Source: an uncultured Actinomycetes bacterium
Lineage (GTDB): Bacteria > Actinomycetota > Acidimicrobiia > IMCC26256 > JACDBD01
Direction: 5' to 3'
Length of the DNA: 64,000 nucleotides
Assembly (NCBI GenBank): GCA_963747195.1
Contig: CAVVDV010000005.1
Coordinates: 601,704 to 665,703 of the forward strand
Shown piece after piece: positions 1-64,000 of this stretch (position 1 is the first letter of the stretch; every line of letters begins with the position of its first letter). Both the position numbers and the translations under genes were made by a program. The notes under the pieces are model-generated. The model did no database searches. It saw only the letters and a list, made by a program, of their open reading frames with translations, and was not told where the DNA came from.

Positions 1-1160
1 TCGGCCGGCGCCATGAGCTCCTCCACGCTGAGTTTCCGGAACCGATCGGCGACGTCGGCGGGGAGACCGGCGACGTAGGAGTTGAGGAACCAGCTCAACG
101 CCCAGATCGGCACCGCGGACGCCGGCACGTCCAGCTGATCGACCGTGAACGCGCCGGCGAAGAGGTTCTCGAGACCCGACGCGGTCATGTTGTAGTAGTG
201 GTGCGGATAGCCGTGATACGGCTGGAGGAACGGCGCCCCGGCGTACAGCTTGCCGCCGGGTCGCACGACTCGAGCGAGCTCGTGCGCGCATCGGAACGGG
301 TCGCGGACGTGCTCGAGGACGTTCATCGACAGCGCGGCGTCGAACGAGCCGTCGGCGAACGGTAGGTGCTCGCCGACGCCGAGCACGTCCGTGGACGGAT
401 AGCCCACGACCTCGAGGTTCACGACGTGGTCGTACACGGTCGACTTGAAACCGCTTCCTGCGTCGAGGACCAGACCGTCGGAGTAGTTCCGGATGACCTT
501 GGTCGCGATCGGGTCGTGACCCCACGAGGAGATGTTGTCCGTGTGCACGATGCCGGAGCTGGCCGCGAGGTCGGCCGGGAGGAAGTCGTAGTTCTCTGCG
601 CCGTGGGAGTAGCGGGCGCCGCATCGGGTGCACTCGAGCGTGGTCGCATCCGCTCGCCTGAGCTCGCCCCGGCAGTCGTCGCCGCCGATCCGGCCGTTGA
701 TCGGACGCGGGCAGCGCAGGATCCGCTCGATGCGCTCGAGCTTCTTGCGCTTGATGTCACGGAACTCGTCCAGCGCCGCCGCCGACGGGTCGACGTCGAG
801 AACTTCGCGGTACTCCTGACCGTCGACGCGGAGCACGAGGCTCCAGCGACTCTTGGCGGTCTCGGGGGTGATCGGGACGATCGTCTGGTAGCCCGTCACG
901 TGCCAGTCGTCGCCGAAGCCCGCCTCCACGTCACCGCGTTGCACGAGCTCGAGGGGAAGCAGCTCACCGACGTCGACGAACGGTCCCTCCCACGCCGAGG
1001 CGCGCGGGACGGCGACCCATCCCGACACGAGCACCGAGTGCGTCGGCGGGTCCTGCCACCGAGGCGAGTCGACGTGGGAGAGGTACGGAACCGGGTCGGG
1101 AGCCGCGTCGGGAGCTCGCCGGAATCGGTTCCGCAGCCCTCGGAGGCTCGGTCGGGGCAC
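1..1160 (-). CDS. Class I SAM-dependent methyltransferase (type 11-like) with N-terminal extension and Cys-rich Trm112-like segment; 3' end beyond the window edge
   Basis: Manual translation from GTG at 1160 is open to the edge: LRCPRP...DCRGEL...ECTRCGARY, VLDAGSG (motif I), LPFADGSFDAALSMNVLEHVRDP, ARVVRPGGKLY, PYHGYPHHYYNMT. Confidence 0.85.
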   Translation of the reverse strand, partial: MPRPSLRGLRNRFRRAPDAAPDPVPYLSHVDSPRWQDPPTHSVLVSGWVAVPRASAWEGPFVDVGELLPLELVQRGDVEAGFGDDWHVTGYQTIVPITPETAKSRWSLVLRVDGQEYREVLDVDPSAAALDEFRDIKRKKLERIERILRCPRPINGRIGGDDCRGELRRADATTLECTRCGARYSHGAENYDFLPADLAASSGIVHTDNISSWGHDPIATKVIRNYSDGLVLDAGSGFKSTVYDHVVNLEVVGYPSTDVLGVGEHLPFADGSFDAALSMNVLEHVRDPFRCAHELARVVRPGGKLYAGAPFLQPYHGYPHHYYNMTASGLENLFAGAFTVDQLDVPASAVPIWALSWFLNSYVAGLPADVADRFRKLSVEELMAPA

Positions 1161-1218
1161 GGCCCGCGACGCTACAGCCCGCGTTCGCGGCGACCTGCAC
1201 CGCTACGATCGGTATCCG

Positions 1219-2007
1219 ATGCAGCAGTCGCCCGACGACCTCGCCCGGACGGCGCGCCGCCTCGTCACCGATCTGCAACTCGAGTCCGTGCTCGACGCCG
1301 GCTCCGGGCCGGGCCTGCTCGTCGAGAAGCTCCGCGACCTCGACGTCGACGCGAGCGGCGCTCGAGGCCACCGAATCCCTCGGCGAGCCGCTCGAGCGGA
1401 AGTACGACCTCGTCCTGTGCATCGAGGTGCTCGAGCAGCTTGCGCCGGCCGACGGCCGAGCCCGCCCTCGAGAACCTGTGCGCTCCGACCGACCGCGTGC
1501 TGCTCTCGTCGACGCCGTTCGAGTACTCCGAGCCGGCGAACGTGAACGTCCACGCGCCGGAGGACTGGTCGGCGCAGTTCGCCCGCCAGGGCTTCGTGCG
1601 CAACCTCGACTACGACGCCTCGTTCCTCACGCCCGTGGGCCGCGCTCTACGAGCGCTCGCACACGTTGCTGCCCGAGGTCGTGCGGACGTACGACCGGGC
1701 GTGGTGGCAGCTCCGCCTCGAGGTCCGCCAGGTGCGTGAGAAGGTGCTCGAGCTCCACGCCCAGCTCGAGGAGGGCGGCGGGCCGGTCGCCGAGGAGAAC
1801 CTGCGCCTGCGCGAAGAGCTCCTGCTCGCCCGCGACGACATCGTCGGGCACGAGGCCCGGCTGGGCGAGGCGCTCGGACGGATCGAGGTGCTCGAGGCCG
1901 AGCTGCGCCGCCACCAGGACGCGCTGGCCGGCGCCGAAGGGATCCTCGGCTCGCGCTCGGGCCGGCTCCTGCGCGCCTGGCATCGTGTCCGGGCGCTGCT
2001 CCGGTGA
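1219..2007 (+). CDS. SAM-dependent methyltransferase with C-terminal coiled coil and basic amphipathic tail (frameshifted in assembly)
   Basis: SVLDAGSGPG (1219 frame), YDLVLCIEVLEQ, DRVLLSSTP...HAPEDWSAQFARQGF, then heptad-like LRLEVRQVREKVLELHAQLEE...LEAELRRHQDAL and tail SRSGRLLRAWHRVRALLR; TGA overlaps the next GTG. Confidence 0.75.
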
Positions 2008-3636
2008 CCGAAGATCCGTCTCACGCGCCGCCTCGCATCTCGATCGTCGTCGTAGCCGTCGGCGCGCCGGTCGACCGCGTGGCGGAGTCGGTCGACTCGC
2101 TACGACACCAGACCGCCGGGGGCTGGGACGCCTGCGTGGTCGCGAGCCCCGACGAGATCGCGCCGCTGCGCGCCGCGCTCGAGCGCGCCGGCTCAGACGG
2201 CCGCGTGACGCTCCGAGCGACGAGTGACGCGGTGGCGCCCGCCGCTGCGCTCGCCGACGCGGTCGCGAGCACGAGCGCGGAGCTCGTCACCTGGCTCGAC
2301 GCCGGTGACCGCGTCGACCCCGTCGCCGTCGAGCGCGTGCTCGCCGTGGCCGGCGACGACGTCGACTTCGTCTACACGGACGAGGACGAGCTCGACGACC
2401 CGCTCGATCGCGACGGCGACGGCTCGCCGTCCGGCCCGCGCCTCAAGCCGGACTGGTCGCCCGAGCGGCTCTCGGTGTACCCGTACACGGGCCGCCTCGC
2501 CGTCTTCCGGCGCACGACGCTCGACGAGGCGGGCGGCATCCGGCCCGAGCTCGCGCTCGCCCTCGACCACGACGTCGCGTTGCGGGTGGGCGAGCGCGCC
2601 CGGCGCGTCGTCCACGTCGCCGAAGTGCTGTACCGCCGCCGTCGCCCCTACCTCGGCACGACGCCCGCCCGAGCGCCGGCGGCGGCGATCCGCGTCGTGG
2701 CCGAGCACCTCGACCGCATCGGCTTCCCGGCGACCGTCGACCACGATCCCGAGCGCCCCCGTCTGCTGCGGCTCCGTCCCGCCCGCGCGACGCGCCCGCC
2801 GGTCTCGATCGTGATCCCCACCGGCGGCCACCGGCGGGTCGTCCACGGCCAGTCGATGAACCTGGTGGCGAACTGTGTCGGCAGCATCGTGCGGCGCTCG
2901 ACGTACCCCGACTACGAGGTCGTGTGCGTGGTCGACGAGTCCACCGACGACCAAGCCCGGCGCCGAGCTCGTCGCCGCCGGCCGCGACCGGCTGCGGATC
3001 GTCCCCTACCGGGAGCCGTTCAACTTCGCCCGCAAGATCAACCTCGGCGTGCTGCAGGCGCGCAACGACTACCTCGTCATCCTGAACGACGACACCGAGG
3101 TGATCACGCCCGAGTGGATCGAGTCGCTGCTGATGTTCGCCCGGGAGCCCGCGGTCGGAGCGGTCGGCGCCAAGCTGCGCTTCGCCGACGGGCGCCTCCA
3201 GCACGTGGGTGTCGTCGCCGTCGGCGGCAACCCCGGCCACCCGTACTACGGCTTCCCGGCCGATTTCGACGGCCACATGGACAACGCGCGCACGCCGACC
3301 AACTGCATCGCCGTCACCGCCGCCTGCATGATGACGCGGCGCGACTCGTTCGAGAGCGTCGGCGGGCTGTCGCTCGAGTTCCCGCTCAACTACAACGACG
3401 TCGACTACTGCCTGAAGCTGTACCACTCCGGGCGCCGGATGGTGTTCGACCCGTACGCCGAGCTGTTCCACTTCGAGACGTCGAGCCGGGCGACGGGGAG
3501 CGTCAGCGAAGCCGAGCTCGAGGCGCTCCGGGCGCGCTGGGGCCGGATCCTGCGACGCGACCCGTACTACAACCCGGGCTTCGGCGGCCGGGCCGACTTC
3601 GTGCTGCCGCTCGCCGTCAACGCGGCCGCGGGCTGA
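2004..3636 (+). CDS. Glycosyltransferase family 2, two GT-A domains (frameshift near 2955)
   Basis: ISIVVVA, VDFVYTDED...KPDWSPERL, VSIVIPT, FNFARKINLG, LNDDTEVI, LQHVGV, YNDVDYCLK, DPYYNP. Confidence 0.9.
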
Positions 3637-6131
3637 AGCGCTGCTCGAGCTTCGCCCGCAGCGCCCGCCACTCGCGCCGGCGGACGAACCGCACCGCCTT
3701 GCGCAGGTCGGCCCGCCATCCGAGCTGGTCCTGCATCCCGGTATGGAGGCTGCCGACCATCGCCGCCGTCTCGGGATCGACGAGGTCGGGGGCGCGGCTC
3801 GGGGCGCGGCAGAACTCGAGCAACGGCTCGAGGACGGTCGACCACTGGTACCGGGGCACGACACGCTCGATCGCGGTTCGGCACGAGCGGTTGAGCTCCT
3901 CGTCGTCCAGGAGCCGGAACAGCGCGTCCTCCAGCGCGTCGACGTCGCCGGGCGGGACCGTGAGCCCGATGGCGCTCGTCTCGATGAGCGCGGCGAGCGA
4001 GTCGCCGCTCGTGGCCACGATCGGCAGCGACGCCCAGAGGTAGTCGAGGATCCGGGTGCGGAACGAGAACTCGGTCTCGACGTGGTCGAGGTGCGTGCTC
4101 ACGCCGATGTCGGCCTCGAGCAGGTAGTTCTGGCGGTCGTCGTACTCGACCCAGTCCTCGTTGAAGAACACGTGCGTGCCGGTGAGCCCGAGCTCGTCGG
4201 CGAGCGCGACGGCGTCTCGTCGGCCATCCGCATCTCGCCGACGTGCGGGTTCGGGTGCTTCAGGCCGAGGAAGTACAGCCGCACCTCCGGCATGCGCCTG
4301 CGCAGCTTGTCGACGGCGCGGAGCAGCGTGAGCGGGTCGAACCAGTTGTAGATCCCGCCGCCCCAGAGGATGACCTTGTCGTCGTCGCCGATGCCGGGCA
4401 CGACGCCCCTGAGCACCGGCCGGGTGTGGCGCGGCGGCTCGTCGGTCACGCCGAACGGCACCACCGCGAGCAGGTCTTCGAGGTTCTCGTCGCCGTCGTA
4501 GGTGGCCGGGTTGATCCGGCCGACGGCCGCGAGCTGCCCGAGCCAGAAGTCGCGCTGCTTGTCGCTCGCGCACAGGAAGAAGTCGCCCCGCCGCAGCTGC
4601 TCGTTGAGCACGTCGGTGGACGACTGCGCCGCGAGACGGCGCGCCGGTCGGGGTCGAGATCGCGGGCCTGCTCGAGCTGCTCGAGGTGGAACGGGTCGTA
4701 GATGTCGGCGACGACGATCTTCTTCGTGTCGCGCGAGCACCGGGTGCTGGCGCATCAGGTGGCCCTGGAAGACGATCACGTCGCACCAGGCCTCGAGCGT
4801 CGTCGAGCCCGCGTTCGTCGACGTGCGCGGACCGGGAAGTCGGGATGCGTGAGGCTGCACGTCGCTCGGTGCTCACGAGCTGGACGTCGTGCTCGCGTGC
4901 GAGCGCGCACGCGATGTGCCACGCGCGGATCGCCGGGCCCGGCCATCCTCGGCTCGAGCACGTCGCCGGTGAGCGACGACGATCCGCCGGCGCTGCGAGA
5001 CGATCCGGTCGACGCCCAAGGCGTCGACGACGGCCGAGAACGACGCCACGAACTCGGGATCGCCGATGTTCGAGAACATCGGGAGCCGGAACAGACGGAG
5101 TGATCTCGTGGTCGGCGCGCCGGCGCGCCGCCTGGAGCGCGCGCCGGTCGCCGGTGAGCCCGGGGAGCGCCTCGACGAACGAGTCGACGGCGTACGACGG
5201 CGCGAGCGGTCCTCGGCGTCGACGTCGATCCGGTCGTCCGCGTCCGATGCGGGCGGGCGGCGCTGCGGGATCGAGCACGCCGGTGTCGTCGCCGCCGCGG
5301 ACGGTCCCCCGCCGAGCGGCGAGCATCAACGCCGCCGGGAGCGACCGCCGCAGGTTGTCGTCGTCGTAGTTCTTGAAGATCGTGAACAGCGCGTTGCGCT
5401 CGAGCAGGTAGTGCTCCTGGGCCGGCGCCGAGCGCGCCCATCGACGCGTGGTGGCGGTGGAACGCGAGCGACGCGGGCACGTACCGGACGCGGTAGCCGA
5501 GCAGCCAGAGCCGCCAGCCGAGGTCGACGTCCTCGAAGAACATGAAGTAGCGCTCGTCGAACCCGCCGACCTCGCGGAACGTCGACGCCCGGGCGACCAT
5601 CGCCGCGCCCGAGGCGAACAGCACGTCGGCCTCGCGGTCGTACGCCGGGGTGTCGGGCTCGCCGGCGTGCAGCTTGAAGCCGTGGCCGTAGAACGCCGAG
5701 GCCGGCGTCGACGAAGTCGACCAGCTCGCCGTCCCAGTCGAGCACCTTGCTGGCGACGCACGCGACCGAGCCGTCCCGGTCGAGCACCGCCGACCGCGGC
5801 CGACAGCCATTCGGGATCGGGCCGGGCGTCGTTGTTGAGGAAGGCGAGGTACTCGCCGGTCGCGGCCTGCGCGCCGGCGTTGCACCCGCCGGCGAACCCG
5901 AGGTTCTGCGTCGAGCGCCAGCACCTCGACCTCCGGGATGCTCCGTCGCGATGCGCTCGACGCTGCCGTCGCCCGACGCGTTGTCGACGACGATGACTCG
6001 AGCCGCTCGCGGGGCCAGTCGAGCTCGCGCAAGGCCGCGAGCGCGGCGAACGTGTCGTCGGCGCCGCGGTAGTTCACGATCACGACCGACACGACGCCCG
6101 GCGTCTCGGGCTGGGTCTGGAGCCGGCTCAC
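3617..6131 (-). CDS. GT2-GT4 fusion glycosyltransferase (several frameshifts)
   Basis: GTG at 6131 overlaps the wzt stop; VSVVIVNYRG, GGFDERYFMFFEDVDLGWRLWLLG, WGGGIYNWFDP, STHLDHVETEFSFRTRILDYLWASLP. Confidence 0.85.
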
Positions 6132-7357
6132 CGGGCGCCGTCCAGGATGTCGCCCTCCCACGTGCCGCCGAGCGACACGAACGCCGTACTCCTCGTGCGG
6201 GTCGCCGAGCTCGACGTCGAACCGGAAGGCCCGGTGGCGCATGTCGTAGACGTGCGCGCCGCGTGATGTTGAACATCGAGGCGCTCACGTCGTACGTGCC
6301 CGGGAGCAGCAGCAGGCGGTCGACGCGCAGGTCGACCCAACCCTCGGCCCCGTTCGAGGCGGTCCGGGAACAAGCCGACCTCGCGCGTGTTCGGGCCGGT
6401 GACCCAGACGCCGTCGAGCGTGTAGAGCGCCAGCCCGAACACCGGCTTGTCGATCGAGCGCGTCGGACTTGTAGTGGAACCGGAAGACGACCGTGTCGCC
6501 GGTGCGGACCCGCTTCACGGGCTCGCCCGACGCGTCGAGGAGCTCGATCTCTCGATCCGCGCCTCGCCCGACCCCCACCGCGACGCCGTGCTCGCCGTCG
6601 GCGGCGCGGTCGGCGTGCGACGTCGCCGAGGTACTCGTCGATGACCTCGCCCGGCGTGGCCGACGTCGGCGGAGCACGCCGTGCTCGAGCCAGCGCGACC
6701 TCGTCGCACAGGTTGCGCACCGATGCCGAGCGCGTGCGACACGATCACGATCGTCTTGCCCTGCTGCGCGGAAGCTCGGCGAACTTCTCCGAGCACTTGC
6801 GCTGGAACTCGGCGTCGCCGACCGCGAGCACCTCGTCGATGAGCAGGATGTCGGGGTCGACGTTGATCGCGACCGAGAACCCGAGCCGCACGTACATGCC
6901 CGACGAGTAGTTCTTCACCGGCGTGTCGATGAACTGCTCGAGCCCGGCGAACTCGACGATCTCGTCGAAGCGCTGCGTCGAGCTGCTTCTTGCGTCAGGC
7001 CGAGGATCGAGCCGTTGAGGAAGACGTTCTCGCGCCCGGACAGCTCGGGGTGGAAGCCGGCGCCGAGCTCGAGGAGCGCCGAGATCTTGCCGTGCGTCGT
7101 CGATCGCGCCCCTTGTCGGGCCGCAGGATGCTGGGCGATGCACTTGAGCAGCGTGCTCTTGCCCGAGCCGTTCTCGCCGATGAGGCCGAACGTCGATGCC
7201 CTCGGGCACCTCGAACGAGACGTCCTCGAGCGCCCAGAACTCCTCGTAGCGGGCCCGGCGCGCCGCGCATGACCGCCGCCTTCAGCGACTGGTTGCGCTC
7301 GTGGTAGAGGCGGAACCGCTTCGAGACGTCGTCGACGGTGATCGCGGCCGCGCTCAC
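6128..7357 (-). CDS. wzt: Polysaccharide ABC transporter ATP-binding protein with C-terminal Wzt_C carbohydrate-binding domain (frameshifted)
   Basis: GENGSGKST Walker [41 protein letters not shown]; C-terminal domain ...[12 protein letters not shown]. Confidence 0.9.
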
Positions 7358-8191
7358 AGTTCCTCCGCGAGCCGGCGGCTCGAGCTGGCGGAACACCCAC
7401 AGCCGATCGCGAGCAGCGCCGACCGCCCACACGATGAGGTACGACGACGTCCGACAGCGGCGGGAAGCGCAGGTCGTAGAGCACGTCGCGGTAGGCCTCG
7501 ACGAAGCGGACCAGCGGGTTCAGCTCGTAGATGCCGCAGCAGCGGGACGTCGACGCCGAGCACGTCGGCGTGCTCGGGCACGAGCTGATCGGGTACACGA
7601 TCGGCGCCGAGTAGAAGAGCAGCCTGCAGCGCGATGCCCACGAAGTGCTTGACGTCGCGGAAGTAGACGTTGAGCACGCGACAGCATCAGCCCGATGCCG
7701 AGCACGAACACGGTCTGCGATCGCGACGAGCACGAGCGAGCACCGGGATCCACGGCAGCACCATGTTGCCGACGAGCAGCAGGATCACGCAGAGCACGCC
7801 GAGCTCGATGAGGAACGTGACGAGCAGCGACGCCGACGTCGACGACGACGAGCAGCTCGCGCGGGAAGTACACCTTCTTGATCAGGTTGCCGTTGCCGAC
7901 GAGCGACGTCGAGCGACGCCGTTCATCGCCGTTCGACAGGAAGTTCCACGGCAGCAGGCCGCACAGCAGGAACAGCGCGAAGATGTGGAGCCCGCTCGGG
8001 TGCCCGACGCGGCGGGTCGACCTTGAGGAAGAACGCCGAAGACGATCGAGTAGATGATGACGGTCGCCAGCGGGTTGAGCAGCGACCAGGTCCAGCCGAG
8101 CGACCGAGCGCTTGTACTGGCCGCGCAGCTCCCGGAGCGTGAGATTGACCGTGAGCTCGCGCGTACCGGCGTACTCGGCCAATCGGGTCAT
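7354..8191 (-). CDS. wzm: Polysaccharide ABC transporter permease (frameshifted)
   Basis: [60 protein letters not shown]. Confidence 0.9.
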
Positions 8192-8328
8192 CGGGCGTCA
8201 GCTCCAAGCCGGTGGGGGGCCTCGGGCACGTCGCGACCCGGAAACTCACCGGGCGGAGTCGATACGGTACAAAAACGTCCCATCACTTTGCCATCGCGCC
8301 CGCCGAGGGGCGCTCATCGGCATCTGTC

Positions 8329-9220
8329 CTATGGCGCCAGAACGGCACGCGCGATGAGATCGGTGCCGAAGCCGGTGAGGATGGCGAGGTAGAGCAGCCC
8401 GGTCGCGGCCATCACCGCCGAGTAGTAGCGCTCCTTCGGAGCGCGAGCCACGTGACGACGAGCAGCCCGATCGTGGTGACCGCGCACGACCACCACATCC
8501 ATCCGAGCAGCCCGTCGTAGCCGTCGTCGATGGTGCCGTTGAGCACCGACACCATCCCGATCGGCCATCAGGTACGCGACGATCTCGAACGGCCACAGCG
8601 ATCGCCGCCAGCACGACCATCTGCTTGATCGGGCCGCGCGCGAGGCCGGGCTGCACGAGGTACCAGTGGCCGAGCAGCATCGCGTCGGTCACCGCGCCGA
8701 GGAACAGCGCGCCCGACGACGAGCCGGAACAGCGCTCAGCGCGTAGGGCCCGCCGACGGACGCGGCCGCGCCGAGCAGCCCGACGAGCCCGGCGACCGGC
8801 GGCGAGCAGATCGAGGCGCGGGTCGGAACTCGGGCGCGTCCTCACCGGGCTGGGCTCGGCCGTCGGCGCGGTCGGCGCGCCCGGTCATCGCCGCGACCCG
8901 CTGCGGCGCGCTCGGCGCGGCGCGCTCGCGCTGGCCGCGCACGCCCGCCCGCCGCCGCGCGATCGACGACTGGCGCAGCGCGACCGCGGCCGCGAGCGCC
9001 ATCAGCCGCGGCGCCGACGTTGCGCACCGCCGCGCCGGTGCCGCCGCGTCGCCGGCCGGCGACCACCGCGGCGCGCCGGCCGCCATCACGCGGAACGACG
9101 ACGCGCAGCAGCCAGCCGTAGCCGAGCCCGACCTCGCGCCGGCGGGTCGTGACCCAGCAGGAAGAACAGCCCGCCCGTCGCCCACTGCGAGCAGGACCGT
9201 CGCCGACGTCGAGCTCGCAT
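8329..9220 (-). CDS. Multi-pass membrane protein of unknown function (frameshifted)
   Basis: Hydrophobic segments WVTTRRREVGLGYGWLLR, FLGAVTDAMLLGHWYLVQPGL, ERYYSAVMAATGLLYLAILTGFGTDL; same strand and 10 bp downstream of the peptidase. Confidence 0.7.
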
Positions 9221-9229
9221 GGCCGCGGC

Positions 9230-10331
9230 TCAGCTCGACGACGGCGAGGTCGCGCGGCGGCCTGGTTCAGGCGCTCGGGCCCGTCGGCGGTCGCGACCAC
9301 GATGTCCTCGAGCCGGAGGCCGAAGCGGCCGGGGAGGTAGATGCCGGGCTCGACGCTGAACGCGTGCCCGGGCGCGAGCGGCGTCGCGTTGCCGGCCACG
9401 ATGTACGGATCCTCGTGCGCCTCGACGCCGATGCCGTGACCGGTGCGGTGGATGAACGGTCGCCGTAGCCGGCCGTCGGTGATCACGCGGCGCGCCGCGG
9501 CGTCGACGTCCTCGCACGGCGTGCCGACGCGTCGCCGCGCGCACCGCCTGCCTCCTGCGCCTCGACGAGCACGGCGTAGGCGTCGCGCACCTCGGCGGAC
9601 GGCTCGCCCACGACGAACAGCCGGGTGATGTCGGAGCAGTAGCCGTGCCCATGCGTGCCGCCGAAGTCGCACAGCACGACGTCGCCGGGCTCGATCACCC
9701 GCGGTCGCCGGCCTCGTGGTGCGGGCTGGCCGCGTTCGGTCCCGACGCCGACGATGGCGAAGTTGGCGCGCTGGTGGCCGGCGTCGAGCATGCGCTCGCA
9801 CGAGCTCGCGGTGCACGTCGGCCTCGGTGCGGCCGGCGAACGGACGCGGCGCGCATCTCGCCGCACGATCGCCGTCGACCGCGCGCGCCGCGGCGCGCAG
9901 CGCGTCGATCTCGGCCGCGTCCTTCACCACGCGCAGCGGGCCGGTGACCTCGCTCGCGCTGCCGGAACGTGGTGCGCGGCAGCGCGCGCTGGAGCTCGAG
10001 CACGAACCGGGCCCACGTGTGGTCGCCGATGGCGGCGGTCGCGGGCGCGCCCGCGCGAGCTTCGGCGACGAGCTCGATCGGGATCGTCGGTCTCGTCCCA
10101 CGGCCGCGATCGAGAACACGTCGGGCTGCTCCTCGACGCGGGCGCCTCGAGGCGCGGCACGACGAGGGTGGCGTCGCCGTCGCGTGGCAGCACGAGCATG
10201 GTGAGGCGCTCGAGCGGCATCGCCTCGTAGCCGGTGAGCTAGGGCAGGTCGGCGCCGATCGAGAGCAGCAGCACGTCGACGCCGAGCTCGTCCATGCGGC
10301 CCCGCACCCGCGCCATGCGGTCCGCCGGCAT
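9230..10331 (-). CDS. Xaa-Pro aminopeptidase / M24 family peptidase (frameshifted)
   Basis: LLLSIGADLPYLTGY, VLCDFGG, GYCSDITR, FIHRTGHGIGVEAHEDP, FSVEPGIYLPGRFGLRLEDIV. Confidence 0.9.
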
Positions 10332-10883
10332 TACGAGTCGGCGGCGCTGAGACCGGGGAGGCCGTCGATGCTGACGGCGTTCTTCTCCTCCCGGTACTCG
10401 ACGAGGCCGTCGGGCCCGCGGCGATCGGCCCACGTCGTCAACTGGTCGCGCTCGCCCTCGTAGCTGAGGAGCGGGACGCCGTAGCCGCACGACGTGGATA
10501 CACGATCGACCTGCACGCGGATCACCGACCGCGCGCCGGGGTACGCGCCGAATCGCGGGAGGAGCGCGTCGCGCCTCGGGCTCGCCGGTCGGGAGCACCT
10601 CGCCGCGCCCGTAGAGGCGCACGATGTTCGGCTTGCCGTCGAAGGCGCAGAACATGATCGTGATGCGGCCGTTCTCGCGCAGGTGGGCGACGGTCTCGAC
10701 GCCGCTGCCGGTGAGGTCGAGGTACGCGACCGTGTTCGGATCGAGGACCGCGAAGGTGTCGAGGCCCTTGGGCGACACGTTCACGTGGCCGCCGTCGGTG
10801 GGAGCGGTGGCGACGAAGAAGACCCGCTGCGCAGCGATGAACTCTGCGAGCTCGTCGGTGATCGCCTCGAGGACCCGGCCCAT
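10331..10883 (-). CDS. Pyridoxamine 5'-phosphate oxidase-family FMN-binding protein (one frameshift)
   Basis: FFVATAP, VNVSPKG, YLDLTGSGVETVAHLRENGRITIMFCAFDG, TSCGYGVP, SIDGLPG. Confidence 0.9.
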
Positions 10884-10998
10884 CAGGCTCGCACGCGAGG
10901 AAGCGGCATCGCGAAAGAGCCTAACGGCGGCCGGTCGAGCGACGGGTAACGTATTCCGCCCTCACGGACCGCCGGACACACCGACACCCGGAAACGAG

Positions 10999-11886
10999 AT
11001 GACGTCGAACATCGATCCGGCGGATTCCGAGAAGCCCCTTCCGCCCGACGAGTTGCAGTACCGCGTGTCGGGTGTCCGCGAGGGCGAGGCGACGTTCCGG
11101 GAATCGGGGCGCATCAGCGCATCCGAGATCGAGGCGGCGCTCGCGTCGTGGGAGCGCCCGCTCGACTCGTTCGACCGCATCCTGGACTTCGGATGCGGGT
11201 GCGGCCGCATCGCGATGTGGTTGGAGGGGCTCGCGGCACGGAGCGAGCTGTACGGAACCGACATCGACGCCGACGCGCTCGAGTGGGCGTCGGCGAACTT
11301 TCCGTACGCCCGTTTCGAGCGCAACGGTCAGTTCCCGCCGTTGCCGTTTCCCGACGCCCACTTCGACCTCGTGTTCTCGAGCAGCGTCTTCACGCACATC
11401 GACGAGCACGCCCAGGACCTCTGGCTCGCCGAGCTCCGGCGTGTCACCCGGCCGGGCGGATACCTGCTGCTCAGCGTCCACGGCGAGCGTGCGTTCCGGC
11501 ACGCCGAAGCAGCGGCGCGGGGCCAGGGCCAGGACACGACGGGTTGGGAGCCGGCGCTCGCGACGCGCGGCATCCTCTTCGTCGAGGACGACAACTGGGT
11601 CGGTGGGCCGTTCCCCGACTGGTACCACACGACGTTTCACGCGCCGTGGTACGTGTTCTCGCACTGGGGAAGGGACCTCTTGATCCGCGCGTTCATCCCC
11701 CGGCGCAGCCTCGAGTACCAGGATTACGTCCTGCTCGAAGTGCCGGGCGGTGAGACGCCGCTGGTCGAGCCGGTCGCCCCGGCCGTGCAGGAGCTGTCGG
11801 CGCGTCTGACCCTCATCGAGAGCAGCCGGAGCTGGCGTCTGGCGCGTTGGATCAGCGGCCTGGGCCGGCCGCTCAGGAGGCGCTGA
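10999..11886 (+). CDS. Class I SAM-dependent methyltransferase
   Basis: [48 protein letters not shown]; tail [22 protein letters not shown]. Confidence 0.9.
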
Positions 11887-13563
11887 CGCCGTCGACCGGT
11901 TGCGCGCCCGCCGGAGCTGTCGCCTGCGCCGCGCTGCGGGCGTGGTAGCTGGAGCGCACGAGCGGCCCCGACTCGACGTGGGCGAAGCCCAGGCCCGCGC
12001 GCGTACTCGCCCAGGTCGTCGAACTCGGCGGGCGTCCACCACCGGACCACGGGGAGGTGCCGAGCCGTCGGGCGCAGGTACTGACCCAGCGTGAGGATGT
12101 CGACGCCGACGTTCCGGAGGTCGGCGATCGCGCCGCGCAGCTCGTCCTCGGTCTCGCCCATGCCGAGGATGATCCCCGACTTGGTCGTGAGCCCGGCGTC
12201 CTTGGCGCGTGCCAGCAGCGGCGAGCGATCGGAAGTACGCCGCCGACGGCCGCGCCGCCCGCTGCAGCCGGGCGACCGTCTCGAGGTTGTGGTTCAGGAC
12301 GTCGGGCCGGGCGTCGAAGACGACCGCCAGCGCCTCGGGATCGCCCTTGCAGTCGGGGATGAGCACCTCGACCGCGGTGCGCGGTGTTGCGGGCGCGCAC
12401 GGCGCGGATCGTCGCCGCGAACGCGCTCGCGCCGCCGTCGGGCACGTCGTCGCGGGCCACGCTGGTGATGACGGCGTGGGCGAGACCGAGCTGGGCGACG
12501 GCGTCGGCGACGTGCTCGGGCTCCTCGTCGTCGAGCGGGAGCGGATGGCGGGTGTCGACGAGGCAGAACCCGCACGCACGCGTGCACCGATCGCCGAGGA
12601 TCATGAACGTGGCGGTCTTGTCGGCCCAGCACTCGTAGATGTTGGGGCAGCCCGCCTCCTCGCACACCGTGTGCAGCGACAGGCCCCGCATGAGCCGCTT
12701 CGTCTCGCGGTAGTTCGGGCCGAGGTCGGCCTTGACCTTCATCCACTCCGGCCGCCGGAACGCAGGATCCTCGGCCGGCGCCTCGACGCCGGCTTCCGCC
12801 AGCCGGCCGAGCAGGCGCACCGGGCGCCTGACCGCCGCGGGCGGCTGCCGCGGCTCCGTCGCACGCGTCGCGGCGTGAACGCCGACAGGTCGTCGGCGCC
12901 GGCTCGCGCCAGACGACGTCCTGGCGTTCGACGTCGCGCGTAGGGGAAGTGCTCGGCGAAGCGGGCGGTGACGGCGTCGACCACGTCGTGCATGTCGGGC
13001 GCGGCGCCGAGTTGCGCGGCGAGGGAGGTGACGCCGCGGTCGGCGATGCCGCACGGGACGATGTGGCCGAACATCGACAGGTCGGGATCGACGTTCAGGG
13101 CGAAGCCGTGGCGGGTGCGCCCGCGCGACGACCCGGACGCCGATGGCGGCGATCTTCTCGCCGCCGACCCACACGCCCGTGTACCCGTCGTCACGGTCGG
13201 CCTCGCACGCCGAGGTCGCCGAGCGCCGACGATCAGCACGGCCTCGAGGCGCCGCACGTAGGCGACGACGTCGCGCTGGCCGGCGCGCCACTCGGGCAGC
13301 GTGACGATCGGGTAGCCGACGAGCTGGCCGGGCCCGTGGTACGTGACGTCGCCGCCGCGGTCGGTGCGCACGAGGTCGGCGCCGACCGACGCCGGCGGGA
13401 CGAGCACGTGAGCGGGATCGGCGGACTTGCCGAGCGTGTAGACGTGCGGGTGCTCGAGCAGGAGCAGGTAGTCGTCGGCGGCGCGCTCGAGCAGGGCCCG
13501 CTGGAGCTCGTCGGCCTCCGCGTACGGGACCCGCCCGAGCCAGCGGACGCGCAACGCGGTCAC
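11873..13563 (-). CDS. lipB-lipA: Fused octanoyltransferase (LipB) - lipoyl synthase (LipA) (frameshifted)
   Basis: LipB: [49 protein letters not shown]. LipA: [47 protein letters not shown]. Confidence 0.9.
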
Positions 13564-15101
13564 GCGAGCTCGGCCTCCCAGTCGCGCCCCTCGATCTCGT
13601 CCTTCATGGCCTGGAGGAACGCGGCGGCGTACGCGCCGTCGAAGGCGCGGTGGTCCCACGTGAGCGCCAGGATGCCGACGTGGCGGATGGCGAGCGAGTC
13701 CTCGCCGTCGGGGCCGGTCACGACCCAGGGCCGCTTCCGGATGCCGTCGGTGGAGAGGATCGCGACCTGGGGCTGGTTGATGATCGGCAGCGTCATGTAG
13801 GTGCCGCACGGGCCCGGGTTCGTGATCGTGAACGTCCCGCCGAGCGATCTCGTCGGGCATGAGCTGCTTGCTGCGGGCGCGGGTCGCGAGATCGTGGATC
13901 TCGCGGGCGATGAGCCGCAGGCGCTTGCCGTCGGCGTTGCGGATCACCGGCGCGATGAGGCCCTTGAAGTCGAGATCGACGGCGATGCCGACGTGGATGT
14001 CGTGGTGGACGACGAGGTTCTCGCCGTCGACGCTGGCGTTGACGTTCGGGAACTCCTCGACCGTGTCGCAGAACGCGCGCGACGATGAACGGGAGGTACG
14101 TGAGCGGGAAGCCCTCGCGGATCCTCCAGTCGTCCTGCTCGGCGCGCCGGGCGCGGTCGACGCGCTCGTAGTCGACCTCGATCGACGTGTAGACGTGCGC
14201 GCTCGTCGCCTTCGAGCGGACCATGTGCTCGGCCGTGCGCCGGCGGATGTTGTCGAAGGGGATGGTCTCGTCGCCGGTGGAGGGCGCCGCCGGCGCGGCG
14301 GCTTCGCTCGGCGCGATCGGGGCGGTCCGTCCGGCGCCGGGCGCGGCCGGCGCCACGGGCGCGGTCCGGTGGCGGGCGGCGGGGTCGGCGCCGGCGCCGG
14401 GCGGCGGGGCCGGGGCAGGCGCGGCTCGGGGCGGGCGCGGCGGAGCCGCCGACGTGGTCGTGCGCGGGCCGCTGCCGGCTGGCGGCGGCGTCGAGGACGT
14501 CGTTGCGGGTGATGCGGCCGCCTTCGCCGCTCCCCTGCACCTCGCCGGCGTCGAGGCCGTGCTCGTTGAGCAGCCGGCGCACGACCGGCGACATGAGCTG
14601 CCCGCCCGTCGCCGCTTGGGACGGCGGCCGCCGAGGCGGTCGGCGGAGCCGCCGAGGTGGCCGGCGGAGCCCGCCGGGGTGGCGCGGCGGCGCCGAGGTG
14701 GCGGCGGCGCGGCGGCGCGGCGGCGCCGGCGCCGCGGCGGCCGGCTCGGGCGGCGCGGGCCGGCGCGGGCCGGCTCCGGCTGCGGCGGAGCCGCCGGCTG
14801 CGGCGGAGCCGCCGAGGCGGCCGGCGGAGCCGCCGCGGTGGCCGTGGCCGCGGCCGGCGCCGGCGCGCCGGCGCCGTCCGAGATCACCGCGAGGCGGGTG
14901 CCGACCTCGGCCGTCTCCCCCTCCTGGACAGGATCTCGCTCAGCGTCCCGGCTCGGGCGCGGGCACCTCCGAGTCGACCTTGTCGGTCGAGACCTCGAAG
15001 AGCGGCTCGTCGGCGTCGACGTGGTCGCCGACGCTCTTCAGCCAGCGCGTGATCGTCCCCTCGGTGACGGTCTCGCCGAGCTGCGGCATCTGGATGTCCA
15101 C
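13560..15101 (-). CDS. Dihydrolipoamide acyltransferase (E2) of a 2-oxoacid dehydrogenase (frameshifted)
   Basis: [28 protein letters not shown] lipoyl site, SPVVRRL...[12 protein letters not shown], Ala/Pro linkers, [21 protein letters not shown]; GGAGGA RBS. Confidence 0.92.
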
Positions 15102-15117
15102 CCGTGGTCCTCCGTCG

Positions 15118-16531
15118 TCAGGCGTGCAGGCTGCGACCGGTGAGCGCGAGCGCGGACTCGCCGAACACCTCGCTCAGCGTCGGGTGAGGATGGATGAACG
15201 CCCCGACCTCGGCCGGGCTGGCCTCCCAGTTCACGGCGAGGTAGCCCTCTTGCGAGCAGCTCGGTCGCCCACGGGCCGGCGATGTGCACGCCGAGGATCG
15301 CGCCCGTCGCGCTCGGCGACGATCTTCACGAGCCCGTCGGTCTCGCCGATGATGAGCGCCCGGCTGTTCCCGCCGAAGCGGTGCACCTGCGTCACGACGT
15401 CGTACCCGAGCTCGCGCGCGTGCTCCTCGGTGACCCGCGCGAACGCGACCTCGGGATGGCAGTAGATCCCCCACGGGACCTTCTCGTAGTCGACCGGGGT
15501 CGCCTCCTCGCCGAGGATCGTCTTGATGGCGACGATCGCCTCGGCGAACCCGACGTGCGCGAGCTGCGGGCGCGTCGACCACGTCGCCCACGGCGTACAC
15601 ACCGGGCACGGTCGTCCGCATGAGGCCGTCGACGCGGATGAACCCGCGTTCGTCGACCTCGACCCCCGAGCCTTCGAGGCCGATCCCTTCGGAGCGCGGC
15701 CGCCGCCCGATGCTCACGACGACCTTGTCGACCACGACTTCCTGCGGGCCTTCGGCTCGGTGTCGTAGCTCACGGTCAGCTCGCGCGGCGCCGTCGATGC
15801 CGGTGACGCGCACGCCGGTGTGCAGGCTGACGCCCGCGCTTCCGGAACGAGCGGCGCGACGACGTCGGCCGCTTCGACGTCGACGCCGGGCAGGATGCGC
15901 GGCAACGCCTCGACCAGCGTCACCTCGCTGCCGACGTCGCTCAGCAGCGACGCGAACTCGCAGCCGATGGCGCCGCGCGCCGATGATCAGCGACTCGGCC
16001 CGGTACCTCGTCGAGCTCGAGCACGTGGTCGGACGTTGAGGATGCGGTCGCCGTCGAACTCGAGCCCGGGCAGCGGGCGCGGGAGCGAGCCGGTCGCCAG
16101 GATCAGGCCGGTCGCCCTGGAGCTCGGAGCCGTCCGACGACGCGCACGTGACGGGCGCCGGCGTCGATCAGCGAGCCGGTCCCCGGCACGACGGTCACCT
16201 TGCGGTTCTTGAAGGAGACCTTCGAGCCCGCGCGTGAGGCGGTCGACGACCTGCTGCTTGCGCGTCTGGCTGGTGCCGAGGTCGAGCGTCGGCTGCTGCC
16301 CGGCGTCGACGCCGAACTCCTTGGCGCCCGACACCGTGCGCAGCACCTCGGCCGTCTGGAGGAGCTCCTTGGCCGGGATGCAGCCCCGGTGGAGGCACGT
16401 GCCCCCGACCCGCTGGCTCCTCGATCATCGCGACGCGTAGACCCGCCGACGCGCCGTAGAGCGCGGCGCGCGTATCCGCCCGGTCCTCCCCCGAGGACGA
16501 CGACGTCGAACTGCTCGGCCAGGGTGGCCAC
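15118..16531 (-). CDS. lpdA: Dihydrolipoyl dehydrogenase (E3) (frameshifted)
   Basis: [44 protein letters not shown]. Confidence 0.93.
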
Positions 16532-16601
16532 CCCCTTCGCTCACCGATTTTCGGTGTAGAGGTCATTCTTTCAGGTCCGCCGCGCCGGACGGCGGGCGCT
16601 C

Positions 16602-16691
16602 TCAGCGGGCCAGGAGGATCTGGATCGCGCCGGCGGCGAGGATCGCCAGGCCGGTGATCGCGGCCAGCAGGATGAGCGTACGGGTACTCAC
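16602..16691 (-). CDS. Putative 29-aa single-helix membrane peptide
   Basis: GTG...TGA gives MSTRTLILLAAITGLAILAAGAIQILLAR; high GC3; GAGG upstream; below the ORF-track cutoff. Confidence 0.55.
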   Translation of the reverse strand: MSTRTLILLAAITGLAILAAGAIQILLAR

Positions 16692-16834
16692 GTGCCTCGC
16701 CCCATTCGGAGCGATCCTCGCGCCGGATCGTCGACGCCGCCGAACCCGCTCACCTGCGGGGAACGGGATACCCTGTCACGTCGGTCCCGGGAACCGCGCA
16801 AGCCCGGGGGATCGATCCACCCAGCAAGGAACCG

Positions 16835-18178
16835 ATGGCACAACGCGCACAGCGGTCGCTCGACGCGGCCAAGAAGGCCGTCCCCGAGGGCACGTTCGCG
16901 GTCGGGATCGGCCTCGCCGTCACCGGCATCGCGACGTACGGCTTCTTCATCGCCTGCGCCCGCGGCCTGAGCGAGAAGGACTACGCCGCCGTCATCGGCG
17001 GGCTCTGGCCGTTGGTGTTCGTGGTCGCGCCGGGCTGCTTCCTTCCCCTCGAGCAGGAGGTCGGTCGCGCGCTCGCCCACCGCCGCGCTCTCCACATCGG
17101 GGGCGGGCCGGTCGTGCGGCGCGCCGCGATCGCGGCGTTGTGGGGCACGGCCGGGCTCCTGTTGCTCACGCTGCTGTTCAGCGGCGTGCTGCGCGAGAAC
17201 CTGTTCAAGGGCGTCGGCGGCCTCGTCATCTGCTTCGCGATCGCGCTCGTCACGTACGCCGCGCAGCACCTGACGCGCGGCACGCTCTCGGGGAACGGGC
17301 GCTTCGGCCCCTACGGCGTCATCCTCGGCGCCGAGGGGGTCATCCGCCTCCTGCCCGCCGTCGTCTTGTGGTTCGCGGGCGTCACCAACCCGGTCGCGTA
17401 CGGCCTGTGCCTCGCCATCCCGCCCGTGCTCGCGAGCTTGCTCGCGCTGCGCAAGCAGCACGGGCTCGTCGAGCCGGGGCCGCAGGCGCCGTGGTCGGAG
17501 CTCTCGTCCAACCTCGGGTACCTGCTGAGCGGGTCCGTCCTCGCCCAGGGCTTGAGCTACGCGCCGATCCTGATCGCGACCGTCCTCGCCACCAGCGCGC
17601 AGCACGCGGAGGTCGCCGCGTTCGTCTCCGGGTTCTTCCTCGCTCGCGTCCCGATCATCCTGTTCCAGGCGGTGCAGGCGGCGTTGCTCCCGAAGCTGGC
17701 GCGCCTGGCGGGCGCGGGCGAGCACGAGGACTTCCGCAACGGCCTGCGCAAGCTGGTGCTGATCGTCCTCGCCGTCGGCGTGATCGGCGTGGTCGGCGCG
17801 CTCGTGCTCGGGCCCTGGGCCGTGAAGATCTTCTTCGACAAGACCATCAGCGGCGGCGAGCTCGCGATGCTCGCGGCGGGCAGCGGCGCGTTCATCCTGG
17901 CTCTCACGCTCGCGCAAGCGCTGATCGCGTTGATGGGCCACGCCAAGGCGACGGTGTCGTGGGCGATCGGCATCGTGTTCGGCGCGATCGCGCTGGTCGC
18001 GATGTCCGCGGCCGGCGTCGAGCTGTTCCTCCGGGTGGAGCTCGCCTTCCTCTTCGCCTGCCTCGGGTGCGCGGCGGTGATGGCGGTGCTGCTGGTTCGC
18101 CAGATGCGCGCCGGCGTGCCCGCCCAGAGCGTCGAGCGGCTCCTCGAGGGCATCGAGCACGAGCCGCTCGAGATCTGA
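16835..18178 (+). CDS. Polysaccharide flippase (Wzx/MOP-family) membrane protein
   Basis: About 12 hydrophobic segments; FLPLEQEVGRALA, FFLARVPIILFQAVQAALLPKLA; leads an operon with GT4 and a sugar reductase. Confidence 0.8.
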   Translation: MAQRAQRSLDAAKKAVPEGTFAVGIGLAVTGIATYGFFIACARGLSEKDYAAVIGGLWPLVFVVAPGCFLPLEQEVGRALAHRRALHIGGGPVVRRAAIAALWGTAGLLLLTLLFSGVLRENLFKGVGGLVICFAIALVTYAAQHLTRGTLSGNGRFGPYGVILGAEGVIRLLPAVVLWFAGVTNPVAYGLCLAIPPVLASLLALRKQHGLVEPGPQAPWSELSSNLGYLLSGSVLAQGLSYAPILIATVLATSAQHAEVAAFVSGFFLARVPIILFQAVQAALLPKLARLAGAGEHEDFRNGLRKLVLIVLAVGVIGVVGALVLGPWAVKIFFDKTISGGELAMLAAGSGAFILALTLAQALIALMGHAKATVSWAIGIVFGAIALVAMSAAGVELFLRVELAFLFACLGCAAVMAVLLVRQMRAGVPAQSVERLLEGIEHEPLEI

Positions 18179-18185
18179 CACGGCG

Positions 18186-19296
18186 ATGACCGCGCCGCTT
18201 CGGCTCGCCGTCGACGGCACGCCGCTGCTGGGGGATGCGACCGGGGTCGGCGAAGTCGCCCACGGGCTCCTCGACACGCTCGCCGGACGCACCGACCTCG
18301 ACCTGGTCGCCTACGCGCTCACGTTCCGCGGCCGGCAGAAGCTCGCCGACCGGATCCCGCCCGGTGTCCGCCCTGCCGTCCGCGCGATCCCCGCTCGCCT
18401 CGTCCGCGCCTTGTGGCTGCACAGCGACATGCCGCGCGTCGAGCTCTGGACGGGCCGCGGTCGACGTCGTGCACGCCACGTTCATCGGCCCGCCGGCGCG
18501 CAGCCCCGTCGTCGTGACGATCCACGACCTGACCTTCGTGCGCTTCCCCGAGCTGTGCACACGCCGACACGCTGCAGTACGGCCGGCTCGTGACGCGGGC
18601 GCTCGACCGCGGCGCGGTGGTGCACGCGACGAGCGAGTTCGTGGCCGGCGAGGTACGCGAGCACTTCGGGATCGACGACACGCGGATCGTGCAGATCCCG
18701 CTCGGCGTCCGACCCAGCGCCGGTGGCGACCCGGCGCGCGGCCGTGCCATCGCCGGGAGCGAGCGGTACGTGCTCGCGCTCGGGACGGTCGAGCCGCGCA
18801 AGAACCTGCCCGTGCTCGTGCGCGCGCTTCGACCAGATGGCGCCGACGCGACCCGGCGTTGCGCCTCGTCGTCGCCGGCGCCGACGGCTGGGGTGCATCG
18901 GAGTTCCAGACCGCCCGGACGGCGGCGAAGCACGCCGACCGCGTCGTGCGACTCGGGTACGTGAGCGACGCGGAGCGGCGTGACCTGCTCAGCGGCGCCC
19001 GCGTGCTCGCGTACCCCTCGATCTACGAGGGCTTCGGGCTCCCGCCGCTCGAGGCGATGAGCGCCGGGGTGCCCGTGGTCGCGGCGCGCGCCGGCGCGCT
19101 GCCCGAGACGCTCGGCGACGCCGCCGTGCTCGTCGACCCCGCCGACGTCGACGGCCTGGCCGGCGCGCTCGATCGGGTGGTGCACGACGACGAGCTGCGC
19201 CGCGAGCTCGTCGCCCGCGGTTGCCGCCTCGTCGAGCGCTACAGCTGGCCGCAGATCGCACCCCGGTTCGTCGACCTGTACCGGTCGCTGGCATGA
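18186..19296 (+). CDS. Glycosyltransferase family 4 (frameshifted)
   Basis: VVTIHDLTF, LGTVEPRKNL, YPSIYEGFGLPPLEAMSAGVPVV. Confidence 0.92.
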
Positions 19297-20216
19297 GGGC
19301 TGCCGTCACCGGGAGCAGCGGCTTCGTCGGGAGCCACCTGGTCCCGTTCCTCCGGAGCCACGGCGACGACGTCGTGACGATCGACCGCACCGGCACTCCC
19401 TCGGTCGACGTCACCGATGCGGCCGAGGTCCGCGAGGTGCTGGCGCGCGGCACGCCCGGACGCCGTGTACCACCTGGCCGCCTTGAGCCACATCGGTCGG
19501 TCGTGGGACGCGCCCGAGACCGTCTTCCGGGTCAACGCCCTGGGCGCGCTCAACGTGCTGCGGGCGTGCGCCGACGCCGGCGTCGATCGCGTGCTCGTCG
19601 CGGGCAGCGCCGACGTGTACGGCGTCGTGGGCCCCGAGGACCTCCCGTTGACGGAGGAGTCGCCGATCCGGCCCGTCACGCCGTACGGCGCGAGCAAAGC
19701 CGCCGCCGACGTCCTCGCGTTGCAGGCGTTCCTCGGCGACGGGTTGGGAACGCTGCGCGTCCGCGCGTTCAACCACACCGGTCCGGGACAGAGCGCGTCG
19801 ATGCTCGTCCCCGCCCTCGCGCAGCGCATCGCGGACGCCGAACGCGACGAGGGCAACAAGGTCAGTGTCGGGCGCGTCGACGTCGTCCGCGACCTCAGCG
19901 ACGTGCGCGACGTCGTGCGCGCGTACCGGCTTCTCGTCGAGCACGGAACACCGGGCGAGGCGTACAACGTGTGCTCCGGGCACGGTGTGAGCGTGCGGGA
20001 GGTCGCCGACACGATGCTCGCGACGAGTGACGCGCCGCTCGAGCTCGTCGTCGATCCCGAGCTCGTCCGCCCGGTCGACGTCCCCCGCCTCGTCGGCGAC
20101 CCGGCGCGGCTCCGCGCCGCGACGGGATGGGAGCCCGAGATCCCGCTCGACGAGACGCTGCGCGACGTGCTGACGGTCGCCGCGCCGCGGCGCTGGACGT
20201 CCCTCGCACGCACTAG
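19293..20216 (+). CDS. NAD-dependent nucleotide-sugar epimerase/dehydratase, GDP-4-keto-6-deoxymannose reductase (Rmd)-like; end approximate
   Basis: MRAAVTGSSGFVG, VYHLAALSH, TPYGASK (YxxxK), RAFNHTGPGQ, RDLSDVRDVVRAY. Confidence 0.85.
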
Positions 20217-23078
20217 CGGCGGTTCACGAGCCCGGCCGCCCGCTGCCCGGCCGACCGCATTACTCGGGTCAGCCGCTCGCGCCGGGCCTGTCGCTCCTGG
20301 TACCGGGTGAGGGCTCGCAGGTCGTCGCGGGTGGGCAGCAGCCGGTACGGGACGTCGGTGTCGTCGTGGCCGTGGTCGACGAGCCACTCGAGATAGCTGC
20401 GCGGGTCCGCCTCGAGGTCCGGGAAGTGCGACTGCAGGTCGCGCCGGTCGCACCACAGCCGGTGCAGGTACCGCGAGACGACCGGCGCCTTCGGCGGGAA
20501 CACCCGCTCGTTGAGCCAGGCGTAGAGACCCTCCAGGTCGCCCTCGGGATCCGGCGCCGCCGCGCCGTCCTCGGCGAGAAGCCCTCGCATCGTCGGATCG
20601 ATCGGCGTGCCGTCGGGCAGCCAGTCGAGGGTGCCGGGGGGCAGGTCGGCGCGCCGCCGCCTGCGCTCGCGCCAGCCGTCCATGAAGAACTTCCGCCACG
20701 AGCCTTGGATGCCCTCACGGGCACGAGCGCCGTCCAGCATCCGCACCAGCGCGCCCCCGCGGGACGCGAGCGAGAAGTCGGCGCGGATGCGCGCCTCGGC
20801 GCGCCGGCCCCGCTCCTGCGCTTCCTCCGGCCGGTCGACGACCCGGCGCATCAGCTCGGCGGCGTGATCGACGCTCGGCTGGGCCCACCGGCTGTCCGGC
20901 GGGTAGGGCTCGCTTCCGGGTCCGACGGGCACGAGGTCGTAGTCGACGAGGTAGGCGGTGGCGTCGTCCATGAACTCGAGGTTCCCCGAGTAGCCGGTGG
21001 CGACGACCGGCTTCCCGAGGCCCATCGCCTTCGCCATGTCCATGCCGAAGCCCTCGGAGCGATGGAGCGAGACGTACGCGTCGCTGTGGCCGAGGAGCGC
21101 GTTGTGGTGCTCGGACGAGAGGTACTCGTCGCGGACGATCACGTCGGGGCGACCCGCGGCTGCGAGCCGAACGCGCTCGAGCTCACTCACCCGCTTGTCG
21201 CCGTTGATCGACTTGAGCACCAGCACCGGGCCGTCGTCGGGGCCGAACGCGCGCGTGAACGCGTCGATCAACCCGAGCGGGTTCTTCCGCTCGGCGGTGC
21301 TGAAGAAGTCGTAGACGAACAGGAAGACGAACCGGTCCTCGGGCAGCCCGAGCTCTGACCGTCGTGACATCGTCGGGCACGGAGGGCACCACGACCGGGA
21401 GCGGGAACTTGCGCACCGGCCGCGGCGAAACGGGCGCGATCGCCTCGAGCACAAAGTCGCTCGCGACCCACAGCTCGTCGAGGACCGCGAACGCTTCTGT
21501 CATCGCCGGCGGGAAGTCCTCGACCTCCCAGAACCACACGCCGATCGTGCGCCGACCGGCGAAGAAGTCCGGGCCGAGCTCTTGGGCGAGGTGGACGGTG
21601 TGGTCGGCGTTGACGCAGAGAAGGTTCACGTCGTACGCGGCTTCGCTCGTGCCGCGCCGAGTCGAACGCCAGGCTCTGCCGGCTCATGGTCGTCCGGTTC
21701 GCGACGATCGCCGTCGGCACGCGGGCGGTGTCGAGCGTCGCGGCCATCAGCCGGGCGACTTCGCCGACGCCCAGGACCGCGGTCACGTACCCGACGAGAT
21801 TCACGCCCCGTGGCCGCGGGCCCGACGGCCGCGCCTGCCACCGACGCTTCATGAGCGTCGAGCACGTCTTCTTCGGACGGGACGACCCACGCCGGGATGT
21901 CTGGTCGTCCGGTGTGCGGATCCAGCCGAGGTACTCCTCGGCTCCCTCCCCCGCCAGCGACGGGAACACCTCCTGGATCGACTCGTCCTCCTGCCAGACC
22001 CGCGTGAGGTAGCGCGAGACGAGAGGTTCGGGCGGCGGAGCCACCGGCTCGGCCAACCATCCACGAACGCGTCGGCGCCGCCCGGCGCGAACGGCGACGG
22101 CGGTTCCGGTTCGCCGCGCTCCCTCGCGTCGTGCAGGGCGTCGACGTACATCCGCCGCATGCGAGCGTCGATCTCCCTGCCGTCCGGCAGGGGCGCGTAC
22201 CGGGACGCCGCCGGGGCGGCGTCGTACCCGGCGGCGCGGAGTCGGGCGCCGTGCTCGTCGCAGAGCCGCGCCAGACCCGGTCGATCGCCGAGCCGGACCC
22301 GGGGCCGCTCGAGCTCGGCCGAGAGCATCTGCGGCGTGTCCGGGGAGTACCCGTCGAAGTGGAACCAGCGCAGCGGGCTGCCCGAGACGTCGTAGCCGCC
22401 GTTCGCGGCTCGGATCTCGCGCGTGTGCAGGTTCCACATCGATGCGCCGCAGCCCGGGTCCCGGAGGGCGTGGAACGGGAACAGCGCCGGGACCAGCTCG
22501 GTCCACCGGCCCCACTGCCGTGCGCCGCCGGGCTCGAGCGCGGCGCGCTCCTGCCGATCGCACCACCAGTCCAGGAACGGCGACGCCCCCGCCCCGACGG
22601 CGACGAACTCGGAGGCAAACGGTCCCGCTTCTCGGAGTTGCAACGGCGTCGGCTGGAGGTCGTCGTCGGGGAACGGCGCATCGAGCCGCGGGGCGAGCAC
22701 GACGCCGTGCTCGACTGCGAGCTCCACGACCTGGTCCAGCGGTGCGAAGACCTCGGTCTCGGGCCCGAACGCCACGACCGCCGGCGCGCCCTGCTCGACG
22801 AGCATGTGCACGAGGTACGGAGTGAGTGCGCCGGCGAGCTCGGTCGACGTGCACATCATCACCAGGCGGGCGAGGACTTCGGGCGGCGCGACCGCGTCGG
22901 GCGTGACGAGCCTGACGCCCGACGGCACGCCCTCGGCCCCGTCGACGCTGTCGACGACGAGCACCGTGATCTCCGCGTCCGGGTGATGACGTCGCAGCGA
23001 GTCGCACAAGACCCGCGCCGAGGGAAGCTGGGCGTGCGTGGTCGTCGTGCAGGCGTGGAGCGCGAGGCTCGAGCTCAT
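20213..23078 (-). CDS. Large multidomain glycosyltransferase (N-terminal GT-A-like part, C-terminal GT4) (frameshifted)
   Basis: ARVLCDSLRRHHPD, FLDWWCDR, PLRWFHFDGY, IGVWFWEV, ERKNPLGLIDAF, SLHRSEGFGMDMAKAMGLGKPVVATGYSGN. Confidence 0.85.
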
Positions 23079-24763
23079 CGCGACACCCGGACGAGCTCGA
23101 GCACGGTCGCGGCCGCGCCTTCGAGATCGTCGGCCGAGGCCGTGCGCGTGGGCGTGGGACGCGCGAACGGAGCGACCTGCGCCGGGCCGTTCGGCGCCAC
23201 CGTGTCGGGCGGGACGAGACGCGCCCGAGCTGCGCTCGCGAGCGCGTGCGCGTCGGGGCACTCGGCCGGCGGCGAGAGGAACCACACGATGCCCGGGTAG
23301 CGGCGGGCGGCGTCGAGGACGGCCGGCGGCGTCGCCTCGTCCACGAGATACACGAAGGCGTCGTAGCTCCACGGGTCGACGGTCCGGCCGAGCACGGCGA
23401 GCGGGTGGCGGCGCCGTACCTCGTGCCCGTCTTCCGCACCGGAAGCGTCGAAGCAGTCGACCTCGACGGCACTGCTCGAGGGCGTGCATGAGCCGTGCGC
23501 TCCAGGACGCGCGCTCGCCGTCGGGCGAGAACGAGCCGACGAGCGCGACGCCGCTGGCTTGGGGACGCGCCGCCGTGTGCTCGCGGCGTCGAGTCGGGCG
23601 CACGCCGAGATCGTCCGGTCGGCGACGCGCTCCCATGTGTGGCGGGCCGCGGCCGCCTCACCGACCCGGCGCAGCTCCAGACGGAACTCCTCGTCGCGCA
23701 GGCCGCGCTCCACGACGCTCGCCATCTCGTCGAGGTCGAAGGGCGAGAACGTCGCCGGCGACCACTGCAAGACCTCGGGGACCGCCGACACGTTGGACGC
23801 GACCGCCGGGCATCCGCAGAGCGCCGCCTCGAGCACGGGGAGCCCGAACCCCTCGTAGAACGACGGCAGCACGAGGAGCCGGGCCTGCTGGTAGAGGGCG
23901 CGCAGCACGTCGTCGTCGACGTAGTCGGTCACGACGAGATCGCCGTCGCGAAGGCCGCGCTCGCGGCCGCGGTCGATCCACGCCGTGCCCGCCTCGGGTG
24001 GGAGCCGGCAGGTCAGGACGAGCTGATGCGAGTCGCGCGTCGCACGCGGCAGCCGCGCCCACACGTCGATCAGGCCCTCGGCGTTCTTGTGCGCCGACCA
24101 ACCCGTGACGCACAGGACGAACGGCTTCGTGATCGCCGGAAGCCGCTCCGCGAGCAGCAGCGCCGGCTGGTCGCCGGACGCCGGCGGTCGGAAGAAGTCG
24201 GAACCGCCCGCGCCGATCACCTCGACGCGCTCGGGTGCAATGCCGAGGCGTTCGATCGCGTCGCGCCGGGTCTGATCCGAGAGTGCCAGCACCACGTCGA
24301 CGCGCTTGATGAGCTCGCGGCGAGCGCGGTACCCCGCCATCAGCTCGGCCGGGTACACGTCGATGACCTCGGGGATCAGGTCGTAGAGGACGACGGCGAT
24401 CGGCATGCCGCTCTGCACGACGTACTGCGGCAACGCCGACGAGGCCGGTCGGGTCCGCTCGAACGGCGAGGTCATGACGTACGCCCCCACGCCTTCTGCA
24501 TCGAGTCGACGCAGCGTCGACACGGTGTTCCACGCCGCTTCGGGGGCGTCTCGGAGCTCGGTGGGTATCGACTCGTGGTTCGGACGGTTCGGGTTCAACA
24601 GCACGGCCGACACGGCGCGCTTCCGCAGCAGCGCGAGCGTGAACGACATCGCGTAGCGACGGATCCCCCGGTCTCCGAAGAACCCGCCCTGCGCCGTCTG
24701 CAGATCGACGACGAGGCGCGCCTCGGCGGGCCGCCTCCCGCTCAAGGGGTCGTGAAGATGCAC
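23075..24763 (-). CDS. Glycosyltransferase family 4 with partial second domain; start approximate
   Basis: VDLQTAQGGFFGDRGIRRY, LYDLIP, HKNAEGLI, PSFYEGFGLPVLEAALCGCP. Confidence 0.88.
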   Translation of the reverse strand: MHLHDPLSGRRPAEARLVVDLQTAQGGFFGDRGIRRYAMSFTLALLRKRAVSAVLLNPNRPNHESIPTELRDAPEAAWNTVSTLRRLDAEGVGAYVMTSPFERTRPASSALPQYVVQSGMPIAVVLYDLIPEVIDVYPAELMAGYRARRELIKRVDVVLALSDQTRRDAIERLGIAPERVEVIGAGGSDFFRPPASGDQPALLLAERLPAITKPFVLCVTGWSAHKNAEGLIDVWARLPRATRDSHQLVLTCRLPPEAGTAWIDRGRERGLRDGDLVVTDYVDDDVLRALYQQARLLVLPSFYEGFGLPVLEAALCGCPAVASNVSAVPEVLQWSPATFSPFDLDEMASVVERGLRDEEFRLELRRVGEAAAARHTWERVADRTISACARLDAASTRRRVPKPAASRSSARSRPTASARPGAHGSCTPSSSAVEVDCFDASGAEDGHEVRRRHPLAVLGRTVDPWSYDAFVYLVDEATPPAVLDAARRYPGIVWFLSPPAECPDAHALASAARARLVPPDTVAPNGPAQVAPFARPTPTRTASADDLEGAAATVLELVRVSR

Positions 24764-24817
24764 GGCACGGCGCGACGCGCTCGGAGAGCCACGACGCCAT
24801 CGTGGCATACTCCGTCC

Positions 24818-25717
24818 GTGGCCGACTCTGATTCCGACGTTCACGGCGCGCCCGAACCGCGATCCGGTGCGAAGCGCGCGGCGATCGGAGTCGCGCGACC
24901 GCTGGTCGGCTATTTCGATCGTCGGTTCCAGGATCTCCACGACCATCTCGACCGTCTCCCGCCGCCGCCGGACCCGACGGCCCGGCTCGACGAGGTCGTC
25001 GCGCTCATGCGGCAGACGCGCGAGGACGTCGCGGGCGACGCAGACACGATCGCCGAGCTCGCGTTCACGCTCGAACGGTTCTCCGACCTGTTCACCGCGC
25101 GCATGGAAGAGATCGTCGAGACGATGTTCACCGCGCTCGGCCCGGGTGGAGCGTCCATCGATGCCCACGTCGTCGAGCTGCCGTTCGCGTACGCGGCCGC
25201 CGACGCCCTGCCGGCCGGAGCCGGCGTGGCGACGTTCGGCGGTGACGACGGTCCGCTGCCGCTCGCGCTCGCCTCGCTCGGCCTGCGCGTCACCGCGTTC
25301 GCCGCCGGACTTCCCGCGGGACACCCGAACCTCACTGTGGTGGAACAGCCGGTCGATCAGTGGAGCGGACCGGCGGAGCCCCTCGACGCGATCTTTGCGC
25401 TGTCGGCCGTCGCCGGCCTCGGGCTCGAGCGCGACGAGCCCGTCGACGACCTCGACCGGCAGGTCGTCGACCGGTTCCGCAAGTGGTTGCGCCCCGAAGG
25501 GCAGCTCGTCCTCACGGTCCCGTTCGGCGAGTGGTCGGTCGGTCGCCGCAGCCGAACCTACGACGAGAGTCACCTCGCCGAGCTGCTGACCGACTGGAAG
25601 ATCGAAGCGCGCCGCACCGTCGAGCGCATCGACGATCACGTGTGGCGACGTCGTCGAGCCGGACGACACGCCTTCCCGTGCGGGGATGGCGCTGGTCCGC
25701 GCCACCCGCGTCCGTGA
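24818..25717 (+). CDS. Methyltransferase-fold protein with N-terminal helical region and degenerate SAM motif
   Basis: VVELPFAY, LASLGLRVTAF, DAIFALSAV, KWLRPEGQLVLTVPFG...RTYDESHL; stop overlaps the next GTG. Confidence 0.6.
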   Translation: MADSDSDVHGAPEPRSGAKRAAIGVARPLVGYFDRRFQDLHDHLDRLPPPPDPTARLDEVVALMRQTREDVAGDADTIAELAFTLERFSDLFTARMEEIVETMFTALGPGGASIDAHVVELPFAYAAADALPAGAGVATFGGDDGPLPLALASLGLRVTAFAAGLPAGHPNLTVVEQPVDQWSGPAEPLDAIFALSAVAGLGLERDEPVDDLDRQVVDRFRKWLRPEGQLVLTVPFGEWSVGRRSRTYDESHLAELLTDWKIEARRTVERIDDHVWRRRRAGRHAFPCGDGAGPRHPRP

Positions 25718-28185
25718 CGCCTCGCTGGCGCCCGTACCTCGACATCCAGACGGTCCAGAGCCGCGGGTTCTTCGAACGCGGGATCCCCCGCTACACGACG
25801 CAGCTGAGCCTCGAGCTGCTCCGCACCGGCGCGTCCGTGGCCGGGTTCGGGCTCAACCCGAACCATCCGTTCCCGCGCCACCTTCCGCCCGAGCTCGCGC
25901 GCGGCGCCGCAGCTGACCTGGAACACGGCCGCCGCGTTGCGAGCGGTGCAGCAGGACGGACCGATCCTCTATCACGTGATGTCGCCGTTCGAGCGGCCCG
26001 ACGTGCGCCCGAGCGCGCTGCCGAGCCACGTGCTCGGCACGCGGCATCCCGATCGTGTGCCAGGTCTACGACCTCATCCCCGACGTGACGGGCATGCTCC
26101 AACCCGGCAGCGAGGGAGAGCGGTTCCACCGCGTCCGCAACCGCGTGCTCACCGACGCCGACTTCCTGATCGCGCTCTCGGAGCAGACCCGGAGCGACGT
26201 CATCGAGCACCTGCAGGTCGATCCCGACCGGATCGCCGTCGTGGGCGCGGCGACGTCCGACTTCTTCCGGCCGCCCGAGGCGGGTGAGCGCCCGCGGGAG
26301 CTGCTCGCGCACGAGCTGCCGCGCGTCACGCGACCCTTCCTCCTCACCGTCTCGGCCTGGCTGCCGCACAAGAACACCGAGCTCCTCCTCGAGGCCTTCG
26401 CCCGGTTGCGTCCCGACCTTCGCAGATCGCTCCAGCTCGTCGTGGCGTGCACACTGCCGCTCGAAGGCTTGATCCGGTGGGAGGCGCACGCGGCCCACGT
26501 CGGGCTCGCCCGCGACGAGGTCGTGTTCACCGGGTTCGTGTCCGACGCCGTGATCCGCGCGCTGTACCAGACGACCGAGTTGTGCGTGTACCCGTCGCGC
26601 TACGAGGGATTCGGGCTGCCGGTCCTCGAGGCGGCCCGCTGCGGCTCGCTCGCGATCACCTCGAACCGGGCGCCGCTCCCCGAGGTGCTCGACTGGGCGC
26701 CGGCGACGTTCGATCCCGACGACGCCGGCGGGCTGGCGGCGTTGATCGAGCGCGGCCTGACCGACACCGAGTACCAGTCCGGGCTGCGCGAGAAGGCCGC
26801 CGCCGCCGTGCACCGCCACACGTGGGATCGCGTCGCGCGCCGCACGCTGGCCGCCTACGACCGCGTCGAGGCCCCGCCGGCCCGGCGCCGGCGGCGGCGC
26901 TCGTCGCGGCTGCGCGTGGCGCTCGTGGGCCCGTTCCCGCCCGTGCGGTCCGGTGTGGCGCGCTACAACCTCGCCGTCGCCGACCGGCTGGCCCGCGACT
27001 GCGACCTCGACTGCTTCGTCGACGCCTGCGACTGGGTCCACGACGACATCGCCCACGAGCTGCCGTCACGCCGGGTCCAGGCCGTCGGCCCGCGCCGCCC
27101 GCGTGCCTCGGCCGCGGGTTGGTTCCCGGCCCGCTCGCTGGGCAGGACGATCGACCCCGCCCGCTACGACGCCGTCGTCTACACGATCGGCAACAGCTGG
27201 TTCCATCACGACACGCTGGCCGTCGCCCGGCGGTATCCCGGCATCGCGTGGTTCCACGACGTCGATCTCGTCGGCCTGTACATCACGTATGCGCACCGGC
27301 TGCTCGCCGACGACCCGCCGGCGGCGCTGACGCTGTTCCGCGAGCTGCTCGCCCGCTACGGGTCGCGCGTCCCGGGGCTCACCGTCTCGATGGAGGACCA
27401 GCGGTGGGCGGCGTACGAGCCGTACCGGCGCTCGGGCCTGCGCCTGACCGCCGAGCTGGCGGGCGACAGCCGGACGAGCATCGTCACCTCGCACCGGGCG
27501 CAGACGCTGCTCGAGCACGACGCCGGCCCGGTGCCGCTGGCGCCCATCGAGGTGATGCCGTTGGCCGTGCCGAGCCGGCGCCCGGATGCGCCGCTACGTC
27601 CGAGCACACCGCCCGTCGGTGGTGACGCTCGGACGCGAGGAGGACGCGAAGCAGCGCGAGCTGATCGTCGACGCGATCGCGATCCTCAATCGCGAACGAC
27701 CGGTGCGCCTCGTCGTCGTCGGCCAGATCCGGCCCGACCACCTCGATCGCCTGGTTCGCCGCATCGATGCCCGAGGCGTCGGCGACGTCGTCGACGTCAC
27801 CGGCTTCGTCACCGACCGCGAATACCACGAGTTGATCGAGAGCGCGACCTGCGCGGTGCAACTGAACTCGCACGCCAACGGCGAGGGCTCGGCCGCCGTC
27901 GGCGACGCCTTCGCCGCCGGCCTGCCCGTGATCACGAACATCGCGTCGTGCCTCGAGCTGCCCGACGGCACGGTGGCGCACGTGCCGTCCCCGACGGACG
28001 CCGCCGCGGTCGCCCGCGAGATCGCGCGCGTCCTCGATGACGCCGACCACCGCCAGGGACTCCGCGCCGGGGCGCTCAGATATGCGCAGTCGTGGACCGT
28101 CGACGACGTCGTCGGCCGGCTCCTCGAGATCGCCCGCGACGACGTCGACCGGATGGCCGCGTCGCGTCACCGCGTGAGCGCATGA
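25714..28185 (+). CDS. Two-domain glycosyltransferase family 4 (frameshifted)
   Basis: LDIQTVQSRGFFERGIPRY, PSRYEGFGLPVLEAARCG, second domain VALVGPFPPVRSGVARY, YTIGNSWFH, NGEGSAAVGDAFAAGLPVI. Confidence 0.88.
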
Positions 28186-29302
28186 GCCGCGCCGGCCGTT
28201 GGGCCGTCCTCGAGCTCCCGTGGGGAGACACGCTCGACATCCTCCTGCCGGACGATTTCGACTTCCTCGCCCAGCACGTGATGGCGACACACAAATACTT
28301 CCCGTCACACTTCGAGCTCGCGCTCGATCTCGCTCCGCCGTCCGGGGTGATCCTCGACCTGGGCGCGCACCTCGGCACGTTCGCCCTGGCGGCGGCGGCC
28401 AGCGGGCGCCGCGTCATCGCAGTGGAGGCGTCGCCGCGCAACGTCGACCTCCTGCGTGAGAGCGCTCGCGCCAACGGCCTCGACGACGCCCTCACGGTCG
28501 TCCCGGTCGCGGTCAGCAACCGCGAGGGCACCGTCCGGTTCCAGCAGGAGGGGGCGTGGGGCCAGATCACCGACTCGCCGTGGGCGGCCAACGTCGTCGA
28601 GGTGCCCGTCCGCACCGTGCCCGACATCCTCGGTGACTTCGGTCTGGCGCGCGTCGACGTCGTGAAGCTCGACGTCGAGGGCTCGGAGATCGCTGCCATC
28701 GCGGGCATGTCCGAGATGCTCTCCGCACCCGACGCGCCCGCCGTCCTGTACGAGAGCAACGCGCACACGTTGCGCATGTTCGACGCCACACCCGAGAAGC
28801 TCATCGGCGTGCTCTCCGAGCTCGGCTACGACAGCTACCTCGTCGAGGAGGACGTGCTGCGGCTGACCCCGGTGACGCCGGCGTCGTTCCAGCCCGAGAC
28901 CAACGTGGACTACGCCGCCGTCAAGGGACCGCTGGAGCTCCCCGAGAAGTGGATCGTCCGCAAGCCGCGCACCGAGAGCGACCTCGCCCGGATCGCCGGC
29001 GCCGAGGCGAGCCAGGCCAGCGTCGCCCTCCGCGCTCAGGTCGCGCGTTCACTCGAGCGGGCGCCCGTCGTCGCTTCTCGCGCGCCGAGACGTGCAGCTG
29101 ACGCTGAACGCGCTCGGCGCTCGACCCCGACGAGACGGTGGCGCGGGCGGCGGGGTGGTGGGTGCGCGCCGACCAGGACGCCGGTCGCGCCGCCACGGGG
29201 CTGGCGGGCGTCCGCGGGCGCTTCCACCTCCTCGGCGAGCAGGGACGCGCGCTGCGCGACCGGTTGGAGCAGATCCGCATCCGTTGGGGCGCGCGGCCGT
29301 GA
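28182..29302 (+). CDS. FkbM-family methyltransferase (frameshift near 3' end)
   Basis: ILDLGAHLGTF, VIAVEASPRN, VDVVKLDVEGSE. Confidence 0.88.
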
Positions 29303-29912
29303 CTACCCTGGACGGCGTGAGCGTTCCCGCGTACAAGGAGTGGGCCGTCATCGTGCACGCGCTCCTCGAGGGTGAGCAGATCCTCGACGTGCGCAAGGGC
29401 GGTCTCCGTGAAGACGGCCGGCGCTTCGGGCTCAAGTCGACGCGCGTGTGGCTCTATCCGACGGTCGAGCACCAGCGGCCCGAGCTGCTGAAGCCGGCGT
29501 ACCGCCCGATGGTCGACCTCGCCGCAGGTTCGCCCGTCGGCGAGCCGATCCGGATCGACGGCTGGGCCGACATCGTCGGCGCGGCGACGATCACCGATCC
29601 CGAGCAGCTTGCGGCGCTCGACTCCAAGCTCATCTGGACGCTCGAGTACGCCGAGTCACGGCTGCAGTGGAAGAAGCGCCAGCCGCTGTGGGTGCTGGCG
29701 ATGCGCGTCCACCGGTTGATCGAGCCGCTCGAGGTGCCGTGGCGCGACGAGTACGGCGGCTGCACGTCGTGGGTCGACCTGCTCGACCCGCTCCCCGACC
29801 CCGACGAGCTCAAGAGCGAGCCCGCGCTGTCCGACACCGCGTTCGCGGCGCGGATGAAGGGCGGTCGACGGCGCGCTCGGACACGCCGCTGGAGCAGCCC
29901 GCGCTCGACTGA
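29299..29912 (+). CDS. DUF1802 family protein
   Basis: AYKEWAVIVHALLEGEQILDVRKGGLRE, LYPTVEHQ, EYGGCTSWV. Confidence 0.85.
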
Positions 29913-29925
29913 GCCCGCGTCGCCG

Positions 29926-30153
29926 CTACGCGCCGTCGTCCTCGCGGGCCTGGATCGATCGGTGCGGGTGGTACCCGCGGTTCCGGGCCTCGGCGAGGGT
30001 GTCGGGCGCGAACGCGGCGAACGCCTCCGACGCGACGAGCTCGTCGATGACCGGCTCGAGACCTGCGCTCTCGGTGAGGTCGAGGTCGTACACCGTCTGG
30101 TTCCGCTTGTCGCCGAGGTAGCGGAAGCTCTCGAATCGGGATGGCCGGCTCAC
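29926..30153 (-). CDS. Hypothetical 75-aa protein
   Basis: AGGAGG RBS then GTG: MSRPSRFESFRYLGDKRNQTVYDLD...FAPDTLAEARNRGYHP; protein-like composition. Confidence 0.75.
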   Translation of the reverse strand: MSRPSRFESFRYLGDKRNQTVYDLDLTESAGLEPVIDELVASEAFAAFAPDTLAEARNRGYHPHRSIQAREDDGA

Positions 30154-30210
30154 TCGAGCCCTCCTGTCTCTCCGGGGCCGCGGCGGCACGAGAGTACGCT
30201 GCCCGTCGCG

Positions 30211-31653
30211 ATGAGCCCCGACCCGTCCGTCTCCGCGGCGTTGGAAGTCGCGTCCATCCTGAGCGATCTGCTCGACGAGCCGATCGTGATCGCCGACGTG
30301 GGCTGCCGCTGGGGGTTCGCCGACACGTGGGAGCAGCTCGGCGGCCGGTGCCGCGCCATCGGGTTCGAGCCCGACGAGGACGAGTGCGCAGCGCTGCGGG
30401 AGCGTTACCACGACCGCCCCTGGGTCGAGATCGTCGCCCAGGGCCTCGGTCGGGAGGCGGGCACGGAGACGATCCACATCACGCGCGAGCCGGCGTGCTC
30501 GTCGCTCTACGAGCCGCTCGACGACGTCATCGACCGCCACCCGCGCCTCGAGCCCCAGCGGCTGGCCGACAACCAGCAGATCGAGGTCGTCACGCTCGAC
30601 GAGTGGTGCCGGCGCAGCGGCGTGGACCGCATCGACTTCATCAAGCTCGACACGCAGGGATCGGAGCTCGACGTCCTCCGGGGCGCCGCCCGCACCCTGG
30701 ACGGCGTCATCGCGGTGCAGACCGAGGTCGAGTTCAACCGGATGTACGAGGGGCAGCCGCTGTTCGGCGACGTCGACCGGTTCCTCCGTGACCGTGGCTT
30801 CATGCTGTGGCACCTCGACAACCTGAGCCACCATCGCCAGCGCGGCGCGCGCTCGGGGCTCCAGAGCTGCAATCAGCTGTTCGACTTCGACGTCGCCCGC
30901 TTCAATCGGCGCGCCGGCCAGCTGTTCTGGGCCGACGCCCTCTTCGTGCGCGCCGACGTCGCCCGACCGCAGCCCGCGACCGACTGGCGCGAGGCGCTTC
31001 GACACGCGTGCGTCACCGCCGCCCTCGGGCTCGACGACCTCGCCGGGCTCGCCCTCGACCTCCACCACCGCGATCTCGACGGAGAGGTGCGCGAGACGGT
31101 GGAAGCGGTCCGCGCCGTCCTGCCCGAGCCCGACCACGAGACGGAGTGGCTGACGTCGCTCGTCACCCGCGACGGGTACCAACCCGACGAGACCGGCGCC
31201 GGCGGCGGTGTCCTCGACGGAGGACCTGGTGGTGCCGCTCGGCGAGCCGATCGTCGGCGCCGGCTGGCGCGAGCCGCACCGGCTCGGTGACGGGGCAGGG
31301 TCGGTGGACGGGGCCGGGGCGGCGGGCGTGGATCGACGTCCCGCTCCAACTCCCGCCCGGGACCCTCGTCGAGCTCGTGGCCGTCGACGCCCACGACCGC
31401 CGCGGCTTCGCCGGCGTCGGCATCGACGTGAACGGCGAGGAGCTCGAGCTGGTGCAGACGCCCACGCGCCGAGGGCACGGTCCTGTCGGGGACGGTCCCG
31501 CTTCGCTACAAGTCCGACCGGAGCTTCACGCGGGTCTCGATCCGGACCCCGCCGCCGGGCCAGCCTCACGGCAGCCCCGATCCGCGCAAGCTCGGCATCG
31601 CCGTCACCGAGCTCCGCCTCCACGCCCCCGCCCGCCCCGAGCGCGGCGGCTGA
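30211..31653 (+). CDS. FkbM-family methyltransferase with C-terminal accessory domain (frameshifted)
   Basis: IADVGCRWG, IGFEPDEDEC, CSSLYEP, IDFIKLDTQGSELDVLRGA, EVEFNRMYEGQPLFGDVD, QLFWADALF. Confidence 0.88.
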
Positions 31654-31664
31654 CGAACGCGAGC

Positions 31665-31689
31665 GAGGGGGCGCACGAAGCGCCCCCTC
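31665..31689. terminator. Perfect 10-bp GC hairpin between convergent units (probable terminator)
   Basis: GAGGGGGCGC-acgaa-GCGCCCCCTC, 11 nt after the FkbM stop; no U-tract. Confidence 0.6.
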
Positions 31690-31918
31690 ACCCACTTGTA
31701 CGGCTGAAACGTCTTCGCCGACCGGGATTGCAACGGGTGGGACAACTCCCCGTCCGGACGGCAACGGTGCGGCGGTTTGAACTCCGCCAGGCGGTCCAGC
31801 CTGACACGCCCGCACGTGCGGACGCGACGACGACCTAACGGCCGCGCACCTCCAGAGTCCCGCGTTGCTCATGCATCAGCTGGACCACCTCCTTTCCCTG
31901 GTACTGCAACTTGTACCA
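31665..31918 (-). ncRNA. Candidate structured RNA or small-ORF mRNA (13 codons, MHEQRGTLEVRGR at 31876-31835) with extended 16S-complementary segment
   Basis: Several hairpins, long inverted repeat 31789-31806 / 31874-31890, GAAAGGAGGTGGTCCAGC on the minus strand, terminal hairpin; see findings. Confidence 0.5.
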
Positions 31919-31983
31919 CGGACGGAGCCGCGACGCGTGACAGTTCTGAGGAGAAATTCGGTGGGTTGTCGGCGGGCGACCGG

Positions 31984-32457
31984 TCAGTCGCAGCCGATCT
32001 GCGGGGCGATCTCGGCGGGGACGCCCTGGCCCTCGCACAGCTTGCCCGCGCTCCGGTTGAGGGCGACCCAGTGGTCGCCTTCGGCCCGGTACAGGGTGAA
32101 GGTCGGCGGGCTGTACCCCTTGACCTGCGAGCTCGTGGCCCAGCCGCCGACGCACTTCTGCGGGGTGATCGTGCCGTCGGGCGACCCGAACTTCGCCGTG
32201 AAGGCGGCCGTGAGCGCCTCGGGCGTGCACGGCGGCTGCGGGGCGGTCGTCGGGGGCGCCGGCGTGGTGTCGGGAGCGGCTGTGGTGGACGACGGCGCCG
32301 TGGTCGACGGCGCGGCCGTGGTCGTCGGCGCGGCGGTGGTCGCGGTGGTGTCGCCCGTCTGGCGGGCCTGGACCTGGGGATCGCTCGTGCCGCACGCGGC
32401 TGCGGCCAGCGCGAGCCCGCCGAGCAGCAGTCCGGTGGTGATCAGGCGTCGTCTCAT
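31984..32457 (-). CDS. Lipoprotein with Thr/Pro-rich linker and small Cys-containing C-terminal domain
   Basis: MRRRLITTGLLLGGLALAAAA-C lipobox; TTTAAP repeats; four further Cys. Confidence 0.8.
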   Translation of the reverse strand: MRRRLITTGLLLGGLALAAAACGTSDPQVQARQTGDTTATTAAPTTTAAPSTTAPSSTTAAPDTTPAPPTTAPQPPCTPEALTAAFTAKFGSPDGTITPQKCVGGWATSSQVKGYSPPTFTLYRAEGDHWVALNRSAGKLCEGQGVPAEIAPQIGCD

Positions 32458-32481
32458 GTCGATTCGATTCTCATCATCGCA

Positions 32482-33676
32482 CTAGTTGCACGCGGTCGGG
32501 TCGCCGCCGGACAGGCCGAGGGAGTGCGCGGACGCACTTGTCGATGTACGGCTGGAGGATCTGCGCCTGGCCCGCCGGCGACAGGTGGCCGTGGTCGGCG
32601 GCGCGGGCGAGGATCGCGTTGACGAAGTTCGTTGCGATGTGGCTGCCGTCGATCGCACTGCTAGACCATCTGGCCAAACGTGGGCGACCCGAGGCGGACG
32701 TCGAGCTGATTGCGCGGTCCGTGTCGGTGTCGTGCGGCGGCGGGCAGACGTAGTCCGTGTAGGTGTTGGCCGGGCCGGCGTTGAAGTGGCTCTTGAAGTT
32801 GAAGACCATGACCCCGGGGTCACCTGCGAAGTTGTTGTTCTTCACGAGCTGGATGATCTGGTTGAACTGGTCCATCTTCGCCTTGCTCGACCGGTAGCTG
32901 GTGTTCCCGGTGGGTGAGCGCCACTGGCCGCCGCTCCCCTGCGTCGCGTTGCCGGTGCAGTCGGGGCCGGCTCGAGGTCGGCGGCGCTGTTCGGGAACGG
33001 CTCCCACCACGAGCACGCCAGGCCGTCGGGCACGCCGCTCCCGAACGCGCGGCTCGGGCTCGAGCGGGTTGATGTAGGGCGTGTTGGTGACGATCACCGT
33101 GGGATGGTTCGGGCTGTTCCGGAACATGTTGATGGCGTTGAACAGCTTGCTCGAGTACTGCGACGGCGGCGTTCTGGTAGCGTCGCGCTGCGGCGACGGC
33201 GCGTTGGTGGGCGAGCACCCGGGGGCGCCCCACTGCTCGTCCGGCGGGCGACGAAGTTCTGCCAGCGGTCGACGATCTCCCAGCCCGCGGTGTTGATCAC
33301 CACCACCTTCGGGACGAAGTGGTTGGCGTCCGTCCTGCCAGGTGTCGCTCCGGGACCCGGCCGCCGACGGTGTCGCAGTTCGGGCGCGCCGGCCTGGCCG
33401 CCGTTGTACAGCGAGAGCGTGCCGGGAGTGATCGTGCACGAGCCGACCCAGTCGTTCCTGGTCGTGTAGTCACCGGGCGACGGCGGGCACGAGCTCTGCG
33501 GGACGCCGTTGAGCTCGCCCGGGTCGCCGAGCACGCAGCCGAACGAGAAGCTCACCGAGTCGCCGACCGACGAGGACGTCGTGGGGATCGGTCGTCGGAG
33601 GCGGCGGGCCGATGCAGGCGGCCAGAGTCCCGACCGACAGCGCGACGCCAGCAACAAGGAGTGCGAACTTGCGCAA
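32482..33676 (-). CDS. SGNH/GDSL-fold lipoprotein, paralog 1 (frameshifted)
   Basis: GGAGGA RBS and TTG; LAA-C lipobox; GDSVSFSFGC, VINTAGWEIVDRW, YINPLEP, ADHGHLS. Confidence 0.75.
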
Positions 33677-33793
33677 CGAACATCCTCCCTGCCCGGCGGG
33701 GGGCAACGAACTTCGGGCAGTCTAGACAACTACCGCGAACTGTCGAGTCATGGTCGCGCCGCTAGGATGCGCCCGCCTTCCCAGGATCTAGGA

Positions 33794-34679
33794 GTGTCGA
33801 ACGCCGTGCGCACCCGTCTCGTTGCTCTTCTCGTCGCCGTGACCGCCGCCGCATGCCTGGCCGCGTCCGTTCCCGCTGTCGCCGGCGGCCGCGCCGGCCA
33901 AGGCGAAGCCCAAGGCCAAGGTCAAGGTCCTCGTGCTGGGCGACTCCGTCGGCCAGGGGCTCGGCGACCGCATGCAGCGCGACAAGCGCCTCCAGGTCAC
34001 GAACGCCGCCTCCGTGAACTGCACGCTCGCCGGCGGTGCAGACTCGCTCCAGAGCTACAAGGACGGCATCGTCATCGGGTCGGGCTGCCCCGACTGGCGC
34101 ACCGCGTGGCCGCCGCTCGTGCAGCAGGCACAGCCCGACGTCGTGCTCGTCGTCACCGGCGGCTGGGAGATCGTCGACCGCTGGTTCTCCAACCCCGGGG
34201 CCGGCCCCCCGAGCACGATCCAGGACCCGCAGTTCGCGCAGTCGATCTCCGACACGCACAAGGAGGCCGCGTCGCTGTTGTCGGCGACCGGGGCCAAGGT
34301 CGCGTTCACGAACATGCAGTACATCAACCCGCCCGAGGCGCTGCCCGCCCCGCCGGGCGTGAACGGCATCCAGGAGATCTGGTGGGAGCCCTACGGCCCG
34401 ACCCAACCCGCGAACTGGGTCGCACCGCTCCCGGGCCAGCAATTCATTGCCAGCAAGGTGAAGACCGACGCGCTCAACAAGATCCTGGCCGACCTCTCGA
34501 GCCAGGGCGCGCTCACGGTGTACGACCTCAACAAGTTCGCCGACCCGAAGGGCGAGTTCACCGACACGCTCAAGGGCAAGCAGGTCCGCGGCCCCGACCA
34601 CTCGCACTTCAACGACCGCGGCTACGACCTCGTCACCGCGTGGCTGGTGCCCAAGCTCCAGAAGCTGACGAACAAGTAG
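33794..34679 (+). CDS. Secreted SGNH/GDSL-fold protein, paralog 2 (frameshift in signal region)
   Basis: Signal-like N-terminus; VLVLGDSVG, VTGGWEIVDRW, YINPPE, PDHSHF (DxxH). Confidence 0.82.
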
Positions 34680-34696
34680 TCGCCGCGCCGCCGGCG

Positions 34697-35716
34697 TTAC
34701 TGGCAGGACGCCGTCGAGCTCCCTGCCAGCACGGCCTCGACGCACGGCTGCAGGTAGTGGTTCAGGATGCTCTGGCCGCCCGGCGTCGACAGGTGCCCGC
34801 CGTCGGCGTCGCGGGCGAGGATCGTGGTCCCGGTGCAGGTGCTCGGGTCGGCGCCGTCGTTCGGCGGCGGGCAGATGTGGTCGCTGTACGCGGGATTGCC
34901 GTTGATCGTCGGGTCGAAGTGGCTTGAACATGTTGAACTGCAGCACGTTCGACGGGTCACCGAACGAGTTCACGACGCTCGTGATCGCGTTGTTGAACTG
35001 CTCGACCTTCGTCTTGCTCGGCCGGTAGGTCATGCCCGCGATCGGCGGCTGCCACGGCGGGCGGCGGGCGCCGTGTTGGCGACCGGGTACCGCTCGTACC
35101 ACGCGTTGATCAGGAAGTCGGGCGCGCCGGGCGTGCCGGGCGGGAACTGCGGCTCGGGCGGGTTCATGTAGGCCGAGTTGGCCACGATCACCTTCGACCC
35201 GTGCTGCCGGAACACGTTGATGGCGAGGCCGAGGTTCGCCTGGTACGCGTTCTTGGCGTCCTGGAACTGCTGGCCGTTCCCGCCCCACTGGCGGTCGGGC
35301 AGGCCGTTCGGGTCGCCCGACCAGCGGTCCATGATCTCCCAGCCGCTCGTCACGATCACGACGACCCTGGGCGTGTACTTGTCGGCGTCCCCCGACCACG
35401 CCGACCCCCAGTTGTCGCACCCGTAGGAGCCGGCGGTCTGGCCGTTGTAGAGGAGGATCGTGCCGCCGCTGATCGTGCACCCGCCGACGATGTCGCTCGC
35501 GGTCGTGAAACCGCCGGGGCCGGGGCACGACTCCCCCGAGCCGGCGGCGTCGCCGAGCCCGCAGGCGAACGAGAACGAGATCGAGTCGCCGACGACGAGC
35601 ACGTCGTGGGGATCGGTCGGCGGCGGAGGCGGCGGACCGCCCACGCACGCCGCCAACACCAGCGCGGCGAGCGCCAGCGCAACGGTGAGCGATGCGGTCT
35701 TCTTGACTCGGGACAT
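34697..35716 (-). CDS. SGNH/GDSL-fold lipoprotein, paralog 3 (frameshifted)
   Basis: LAA-C lipobox; VLVVGDSISFSFAC, VTSGWEIMDRW, YMNPPEP, DGGHLS. Confidence 0.8.
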
Positions 35717-35767
35717 CCTGCCCATCCTCGATCGTGCACTCACGGCGCCGGCAGTCTAGAAGGCCTG

Positions 35768-36211
35768 CTACCGGCCGTCGCGTTCCTCGCCCGCCGCCGG
35801 ACCGACCGCCCCGATGGAGCGGAGGTACGCGAGCTGCGTCTCGAGCACGCCGTGCACCTGCTCGGGGAGGTAGGCCTCGCCCGTGCTCGCGGCGCGCTCG
35901 ACGATGTAGGCGACCACCTCGGCGCTGCCGATGACGATCGGCCCCGACACCTTGGCGCCGGACCCGTTCCCCGACACGCCCTCCTTCTCGAAGTACTCGA
36001 GCTGGAACTCGAGGATGCGACGCACGTCGTCGGACGTGAGCGTGGCGGCGACCTCGTCGGGCACGTGCGCGACGACCCAGTCGTGGGCTTCGTCGAGGTC
36101 GAAGATCGCCGGCGGCGGCTCCTTGGCGATGCGCCCCGCCTCGCGGATGACCAACCATGCGGCGACCGCGACGACGACCGCGATGACGAGGACGCCGGCG
36201 ATGATCTGCAC
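35768..36211 (-). CDS. Hypothetical protein with N-terminal transmembrane anchor
   Basis: MQIIAGVLVIAVVVAVAAWLVIREAGR...FDLDEAHDWV...QLAYLRSIGAVGP. Confidence 0.75.
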   Translation of the reverse strand: MQIIAGVLVIAVVVAVAAWLVIREAGRIAKEPPPAIFDLDEAHDWVVAHVPDEVAATLTSDDVRRILEFQLEYFEKEGVSGNGSGAKVSGPIVIGSAEVVAYIVERAASTGEAYLPEQVHGVLETQLAYLRSIGAVGPAAGEERDGR

Positions 36212-36225
36212 GGGCGCGCGCCCCG

Positions 36226-37358
36226 TTAGATCCCGATGCGCTGCGCCAGCAGCTCCCGGTGGTAGGTGGCGTCGCCGAGCAGGATCTCCGAGCTCTTCGC
36301 CCGCTTGAAGTACAGGTGGGCGTCGTGCTCCCAGGTGAAGCCGATCCCGCCGTGGATCTGGATGTTCTCGGCGGCGGCGTGGAAGTACGCGTCGGAGCAG
36401 TACGCCTTGGCGAGGCTCGCGACGACCGGCAGCTCCTCGTTGTCCTCGGCCGCGGCCCACGCCGCGTAGTACGCCGCCGACTTCGCCGACTCGACCTCGA
36501 GCAGCATGTCGGCGCACTTGTGCTTGATGGCCTGGAACGAGCCGATGGGCCGCCCGAACTGCACGCGCACCTTCGCGTAGTCGACTGCCATCTCCAGCAC
36601 CTTCTGCGCGCCGCCGACCATCTCGTTCGACAGTCCCACGGCCGCCTGGTCGAGCGTCTTCGACAACGCCGCCCATCCCGCGCCCGGCTCGCCCAAGCGG
36701 CCGGGCGGCGACGTCGGAGAAGTCGAGACGAGCCTGCTTCCGGGTCTGGTCCATGGTTGCGAGCGGCGTGCGCGTCAGGCCGGACGCGTCACCGTCGACG
36801 GCGAAGAACGAGATGCCGTCCTCGCCGCTGGTGCCGGCGAGCCGGGCGACCGTGATGATCGTGTTCGCGGTGTGCCCGTCGATCACGAACATCTTCGTGC
36901 CCGACGAGCTGGTAGCTGTCGCCGCTCCCGCTGGCCTCCATCGTGATGCCCGACGCGTCCCACCGGCCGTTCGGCTCCGTGAACGCGAGCGCGGCGATCG
37001 TCTCGCCCGACGCGATGCCGGGGAGCAGCTCGCCCTGCTGGGCGTCGGTGCCGGCGTTCATGATCGCGTCCGCCGCCAGCACGACCGTCGAGAAGTACGG
37101 CGCGCACAGCAGGACGCGGCCCATCTCCTCGAGCACGATGCCGAGCTCGACGAACGTGAAGCCCTGACCGCCGTGGGCTTCGGGGATGTGAAGGCTCTGG
37201 AGCCCGAGCTCCTGCGCCATCTGCTTCCACACCGCCTCGTCGTAGCCCTCGGTCGTCTCCATGAGGCGACGCACCTCCGACGAAGGCGACTTCGCCTCCA
37301 TGAATCGGCGGACGGCCTCGCGGAGCTGCTCCTGCTCCTCCGAGAACGCGAAGTTCAT
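36226..37358 (-). CDS. Acyl-CoA dehydrogenase family protein (second member of tandem pair; frameshifted)
   Basis: MNFAFSEEQEQLRE, YAKVRVQFGRPIGSFQAIKHKCADM, IQIHGGIGFTWEHDAHLYFKRA. Confidence 0.93.
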
Positions 37359-37367
37359 GTCTCCCCC

Positions 37368-38560
37368 TCAGGCTCGCGGCTCACGCGGGAGCCCGAGCAC
37401 CCGCTCGCCGATGATGTTGCGCTGGATCTCACTCGCGCCGGCGTAGATCGTCTCCGACCGGCTCACCATGAACGTGCGCTCCAGCTCGTTGAGCGTCGTA
37501 CTCGCCGCCGGGCTCGCCCTCGACGAGCAGCCCGTCCGTGCCGAGCACGTGCATCGCGATCTCGCCGAGCCGGCGGTGCCACGAGCTCCAGTAGAGCTTG
37601 CCGATGCTCGACTCGGGACCGAGCACGCCCGTCTTCACGAGCTTGGTCAGCATGCGCAGGCCGTTGTACTTCATGATCTGGACGCCGACGTAGGCGTCGG
37701 CGAGCTCCTGACGGATCGCCGCCTCGTCGGTGGCGCCGTTCTTGTGCGCCACGTCGATCAGGTCCGACACCTCGCGCTGGAACGCGATCTGCTGGGCGAG
37801 GAACGCGGTGCCGCGCTCGAAACCGAGCGTGGCCATCGCGACCTTCCAGCCGTCGTTCACCTCGCCGACGACGTTCGCCTTGTCGGTGCGCGCGTCGTCG
37901 AAGAAGACCTCGTTGAACTCGGCCGTGCCCGTCATCTGCTTCAGCGGGCGGACGCTCACGCCCGGCTGGTCCATCGGGACGAGCACGTACGACAGGCCCT
38001 TGTGCGGCGGGCGCGTCGGGATCGGTGCGCACGACCGCGAAGCACCATCGCGCGCGGTGCGCGAGCGTCGTCCACACCTTCTGTCCGTTGACGACCCACT
38101 GGTCGCCGTCGAGCACCGCGCGCGTCTGCACGTTCGACAGGTCGGAGCCGGCGTTCGGCTCCGAGTAGCCCTGGCACCACAGCTCCTCGGCGGCCTGGAT
38201 CTTCGGCAGGAACCGGCGCTTCTGCTCCTCGGTGCCGTACGCGAGCAGCGTCGGCGCGAACAGCCCCTCGCCGAAGAAGCTCACGCGGGTCGGCGCGTCG
38301 GCCTTGGCGTACTCCTCGCTGAAGATGATCTGCTCGGCGAAGCTCGCGTTCCGGCCGCCGTACTCCTCGGGCCAGTCGAGCCCCACCCACCGGTCGCGTC
38401 CGAGCAGCTTCTCCCACTCGACGCGCAGCTCCCAGGCGGTCTCGTCCGACGGCCCGCCGCCGCCGCCGAGCTCGGCGAACTCGCCCACGAGGTGGTCGGC
38501 CAGCCACGTGCGCACCTCGTCGCGGAACGCCGCCTCCGCGGGCGTGTCGAGGAAATCCAC
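37368..38560 (-). CDS. Acyl-CoA dehydrogenase (FadE30/IpdE1-like; frameshifted)
   Basis: [58 protein letters not shown]. Confidence 0.93.
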
Positions 38561-38609
38561 GGCTACCGGGCTCCCCCGGGCGAGCTCTTCGGCACGATTC
38601 GGACGGTAC

Positions 38610-38625
38610 TGGACCGCTCGGTCAA
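38610..38625. promoter_or_regulatory. Operator-like palindrome TGGACCGCTCGGTCAA
   Basis: Near-match to the site at 56724-56739; lies in a divergent promoter region. Confidence 0.5.
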
Positions 38626-38654
38626 GTTGCCAGGTGCCGGTACGCTCGACTCGT

Positions 38655-39266
38655 GTGCCGCGGCCCCCTCACTACGAGGACACGGACGTCCGGATCGACA
38701 AGCTCACGGTCGGGCCGTTCGAGAACAACGTGTTCATCCTCCGGAGCAAGGGCACCGGGGCGGCGACCCTGCTCGACGCCGCCAACGAGCACGAGCTCCT
38801 CCTCGATGTGAGCCGGGCCACGGGCGTGCGGCGTGTCCTCACCACCCACGGGCACTGGGACCACATCCAGGCCGTCGAGGCGGTGCGCGACGCGGGCATC
38901 GACGTCGGGATCGCGCCCGAGGACGCCTCGATGCTGCCGGCGTACGACTTCACGATCCCCGACGACGACGTGATCGAGGTCGGCGATCTGCGGCTGCGGA
39001 CGATCCACACGCCCGGCCACACGGCCGGGTCGACGTGCTTCCTGCTCGAGGGGCACCCGGTGCTGTTCAGCGGCGACACCCTGTTCCCCGGCGGGCCCGG
39101 GAACACGAGCCTCCCGGGCGGCGACTTCGACCAGATCATCGAGTCGATCGACCGGCGCCTGTTCTCGCTCCCCGGCGACCTGCTCGTGCTCCCCGGCCAC
39201 GGCCTCGACACCACCCTCGACACCGAGCGCCCGCACCTCCAGGAGTGGATCGACCGGGGCTGGTAG
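38655..39266 (+). CDS. MBL-fold metallo-hydrolase (glyoxalase II-like)
   Basis: THGHWDH, HTPGHT, FSGDTLF, PGHG; TACGCT -10-like hexamer just upstream. Confidence 0.92.
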   Translation: MPRPPHYEDTDVRIDKLTVGPFENNVFILRSKGTGAATLLDAANEHELLLDVSRATGVRRVLTTHGHWDHIQAVEAVRDAGIDVGIAPEDASMLPAYDFTIPDDDVIEVGDLRLRTIHTPGHTAGSTCFLLEGHPVLFSGDTLFPGGPGNTSLPGGDFDQIIESIDRRLFSLPGDLLVLPGHGLDTTLDTERPHLQEWIDRGW

Positions 39267-39344
39267 GGCCGGAACAACCCCGGGGCGGGGGTGTTCACTG
39301 GAATGACCAGACGATCATCAGACGACGAGGCGAACGGTAGGGAC

Positions 39345-39839
39345 ATGACGGACACACAGCACACCGAGAAGGCGACCTTCGCGGCCGGATGCTTCTGGGG
39401 AGTCGAGGCCGAGTTCCGGCAGATCCCCGGAGTGATCGCGACGACCGTGGGCTACACCGGCGGTCGCACGGACCACCCGAGCTACGAGCAGGTCTGCAGC
39501 CACACGACCGGCCACGCCGAGGCGGTGCTCGTCGAGTACGACCCCGCCCAGGTGACCTACGACCAGCTGCTCGACGCCTTCTGGCAGCTCCACGACCCGA
39601 CCCAGCTCAACCGGCAGGGCCCGGACGTCGGCGACCAGTACCGCTCGGCGATCTTCTTCGACTCGCCCGAGCAGGAGGTCGCGGCGAAGGCGTCGAAGGA
39701 GGCCGCACAGGCTCGGTTCAAGCGGCCGATCGTGACCGAGATCACGGCCGCGCCCGAGTTCTGGCCGGCCGAGGACTACCACCAGCGCTATCTCGAGAAG
39801 CGCGGGATGGCGAGCTGCGCGATCACCGTCAGTAACTGA
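39345..39839 (+). CDS. msrA: Peptide-methionine (S)-S-oxide reductase
   Basis: [39 protein letters not shown]. Confidence 0.96.
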
Positions 39840-40994
39840 GCCCGACCGCCTCGAGATATATAGCCCGCGTCTCCTCTGCGCAGCGCGCCCACGAGTAGCC
39901 CTGCGCGCGTGCACGACCGAGGCTGCCCCACCGTGAGAGCTCGGCCTCGTCGTGCAGGAGGTTGTCGAGCGCGGCCACCCACGCATCCGTGTCGTCGGGC
40001 GATCGCAGGACGGCGGCACCCGCCGCGATCTCCCGCAGCGCGGGAATGTCGGCGGCGAGGACCGGCGTCTCCTGCGCCATCGCCTCGAGGACCGGGATCC
40101 CGAAGCCCTCGTGCAGGCTCGGGAACGCGAACAGGTCCGCGCCGCGGTACAGCGCGCCCAACGCCGGATCGCCGACGCGGCCGAGGGTCCGGACGCGGTT
40201 CCCCAGCCGGCGTGCGGGCTCGAGCACGGACGTCTCGTCCTCCAGCCATCCCGCCGGCCCCGCGAGGACGAGCACGTGCGGCAGGTCGGTGTGCAACGCC
40301 CACCGCACGAAGGCGTCCACGAGCAGCTCGACGTTCTTGCGCGGCTCGAGGCTCCCGACCCAGAACACGTACGGCGCGTCGTCCAGTTCGAACTCGCGGC
40401 GGGTGGCGTCGACCTGCGCGTCGGAGGCGATCTCGAGGTCGACACCGTTCGGCACGACTCGTATTCGCTCCGTCGGGATCGCCGTGTACGCGGCCAGCTC
40501 CTCCGCCGCCGATTGCGAGACCGTGATCACGAGGTCGGCGCGCTTGGCCGCGGCGGCGAGACCTTGCGCGTGGAACCGCCGGCCCCGCCGTGGATACGTC
40601 TCGGGGTAGATGAGCGGTGCCGCGTCGTGCGCGGTCACGACCAGCGGCACGTCCGACTTCGGCGGCACCGCAACCGACGGCGCGTGCACGACGTCCGCGT
40701 ACCGGAGCCGGCGCGAACGCCCGAGTCGCGGCCGGCGAAGCAGATGCCACGCGTCGTACAGCAGCGGCCGAGGGAGCGGGAGCACGACGGGGTCGACACC
40801 GTCGAGACCGAACTCGCGCAGTCTCGTGCGTCGACGTCCTCCCGGCGATGCCTCGCGACGAACGGCACCAGCGTGATCTCGTCTCCGTCCCCGGCCGGCA
40901 GGGCGGGCAGTAGCCTCGCCAATTCGGCCGTGTAGCGACCGATCCCACCCGGGGCCGGTTGGAGCAACTGCTCGAGGTTCAGTGCGACGCGCAT
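39829..40994 (-). CDS. Glycosyltransferase family 4 (one frameshift)
   Basis: [51 protein letters not shown]. Confidence 0.92.
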
Positions 40995-42124
40995 GATCCG
41001 GCTGCTCTCCGTCCAACCGGTCGCCGAGCGAGGCGGATCGGACTACCTACTCGTGCGGATGCTGCGCAGCCTCCCACCCGACGAGTTCGATTGCCACGTC
41101 GCGCTCCCGGGTCGCTCACCGCTGGCCGAGGAGTTCGCCGCCGCCGGCGCCGGCCTCCACACGGTCCCGATGGAGCGCCTGTCGACGAGCCACGGCGCCG
41201 GCGAGTGGGCGGGCTACGTCGCCGGGTGGCCGGTCGCGGTGACGCGGCTCGTACGCCTGATCCGCCGGTTGCGCATCGACGTCGTGCACTCGAACTCGCT
41301 GCACTCGCTGTACGGGTGGGCGGCGGCCGCGATCACGGGGCGGCCGCACGTCTGGCACGCGCGTGGAGATCGTGGTGCAGTCGCGCGCAGCAATGCAGCT
41401 CGAGCGGTTCCTTGCGCAGCACTTCGCGGTGAAGGTCGTCTGCATGTCGCAGGCGATCGCCGACCAGCTCGACCCGGCGAACGTCGAGGTCGTGTACGAG
41501 ACGGTCGACCCGGCCGAGTTCCGACCGGAGCTGGCCGGGCGGTTCCGGGACCGCGTCGGGATCCCGGACGACGCGCCGCTGGTGGGCGCGGTCGGGCGCA
41601 TCGACACGTGGAAGGGCTTCGACGTGCTGCTCGACGCGTTCGAGCGCGCCAAGGGGCGGCGAGCCGACCTGCACCTCGTGGTGGCGGGCGCGCCCGTGAC
41701 CGGGAAGGAGCAGCTCGCCGTCGACCTCGCGACGCGCGCGACGCAGCTCCCCGACGTCCACTGGCTCGGTCCCCGCACCGACACGCCCGAGCTGTTCGCG
41801 GACCTCGACCTCTTCGTGCTGCCGTCCACCGAGCCCGAGCCGTACGGGATCGTCGTCGTCGAGGCGCTGGCGAGCGGCGCGCCGGTCGTCGTGACCGACG
41901 CCGGCGGCGCGCCCGAGATCGTCGCCCGCGCCGCACCGGGGAGCGGCACGACCGTGCCGCCCGGGGATGCCGCCGCCCTGGCCGACGCGATCGTGCGGAT
42001 CGCGCCGGTGACGACGCGGGGCGCTATGCGGCGCTTGCGGCCCGCATCGCAGCCCGCCGTGCCCAGCGGGCGGGAGGCCGAGATCTTCCGCGAGGCCGCA
42101 GGCGGTGGTCACGACGCACACTGA
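40993..42124 (+). CDS. Glycosyltransferase family 4 (one frameshift)
   Basis: [51 protein letters not shown]. Confidence 0.92.
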
Positions 42125-42362
42125 GGCCGGGTAGCCTCGGCGCACCGTCCGGGGGTCCCCCCATGATCGAACTCGATTCCGTCTCCCAACGTCTTCGTGA
42201 GGGTCTTGTCGCGGCTACGCGCATGGGCCTCGGGGTAGAGGCCGAGCAGCCCGCCTGACCATCGCCCGGCGGGGCCACCGGTGCCGGAACCGCCCGTCCG
42301 ATCCGTCCCCGAGCACGTAGTACGTGAGACCAACCCGACCGAAACGAGGCAGGAGGAATCCC

Positions 42363-42437
42363 ATGAGCTCCTGGTACCAATGGACATCCCCCGTGCGGAA
42401 CCTCGCCTGGGTCAGCGCCCACTACGGGTACCGGTAA
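42363..42437 (+). CDS. Putative 24-aa upstream ORF (MSSWYQWTSPVRNLAWVSAHYGYR) before egtA
   Basis: AGGAGGA at 42351-42357, ATG 42363, TAA 42435-42437, egtA GTG at 42440. Confidence 0.55.
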   Translation: MSSWYQWTSPVRNLAWVSAHYGYR

Positions 42438-42439
42438 CC

Positions 42440-43693
42440 GTGCCCGCCGCCCGCCGGTCCCTCACGACGCGCGACGTCCGTCGCCTCGTCGAGGAGCAGT
42501 GTTTCCCGCCCTCCCCCTCGGGGCGGGTCGGCGTCGAGGTCGAGTGGCTGGCCGTGTGCCTGGCCGAGCCGACCCAGCCGGTACGGCACGAGGTCGTGGG
42601 TGAGGCGGGTGCCGAGCTCCCCGCCGGCAGCCGCCTCACCTTCGAGCCCGGAGGCCAGGTCGAGCTGAGCTCGCCGCCGCTGCGCGGCATCGGCCCCGCC
42701 TGCGCGTCCATCGCCGCCGACGCCGCCGCGCTGAGCGCCGCCCTCGGTGACCACGGCATCGGTCTGGTCGGGCTCGGCCTCGATCCCGGCCCGGCCCGGG
42801 CCCGCTGCGTCGACTCGCCGCGCTACGAGGCGATGGAGGCGTACTTCGACGCCCAGTGCGCGGCCGGTCGCACGATGATGCGATCGACGGCCGCCGTGCA
42901 GGTGAACGTCGACCTCGGGCCGACCGCCGCCGACGCCGCCAGGCGCTGGCATCGCGCCCACGACGCCGGTCCGCTGCTCGCCGCCGCGTTCGCGAACTCG
43001 CCGCTCTCGGAAGGCGCGCCCAGCGGGTGGCGCTCCCGACGGCTGGCGGTCTGGACCGACGTCGACGAGTGCCGGACGACGGCCGCCGACGGCAACGGCG
43101 AGCCCGACCCGGTGCGGCAGTGGACCGACTACGCGCTCGCGGCGCGCGTGATGTTCATCCGCCGGGACGAGTCGCGCTTCGTGCCCATCCTCGAGCCGCT
43201 CACGCTCGGCGACTGGATCGCGCACGGTCACGAGCTCGGGTTCCCGACCCTCGACGACGTCTCGTACCACTTCACGACGCTGTTCCCGCCCGTGCGGCCG
43301 CGCGGCTGGCTCGAGATGCGGATGATCGACTCGCTTCCCGATCCGTGGTGGCGCGCGGCGGTGGCCGTCGCCACCACGCTCGTCTGCGACGACACCGCCG
43401 CCGCCGACGCTGCCGACGCGATCGCACCCACCGCCGGTCGCTGGCTCGACGCCGCCCGCCACGGCCTCGGTCATCCCGACTTCGCCGGCGCCGCCCGCGA
43501 CGCGTTCGACGTCGCGCTCCGGGCGATGGTGCGCCTCGGCACCGACGCGACCACGGTGCTGGCGGTCGAGGCGTTCGTCGACCGCTACGTGGCGCCGGGC
43601 CGGTGCCCCGCCGACGACCGCCTCGAGGCGTGGCAGGACGACGGGACGCTGATCCCCGAGCCCGACCAGTTCGCGGCGGCGACGTGGGCATGA
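42440..43693 (+). CDS. egtA: Ergothioneine biosynthesis glutamate--cysteine ligase
   Basis: [55 protein letters not shown]; operon context. Confidence 0.9.
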
Positions 43694-44902
43694 CCGTCGA
43701 CACGGAGAGCCGCATCGAGGCCGGATTGGAGGGCGCGCGGGCGCGCACCCTCGCGCTCCTCGCGCCGATCGACGACGCCGACCTCGTCGGCCAGGTGTCC
43801 CCGCTGATGTCGCCGCTCGCGTGGGACCTCGCCCACATCGGCCACTACGAGGAGCTGTGGCTGCTGCGCAACATCGTCGGCGCCGCCCCGACCAACGAGC
43901 TGTTCGACGACGTCTACGACGCGTTCAAGCACCCGCGCCGAGACCGTCCGTCGCTGCCGATCCTGGGTCCGGCCGAGGCCCGCGCCTTCGTGGCCGGCGT
44001 GCGCGCCCGCGTGCTCGACGTTCTCGCGACGGTCGATCTCGACAGTGACGATCCGCTGTTGCGCGACGGGTTCGTGTACGGGATGGTCGCCCAACACGAG
44101 CACCAGCACGACGAGACGATGCTCGCCACGATCCAGCTCATGGAGGACTTCGCGCATCCCGATGCCGCCGGTTGGCACCCGACTCCCGTTCTCGGCAGCG
44201 AAACGGCCGCACTGCGATCCTTTTCCTTCCCGGAACAGCGTGGCGATCGACGGCGGAACGTTCGCGATCGGCACCGACGAGCACGCCTGGGTGTACGACA
44301 ACGAACGTCCTCGCCACGACGTCGAGCTGGCGCCGTTCCGGATCGACCGCACGCCGGTCACGAACCGTCAATACCGCGCGTTCGTCGACGACGGCGGTTA
44401 CGACGACTCGCGGCTCTGGAGCGACGCCGGATGGGAATGGCGTCAGGACGCCGCGGTCGAGGCTCCGCAGTTCTGGCAGCGAGAAGGGGGCGGCGACTGG
44501 TCGCGACGCCGCTACGGCCGGCGCGAGGACCTTCCGCCCGACGAGCCCGTCCAGCACGTGTGCTGGCACGAGGCGAACGCGTTCGCCACGTGGCGGGGCG
44601 CGCGTCTGCCCACCGAGGCGGAATGGGAGGCGGCGGCGAGTCACGACGGCGAGCCGGGCGGGCCGCAGCAGATGGTCGGCGACGTGTGGGAGTGGACGGC
44701 AACCGACTTCGCCGGCTACCCGGGCTTCGTCTCGTTCCCGTACCGCGAGTACTCGGAGGTGTTCTTCGGCCCGGAGTACAAGGTGCTGCGCGGCGGATCG
44801 TGGGCGACCGACACCAGCGTGCGCCGCGCCACGTTCCGGAACTGGGACTACCCGATCCGGCGCCAGATCTTCTCCGGCTTCCGCTGCGCGGCCGACGCCT
44901 GA
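43690..44902 (+). CDS. egtB: Ergothioneine sulfoxide synthase (one frameshift near 44225)
   Basis: [25 protein letters not shown] (HxxxHxE), [32 protein letters not shown]. Confidence 0.95.
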
Positions 44903-44908
44903 ACGCGT

Positions 44909-45658
44909 ATGTGCCGCCATCTCGCCTACGTCGGACCTCCGGTCACGCTCGAGAAGCTGATCGTCAAGCCGACCCACTCGCTGCTCCAGCAGTCGTTCGC
45001 GCCGCGCTACCAGACCCACGGGACGATCAACGCCGACGGGTTCGGGGTCGGCTGGTACGACCGCGACAAGCGGGTCGAGCCCGCCCGCTACCGCACGACG
45101 CGCCAGATCTGGGCCGACCTCTCGTTCGCGAGCATCGCCGGCCTCGTGAGCTCGAACGCGGTGCTCGCCGCGGTGCGCTCGGCGTCACCGGGCATGCCCG
45201 TCGAAGAGACGAGCACGCCCCCGTTCACCGAAGGCCCGTGGCTCTTCTCGCACAACGGTTTCGTGCCCGGGTTCCGCACCGGTGTCGGCCGCGAGCTGCG
45301 GCGCAAGGTGAGCGAGACGCGCGCGCTCGGCATTGCCGGCGCCACCGACTCGGAGCTCCTGTTCGCGCTCGTGCTCGACCGGCTCGACGACGGCACGCCG
45401 CCCGCCGACGCGCTGGTCTCGGTCATCGGGCTCGTCGAGGAGCTCACGACGGCGCGCCTCAACCTCCTGCTGACCGACGGCGAGCGCATCGCGGCCACCG
45501 CGTGCCGCAACTCGCTCTTCGTGTTCGACGATCGTCAGCTCACCGGAGCGGTCGTCGTCGCGTCGGAGCCGTACGACGACGATGCCGGCTGGGAAGCCGT
45601 CAAGGACGGCTCGGTCGTCGAATTCGGCGACGACAAGCTCGAAGTCCGCCCGTTCTGA
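44909..45658 (+). CDS. egtC: Ergothioneine biosynthesis Ntn-amidohydrolase
   Basis: [34 protein letters not shown]. Confidence 0.93.
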
Positions 45659-45672
45659 TCGAGAGGCCCGCC

Positions 45673-46665
45673 ATCTCCTCCACCTCATCGCCGTCCCGCG
45701 TCGACGTCCACCTCGGTCCCGACGACCTCGCCGCCGCGTTGCGGGCCGACGCGCGCGCCGGCCTCACCGCGAGCCCGAAGGTCCTCCCGCCGAAGTGGTT
45801 CTACGACGAGGAGGGTTGCCGCCTCTTCGACGAGATCACGCGGCTGCCGGAGTACTACCCGACCCGCACCGAGCGGACGATCCTCGCCGAGCACGCCGGC
45901 GACATCGCGACGCGCACGTCCGCCGACACGCTCGTCGAGCTGGGCTCGGGCACGTCGGAGAAGACGCGGCTGCTGCTGGACGCGCTCTCGGCGCATGGAT
46001 CCCTTCGGCGCTTCGTCCCGTTCGACGTGAGCGAGCCGACCCTGCGCTACGCGGCCCGCGCGATCGAAGGCGAGTACCCCGGCGTCGACGTGCACGCCGT
46101 CGTGGGCGACTTCGAGCGCCACCTCGACCGGATCCCGGCCGGCGGTACGCGCCTCGTGGCATTCCTCGGCAGCACGATCGGGAACCTCGACCCGGCCGGG
46201 CGGGCGCACTTCTACCGGAGCCTCGCCGCCGGGCTCGCGCCGGACGACACGCTCCTCCTCGGAACCGACCTCGTGAAGGACCCCGAGCGCCTGGTGGCCG
46301 CGTACGACGACGCCGCCGGTGTGACGGCGGCGTTCAACCGCAACGTCCTCTCCGTGCTGAACCGTGAGCTCGACGCCGACTTCGCGCCGGAACGCTTCGA
46401 GCACGTCGCGCGGTGGAACCCGGAGCAAGAGTGGATCGAAATGCGCCTACGGTCCCAAGGCGCACAAACGGTGCGCGTGCACGAGCTCGACCTGCAGGTC
46501 GAGTTCGCGGACGGCGAGGAGATGCGAACCGAGATCAGCGCCAAGTTCCGCCGCGAACGGGTCGAGGCGGAGCTGGCCGCCGCCGGTCTCGCCCTCGCGG
46601 CCTGGTGGACCGATCCCGGCGGCGACTTCGCGCTGTCCCTGTCGACGCCGTCCGGCGCGAGCTGA
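45673..46665 (+). CDS. egtD: L-histidine N-alpha-methyltransferase; start uncertain
   Basis: [46 protein letters not shown]. Confidence 0.95.
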
Positions 46666-46826
46666 CACACGCGTCAGCCCACGAGCCCGAAGCTCGACGC
46701 CGAACCGGGCAATGAGCGTCCGATTCCCAAGGCGTAACTTCCGCTAGCGTCTGCGTGTCTACAAATCCGTAGCGGCTGGTATTTGAAGGTGTCGGGCAGG
46801 ACGACCTCCGTCCTCGCCCGGTCGCG

Positions 46827-47759
46827 GTGAGGACGGATCTCTTGGGCGACGTTCGCCTAGGCATCGTGTCGGTCAAAACTCTCGACGAGCGCACGCGCGA
46901 CACGATCGCGGCCGCGGCCGCGGCCGGCCTCGACCATGTCGGCAGCATCGACCACGTTGCCTTCCGCGGTGGTGACGGCATCGACGGCTTGATCACCGCC
47001 GCGTCGCTCGCCGGCATCCATCCCAGCATCGGCGTGTACGTCGGTGTCTATCAACTGCCGCTGCGGCACCCGGTGCTCGTTGCGCGCCAGTTGTCGACGC
47101 TCGCGCACTTCGCGCCCGGCCGGCTCACGTTCGGAATCGGCGTCGCAGGCGAGGACCCGCGCGAATTCGAGAGCTGCGGTGTCGACGTGCGCACTCGGGG
47201 ACGCCGCACCGACGAGTCGCTCGCGTTGCTGCGCCGCCTCCTGACAGGAGAATCGGTCAGCTTCGACGGCGAGTTCTTCCAGTTGCAGGACACGCGCATC
47301 CTGCCCGTTCCTCACCCGCCGATCCCCTTGATCGTCGGCGGCCGTTCCGACGCCTCGATGCGACGGGCCGGGACGCTCGGCGACGGCTGGATCGGAGCGT
47401 TCAGCTCGGCGACCCGATTCGGCGACGCGGTCACGCTCGTCGCCGAGCACGCCGACCGCGCCGGTCGCGGCTCGGTCGGATGGCAGCACGCCATGGAGAT
47501 CTGGTGCGGCTTCGACACGAACGTCGAAGCCGCCCGCACACGCCTGGCGGAGACGATGCAGCGGTTCTACGGGTTGCCGTACGAATCGTTCGAGCGGTAC
47601 TGCCCGGCCGGCAGGCCCGAGCACGTGAGCGAGCACCTGGCTCCGTACCTCGAGGCCGGGTGCCAGACCTTCAATCTGATACCGATCGCGGCATCCGTCG
47701 ATGAAGCCATCGAGGGGGCCGTGCAGGTGAAGCAATCGCTCCTCGGCAGCAGCGCGTGA
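46827..47759 (+). CDS. LLM-class (luciferase-like) flavin/F420-dependent oxidoreductase
   Basis: IDHVAF, LPLRHPVLVARQLSTL, GRLTFGIGVAGE...EF, PLIVGGRS, GDGW. Confidence 0.88.
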   Translation: MRTDLLGDVRLGIVSVKTLDERTRDTIAAAAAAGLDHVGSIDHVAFRGGDGIDGLITAASLAGIHPSIGVYVGVYQLPLRHPVLVARQLSTLAHFAPGRLTFGIGVAGEDPREFESCGVDVRTRGRRTDESLALLRRLLTGESVSFDGEFFQLQDTRILPVPHPPIPLIVGGRSDASMRRAGTLGDGWIGAFSSATRFGDAVTLVAEHADRAGRGSVGWQHAMEIWCGFDTNVEAARTRLAETMQRFYGLPYESFERYCPAGRPEHVSEHLAPYLEAGCQTFNLIPIAASVDEAIEGAVQVKQSLLGSSA

Positions 47760-47782
47760 GCACGAACCCCCAAAGGAAGACC

Positions 47783-48776
47783 ATGGCAACTCGCATGACA
47801 CCGTTCCGTTTCGCCGGGTGGGGGTCAGATGTCCCTCCCACGGTCATGGACAACGCGCTGCTCGAGCAGCACTTCGGCGTCGACGAGGGATGGATCCTCG
47901 AGAAGACCGGCATCCGCGAGCGACGCATCGCAGCGCCAGCACGAATCGACGGCGACGCTGGCGACGAACGCGGCTCGAGTTGCCCTGGAGAAGGCGCAAC
48001 TCTCTCCCCGCGACATCGACGTCATGGCGCTCGCGACCACGACTCCGGAGCAGCCCATCCCCCACACGGCTGCGTTCGTCGGGGGAGAGCTCGACATGAC
48101 CTGCGCGTCGTTCGACCTCAACACGGCGTGCTCGGGATTCGTCTACGGCTTGGTGATGACCGGTGCGCTGCTCAACTCGGGGCCGTTCGACAAGGCACTG
48201 CTCATCGGGGCCGAGACGTTCTCCCGGGTCCTCAACCCCGATGACCGCGCCACCTCGGTCATCTTCGGTGACGGTGCCGGCGCGGTCGTCGTGACCCGCG
48301 ACGCCGACGTCGACAGTGGCCTCCTCGCGTCCGACCTGGGCTGCGAAGGCGCGCTCACGGATCTTGTCGGCATCCGCGCCGGCGGGAGCCGCCAGCCGTC
48401 GACCCAGGAGTCGGTCGCGCAACGCGAGACCACATTGCACATGCAAGGTCGGGCGATCTTCGAGTTCGCCGTGCGCACGCTCGTCCAGTCCATCGACGCC
48501 ACGCTGGCGCGGGCGTCCGTCAACCTGGACGACGTCGATTGGTTCGTGCCGCACCAGGCCAACCTCCGCATCATCGAGGCCGCCGGTGACAAGCTCGGAC
48601 TCGACCCCGAAAAGGTCGTCCTGAACATCGACCGCCTCGGGAACACCGCGGCCGCGTCGATCCCGATCGGCCTCGCCGAGGCGGCCGAGGACGGCCGGCT
48701 GCGACGCGGCGACCTGGTCCTCCTGTCGAGCGTCGGCGCCGGTATGACCTGGGGCTCCGCGCTCATCCGCTGGTAG
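47783..48776 (+). CDS. Beta-ketoacyl-ACP synthase III (FabH-like; one frameshift near 47935)
   Basis: KTGIRERRIA, DLNTACSGFVY (Cys), FGDGAGA, VPHQANLRI (His), GNTAAASIP (Asn), GAGMTW. Confidence 0.92.
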
Positions 48777-48795
48777 CCGACCCGGGAGCCGGGCC

Positions 48796-50169
48796 ATGGC
48801 CACAGAGGCCCGCACAGAGCGGCCCACGGGAGAGCGGCAACGGGTCGTCTGGTGGGCGCACGTCGCCCGCGGGTCGGCGGCGATCGTCGTGCTCTTCGCG
48901 CGGTTCATGTTCGAGTTCCGCGAGCAGAAGACGCTCGTCAAGGTCTTCACGTTCGCGACGCCGATCCCGCTCGGCGACCTGCCGGCGACGTTCGCGTACG
49001 AGGCGTACAAGTGGCCGCGCGATCACCTCTCGATCGACCCGGGAACGGCTGCCGTCGGCATGTTCTTCATGCTGAGCGGCTTCGTGATCCCGTTCGCCCT
49101 CGAACGACGGACGATGTCCGCCTTCGGGATCCGTCGGCTACTGCGCGTGTACCCGACGTTGTGGGTCGCAACCGCGCTCTCGCTCCTCGCAATCTGGATC
49201 ACGACCCACGGGAGCCCGTTCCCGGTGGAGCGCGCCCAGGTCATCACGAGCGGCACGCTCGTCTCGCAGTACGCGGGCAAGAACTGGATCGACCCGAGCT
49301 ACTGGACCATCCCGATCGAGGAGCTCTTCTACTTGTGCGCGGCCATTCTCGCCGCCACCCGATTGCTGCGACGGCCGGCGGTGCTCATGGCCACGGCGAC
49401 GATCGTGGCGTCGGTCGGTCTGTTGCTCGGTCGCGTCCTCCCGGATCCGGGCGGGGCACCCGACGTGACCTTCTGGATGCGCTTCTGGGTCGGGCGCAAC
49501 CTCTGCTTCATGACGTTCATCTGGGTCGGCGTCGCGCTCCACATGCTGTACCGGGGCTTTTGGAAGCGAGGCACCTTCATCGCGGTGGCTTCGTACGTGT
49601 GCCTCGTCTTCTTCTTCGCGTTGCATCACGGGCCGTTCCAGCACCCGTACCTGCCCGACGACCAGGCAACGACGTTCTTCAACTCGTTCATGGTCGGCCT
49701 CGGGATCTTCCTGATCCTGTACGTGATCGGCGACCGGATCCCGAAGAACCGACCCATGCAGACGCTCGGCGACATGAGCTACCCCGTGTACCTCACGGTC
49801 ACCGTGATCGGCTGGACCGTGCTCATCTGGCTGACCAACGCCCTCGGGTACCTCTGGGCCCTGCCGTTCGCGGCTGCCGCGACGCTGCTGATCGCGTTCC
49901 TCCTGCACAAGCTGGTCGAGAAGCCCACCTACGCGCTGGCTCAACGCATCACGGCGAAGCCGCGATTCCGCTCGACGAGCTCCTGGTCGGACCCGGCGCG
50001 CCCGCGCCGGCGACGCCGGGAGCCCGGCGCCCCCGGGGCTGTACCCGCTGAGCCCCCCGTGCCCGCGCCGGCGCCGGCGCCGGTCGGTGTCACCCTCCCG
50101 ACGTCGGACGGGAACGGGCAGACGCCCGACGGGACGGTCGGCGCCGCCGAGCCCGAGCCCACGACCTGA
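48796..50169 (+). CDS. Acyltransferase-3 (AT3) family membrane protein without fused SGNH domain
   Basis: RGSAAIVV, FFMLSGFVI, RRLLRVYP, YWTIPIEELFY, GDMSYPVYL, LVEKP. Confidence 0.88.
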   Translation: MATEARTERPTGERQRVVWWAHVARGSAAIVVLFARFMFEFREQKTLVKVFTFATPIPLGDLPATFAYEAYKWPRDHLSIDPGTAAVGMFFMLSGFVIPFALERRTMSAFGIRRLLRVYPTLWVATALSLLAIWITTHGSPFPVERAQVITSGTLVSQYAGKNWIDPSYWTIPIEELFYLCAAILAATRLLRRPAVLMATATIVASVGLLLGRVLPDPGGAPDVTFWMRFWVGRNLCFMTFIWVGVALHMLYRGFWKRGTFIAVASYVCLVFFFALHHGPFQHPYLPDDQATTFFNSFMVGLGIFLILYVIGDRIPKNRPMQTLGDMSYPVYLTVTVIGWTVLIWLTNALGYLWALPFAAAATLLIAFLLHKLVEKPTYALAQRITAKPRFRSTSSWSDPARPRRRRREPGAPGAVPAEPPVPAPAPAPVGVTLPTSDGNGQTPDGTVGAAEPEPTT

Positions 50170-50171
50170 GC

Positions 50172-50202
50172 ATTTCCACTACGTCCGTAGTGTTATTACA
50201 AT
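50172..50202 (+). promoter_or_regulatory. Operator-like site ATTTCCACTACGTCCGTAGTG with TACAAT -10; probably leaderless sufC transcript
   Basis: Palindrome CACTACG-tc-CGTAGTG; TACAAT at 50197-50202, 7 nt before the ATG; motif recurs at 62203. Confidence 0.6.
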
Positions 50203-50209
50203 CGCGTCC

Positions 50210-51008
50210 ATGGCCGCCGGTTCCGACCCTGCATCCACTGACGCCGCCACGGCTCGCCTCGAGATCGACGACCTCCACGTCGCGGTCGAGGGCACCGAGA
50301 TCCTCCGGGGCGTCTCGCTCGCCGTGCCCGCCGGGCGAGCTCCACGCGCTCATGGGCCCGAACGGATCGGGCAAGTCGACGCTGGCGGCGACGCTCCTCG
50401 GCAACCCCGCCTACGAGGTGACGGCGGGCCGGATCCGGTTCGAGGGCGAGGACATCACCGGCCTGTCGACCAACGAGCGCGCCGGCCGGGGGCTGTTCCT
50501 CGGGTTCCAGCATCCCGAGGAGATCCCCGGGGTGAGCGTGCTGAACTTCCTGCGCCAGGCGCTGTCGGCCCGGAAGGGCATCGACGACTTCTCGGTGCTC
50601 GAGGTCCGCATGGCCGTCATCGAGTGGGCCGGCCGGCTGGGCATGGACACACGGTTCATCGACCGGTACCTCAACGAGGGATTCTCCGGCGGTGAGAAGA
50701 AGCGGAACGAGATCCTCCAGATGGCGCTGATGGAGCCCGACTTCGCCGTGCTCGACGAGACCGACTCCGGTCTCGACATCGACGCGCTCGGTGTCGTGGC
50801 CCGCGGCATCGAATCCGTCCGCGCCGCGCGACCGCAACTCGGGATCCTGCTCATCACGCACTACCGGCGGATCCTCGAGCACCTCACGCCCGACGCGGTC
50901 CACATCCTGCTCGGCGGGCGCATCGTCGCCTCCGGCGGCCGCGAGCTCGCCGACCGCCTCGAGGGCGAGGGGTTCGACGCCTTCCGCACCGCGGAGGTCG
51001 GCGGATGA
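50210..51008 (+). CDS. sufC: Fe-S cluster assembly ATPase, copy 1 (one frameshift)
   Basis: [52 protein letters not shown]. Confidence 0.95.
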
Positions 51009-52243
51009 CCGAGGTCCTCGACGTCAGCCGCGTCAAAGCCGACTTCCCGATCTTCGAGCGCAAGGTCAACGGCAAGCCGCTCGTGTACCTCGACTCGGCG
51101 TCGTCGTCCCAGAAGCCGCGCTCGGTGCTCGACGCCATGGAGCACCACCACCGCCACCACTACGCGAACGTGCACCGCGGCATCTACACGATCGCCGAGG
51201 AGTCGACCGCCGCCTACGAGGGCGCCCGCGCCAAGGTGGCCAAGCTGCTCAACGCGCGCGCCACGGGCGAGATCGTGTTCACGAAGAACATCACCGAGGC
51301 GATGAACCTCGTCGCGTACTCGTGGGCCCGAAAGAACCTCGGGCCGGGCGATCCGGTGGTGATCACCGAGATGGAGCACCACGCCAACATCGTGCCGTGG
51401 CACATCCTCGTCGAGGAGCGCGGCGTCGAGCTGCGCTGGATCCCGATCACGGACGACTTCCAGCTCGACCTCACCGACCTCGACCGGCTGCTCGACGGCG
51501 CCAAGCTCCTGTCCGTCACGGCCATGTCGAACGTGCTCGGGACGCTGAACGACATCCGGTTCCTGTCCGACGCAGCCCACGCCGCCGGCGCGCTCGTGAA
51601 CGTGGACGCCGCCCAGGCCGTCCCCCACCTGCCGGTCGACGTGCAGGCGTGGGACGCCGACTTCGTCGGCTTCACCGGCCACAAGATGCTCGGCCCGACC
51701 GGTCTCGGCGGCCTGTGGGCCCGGGCCGAGCTGCTCGACGCGATGCCGCCGTTCCTCGGCGGCGGCGAGATGATCACCGACGTGCGCTTCGACGGCTTCG
51801 AGCCCAACGAGGTGCCGTGGAAGTTCGAGGCCGGGACCATGCCGTTCGTCGAGGCCAGCGGGCTCGCCGCCGCCATCGACTACCTGTCGGCGCTCGGAAT
51901 GGACGCCGTCCGCGCCCACGAGAAGCAGCTGACCGAGTACACGCTCCGGGCGCTCGAGGAGCGCTTCGAGGACCGCCTGCACATCCACGGCCCCCGCGAC
52001 GTCGATCAGCGCGGCGGCGCCATCTCGTTCCTGTTCGACCGCATTCACGCCCACGACGTCGCCCAGGTGCTCGACGAGGACGGCGTGTGCGTGCGGGCGT
52101 CACACCACTGTGCAAAGCCTCTGATGCGGGTGCTCGGTGTGCCCGCCACCACCCGCGCCTCGCTCTACGTGTACAACGACGAGAGTGACGCCGACGCACT
52201 CGTCGAGTCGTTGGCCAAGGCCGAGAAGTTCTTCGCCATCTAG
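51005..52243 (+). CDS. sufS: Cysteine desulfurase, SufS family
   Basis: YLDSASSSQKP, EMEHHANIVPW, FTGHKMLGPTG, RASHHCAKP. Confidence 0.96.
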   Translation: MTEVLDVSRVKADFPIFERKVNGKPLVYLDSASSSQKPRSVLDAMEHHHRHHYANVHRGIYTIAEESTAAYEGARAKVAKLLNARATGEIVFTKNITEAMNLVAYSWARKNLGPGDPVVITEMEHHANIVPWHILVEERGVELRWIPITDDFQLDLTDLDRLLDGAKLLSVTAMSNVLGTLNDIRFLSDAAHAAGALVNVDAAQAVPHLPVDVQAWDADFVGFTGHKMLGPTGLGGLWARAELLDAMPPFLGGGEMITDVRFDGFEPNEVPWKFEAGTMPFVEASGLAAAIDYLSALGMDAVRAHEKQLTEYTLRALEERFEDRLHIHGPRDVDQRGGAISFLFDRIHAHDVAQVLDEDGVCVRASHHCAKPLMRVLGVPATTRASLYVYNDESDADALVESLAKAEKFFAI

Positions 52244-52258
52244 AACGGAGTCCCCCTG

Positions 52259-52750
52259 ATGCCCGGCCTCGAAGACCTCTACCGCGAGATCATCCTCGAC
52301 CACTACCGCTCGCCCCGGAACCGCGGCGAGCTCCCGGTCCCCCCGGCCACCAAGGCCGAGGGCTTCAACCCGCTGTGCGGCGACGAGGTCGTCCTCTACC
52401 TCGACATCGATCCCGACACCGAGACCGTCCGCGACGTCAAGATCGACGGGCAGGGCTGCTCGATCAGTCAGGCGTCGACGTCGATGATGAGCTCGGCCGT
52501 GAAGGGGAAGCCGGTCGACGAGGCCCGCAAGCTCATCCGCGCGTTCAAGGCGCTGATGTCCATCCACGAGTCGAAGCTCGAGGGCGAGAGCGACGGCTCC
52601 GACCTCACGGCCGAGCTCGAGGGCGCGCGCCTCGGTGACCTCGAAGCGCTGCAGGGCGTGGTCAAGTTCCCGGTGCGCATCAAGTGCGCCACCCTCGCCT
52701 GGAACACCCTCCAGCAAGGCCTCGACGAACGCGAGTCGGTCGACGCGTAA
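52259..52750 (+). CDS. sufU: SUF system NifU-family protein
   Basis: LYREIILDHY, NPLCGD, GCSISQAS, RIKCATLAW. Confidence 0.95.
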   Translation: MPGLEDLYREIILDHYRSPRNRGELPVPPATKAEGFNPLCGDEVVLYLDIDPDTETVRDVKIDGQGCSISQASTSMMSSAVKGKPVDEARKLIRAFKALMSIHESKLEGESDGSDLTAELEGARLGDLEALQGVVKFPVRIKCATLAWNTLQQGLDERESVDA

Positions 52751-52840
52751 CCCTCGGTCCGCGGACGCGTTGGGTCGGAAACCGGCGCTCGGCGCGGGGT
52801 TTGAGACCCACCGGATCGGGGCCGTGCTGACCCGACCGGG

Positions 52841-53314
52841 TCAGGCGTTGCGGCTGTTTCAGCCGGGGCGGAACGGAGGGAGACCGTCGCCCTCCTCGGA
52901 GACGGCGGCACCGCCGGCTGCCTCGGCGAACCGGTTCCATTCGGCTCGGTCCCAGGACACCACCGCGTCGCGGACGGTGCCGTCCTCGTCGACGCGGAAC
53001 AACGTCGGGACGGTGTCGATGCCGAACGCATCGGACGCGGGATACGGAGCGGTCTCGCTCAGGGTGGTGACCTTCTGCCCGTGCCGCTCGGCGTACGACT
53101 GGATCTCGGGCGGCGCGTCCTCGCCCACCGCGACGACGCGCACCCCGGCTTCGGCCAGCGCCTGCACCTTGGGCGCGGCCATCTGGCAGACGGGGCACGT
53201 GGTCTTGAAGAAGGCCAGAACGACGGGGCCCTCCCGCCACGGGTCGGTGACGGATTCGCCGGTTGCCGCGTCGGGTAGCTGCAGCGAAGGAACGCGATCC
53301 CCGAGGGCGAGCAT
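52841..53314 (-). CDS. TlpA/AhpC-TSA-like thioredoxin-fold protein; probable selenoprotein (UGA at 52861-52859 read as Sec, stop at 52843-52841)
   Basis: FFKTTCPVCQ (CxxC), DTVPTLF cis-Pro loop, C-terminus LPPFRPG-TGA-NSRNA-TGA followed by hairpin TGACCC-GGTC-GGGTCA. Confidence 0.8.
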
Positions 53315-53455
53315 CGTCTTCAGGCTATTCGGGGGGAACGCCCCCGATGACCAGGGGTGACGTCGTTCACACCCTGGATATAAAGGTGACACGGGCATGG
53401 AACGTTGACCGACTACGTTGACTACACGGACGGCCGATTGGGAAGGGGCTGAGAC

Positions 53456-53635
53456 ATGAGCCAGGCGCTGGTGACGATGATCGACTCGGCACTCGAGCAG
53501 TACCGGAGCCGCGACCTCGTCTCGGCGGCCGAGGTGGTCGACTTCCTACTCGACCTGCGTCTTGCCGCGATCAACCCCGACGCAGATCCCCTCGAGCAGC
53601 TGCTCGAGCAGGAGTCCACGCACGCCGGGAACTGA
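53456..53635 (+). CDS. Hypothetical 59-aa acidic protein
   Basis: Purine-rich GGAAGGGG upstream; MSQALVTMIDSALEQYRSRDLVSAAEVVDFLLDLRLAAINPDADPLEQLLEQESTHAGN; high GC3. Confidence 0.7.
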   Translation: MSQALVTMIDSALEQYRSRDLVSAAEVVDFLLDLRLAAINPDADPLEQLLEQESTHAGN

Positions 53636-53696
53636 GCTCCGCGGGGTCGGGGGCGGCATCCGCCGCCTGTGCCCTGTTCGGTAGTCTGCGGACCCC

Positions 53697-54524
53697 ATGG
53701 CAGCTCCTCCGAGTTCGGACCGTTCTGCGCGCCGTGTGCACCGCACCCGCGTACGGGCTGCGATCGCCGCCGGCGTGGTTGCCGCGCTCGCCGTCGGCGG
53801 CATAGCCGGGTGGGCGCTCCTGCGCGACGACGCCAAGGCCGCCGCGCCCAAGAAGCGGGCGGCTGCCCCCAGCACGACGACGGCCACGACGGCCACCACC
53901 GCCCCCAAGCCGGTGGCCGCGGTCACGGCGACGCAGAAGGTCCCCGAGCTCACGGCCTACCAGGACGCGGTCGAGACCTCCGCGGCCGTCACCAAGCTGT
54001 CGGCCAAGACCGAGTACGGCCTCCCGCGCACGTTCCTCGTCACCGACCAGAATTCCCACCCGGGTTGGCTCGACGTGCTGCTCCCGATCCGGCCCAACGG
54101 CGCGAGCGGCTGGATCAAGGCGAGCGACGTCACCCTCGGGCAGAGTGACTACGAGATCAGGATCGAGCTCGGTGCGCACAAGCTCACGCTGCTGAAACTC
54201 GGCCAGCCCGTCCTCGACTCCGGCGTCGTGATCGGCGCCGACAAGACCCCGACCCCGGTGGGCAAGTTCTACGTCACCGATCCACTCGACCTGCACAGCC
54301 AGCCGAACGCGGGCTACGGCGTGTTCGCCCTCGGCATCTCCGGCTACTCCGACGTGCTGACGTCGTTCAAGGGCGGCCCGGGCCAGATTGCCGTGCACGG
54401 CACGAGCAACCCGGGTCAGGTCGGCCAGAACATCTCGAACGGCTGCGTCCGCGTCCCGAACGACATCATCGAGCAGATCGCGGCCCAGGCGCCGCTCGGC
54501 ACCCCCGTCACCATCCTCGCCTAG
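53697..54524 (+). CDS. L,D-transpeptidase (YkuD family) with N-terminal membrane anchor
   Basis: LPIRPNGASGWI, TPTPVGKFYV, IAVHGT...ISNGCVRV. Confidence 0.9.
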   Translation: MAAPPSSDRSARRVHRTRVRAAIAAGVVAALAVGGIAGWALLRDDAKAAAPKKRAAAPSTTTATTATTAPKPVAAVTATQKVPELTAYQDAVETSAAVTKLSAKTEYGLPRTFLVTDQNSHPGWLDVLLPIRPNGASGWIKASDVTLGQSDYEIRIELGAHKLTLLKLGQPVLDSGVVIGADKTPTPVGKFYVTDPLDLHSQPNAGYGVFALGISGYSDVLTSFKGGPGQIAVHGTSNPGQVGQNISNGCVRVPNDIIEQIAAQAPLGTPVTILA

Positions 54525-54528
54525 CGGC

Positions 54529-54685
54529 TCAGAAGTCCACGAAGTCGTCGAAGCGTCGGGTGTAGTGCTTCCCCCTCGGACGGGCTCGCGGCGACCGGGA
54601 AGAGGGTGTGCGTCGTCCCGTCGGAACGCGCCACAGCAGTCCCATCGCGAACGAGACGGTCGATCACCCGCCGCACCGTTGTCAC
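54529..54685 (-). pseudogene. Probable internally deleted gene remnant (methyltransferase-like N- and C-termini)
   Basis: GTG overlaps the hydrolase stop: MTTVRRVIDRLVRDGTAVARSDGTTHTLFPVAASPSEGEAL, joined out of frame to TRRFDDFVDF-stop; family assignment from recall. Confidence 0.45.
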
Positions 54686-55500
54686 CGAGAGGTGGCGAAC
54701 TCCCGAACCAGCGCGGCGAGCTCGGCGGGCTTCTCGAACGGCAGCCAGTGGGCGGCGTCGTCGATCACCTCGAGGCGCGCGTCGGGGATCTCGGCCGCGA
54801 ACGTCTCGGCGTAGATCGGGGGCACGAGGCCGTCTTGCGCGCCGGCGACCACGAGCGTCGGCGCGGTGATGCGACGCAGGCGGCCGCGCAGCTTCGGGTT
54901 GTGGAGGTACGGGTCCCAGCCGAGCTTGGCGGTGGCGCTGATCGCCTTCCACATCGGCAGCACCATCTCGATCGGGATCTCGACCTGGCGGCCGACGTCC
55001 CCGCTGAACTCGTCCATCGCGTGCATCGCCTGGGCGATCGGATGCGACTGATCGGCGAACAGCATCTCGGCGAGCTCGGCGGGGTTACGGCCGAACATCT
55101 CCGCCATCGGCACGCCGTCGATGTGAATGCCGACCGGGTTCACGAGCACCAGCTTCCCGACGCGCTCCGGGTACCGCGTCGCGAGCTCCATCGCCATCCA
55201 TCCGCCGAGCGACAGCCCGACGACGAGCGGCGCGTCGAGGCCGAGCAGCTCCCACATGTCGAGCAGGTGGAAGACGGCGTCCTCCATGTCGTCGATCTGT
55301 TCGATGCCCTCCGACTCGCCGAAGCCGGGGAACACCGGCACCGTGACCGCGAACGAGTCGGCGAGGTCCTCGAGTGCCGGGTTCGTCGGTTCGCCGCCGG
55401 CCGAGTGGAGGTACACCAGCGGGTCACCCGAGCCGGCCCGGAACACCTGGATCTTGCCGATGGGCGCGTCGACGCGCTCCTCGGTCAGCGTCTGCGGCAT
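54682..55500 (-). CDS. Alpha/beta-fold hydrolase
   Basis: LVYLHSAGG, PGFGES, VGLSLGGW (GxSxG), GAQDGLVP, AAHWLPFE. Confidence 0.9.
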   Translation of the reverse strand: MPQTLTEERVDAPIGKIQVFRAGSGDPLVYLHSAGGEPTNPALEDLADSFAVTVPVFPGFGESEGIEQIDDMEDAVFHLLDMWELLGLDAPLVVGLSLGGWMAMELATRYPERVGKLVLVNPVGIHIDGVPMAEMFGRNPAELAEMLFADQSHPIAQAMHAMDEFSGDVGRQVEIPIEMVLPMWKAISATAKLGWDPYLHNPKLRGRLRRITAPTLVVAGAQDGLVPPIYAETFAAEIPDARLEVIDDAAHWLPFEKPAELAALVREFATSR

Positions 55501-55505
55501 GGCGG

Positions 55506-56676
55506 CTACGCCACCGCCGCCTGCGGCCGGTGCACCGGCTTGCCCTCGGGGAACTCGGCCCGCAGCTTCGGCATGACCTGCTCCGCGAACAGCGCCATGT
55601 TCTTGCGCGTGAGGTGGTCGGGCAGGCTCCCGAGCTGGAACAGGCCGAGCAGGTTGCCCGTCCCGAGCGCGCTCGAGCGCGTCGACGAGCTGCTCCGTGA
55701 CGGTCTCGGGCGAGCCGACGATCGCGTAGCGGCCGTCGACGATCTGCTCCCACGTCTCGACGTTGAGCATGAACGTGCCCGCCGACTTGAGGATGCTGGC
55801 GAGCGACCGCACCGACGTGTACCCGGGCGGCTGGATCGTGATCCCCGGCAGCAGGCGCTTCACGAAGTACCAGAGGTGCTCCTCGTACTCGCGCCGCGCC
55901 TGCTCGTCGGTCTCGGCCACGTAGATCGGCACCAGCCAACCGGCTTGGAGCGGATCGGCCTCGTAGCCCTCGGACTCGCACGCCTCCCGGAACATCGAGA
56001 AGTACCGCTTGAACACGTCGAGGTGGAAGTACGGGATGCCCATGTAGGCGTAGTGGTTGCGGGCGACGAACTCCATCGTCTCGATCGACCCCGCGCCCGG
56101 GATCCAGATCTCCGGATGCGGCTGCTGGATCGGACGCGGCCACGGGTTGACGTACCGGATGCGGTAGTGCTTGCTCACCCACTCGAACGGGCCGGGCGTG
56201 GTCCACGCCTTCGTGATGAGGTCGTGCGCCTCCTGGAAGCGCTCCCGGGCGTGCGCCGGGTTGACCGAGAACGAGTAGTACTCGGGGCCGCCGCCGACGA
56301 CCATGCCCGCGATCAGGCGCCCGCCGCTGATCACGTCGATCATGGCGAACTCCTCGGCGACCCGCGTCGGCGGGTCGTAGAGCGGCAGCGCGTTGCCGAC
56401 GACGGCGATCCGGATGCGGCTCGTCTGGCGGGCCAGGATCGACGCGATCAGGTTCGGCGACGGCATGTTGCCGTAGGCGTTCTGGTGGTGCTCGTTCACG
56501 CAGACGCCGTCGAACCCGACTTCCTCGGCGTAGATGAGCTCGTCGAGATAGGTGTTGTACAGCTCGTTCCCGACCTGCGGGTCGTACAGCTCGTTCGGGC
56601 ACGTGACCCAGGCCGGGCCGTCGTAGTCGGGCGACAGCTGCGTGTACGGCATGAGGTGGAACGAGAAGAACCGCAC
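55506..56676 (-). CDS. LLM-class flavin-dependent monooxygenase (frameshift near 55670)
   Basis: FHLMPY, GFDGVCVNEHHQ, RVAEEFAMIDVISGGRL, NPWPRPIQQPHPEIW; true C-terminus ...MALFAEQVMPKLRAEF... ends at TAG 55506. Confidence 0.9.
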
Positions 56677-56723
56677 GGCGACCCCCCGGTCTGGCTCCTG
56701 GATCGGAGGTCACCCTATTACCC

Positions 56724-56739
56724 TTGACTGAACGGTCAA
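56724..56739. promoter_or_regulatory. Palindrome TTGACTGAACGGTCAA overlapping a TTGACC-N16-TAGGGT promoter for the LLM gene
   Basis: Dyad TTGAC-N6-GTCAA; similar site at 38610. Confidence 0.55.
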
Positions 56740-56870
56740 GTTTCCTCCGGGCGACCCGCGGGCAGGTCACGTCGGAACGGCGTGGCACGAGCCGGCGTGT
56801 CCGCCCCGGTACAGTTCGCACTTCCGAGCGTCGACAGGAGCAAGCCCTGAGGCAGGTTTTTCGACCCCCC

Positions 56871-57805
56871 GTGCTCGTCTCGTTGGTGGTCGCGGCGCTC
56901 TTCGTCTCGGGCATCGCCGTCGCCGGCTCGGCGCTGCGCGACGAAAAGACCACGAAGCGCGCCGCGCCGACGCCACGACCACCGCCCCCGCGCCCACGAC
57001 GACCACGGCCCCGGCGCCCACGACCACGACCCTCCCGCCCACGACGATCATCCAGCCGCCGTGGGCGGCGCTGCCCCCGCCGCCGGGCGGCGTGGTGGGC
57101 CCCGGCTCCCAGGGCCCCGAGGTGCAGGCGTACGAGCAGCGGATGGCCGACATCCACTTCGATCCCGGCCCCGTCGACGGCATCTACGACCAGAAGACCG
57201 CCTATGCGGCGCAGACGCTCCAGAAGCTCGGGGGCACGGCCCCGACCGGTCGCCTCACCGATGCCGATGTGTTCGCGCTCAACTTCTTCCAGTTCAAGCA
57301 GCCGATGGCCGCGACACCCGAGCCGAACCGCACCGAGGTCGACATCACGACGCAGACGTTGACCCTGTACGAGAACTTCCAGCCGAAGCTCATCACGACC
57401 ATGTCGTCGGGCTCGGGCGAGAACTATTGCTACGACACGCCCCGCGAGAACCCGACCAGTCACGTGTGCGAGGACGCCAACACGCCGTCCGGCGACTTCA
57501 CGTACACCGAGTTCCGCGCCGGTTGGGACAAGTCACCGCTCGGCCAGCTGTACAACCCGTACTACTTCAACAAGGGCATCGCGGTGCACGGCTACGACTC
57601 GGTTCCCACCACGCCTGCCTCCCACGGCTGCGTGCGCATCCCGATGCACATCGCCGAGTACTTCCACACGCTCGTGAACCGCGGCGATCCCGTGCACGTG
57701 TTCGGCGGCAAGCCCGCCAACGTGACCTCGTCGACGCCGCTGGCGCCGAGCCCGCAGCCACCGACGGCGCCCGACCCCATCCCGCCGCCGGGCCAGCCCG
57801 CGTAG
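56871..57805 (+). CDS. L,D-transpeptidase with peptidoglycan-binding domain (frameshifted; start approximate)
   Basis: Signal-like N-terminus, Thr/Pro linker, GSQGPEVQAYEQRM...DPGPVDGIY, IAVHG...ASHGCVRIP. Confidence 0.88.
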
Positions 57806-57857
57806 CGGTGCCGGCTTCGGTCGAGAGCGACTCTTCACCGGCTGACAGTCTGGGCTG

Positions 57858-58226
57858 ATGCCGGACGACAACGTTGCCACGATCGACGCGTGCACGGCTC
57901 GGGCGCGAGCGCCATCCAGGAGGTCTTCGCACCCGACGTCACGATCCGGCAGAGCCCGGAGCTTCCTGGGGCGGGACTACGAAGGCCTCGACGGCGTTCA
58001 CGTTCTTCTTGACGCTGGTCGAGCACATCGAATCGCAGGTGACGACGGATCGTTGTTCGCCGCCGGCGACCACGTCGTGCAGACCGGCCGCACCCGCGGC
58101 ACGGTGCGGGCGAACGGCGTCGTTCGACTTCCCGAGGTGCACGTCTGGGAGCTGCGGACGGGAAGGTCGTGCGCTACCAGCGTGTACATCGACACCCCGG
58201 CCATGCTCGACGCCCTCGGGCGCTAG
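57858..58226 (+). CDS. SnoaL/NTF2-like small protein, multiple frameshifts (error or decay)
   Basis: GDHVVQTGRTRGTVRANG, PEVHVWELR, YIDTPAMLDAL. Confidence 0.65.
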   Translation: MPDDNVATIDACTARARAPSRRSSHPTSRSGRARSFLGRDYEGLDGVHVLLDAGRAHRIAGDDGSLFAAGDHVVQTGRTRGTVRANGVVRLPEVHVWELRTGRSCATSVYIDTPAMLDALGR

Positions 58227-58283
58227 TCCGCAGCGGGCACGCCGGTCCGCGCCGTCGGAGCGAGCCGCTCACCGACTGACGGG

Positions 58284-59111
58284 CTACGCCAGCGGGTCGG
58301 CGAAGGGGTTCGACTCGATCGTGGTGTCGGTGAAGGGGTCCTGCTGGCGCGGTGTCTCGACCGCGAGCGTGTCGATGCCGAGCTGCTCGGCCAGGCCTTC
58401 GTAGCCGACCCGTTCGAGCTCGTCGGCGAGCTCGGGCCCGCCGCTCGTCACGACGCGCCCCGCCATGAGCACGTGCACCCGGTCGGCGCGGAGCTCGCTC
58501 AGCAGCCGGGCGTAGTGGGTGATGGCGAGCACGCCGAGGTTGCTCTCCTCGGTCATCGCCTCGACCCGCCGGGCGACGTCGCGGAGCGCGTCGACGTCGA
58601 GGCCGGAGTCGATCTCGTCGAGCACCGCGATCTTGGGCTCGAGCACGGCGAGCTGGAGCGTCTCGGCGCGCTTCTGCTCGCCGCCGGAGAACTCGACGTT
58701 GACGCCTCGGGTCAGGAACTGGTCGCCGACGGCGAGGCGCTCCGCCTCGCTCGCGAGCCGGTCCGTCAACCCGTTCGGCTCCCCGCCGCGACCACGGATG
58801 GCGGCGGCGAGGAAGTCGACCAGGCGCACGCCCGCTACCTCGACCGGGTACTGCATCGCGAGGAACAACCCGTTGGCGGCGCGCTCCCACGTCGGCAGGC
58901 CGAGGAGCTCCTGGCCGTCGAGCGTGACGGAGCCGCCGAGGATCTCGTACTCGGGGCGGCCCATGAGCGCGTGCGCCAGCGTCGACTTCCCCGAGCCGTT
59001 CGGGCCCATCAGCGCGTGGACCTCGCCCGAGGCGACCTCGAGGTCGACGCCGCGCAGGATCTCCTGGCCGTCGACGGCAACCCGCAAGCCCGCGATCCGC
59101 AACGTGCTCAC
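58284..59111 (-). CDS. sufC: Fe-S cluster assembly ATPase, copy 2
   Basis: [52 protein letters not shown]. Confidence 0.93.
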   Translation of the reverse strand: MSTLRIAGLRVAVDGQEILRGVDLEVASGEVHALMGPNGSGKSTLAHALMGRPEYEILGGSVTLDGQELLGLPTWERAANGLFLAMQYPVEVAGVRLVDFLAAAIRGRGGEPNGLTDRLASEAERLAVGDQFLTRGVNVEFSGGEQKRAETLQLAVLEPKIAVLDEIDSGLDVDALRDVARRVEAMTEESNLGVLAITHYARLLSELRADRVHVLMAGRVVTSGGPELADELERVGYEGLAEQLGIDTLAVETPRQQDPFTDTTIESNPFADPLA

Positions 59112-59422
59112 GCGTTCGTCACCACCACGTCGTCGCCGTCGATCTTGACGTCGTACACGCGCACCGGCTGCGTGGCGGGCAGGGTCGCCGGTTCCCCGGT
59201 CTCGAGCGAGAACGTCGACCCGTGCTTCGGGCACTCGATCTCGCGCTCGTCCTCCCACACGTCGCCCTCCGCCAGCGAGTAGTCGGCGTGCGAGCACGTG
59301 TCGTCGATGACGTAGAAGTCGTCGCCGATGCGCACGACGCACAGGCGCTGACCGTCGACGTCGAAGCGCCTGGCGGATCCCGCCTCGACGTCCTTGACCG
59401 AGCACACGCGGAGGTCACCCAC
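59108..59422 (-). CDS. Rieske-type [2Fe-2S] ferredoxin
   Basis: DTCSHADYSL, IECPKHGSTF. Confidence 0.93.
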   Translation of the reverse strand: MGDLRVCSVKDVEAGSARRFDVDGQRLCVVRIGDDFYVIDDTCSHADYSLAEGDVWEDEREIECPKHGSTFSLETGEPATLPATQPVRVYDVKIDGDDVVVTNA

Positions 59423-60715
59423 GGCGGTGCTCGACCTTCTCGACCACGCTGCGCCGGAGCGCACCGGACCAGCGTCGGGACCGGCAGGCGTTCGAGCACG
59501 TCGTCGAAGAACCCCAGGACGATCAGCCGCTCGGCGTCCTCCGGCCGAACACCGCGGCTCTCGAGGTAATAGAGCTGGTCCTCGTCGATGGGCCCGACCG
59601 CGCTCGCGTGCGAGCACCTCACGTCGTTGGCCTCGATCTCGAGGTTGGGGATCGAGTCGGCCCCGGCGCCTTCGGTCAGCACGAGGTTGCGGTTCGTCTG
59701 GTTCGCGACCGCCTTCTGCGCGTCCGGGCGGAGCCGGATGAGCCCCGAGTACACCGAGTGCGCCTGATCCTCGACCGCGCCCTTGAACAGCAGGTCGCTG
59801 CGGGTGCCGGGGGCGTCGTGGTCCTGGAGCGTGCGGAAGTCGAGCATCTGGGTGTGGTCGCCGAAGTAGACGGCCATGAGATCGCTCTCCGCGTTGTCGC
59901 CCGCGAGCAGCGACTCGCTGCGCAGTCGCGCGTAGTCGCCGCCGAGCGCCACCGCCGACGAATGCAGCGAGGCGTCTCGCCCGACGTGGGCGCGCTGCAG
60001 CGCGACCTGCCACGTGTGCGGCCCGTGCTCCTGGACCGACAGGTACCGGAGCCGGGCGTTGTCGCCGACCAGGAGCTCGACCACGGCGTCGACGAGATGA
60101 CCGGCGGCGCCGACCTCGGGTGAGCCGAAGCGGTCGACGACGGTGACCTCGGAGCTCTCCTCGGCGGCGACCAGCGTGTGCGGGAACGTCGCCAGGCCCT
60201 CGCCCTCGGACCAGTGCAGCACGATGATCGGCTTGTCGACGACGACACCGGCGGGGACCTTGATGAACGCACCTCCGGCGAGGAACGCGTCGTGCAGGAC
60301 GGTGAACGCGTCGGGCGAAGCCTGCGAGCACGTCCCCAGCACCGCCGCGACGTCGGCCTCCTCGCACGTGGCGAGGCCGCAGACGAGGACACCCTTCGCC
60401 GACGAGCGTGTCGTCGAGCTCGTGGTGCACGACCCGCCCGTTGCGCACGACCACCAGGCCGGCGCGCTCACCTGCCTCGGCCGCGACCGGGCCGCCGCCC
60501 GGCGCCGGCTCCGGCCCGGGCTCGCCCAGCTCGTCGCGCGACGGCGGACGGAAGCGATCGAGATCGAGCTCGTCGATCCGGCTGTAGCGCCAGATCTCCT
60601 CGGCGTCGGTGGGCCAGGTGATCCCGCCGAGCTGCTCGGCCGCAGCAAGACGACGCTCGACGAGCCAGTCGGGCCCGCCGAGCGCACGTGCGGCTTCCGG
60701 CGTGAACGCAGTCAT
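59415..60715 (-). CDS. sufD: Fe-S cluster assembly protein SufD (frameshifted)
   Basis: EEIWRYS, LLFKGAVED, IPNLEIEANDVRCSHASAVGPIDEDQLYYLESRG. Confidence 0.93.
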
Positions 60716-60722
60716 GGAGCCG

Positions 60723-62132
60723 TTAACCAACGGCTCCTTCCATGTTGAGCTCGATCAGGCGGCTCAGCTCGACGGCGTACTCCATCGGCAGCGTCTTCAC
60801 GATCGGCTCGATGAAGCCGTTCACGATCATCGCCGTCGCCTGCTGCTCGCTGAGCCCGCGGCTCATCAGGTAGAAGATCTGGTCCTCACCGACCTTCGAG
60901 ACCGTGGCCTCGTGCCCGATGCGGGCGTCCTTCTCCTCGATCTCCATGTACGGGTAGGTGTCGGACCGGCTGTCCTCGTCGAGGATCAGCGCGTCGCAGC
61001 GCACGTGGCTCTTCACGTTGTGCGCGCCCTCCTCGACCTTCACCAGGCCGCGGTAGGTCGTGCGACCGCCGTCCTTCGAGATCGACTTCGACTCGATGAT
61101 CGACGTGGTGTCGGGCGCGACGTGGGTCATCTTGGCGCCGGCGTCCTGGTGCATGCCTTCGCCGGCGTACGCGACCGACAGCACCTCGCCGTGGGCCTTC
61201 GGCCCCGTCATCACGACCGACGGGTACTTCATGGTCAGCTTCGACCCGATGTTGCCGTCGATCCACTCGACGGTCGCCTCGCGCTCGGCCTTGGCCCGCT
61301 TCGTGACCAGGTTGTAGACGTTCGGCGACCAGTTCTGGATCGTCGTGTACCGGATGCGCGCGCCCGGCTTGGCGACGAGCTCCACGACCGCGGAGTGCAG
61401 CGAGTCACCGGTGTAGATCGGCGCCGAGCATCCCTCGACGTAGTGCACCGAAGCGCCCTCGTCGGCGATGATCAGCGTCCGCTCGAACTGGCCCGCGTTC
61501 TCGGCGTTGATGCGGAAGTACGCCTGCAGCGGCATCTCGACGTGCACGCCCGGCGGCACGTAGATGAACGAGCCGCCCGACCACACCGTCGAGTTGAGCG
61601 CGGCGAACTTGTTGTCGCCCGGCGGGATGACCGTCGCGAAGTGCTCGCGCACGATCTCCGGGTACTCGCGCACCGCGGTGTCCATGTCGGTGAACAGGAC
61701 ACCCTGCTTGGCGAGCTCGTCCCGGTTCTTGTGGTAGACGGTCTCGCTCTCGAACTGCGCCGTGACGCCGGCGAGGTACTTCCGCTCCGCCTCGGGGATG
61801 CCGAGCTTCTCGTACGTCGCCTTCATCGACTCGGGGAGCATGTCCCAGCTGTCGGCGACCTCTCCCTTGTCGGTCGGCTTCAGGTAGTAGTAGATGTCGT
61901 CGAAGTCGATGGTCGGCATGTTCTTGGCGAACCAGTCGAGCATCGGCTTGCGCTCGAACCGCTTCAGCGACTTCAGACGGAAGTCCCGCATCCAGTCGGG
62001 CTCGGACTTCTGCCCGGAGATCTCGCGGACGATCTCCTCGTTCAGGCCCTTCTTCGGGATGTAGGCGTAGTCGTCCGTGCTGTCGGCCCAGCCGAGCTTG
62101 TACTTGCCGAGATCGATTCCGCTGACAGCCAT
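60723..62132 (-). CDS. sufB: Fe-S cluster assembly protein SufB
   Basis: LGIPEAERKYLAGV, GQFERTLII, YVEGCSAP, LHSAVVE, HEATVSK, LPMEYAVEL; no intein visible. Confidence 0.97.
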   Translation of the reverse strand: MAVSGIDLGKYKLGWADSTDDYAYIPKKGLNEEIVREISGQKSEPDWMRDFRLKSLKRFERKPMLDWFAKNMPTIDFDDIYYYLKPTDKGEVADSWDMLPESMKATYEKLGIPEAERKYLAGVTAQFESETVYHKNRDELAKQGVLFTDMDTAVREYPEIVREHFATVIPPGDNKFAALNSTVWSGGSFIYVPPGVHVEMPLQAYFRINAENAGQFERTLIIADEGASVHYVEGCSAPIYTGDSLHSAVVELVAKPGARIRYTTIQNWSPNVYNLVTKRAKAEREATVEWIDGNIGSKLTMKYPSVVMTGPKAHGEVLSVAYAGEGMHQDAGAKMTHVAPDTTSIIESKSISKDGGRTTYRGLVKVEEGAHNVKSHVRCDALILDEDSRSDTYPYMEIEEKDARIGHEATVSKVGEDQIFYLMSRGLSEQQATAMIVNGFIEPIVKTLPMEYAVELSRLIELNMEGAVG

Positions 62133-62200
62133 ACGCCCTCGCCTCCGCTACCGGGTGGCGGTCTCAGAGCCCGAAACGCCCCGGGGGACAGGGGTTCCGG

Positions 62201-62230
62201 GGATTTCCACTACGTAGATAGTAACAATCC
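62201..62230. promoter_or_regulatory. Operator-like dyad GGATTtccACTAcgtagaTAGTaacAATCC overlapping an extended -10 (TGtTACTAT, minus strand) upstream of sufB
   Basis: Shares ATTTCCACTACGT-N3-TAGT with the site at 50172. Confidence 0.6.
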
Positions 62231-62291
62231 GGGGGCCATCCGAACAATTCCCCGCTCGATTCCGGCTCGATTCCCCGCCGCCCGCCGCCGG

Positions 62292-64000
62292 TCAGGGCTC
62301 GGCGGCGGCGCCCGTGGCCGCCGTCTGGCGGGCAGGTGCGGTGGTGGTCGGGGTCGACGCCCCGCCGCCACCCCCGCCGGCCGCCTGCTGGGCCTGGTTG
62401 ATGAGGTCGCCGACCTGGTTGATCAGCTGCTGGTAGGTACCCAGATCGCCCCCACGCAACGCATCCTGGGCCTGCTGGTACTTGGCGGCGGCCTGGTTCA
62501 GCAGGTCCTGCACGTTGCCGCCCGCGGGCGGGGTCGCCGGCGCCGTCGGCGTCGCCGCCGCCCGGGAGCGGCTGGGACGGTGCGCTGGCCGAACAGTTGC
62601 GCGAGGCCGTCGTTGACCGTCGAGGCGAGGACGGGGTCTTGGCCGGCGTACGCGACGACGACGAAACGGAACTGCGGATAGCTCGACGACCCCGCCGCTT
62701 GGACGTAGAAGGGCCGGATGTAGAGAATCGAGTTGCCGACGGGGATGAGCTGCAGGCTCCCCTGGATCACGGTCGAGCCCTGCTGGTTCAGCAGCGTGAG
62801 CTGTTGGGAAACGGCCGGCGTGCTCTTGATCCGGTTGTCGATCTGCACCGGTCCCAGGACGGACTCGCCCTGCGGCATCTCGAACGCCGACAGCTGGCCG
62901 TAGTTGCTGGGATCGGAGCTCGCCGTCATGAACGACACGAGGCGGGTCTGTTTGTTGCCTGCCGACACCGGCACGAACGGCTGGAGGATGATGAAGCTCG
63001 GACTCTGCTCCCCCGGTTGGTTGATGTAGAGGTAGTAGGGCCGCATTCGCGTCGCTGGTCGAGGTCGCGCCGGCGTTTCTCCCCCTGCCGGTCGTCGAGT
63101 CCGGGGTCGGAGCAACCGCCTGCAGCTGTGCCGCCGTCAGCGGACCCGAGCCGGGGTCGGGGGACAGGAGCCACTTCGCGCTCCCCTGGTAGAAGCGCCG
63201 GCTCTCGGTGACGTGGTAGCGGGAGTAGATGTCCGACTGCACCCGGAACAGGTCCTCCGGGTAGCGCAGGTGCGCCTGGAGGTCCTTCGGCATCTTGTTG
63301 AAGTCGGTGAACAGGTCGGGGAACGCCTTGCGGTACGACCGGATCAGCGGGTCCTTGGGGTCGATCACGTAGAACTTCACGGTGCCGTCGTAGGCGTCGA
63401 CCGTCGCCTTCACCGAGTTGCGGACGTAGTTGAAGTTGTGGTTGAGACCCGAGTCGCTCGGTCCCGACGTCATCTGCGAGTACGGATAACGACTCGTCGT
63501 GGTGTACGCGTCGAGCACCCACGTCACGCGCCCGCCGCTGACGACCGGGTACGGATCGGCGTCGAAGTCGAGGAACGGGGCGAGCTTCTTCACGCGGTCC
63601 TTGATGTCGCGGACGTACAGGACCTTCGTGCCGCCACCGACCTGCCCCGAGATGAGCGGGTTGATGTCGCCGAAGCGCAACGCGAACGCGGCCCGGCGGA
63701 TCGGGTTGTCGAGCTTGACGCCGTCCTTGCCCTTGTAGCGCGTCGTCGCGTCGGCGCGACCCGGGCGCGAATAGTCGAACTCGCGTTGCTCGGCGTTCAC
63801 GAGCGCGTACCCGGGCTGGTGCTCGCCGAAGTACAAGTCGGGCTGGTTGAGCGTGATCGGAGCGTCCTTCGGCACGGGGATCCCACTGAGGAGGAAGTCG
63901 GGGTTCCCGTCCTGGGCGGAGACGTTCGTCGGCGACGCGATGATCCCGTAGCCGTGCGTGTACACGAGGTGCTGGTTCACCCACGACTGGCTCGGAAGCT
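62292..64000 (-). CDS. UPF0182 family membrane protein, 5'-truncated by the window edge (frameshifted)
   Basis: WVNQHLVYTHGYG, LDFDADPYPV, FNYVRNSVKATVDAYDG, HLRYPEDLF, PYY, VLGPVQ. Confidence 0.92.
   Translation of the reverse strand, partial: LPSQSWVNQHLVYTHGYGIIASPTNVSAQDGNPDFLLSGIPVPKDAPITLNQPDLYFGEHQPGYALVNAEQREFDYSRPGRADATTRYKGKDGVKLDNPIRRAAFALRFGDINPLISGQVGGGTKVLYVRDIKDRVKKLAPFLDFDADPYPVVSGGRVTWVLDAYTTTSRYPYSQMTSGPSDSGLNHNFNYVRNSVKATVDAYDGTVKFYVIDPKDPLIRSYRKAFPDLFTDFNKMPKDLQAHLRYPEDLFRVQSDIYSRYHVTESRRFYQGSAKWLLSPDPGSGPLTAAQLQAVAPTPDSTTGRGRNAGATSTSDANAALLPLHQPTGGAESELHHPPAVRAGVGRQQTDPPRVVHDGELRSQQLRPAVGVRDAAGRVRPGTGADRQPDQEHAGRFPTAHAAEPAGLDRDPGEPAAHPRRQLDSLHPALLRPSGGVVELSAVPFRRRRVRRPRPRPRLDGQRRPRATVRPAHRPSRSRAAATPTAPATPPAGGNVQDLLNQAAAKYQQAQDALRGGDLGTYQQLINQVGDLINQAQQAAGGGGGGASTPTTTAPARQTAATGAAAEP

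Follow-up and report, generated by a model that had tools for sequence, protein, structure and literature searches.

On the minus strand of the window (the whole 64,000-nt stretch of DNA analysed here) lies a single-copy structured RNA element of ~246 nt, running from ~31902 to 31655. The next gene, on the plus strand, encodes an FkbM-type methyltransferase, converges on the element and ends at 31653, and the nearest downstream gene is likewise convergent in 14 of 18 Acidimicrobiia loci. The region has none of the third-codon-position G+C periodicity that the flanking genes show, and a minus-strand ORF at 29926-31872 (648 aa, counted from its second ATG) was rejected on codon-position G+C as a shadow of the plus-strand genes. 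All five sequence features listed in the first-pass annotation of this DNA were located, every one of them on the minus strand (Table 1).

Table 1. Features of the RNA element and its upstream region, in window coordinates
Feature	Position	Strand	Remarks
-10-like TACAAG, preceded by TGG (extended -10-like)	31910..31915	-	Putative promoter; equals the left arm of the 5' hairpin of the first-pass annotation
Whole predicted RNA	31655..31902	-	~246 nt, from the likely start A31902 to just past the terminator; 3' end predicted
Helix P1, 5' strand CCAG	31898..31901	-	Pairs with CUGG 31855-31852
16S complement GGAAAGGAGGUGGUCCAGCUG	31877..31897	-	21 nt against the genome's own 16S 3' tail
ORF MHEQRGTLEVRGR + TAG	31835..31876	-	ATG at 31876, 13 codons, TAG 31837-31835
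GGGAC inside ORF	31857..31861	-	Would form the proposed pseudoknot with the Pe loop; GGUCC in the 16S complement is an alternative partner
Internal GGAGGUG (Glu-Val codons)	31847..31853	-	9 nt before the stop
Helix Pb, 5' strand GGUGC	31846..31850	-	Covaries with GCACC 31770-31766
Hairpin Pc GCGGCC-GUUA-GGUCGU	31830..31845	-	Stop codon in loop
Variable hairpin GCGUCCGCACGUGCGGGCGU	31806..31825	-	In 15 of 30 rows of alignment A1; gap in the other 15
16S-tail mimic UGGACCGCCU	31789..31798	-	Extended form 31807-31787; can pair with AGGUGGUCCA
Hairpin Pd GGCGG-AGUUCAAA-CCGCC	31771..31788	-	Within the order, 99.3% of cells pair and double changes occur in one pair
3' domain	31711..31764	-	Stacked helices Pg and Ph; hairpin Pe 31752-31734
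Terminal 10-bp G+C-rich hairpin	31665..31689	-	Likely terminator without U-tract; followed by conserved CGCGU

Ends of the predicted transcript

Comparison with relatives makes A31902 the likely transcription start. Conservation across families begins at query position 84 (31902) in a DNA search of relatives, the consensus of the Rfam family RF02471 likewise begins with the homologous A, and relatives across the phylum carry a TAnnnT-like hexamer 6-8 nt upstream of this conserved A. Our covariance model R1, which was built from the window copy and 29 relatives, matches G000:C5:633357-633624, equivalent to 31654-31921 of the window. The inverted repeat TGGTAC-aagttgca-GTACCA (31918-31899), which had been taken for a 5' hairpin of the RNA, thus probably corresponds to the -10 region of a promoter and the start site instead; because the start is placed at A31902, its left arm would be promoter DNA lying outside the RNA. 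A scan for consensus promoters and terminators returned none of either, having used an E. coli-type consensus that is uninformative for a 71% G+C actinobacterium.

The earlier view of a self-contained structured RNA is supported, with a likely terminator of its own; the element is conserved and its helices covary, including the terminal hairpin (double changes in 7/7 modelled pairs). Part of the stretch occurs in 20 sequencing runs, 13 of which are recorded as RNA. In four metatranscriptomes (soil, groundwater and viral), contigs of depth 2-4 span parts of 31524-32100; they show no strand, overrun both ends of the RNA and include joints from other organisms.

The 16S complement, the micro-ORF and the fold

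The first-pass annotation gave an 18-nt complement of the 16S rRNA 3' end, GAAAGGAGGUGGUCCAGC at 31896-31879. When set against the genome's own 16S 3' end (located on G000:C3, ...GGUGCGGCUGGAUCACCUCCUUUCU), the complement extends further than had been claimed, to 21 contiguous nt with three G-U pairs included. Within the order, its core (GGAGGUGGUCCA, 31892-31881) does not vary. When the 8,956 GGAGG sites of the 3.27-Mb genome (both strands) are ranked by contiguous complementarity to the 16S tail, the list is headed by lengths of 28, 21, 17 and 14 nt, the first of these being the antisense of the rRNA gene itself and the second the window element; the 21-nt complement, as the longest outside rDNA, is not due to chance. 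The predicted duplex of the complement with the 16S tail reaches -41.6 kcal/mol vs -8.7 for GGAGG alone. Because helix 45 has its 3' strand already paired within the ribosome, Shine-Dalgarno-16S duplexes of this length may be sterically impossible. Across the family the complementarity spans 11-16 nt, compared with 21 nt in the window copy, and both the long 16S complement and the tiny ORF noted in the first-pass annotation are conserved family features. The GGUCC adjoining the Shine-Dalgarno core is invariant even in two families in which its possible internal partner has changed, and pair 42-97 is unpaired in 10/50 sequences of the phylum-wide alignment. Invariance despite a change in that partner suggests that GGUCC pairs with something outside the RNA, for instance the 16S tail.

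Downstream of the complement, the micro-ORF looks translated in the family as judged from its pattern of conservation. In homologues the start codon lies 3-7 nt after the long Shine-Dalgarno sequence and the frames have 12-15 codons (two calls of 9 codons arose from a later start taken by the script). The stop falls at the same codon, exactly five codons from GAG, in 140/143 homologues (TAG 112, TGA 22, TAA 6), and the same proportion shows GAG GUG followed by three codons and the stop. Since lengths vary from 12 to 15 codons with the stop fixed, indels have occurred in multiples of three. Start-codon statistics are biased for 102 of the 152 rows of the ORF test (147 distinct), which came from loci retrieved by a pattern requiring ATGCATGA. 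In a set not chosen by ORF motif (n=41), the stop is kept in 41/41 (TAG 26, TGA 10, TAA 5) and the starts are TTG 27, CTG 7, ATG 4, GTG 2 and ATA 1, so that CTG or ATA is the sole candidate start in 8/41, which speaks only weakly for translation. By extension from the family, the ORF would presumably also be translated in the window's organism. Evidence for a real ORF fits the earlier suggestion of a tightly gated micropeptide mRNA. The peptide is nearly constant within the window's order, as MH[DE]x(1-3)GTLEV[RVH]G[RH]; across the phylum only Glu-Val (GAGGUG) is invariant, with the N-terminal half and the last three residues varying freely. Conserved codons overlap conserved helices, which confounds constraints on the peptide with those on the RNA.

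The predicted minimum-free-energy fold of the window RNA has an energy of -143.8 kcal/mol (z = -5.15), and none of 200 shuffles folds as well. Several helices covary, including a proposed loop-to-ORF pseudoknot that is new to this analysis. Within the order, 92.4% of alignment cells can pair and 18 pairs carry double changes vs 9.3 in shuffles (0/500 reach 18). Phylum-wide, 89.2% of cells pair and double changes occur in 37/46 pairs (0/500 shuffles), with slid controls at 37-46% paired; these values come from alignment A3, which was aligned to our own model and so favours its structure. P1 covaries across the phylum (pair 23-105 as GC20/CG17/AU10, pair 24-104 as AU26/CG16/UA4/GC3) with 99% of cells paired. 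For Pc, zero double changes and 88.9% of cells paired within the order become double changes in all 6 pairs and 84.4% paired phylum-wide, and all 5 pairs of Pd similarly show double changes across the phylum. In the 3' domain, double changes within the order affect 8/11 Pg/Ph pairs and 2/4 Pe pairs, and Pe is 98.3% paired across the phylum.

The conserved loop of Pe, GUUGUCCCA, carries GUCCC at 31743-31739, and it is this loop that would pair with the ORF in the putative pseudoknot. The ORF motif NGAC and the Pe-loop motif GUCN change together (GGAC/GUCC; AGAC/GUCU, n=4; CGAC or CGAU/GUCG, n=7), which amounts to two covariation events, one per family, in Pe loops that were taken from model-aligned sequences. 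Pair 97-421 occurs as GC34/CG4/AU2, with none unpaired.

The fold also contains the self-sequestering stem of the first-pass annotation, in which UGUCAGGCUGGACCGCCU at 31806-31789 pairs with AGGUGGUCCAGCUGAUG; this stem forms in the minimum-free-energy structure, and the mimic duplex is predicted at -32.6 kcal/mol. Within the order, 94.6% of its cells are paired and 5/10 pairs vary, on the 3' side only, in the segment that would sequester the ribosome-binding site, and always compatibly with pairing; double changes are absent from the stem, whose 5' strand never varies. Segments equivalent to the mimic occur in other families, and a 16S-like segment beats shuffles (p <= 0.05) in 18/50 sequences only, in a test run on the whole downstream RNA. 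In mycobacterium-like copies the best partner is a strand of the terminator. The 16S-like segment, widespread as it is, is not universal to the family, and the part of the closed stem that was said to bury the AUG is confined to the window's own genus (7/30 rows of A1). We infer that the RNA may switch between an open and a closed form.

Kinship with Ms_IGR-5 and comparison with other RNAs

As judged from model matches at shared loci, the window RNA is a divergent relative of Rfam RF02471, Ms_IGR-5, in an Acidimicrobiia form. It is conserved in 44/61 relatives by DNA search, and R1 finds it in 74/151 genomes of the class and 57/151 of the phylum. With RF02471, hits are obtained in 43 of these 151 phylum genomes, in 19 cases above the gathering threshold of 45 bits, and a comparison of the two coordinate lists has R1 and RF02471 overlapping at the same coordinates in 29/151. 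R1 alone accounts for 28 of the 71 positive genomes among the 151. Known RF02471 members score 29-52 bits with R1 (E 1e-8 to 4e-15), and with the RF02471 model an Ilumatobacteraceae copy reaches 33.6 bits, which is below threshold, and another relative 18 bits. Searched with RF02471, window positions 31550-32050 give no match at E up to 10, and G000 none at E <= 0.001; membership of the window copy in Ms_IGR-5 depends on intermediate sequences and on the model built here. In keeping with the first-pass annotation, the window holds no above-threshold match to any Rfam family: a gathering scan of all 64 kb gave 0 matches (riboswitch, 6S, SRP, RNase P and others), and an E-value scan gave chance-level matches only (CC2171 at 17.9 bits, a snoRNA at 14.5 bits). 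Its further suggestion of a candidate undescribed system has to be given up, because R1 and RF02471 share loci in 29 genomes and the RNA is thus a relative of a known sRNA.

The two forms have in common an initial A and a purine-rich GGAGGUG(G/A)UCC, a nearby start with a 12-15-codon frame ending GAG GUG NNN NNN NNN stop, helices P1 (to the sequence before the internal GAGGUG) and Pb, a GUCC-loop hairpin, and a terminal G+C-rich hairpin. The Acidimicrobiia form differs in being longer (~246 nt vs 184 positions in the RF02471 model), in having a terminator separate from the GUCC-loop hairpin, in its extra hairpins (Pc, the variable hairpin and Pd) and explicit 16S-tail mimic, and in its AUG start codon, whereas most other classes have UUG.

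The family is known as 'Actinobacteria sRNA Ms_IGR-5', as IGR-5 or ncMSMEG15794c in M. smegmatis, where its locus is flanked by MSMEG_5794 and MSMEG_5795, and as SLIV_16488 in S. lividans. Homologues are reported to carry ribosome footprints in M. abscessus and M. smegmatis (passages of PMC4974804). In M. smegmatis, excerpts of bioRxiv 10.1101/2021.12.14.472595 describe IGR-5 as an NAD-capped transcript with A as its first nucleotide, and term it 'validated but yet uncharacterized'. For S. lividans and S. avermitilis, PMC8079986 and PMC8780764 report it from RNA-seq data or as a separate transcription unit, and both also name 6C. Ms_IGR-5 is one of the few sRNAs, besides 6C, that span mycobacteria to streptomycetes.

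Other known systems compare less well. A tmRNA was rejected, as an ARAGORN search of the window yields neither a tRNA nor a tmRNA and there is no Rfam match, and so was a leader-peptide transcription attenuator, as no co-oriented gene follows the terminator and the next gene converges. A short translated frame in a structured, terminator-ended small transcript is found in SgrS/SgrT, RNAIII/hld, SR1/SR1P and trp-type leaders such as rnTrpL, and in such dual-function or leader-peptide RNAs translation can remodel the RNA. Compared with these, the window RNA has no co-oriented downstream gene to attenuate, and its frame is far shorter than those of most dual-function sRNA peptides; to our knowledge, an 11-21-nt 16S complement and a cis mimic are not features of this group. 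In Shine-Dalgarno-sequestering translational riboswitches and RNA thermometers, a cis anti-Shine-Dalgarno-like segment pairs with the Shine-Dalgarno sequence, and the open and closed forms are mutually exclusive. The window RNA differs from such riboswitches in having no Rfam aptamer match or ligand pocket, and in that the regulated frame is 13 codons long with no further gene.

A likeness of another kind is offered by CC2171 (RF01867), an alphaproteobacterial sRNA. Its Rfam consensus, the CC2171 sequence considered here, opens with cAAcaAucGAAAGGAGGUGAUCCAG and so has the same 16S-tail complement close to its 5' end; it, too, ends in a terminator hairpin. Membership of the window RNA in this family was rejected (17.9 bits vs a threshold of 75, the 159-position model being aligned only at its first 25 positions and the terminal hairpin), and a search of 121 Actinomycetota genomes gave no CC2171 match at E <= 1e-5. 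In bioRxiv 10.1101/2022.01.24.477521, CC2171 is reported as seen on Northern blots and of no known function. Separately, one locus labelled Burkholderiales (L079) scores 192.9 bits with R1; given this score and the lack of CC2171 matches in the 121-genome sample drawn around its genome (G329), we take that genome to be that of an actinobacterium.

Proposed role and rival readings

In light of the RNA being a relative of Ms_IGR-5, what might its role be? Our best reading, to which we give about an even chance of being right, is that it is a gated micro-ORF RNA, a ribosome-engaging form of Ms_IGR-5 in which translating matters more than what is translated. The locus would encode an independently transcribed, terminator-ended RNA of ~246 nt whose first ~25 nt would serve as an exceptionally long Shine-Dalgarno sequence, so that ribosomes would initiate on the micro-ORF and translate it, the act of translation, rather than the peptide, being the main point. 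The ORF would cross the structural core (the P1 3' strand, the GGGAC of the Pe-loop pseudoknot and the Pb 5' strand) and end in the Pc loop, which means that a translating ribosome would have to unfold the RNA. In the window's lineage, pairing of the mimic with the Shine-Dalgarno extension would give a closed form that shuts ribosomes out, and the open form would bind 30S subunits very tightly. Any downstream effect is likewise putative.

The same features could instead make the RNA a ribosome (30S) sponge or parking RNA, close to the other suggestion of the first-pass annotation, a ribosome sponge or hibernation RNA. Small subunits would be titrated by the 16S complement or kept on it, perhaps in stationary phase; the only use of the short ORF would be to let ribosomes that have bound run off, and the off state would depend on the 16S-like segment. 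This reading, which we consider improbable, would accommodate a complement that is unsurpassed in the genome outside rDNA and its strong predicted duplex, the invariance of GGAGGUGGUCC while the internal partner drifts, a second GAGGUG 9 nt before the stop (140/143 homologues) that could hold a terminating ribosome, and the footprints reported on homologues (passages of PMC4974804). The gene is single-copy, however, and a titrator would need high abundance; moreover, a sponge would not require start, frame and stop to be kept so strictly, as they are here with each of the three stop codons in use. The ORF signature in homologues, together with the near constancy of the peptide within the window's order, is also what a plain micropeptide gene would show, with a peptide of 12-15 residues as the effector and the RNA structure controlling only its synthesis and stability. 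We assign this a low probability, as the Glu-Val that is fixed phylum-wide coincides with the RNA motif GAGGUG, and as ~170 nt of covarying structure past the stop is hard to account for as a 3' UTR when the gene has 13 codons.

The RNA could also be a base-pairing sRNA: its G-rich 5' end, which is single-stranded and conserved, would pair in trans with C-rich targets (mRNAs, or loops in other sRNAs), and the frame would be a by-product. In favour of this option, sRNAs with C-rich loops, 6C among them, are in use in actinobacteria. That the stop is kept in three codon identities and that indels are multiples of three would then be left unexplained, and the match of the conserved stretch to the 16S tail is specific and unbroken; we consider this option very improbable. 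As for no function at all, the plus strand does resemble the 16S 3' end with one change (among one-mismatch sites), as a remnant of rDNA or a chance G-rich intergenic sequence might; but the similarity to rDNA stops at 21 nt, homologues are reported as expressed in model species in the papers cited above, and phylum-wide conservation with covariation refutes this option for practical purposes, leaving it a negligible probability.

Returning to the gated micro-ORF RNA, a wider claim can be framed for the family, although we regard it as doubtful: Ms_IGR-5 and its relatives may be phylum-wide ribosome-engaging riboregulators, in which the 5' end would pair with 11-21 nt of the 16S tail, the 12-15-codon frame would be translated through the pseudoknotted core, and mimic and ribosome would compete for the Shine-Dalgarno sequence, so that the fold of each new transcript would signal, or buffer, how many 30S subunits are free.

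The Ms_IGR-5 family extends into the class Acidimicrobiia, in a form missed by the Rfam model, and Rfam-based annotation under-reports the family, since over a third of the positive genomes (28/71) are found by R1 alone. Throughout the family there is a frame that bears the marks of a translated ORF; in this genome it stands behind the longest 16S complement outside rDNA, and it is interwoven with covarying helices and a putative pseudoknot. The RNA probably acts through ribosome engagement and not simply as a non-coding transcript. This turns an 'sRNA of unknown function' into a specific hypothesis, testable in model strains that are non-pathogenic, and provides a further candidate for the small group of RNAs that possibly act directly on the anti-Shine-Dalgarno tail of the ribosome. 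If the wider claim were true, the family would be a translation-capacity sensor or titrator without a described counterpart, and the same 5' motif in CC2171 would be a convergent or very old second example.

Kinship with Ms_IGR-5

Here, we conclude that the minus-strand element of the window (predicted at ~31902-31655, ~246 nt) is a relative of the actinobacterial sRNA family Ms_IGR-5 (Rfam RF02471). This replaces the first-pass annotation's proposal of an undescribed system, and is based on scores obtained in both directions between the Rfam model and R1, a covariance model built from 30 homologues aligned at full length (alignment A1). We regard the identity and anatomy of the element as very probably right. 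All of the sequence features previously listed for it were found on the minus strand, with every coordinate rechecked.

Sequence features of the element in the window
Feature	Position	Strand	Basis
Inverted repeat	31918-31899	-	sequence
TAnnnT-like hexamer TACAAG	31915-31910	-	comparison with relatives
Conserved A (inferred start)	31902	-	coincides exactly with onset of cross-family conservation
GAAAGGAGGUGGUCCAGC (16S-complementary segment)	31896-31879	-	sequence
Micro-ORF MHEQRGTLEVRGR-TAG	ATG at 31876	-	sequence
Second GGAGGUG	within micro-ORF frame	-	sequence
UGUCAGGCUGGACCGCCU (16S-tail-like segment)	31806-31789	-	sequence
Further hairpins and 10-bp terminal hairpin	terminal hairpin 31689-31665	-	sequence

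The Rfam model scores 60-97 bits on four Actinomycetes loci and 33.6 bits (E = 2.6e-4) on an Ilumatobacteraceae copy (threshold 45), and gives no match to the window copy. In the other direction, R1 scores 34-52 bits on RF02471 members among the pattern-selected loci, and 29-31 bits (E about 1e-8 to 1e-9) on three mycobacterium-like loci found via RF02471 only. Across 151 genomes sampled from the phylum, R1 matches 57 and RF02471 matches 43 (19 above threshold); their coordinates overlap in 29 genomes, with 28 matched by R1 only and 14 by RF02471 only. Since both models match shared coordinates while each also has genomes of its own, we treat these RNAs as one family with a continuum of forms, of which the Rfam model covers only part.

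IGR-5 lies between MSMEG_5794 and MSMEG_5795, is NAD-capped with an A as its transcript start, and has been termed "validated but yet uncharacterized" (bioRxiv 10.1101/2021.12.14.472595). It was observed again as ncMSMEG15794c (PMC10454040), and has been detected by RNA-seq in S. lividans (PMC8079986) and as a separate sRNA transcription unit in S. avermitilis (PMC8780764). For M. abscessus and M. smegmatis, ribosome footprints on homologues are reported (PMC4974804). In the passages on Ms_IGR-5/RF02471 covered here, no text ascribes any function to this RNA or mentions an ORF or 16S complement in it.

Distribution and genomic setting

A DNA search of 61 related genomes returned matches in 44, with 85-90% identity over the core (31902-31831) across many families of the order. 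In a class-level sample of 151 genomes, R1 matches 74; in this sample and the phylum one, nearly every positive genome has a single copy. An exact-pattern scan of named public genomes found at least 120 loci. The labels among the matches listed are mostly Acidimicrobiia, Ilumatobacteraceae or "Actinomycetes" metagenome-assembled genomes (MAGs); Actinomadura macrotermitis is also present, as are Streptosporangiaceae, Frankiaceae and Mycobacteriales MAGs. Chance pattern matches account for at least four of the loci (L089, L139, L143, L156). These counts are not independent, the genomes being related to one another, and the L005 and L015 rows and some tallies draw on genomes flagged unpublished (G012, G020, G021, G189, G205, G233, G265, G271, G300), none of which is the sole basis of a conclusion.

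Typical Acidimicrobiia-type copies also occur in records labelled Burkholderiales (L079, R1 192.9 bits) and Bifidobacteriaceae (L044, 159.0 bits); the genome sample around the former behaved as Actinomycetota, and the public labels look wrong, or the bins mixed. A few genomes carry two copies, such as one Ilumatobacteraceae MAG (L067 and L084, on two contigs) and G208 (also on two contigs); in one such pair TGG replaces the stop codon of the second copy, as expected of a decaying duplicate.

The MAG carrying the window is 3.27 Mb in 10 contigs and 60% complete. The window has a G+C of 71%; positions 31700-31960 lack the G+C bias at third codon positions that the flanking genes display. Of 18 Acidimicrobiia loci, 12 have a same-strand ORF of ~150 aa whose end is 21-82 nt upstream of the RNA. 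Its window representative (31984-32457, minus strand, 157 aa, ending 82 nt upstream of the RNA start) has an N-terminus resembling a signal peptide with a lipobox (…LALAAAAC) and a linker rich in Thr, Pro and Ala, and matches no Pfam family; the other upstream ORFs are alike in size and position, mostly without detectable similarity to it, and it is detectable in only 10 of 150 loci. Downstream, a DUF1802 gene converging on the RNA is the nearest neighbour in 10 of these 18 loci, and 78 of 150 related loci have a detectable DUF1802. Because the next downstream gene converges on the RNA, the RNA is not a leader.

In the window, the DUF1802 gene (PF08819; convergent on the RNA in many Acidimicrobiia genomes) lies at 29329-29856 on the plus strand, followed by a convergent FkbM-type methyltransferase gene (Methyltransf_21, 29950-31653, plus strand) that matches a 568-aa homologue at L061 end to end; the ORF caller joins the two into one 732-aa frame. 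The methyltransferase gene is out of frame at ~31215-31470, where the residues that match the homologue are read from the two remaining frames and two stops interrupt the gene's own frame. Either it is decaying or this long-contig MAG contains indel errors; in the latter case, other gene calls in the window would suffer too.

16S complement, fold and micro-ORF

Every lineage has a TAnnnT-like hexamer 6-8 nt before the conserved A, which is followed by 3-4 variable nt, a purine run and GGAGGUGGUCC, and the first position of the RF02471 consensus is the homologous A. Given this hexamer and start, the supposed 5' hairpin would run from the -10 region into the transcript, up to its fifth base; the inverted repeat is present, and by inference from the relatives it would be promoter and not RNA hairpin. 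At the 3' end, a G+C-rich hairpin without a U-tract is kept in all rows, with many double changes.

The claimed complement to the 16S 3' end is borne out against the genome's own 16S gene (contig C3, ending ...GGUGCGGCUGGAUCACCUCCUUUCU), with which the element pairs over 21 contiguous nt (GGAAAGGAGGUGGUCCAGCUG, three G-U pairs). Among 8,956 GGAGG sites genome-wide, only the antisense of the rRNA gene has a longer complement, and those ranking after the element are 17 and 14 nt. The 17-nt complement (AAGAAGGAGGTGATCCGG, G000:C3:148391-148403) falls within apparently coding sequence, and we take it as chance or an internal Shine-Dalgarno-like site. The Rfam consensus of CC2171 (RF01867), an alphaproteobacterial sRNA, starts with GAAAGGAGGUGAUCCAG, which is perfectly complementary to the 3' tail of 16S rRNA; thus two unrelated-looking sRNA families in two phyla share a 5' motif.

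The hand-refined structure of A1 is 92.4% paired, against 40-53% in controls with one strand slid a few columns, and compensatory double changes occur at 18 pairs, where column shuffles give 9.3 (none of 500 as high); the phylum-wide alignment A3, being made to R1, leans to R1's structure. Helix P1 joins RNA bases 2-5 to the four bases preceding the internal GAGGUG and covaries strongly (CCAG/CUGG, CACG/CGUG, CGCG/CGCG, CGAG/CUCG, CACA/UGUG). Within helix Pb (GGUGC/GCACC) lie hairpin Pc, which holds the stop codon, then a variable hairpin, the segment resembling the 16S tail, and hairpin Pd; the 3' domain has stacked helices topped by hairpin Pe, with GGUCCC in its loop, and then the terminator.

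The ORF segment NGACC has two possible partners, the Pe loop and the GGUCC beside the Shine-Dalgarno core. One family has AGACC with Pe loop GGUCU (4 sequences), another CGACC or CGAUC with GGUCG (7 sequences), and the 5' GGUCC is unchanged in both. In aligned columns the ORF-Pe pair is GC34/CG4/AU2 with none unpaired, and the alternative is broken in 10 of 50 sequences. This co-change beside a fixed 5' GGUCC supports a putative loop-to-ORF pseudoknot, a new point. It also implies that something external to the RNA would keep GGUCC invariant, the simplest candidate being GGAUC of the 16S rRNA.

The 13-codon frame noted in the window also holds up in relatives. We pooled 152 model-aligned rows (147 distinct sequences), and 143 of the distinct sequences have the 5' motif and internal GAGGUG; 140 of these have a stop exactly five codons from GAG (TAG 112, TGA 22, TAA 6), and the remaining three are a second copy in one MAG (TGG), a deletion copy and a copy cut by a contig end. 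An in-frame start falls 2-7 nt past GGUCC in 138 of the 140, with a later start called in two. With frames of 12-15 codons, length changes in the variable loop come as whole codons. Because 102 of the 152 rows were retrieved by a pattern containing ATGCATGA, the count was redone on the 41 sequences found by covariance model only: all have the stop in place (TAG 26, TGA 10, TAA 5), with starts TTG 27, CTG 7, ATG 4, GTG 2 and ATA 1. A stop that is retained while its identity changes, with UGG almost absent, is what a translated frame would predict and a purely structural loop would not.

Possible mode of action

In light of this anatomy, what might the RNA do? Our preferred reading is a gated micro-ORF RNA whose translation would unfold the RNA's own core, and we give it roughly even chances. 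Its rivals are that the RNA is a sponge for 30S subunits, that it is an sRNA pairing in trans, or that the peptide is the effector; the peptide is poorly conserved across the phylum, and its sole fixed residues, Glu-Val, correspond to the RNA motif GAGGUG.

The closed stem of the original reading survives in part. It forms in the predicted fold of the element's single sequence (fold stability z = -5.15 vs shuffles), and order-wide AGGUGGUCCA with UGGACCGCCU is 94.6% paired; five of its ten pairs vary, on the 3' side only and always G-C to G-U or U-G to U-A, while the constant 5' strand leaves no room for double changes. Only in the genus of the window (A1 rows L001-L007) does the stem extend far enough to bury the AUG as well. 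Other families carry mimic-like segments (GGACCACCUCC, GGCCACCUCC, UGGAUCACCCCC or GACCACUUCCUU) at a distance of roughly 95-125 nt from the 5' end. The best mimic duplex outdoes its shuffles (p <= 0.05) in no more than 18 of the 50 sequences, and mycobacterium-like copies have no obvious mimic. Hence the open/closed switch is plausibly a lineage-variable elaboration and would not be a defining feature of the family.

Follow-up and report, generated by a model that had tools for sequence, protein, structure and literature searches.

A CxxC redoxin of soil bacteria that probably carries selenocysteine at its C-terminus, with a SECIS-like hairpin over its stop codon

We describe a small redoxin of an uncultured Actinomycetes bacterium that is very probably a genuine selenoprotein, with selenocysteine (Sec) inserted as residue U152 at the UGA codon 52861-52859. 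The gene lies in a 64,000-nucleotide stretch of contig CAVVDV010000005.1; this whole stretch of analysed DNA is referred to here as the window. The reading rests on comparative sequence evidence: the UGA is conserved in orthologues, coding conservation continues past it, and homologues carry Cys at the same position. The redoxin appears to represent a selenoprotein family that is unusual in its layout, widespread in soil bacteria, and so far undescribed; the supplementary family lists of published surveys may already contain it. To our knowledge, selenium use in the soil groups of Actinomycetota and Acidobacteriota has been little described, and the family adds a selenoprotein to these abundant soil phyla, in Acidimicrobiia and other Actinomycetota as well as in Bryobacterales, Solibacter, and Terriglobales of the Acidobacteriota.

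The gene is read from the minus strand. Its open reading frame starts with an ATG at 53314, encodes MLALGDR...FFKTTCPVCQ...DGLPPFRPG, and then reaches a TGA at 52861-52859. The next five codons, AAC AGC CGC AAC GCC (52858-52844), correspond to NSRNA and are followed by a second in-frame TGA at 52843-52841. This second TGA opens an inverted repeat, TGACCC-GGTC-GGGTCA (52843-52828), located 16-31 nt past the first UGA. The gene start is supported by homologues that begin at the same MLxxGD. An earlier note on this DNA had described the same frame, with a hairpin built on the second TGA around a GGUC loop, and the sequence bears this description out. The features are listed below.

52844..53314, minus strand: redoxin coding sequence read through the first UGA, 157 codons (151 + Sec + NSRNA), start ATG 53314
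53186..53197, minus strand: CPVC redox motif with Cys40 and Cys43; C40, P41, and C43 do not vary across 82 aligned sequences
52859..52861, minus strand: in-frame UGA, proposed Sec codon, residue 152; TGA in orthologues, aligned Cys in homologues
52844..52858, minus strand: five-codon tail NSRNA after the proposed Sec codon; xS(R/K)N is kept, with S154 and N156 at least 90% conserved
52841..52843, minus strand: terminating UGA, read from the sequence, forming the first three bases of the hairpin stem; the terminating codon differs among relatives
52828..52843, minus strand: SECIS-like hairpin with a 6-bp stem UGACCC/GGGUCA and the loop GGUC (52837-52834); conserved position and G-rich loop, covarying stem
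52821..52854, minus strand: possible lower stem extension, GCCG/CGGC and GC/GC; weak, from the minimum free energy (MFE) fold of the window sequence only

The bases of the UGA and hairpin region are confirmed by contigs assembled from short reads. A contig of 676 nt from a rhizosphere DNA run (52664-53338) spans the site, as do two contigs from soil RNA libraries, one of 741 nt (52600-53299) and one of 202 nt (52826-53027). Across 52826-52888, there are zero letter differences between the window and the contigs of the one DNA run and the RNA-library runs. The 202-nt contig appears twice with identical figures, and these entries are probably one data set filed twice. Such contigs speak for the bases and give no transcription, transcript ends, or strand. 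The host is a soil bacterium.

Conservation of the site extends from the order of the host to distant phyla. Of 121 genomes from this order, 10 contain a match over nearly the full length (E <= 5e-59, identity 60-99%); 2 of these, G076 (= L028) and G055 (= L031), are unpublished genomes. Exactly one in-frame TGA occurs in each of the 10 orthologues, the matches extend to query residue 156 or 157, and the DNA encodes (R/K)PG-TGA-(N/G/S)SRN(A/G)(H)-TGA. From a scan of public genomes, with one genome per species, the best 80 of 596 relatives were taken. These 80 belong to Acidimicrobiia, other Actinomycetota, Bryobacterales, Solibacter, Terriglobales, and Acidoferrales, together with one Chlamydiota MAG and one Binatia MAG, and a codon walk found exactly one in-frame TGA, a short tail, and then a stop in 80/80 loci. 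The 10 orthologues of the order and the best 80 of 596 were pooled into a set of 90 loci, of which a motif search located 89; TGA stands at the site in 89/89. The outcome that would have spoken against a selenoprotein, homologues ending at RPG with other stop codons, was thus not seen. TGA is a frequent stop codon in G+C-rich genomes, so this uniformity is less striking among the Actinomycetota loci.

The codons that follow the UGA provide a more specific signal. Among 85 non-identical sequences, the tail is 4 codons long in 41, 5 in 6, 6 in 37, and 10 in 1, and the terminating codon is TAG in 43, TGA in 38, and TAA in 4. Ser occupies the position U+2 in 81/85 sequences and is written with all six codons (AGC, AGT, TCC, TCT, TCG, and TCA), that is, with both the AGY and the TCN class; Arg or Lys occupies U+3 in 83/85 and is written with seven codons; Asn occupies U+4 in 84/85. 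Synonymous variation of this kind within a conserved tail argues for selection on the translated peptide and not on an untranslated element. The coding conservation past the UGA on which the earlier note made its proposal depend is therefore present, in the form of a kept xS[R/K]N. In an alignment of 82 proteins, the invariant columns are F35, C40, P41, C43, V102, P103, G151, and residue 152 itself.

Cys is the usual counterpart of Sec, and it is found at this site. As deposited, 117 of the 120 closest database proteins end at (R/K)PG, just before the UGA, and the other 3 are fragments. We also classified cluster representatives at 50% identity by their C-terminus, taking the best 150 of 1460 with E <= 0.001. 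In this set of the best 150, 109 end exactly before the UGA (92 at (R/K/Q/H)PG and 17 at (R/K/Q/H)AG), 14 carry Cys at the UGA position (3 stand-alone proteins and 11 longer ones), 1 reads W at the site (P0145, ...FRPGWNSRNA), and 26 are fragments or have unrelated ends. The stand-alone Cys homologues end in PGCGSMN (P0162), PGCRSKN (P0222), and ...QPGCVAAYL (P0168). In addition, 20 fused paralogues of the order carry a Cys aligned with the UGA, in the motif RPGC(G/A)S. The Cys-containing motif named in the earlier note is thus real, both in the stand-alone PGCGSMN and PGCRSKN and in the fused paralogues. In the databases, the shortened entries bear the names 'peroxiredoxin' or 'TlpA family protein disulfide reductase'. 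They are deprived of the residue that is probably the most reactive one, and NCBIfam models cover none of them.

Bacterial SECIS elements are hairpins located just 3' of the UGA, with a G in a small apical loop about 16-37 nt away. In its position, size, and G-rich loop, the hairpin of the redoxin gene fits these rules; the first G of its loop is the 22nd nucleotide past the first UGA. The MFE fold of 44 nt has a free energy of -17.2 kcal/mol (z = -1.45), and 16/200 shuffles fold equally well. The window hairpin alone is therefore no better than chance in G+C-rich DNA, and it is the comparison with relatives that lifts it above chance. A scan of the hairpin against Rfam returned zero family matches, and terminator and promoter scans were empty, with no T-tract terminator at the hairpin. 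The lower pairing suggested earlier, GCCG/CGGC plus GC/GC, does form in the MFE fold of the window sequence, but it is not consistently reproduced in relatives when 58 nt are folded from each UGA.

For the comparison, the best contiguous stem was searched for in each of 83 non-redundant sequences and in 4150 shuffles. A contiguous stem of at least 6 bp is present in 82% of the 83 sequences versus 19% of the 4150 shuffles, and the mean stem measures 6.6 bp, compared with 4.4 in shuffles and 5.3 in the 60 nt of coding sequence upstream. The loop starts 20-25 nt past the UGA in 74/83 sequences. The stems themselves are diverse, with 50 distinct 5' stem strings among the 83 sequences, and the loops are mostly GGUC, GGU, GGC, GUC, or xGUGC. 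RNAalifold predicted 0 pairs on a plain MAFFT alignment of 79 segments running from the UGA to +42, in which the hairpins lie out of register. We consequently rely on 21-nt windows anchored on the loop, which were aligned for the 53 odd-loop sequences of 77 non-redundant ones; the 24 with 4-nt loops were left out. In these 53 sequences, 82.1% of cells pair versus 57.1% in shuffles (0/500 reach it), a percentage that is biased upward because the windows were picked by a hairpin search, and sliding the partners lowers pairing to 28-44%. The covariation measures are less biased: cells changed on both sides number 83 versus 29.5 in shuffles, the covariation score is 0.501 versus 0.168 (0/500 shuffles reach it), and compensatory change occurs at 8/8 pairs.

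The placement of the stop codon relative to the hairpin varies. In a second Actinomycetota clade, a TAG stop codon sits in or beside the loop, so termination inside the stem is a local trait and not a family-wide one. The idea that a second UGA terminates translation within the SECIS stem consequently holds for this gene and its near kin, but elsewhere the stop is TAG or TAA, possibly in the loop.

Decoding of UGA as Sec calls for the sel genes, and the search of the window's genome (10 contigs, 3.27 Mb, 60% complete) answered this expectation in part. Two components are clear: selC, a tRNA-Sec of 67.9 bits that ARAGORN reports as SeC with anticodon tca, and selD, with 400.9 bits. The best piece of selA reaches 302 bits and is above the cut-off, but the gene is split over three frames, with three 1-nt insertions relative to a 95.8%-identical sister-genome sequence. 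Directly downstream of selA lie selB-like pieces, also split over frames, each below the cut-off. The genome holds further TGA-containing selenoprotein genes, namely two UGSC genes (PF24696, 130.5 and 106 bits, ...D/N-U-GSCTS..., 1 TGA each) and, as a third, a Prx-like gene with a U-P-F-C site. Across the order, selA is above the cut-off in 68/121 genomes and in 8/10 of the orthologue-bearing ones. The remaining two are G085 (84% complete), where tRNA-Sec and selD were found and selA and selB matches were not, and G037 (85% complete), where selD is on the same contig as the redoxin gene, selA is missing, no selB is above the cut-off, and the best tRNA-Sec score is 45.1 bits, below the threshold of 47. 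G037 is an unexplained exception to the co-occurrence of the gene with the Sec machinery. Among distant carriers, selA was found in 4/5 and not in the Binatia MAG.

The breaks in selA and selB allow a reading in which the family does consist of selenoproteins but Sec decoding is lost in this bacterium, so that the frameshifts are real and the gene yields a 151-residue product or is itself being lost. The three 1-nt insertions that spread selA over three frames, and the split selB, are what such a loss could look like. We give this reading a small probability, and the breaks are probably assembly errors, since the genome has a size like that of its relatives, in 10 contigs, and yet is 60% complete, which is the pattern of indel-ridden assemblies. 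The same fragmented selA appears in G074, which is 61% complete, and a related MAG (L062) has frameshifts within the redoxin gene itself. Furthermore, all three changes in selA are insertions into an otherwise 95.8%-identical gene, selA is unbroken in five sister genomes of the genus, and the four TGA-containing selenoprotein genes of the window's genome remain intact.

Two other readings dispense with Sec altogether. Were the first TGA an ordinary stop, the protein would end at RPG, as gene callers have it for 117/120 of the closest proteins, and the conserved bases downstream would be a terminator or another 3'-UTR element; the hairpin lies where two convergent genes meet at their 3' ends, a place for which a terminator would be expected, and is unexceptional when the window is taken alone. 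However, this hairpin is without a T-tract, and the tail is kept as amino acids and not as bases, given its Ser codons of both classes and its seven codons for Arg or Lys. Moreover, all three stop codons are used at the second stop but only TGA at the first, homologues carry Cys codons at the site, conservation of the protein motif does not fade before the supposed end, where G151 is invariant, and the gene co-occurs with the Sec machinery. Ordinary termination is thus very improbable in our judgment. We consider it extremely improbable that the UGA is read through by near-cognate insertion of Trp or Cys, or is reassigned in these lineages: the W at the site of P0145 points that way and presumably stems from a pipeline with another code, but UGA terminates the same gene in 38/85 sequences and also ordinary open reading frames of the window, the site aligns with the usual counterpart of Sec, a covarying hairpin stands at SECIS distance, and components of the Sec machinery are present. 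The selenoprotein reading put forward in the earlier note is, by comparison, supported by the conserved UGA, the coding tail, the covarying hairpin, and the Cys correspondence together.

The protein belongs among the TlpA/ResA-like redoxins by its Pfam matches above cut-off, its CxxC motif, and its thioredoxin (Trx) fold. The Pfam matches are to AhpC-TSA (PF00578; 50.5 bits, cut-off 26) and Redoxin (PF08534; 43 bits, cut-off 26.6), and NCBIfam returned generic thioredoxin-fold models only, far below their cut-offs. The AlphaFold2 model built with the 82-row alignment has a mean pLDDT of 97.4 and a pTM of 0.93. Its last two blocks reach 96 and 94, and since pLDDT is high to the last residue, the tail is predicted to be ordered; short bridges are modelled at residues 148-149 and 152-153. 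The family profile matches ResA structures at E 1.6e-18, and Foldseek gives TM 0.68-0.73 to ResA, DsbE, and CcmG chains. These generic neighbours were all that the fold search returned, and the tail gave nothing. A peroxiredoxin identity was considered and rejected. In peroxiredoxins (Prx/BCP), the peroxidatic Cys is part of a PxxxTxxC motif; the site here is FFK(T/V)(T/S)CPVC, without the Thr at -3 and with a CxxC instead. The NCBIfam model for thiol peroxidase scores 24.4 bits, versus a cut-off of 140.

We propose the following sequence of events. SelB and tRNA-Sec would decode the UGA at 52861-52859 as U152, directed by the hairpin at 52843-52828 that straddles the true stop, and translation would then add NSRNA and end at the second UGA. 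The tail, DG(L)PxF(R/K)PG-U-xS(R/K)N, may pack on the fold and offer its selenolate as the centre that attacks or accepts. The CPVC dithiol would resolve the resulting selenenylsulfide or selenenic acid and would in turn be re-reduced by an external reductant. Candidate substrates are a peroxide, a disulfide, or a persulfide. From the sequence and the predicted structure, we infer a three-centre relay on a single Trx fold, with Sec152 as the reactive centre and the CPVC dithiol for resolution and recycling; Sec152 is proposed for the reactive role because the site is a CxxC and not a peroxiredoxin TxxC. If true, an intact CxxC combined with a separate C-terminal Sec on a small Trx fold would provide a compact model of a selenol/dithiol relay.

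The earlier note had drawn attention to sufSU, on which the redoxin gene converges, given that SufS enzymes also act as Sec lyases. As a functional link, this hint finds no support: sufU lies in the fetched flanks of 26/31 Acidimicrobiia-type loci versus 0/59 other loci, the arrangement is synteny within one class without a functional clue, and because the genes converge, redoxin and sufSU are not co-transcribed. A domain scan of the flanks took in 64 of 102 listed flanking ORFs. At Bryobacterales-type loci, it found a 2x[4Fe-4S] ferredoxin-like gene downstream (16/21 ORFs scanned) and, upstream, a STAS gene (10/12) or a pyridine-nucleotide disulfide oxidoreductase (3/3). The presence of the oxidoreductase upstream at three Solibacter-type loci suggests a possible reductase. 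Terriglobales-type loci have a MutY-like gene upstream (6/6), and in the second Actinomycetota clade a ThiS-BNR protein is encoded downstream (5/9). No neighbourhood common to all clades was found among the 64 flanking ORFs scanned.

The fused paralogue may link the redoxin to the UGSC proteins, a selenoprotein family abundant in ocean metagenomes. This paralogue, of ~480 aa, occurs at 20 loci of the order. Its CPTC Trx-like domain shares 30-39% identity with the window protein, has the same DTVPT loop, and ends in the corresponding motif, G(D)GLPxxRPG-C-(G/A)S(R/K/L). It differs in having Cys where the redoxin would have Sec, and in a chain that does not stop after xS(R/K)N but runs into a domain of ~350 residues. 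This second domain has zero Pfam or NCBIfam family matches, and among the ESM Atlas structures that resemble it are clusters with PF24696 UGSC (TM 0.87). A UGSC gene follows the fused gene in 19/20 loci, a conserved pair in which the Cys paralogue is the operon partner of the UGSC gene. In the window's genome, the fused copy (C2:223281-224702) is followed by a UGSC gene, and a copy of the unknown domain that stands alone (C5:~104736-105830) comes after the second UGSC gene; these true UGSC genes lie away from the redoxin locus. Within 3 kb of the stand-alone Sec gene, a UGSC gene or the ~350-residue domain was found in 0/90 loci. Of the ~43 genomes of the order with the fused form, G068 (68% complete) is the single one that is not selA-positive; since related genomes are not independent, this co-occurrence is a lead only.

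These associations permit a broader conjecture, which we hold to be rather unlikely. The PG-U-xS(R/K)N redoxin might be one arm, free-standing and selenium-using, of a more extensive and so far undescribed redox system in soil Actinomycetota and Acidobacteriota. In that case, the Trx-like module would form a single selenium-dependent pathway with the unknown domain and the UGSC protein. The U/C-G-S motif would then mark the residue handed between them, for example as a selenenylsulfide or persulfide carrier, and the Sec form that stands alone would act in trans for the same partner. The putative link gives a handle on the UGSC family too.

Published surveys of selenoproteins help to place the family. 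In the table of a review from May 2026 (PMC13188914), which covers 119 families of prokaryotic selenoproteins, none combines a CxxC redoxin with PG-U-xS(K/R)N at the C-terminus. The nearest names in the table are 'Thiol-disulfide isomerase-like' (UxxC), 'Redoxin family' (UxxC), 'VPGUxxT', and 'UGSC-containing'; it also includes 'UXX-star' and 'KCU-star' as names of bacterial families (PMC13188914). In the accessible text of the GOS survey (PMC2398784), the Sargasso Sea paper (PMC1088965), Peng et al. 2016 (PMC5029168), deep-Sep (PMC12013277), and a 2026 Actinomarina preprint, such a family is not mentioned, and the texts reached by a full-text literature search held nothing closer. When NCBIfam release 20 was run on all 82 family members, only generic redoxin models matched.

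With TlpA, ResA, and CcmG (DsbE), the window protein has in common the fold, the CxxC at the start of helix 1, and an invariant V-P (cis-Pro) loop. It differs from them in its additional conserved C-terminal tail with the proposed Sec and, as read from its N-terminus, in having no signal peptide or membrane anchor; without such a hydrophobic signal or anchor, the redoxin is probably cytoplasmic. The NCBIfam models for ResA, DsbE, and TlpA score far below their cut-offs on the window protein (29.7 versus 170 bits).

Two families of known selenoproteins come close in different respects. The ResA-like WAxxUGC-motif protein (NF041054) is, like the family described here, a TlpA/ResA-like selenoprotein, and 33/82 family members have weak matches to its model (best E 6.6e-12). 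Its Sec, judged by the model name WAxxUGC alone, is apparently within the active-site motif, whereas here the CP(V/T)C is intact and without U, and the Sec would follow ~110 residues further on. Membership in NF041054 was rejected on these grounds, the active site being CPVC without U and the matches weak only. With the UGSC selenoproteins (PF24696; NF041046), the redoxin has U-G-S in common, as UGSC there and as PG-U-G-S-K/R-N here, and both are encoded in the same genomes. However, the fold is different, the U is located mid-protein in the ~175-residue UGSC proteins, and membership was rejected after zero matches to the window protein at E <= 0.01.

Animal thioredoxin reductase functions through a C-terminal Sec arm. 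Its GCUG end, like 'UXX-star' and 'KCU-star', places Sec a few residues from the C-terminus, and in the family described here the proposed Sec lies 4-6 residues from the C-terminus in 84/85 sequences. With Sec in such a position, a bacterial SECIS is bound to overlap the stop codon or to follow it. By analogy, we propose that the Sec of the redoxin would act as these C-terminal arms do, exchanging as a mobile selenol with the protein's internal dithiol. Fold and sequence are unrelated to those of thioredoxin reductase, 'UXX-star', and 'KCU-star', and here the dithiol and the putative Sec arm are placed together on one small Trx-fold domain.

The Sec machinery genes selA and selB of the genome to which the window belongs lie side by side outside the window, and both are interrupted:

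C2:32472-33776, selA, broken across three frames
C2:30662-32433, selB, beside selA and also split

Comparison with a sister genome (95.8% identical) shows that the selA reading frame is broken by three single-base insertions. The completeness score of the assembly is 60% despite its being in only 10 contigs, which suggests that it contains many indel errors.

The order also holds an exception, genome G037, in which a TGA-form redoxin gene is present:

G037:C3:103924-104394, TGA-form redoxin gene (locus L032)

A search of the G037 genome did not find selA, and neither selB nor tRNA-Sec scored above the cut-off; selA was likewise found in none of the four searched sister genomes of its family, three of which belong to its genus. 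Its selD shares a contig with the redoxin gene, and the redoxin hairpin lies farther from the UGA, with the loop at 34 nt. G037 is 85% complete in 10 contigs; mis-binning or a missing region could explain why selA, selB and tRNA-Sec were not recovered there, or the genome could be a real exception.

In one database entry, the UGA is read as an amino acid: the public protein prediction for P0145, a 50%-identity cluster representative homologous to the window redoxin, has tryptophan at this position (...FRPGWNSRNA), and was presumably called under a code in which TGA specifies Trp.

The neighbors of the Sec redoxin gene include an oxidoreductase in Solibacter-type loci and a small divergent open reading frame (ORF):

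about 1706-2968 in L090, L094, and L098, pyridine-nucleotide disulfide oxidoreductase (Pyr_redox_2 plus dimerisation domain)
window 53456-53635, + strand, ORF of 59 residues, oriented divergently to the redoxin gene

The oxidoreductase (421 residues) lies directly upstream on the same strand and is a candidate electron donor for the Sec redoxin. The 59-residue ORF is kept beside the redoxin gene in 15 of the 90 loci, all Acidimicrobiia-type.

A fused Cys paralogue of about 480 residues occurs in 20 loci of the order (L034-L053), where a CPTC thioredoxin-like domain ending in RPGCGS(R/K) is followed by a domain of about 350 residues, rich in invariant positions and matching no family in Pfam or NCBIfam. 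In 19 of these loci, a UGSC gene (PF24696) comes next. The genome of the window has two UGSC selenoprotein genes, together with a peroxiredoxin (Prx)-like gene, all outside the window:

C2:222749-223207, UGSC gene, one in-frame TGA
C5:105847-106362, UGSC gene, one in-frame TGA
C8:~192180-192640, Prx-like (AhpC/TSA-type) gene, in-frame TGA in the active site

In both UGSC genes (L140, L141), the TGA falls in the motif D/N-U-GSCTS. The fused gene precedes one of the two, and a free-standing 365-residue copy of its second domain comes after the other. With its active site ...RGYS-U-PFC..., the Prx-like gene is of the known UxxC selenoprotein type, and some ten further genomes from the order have similar matches with a single TGA.
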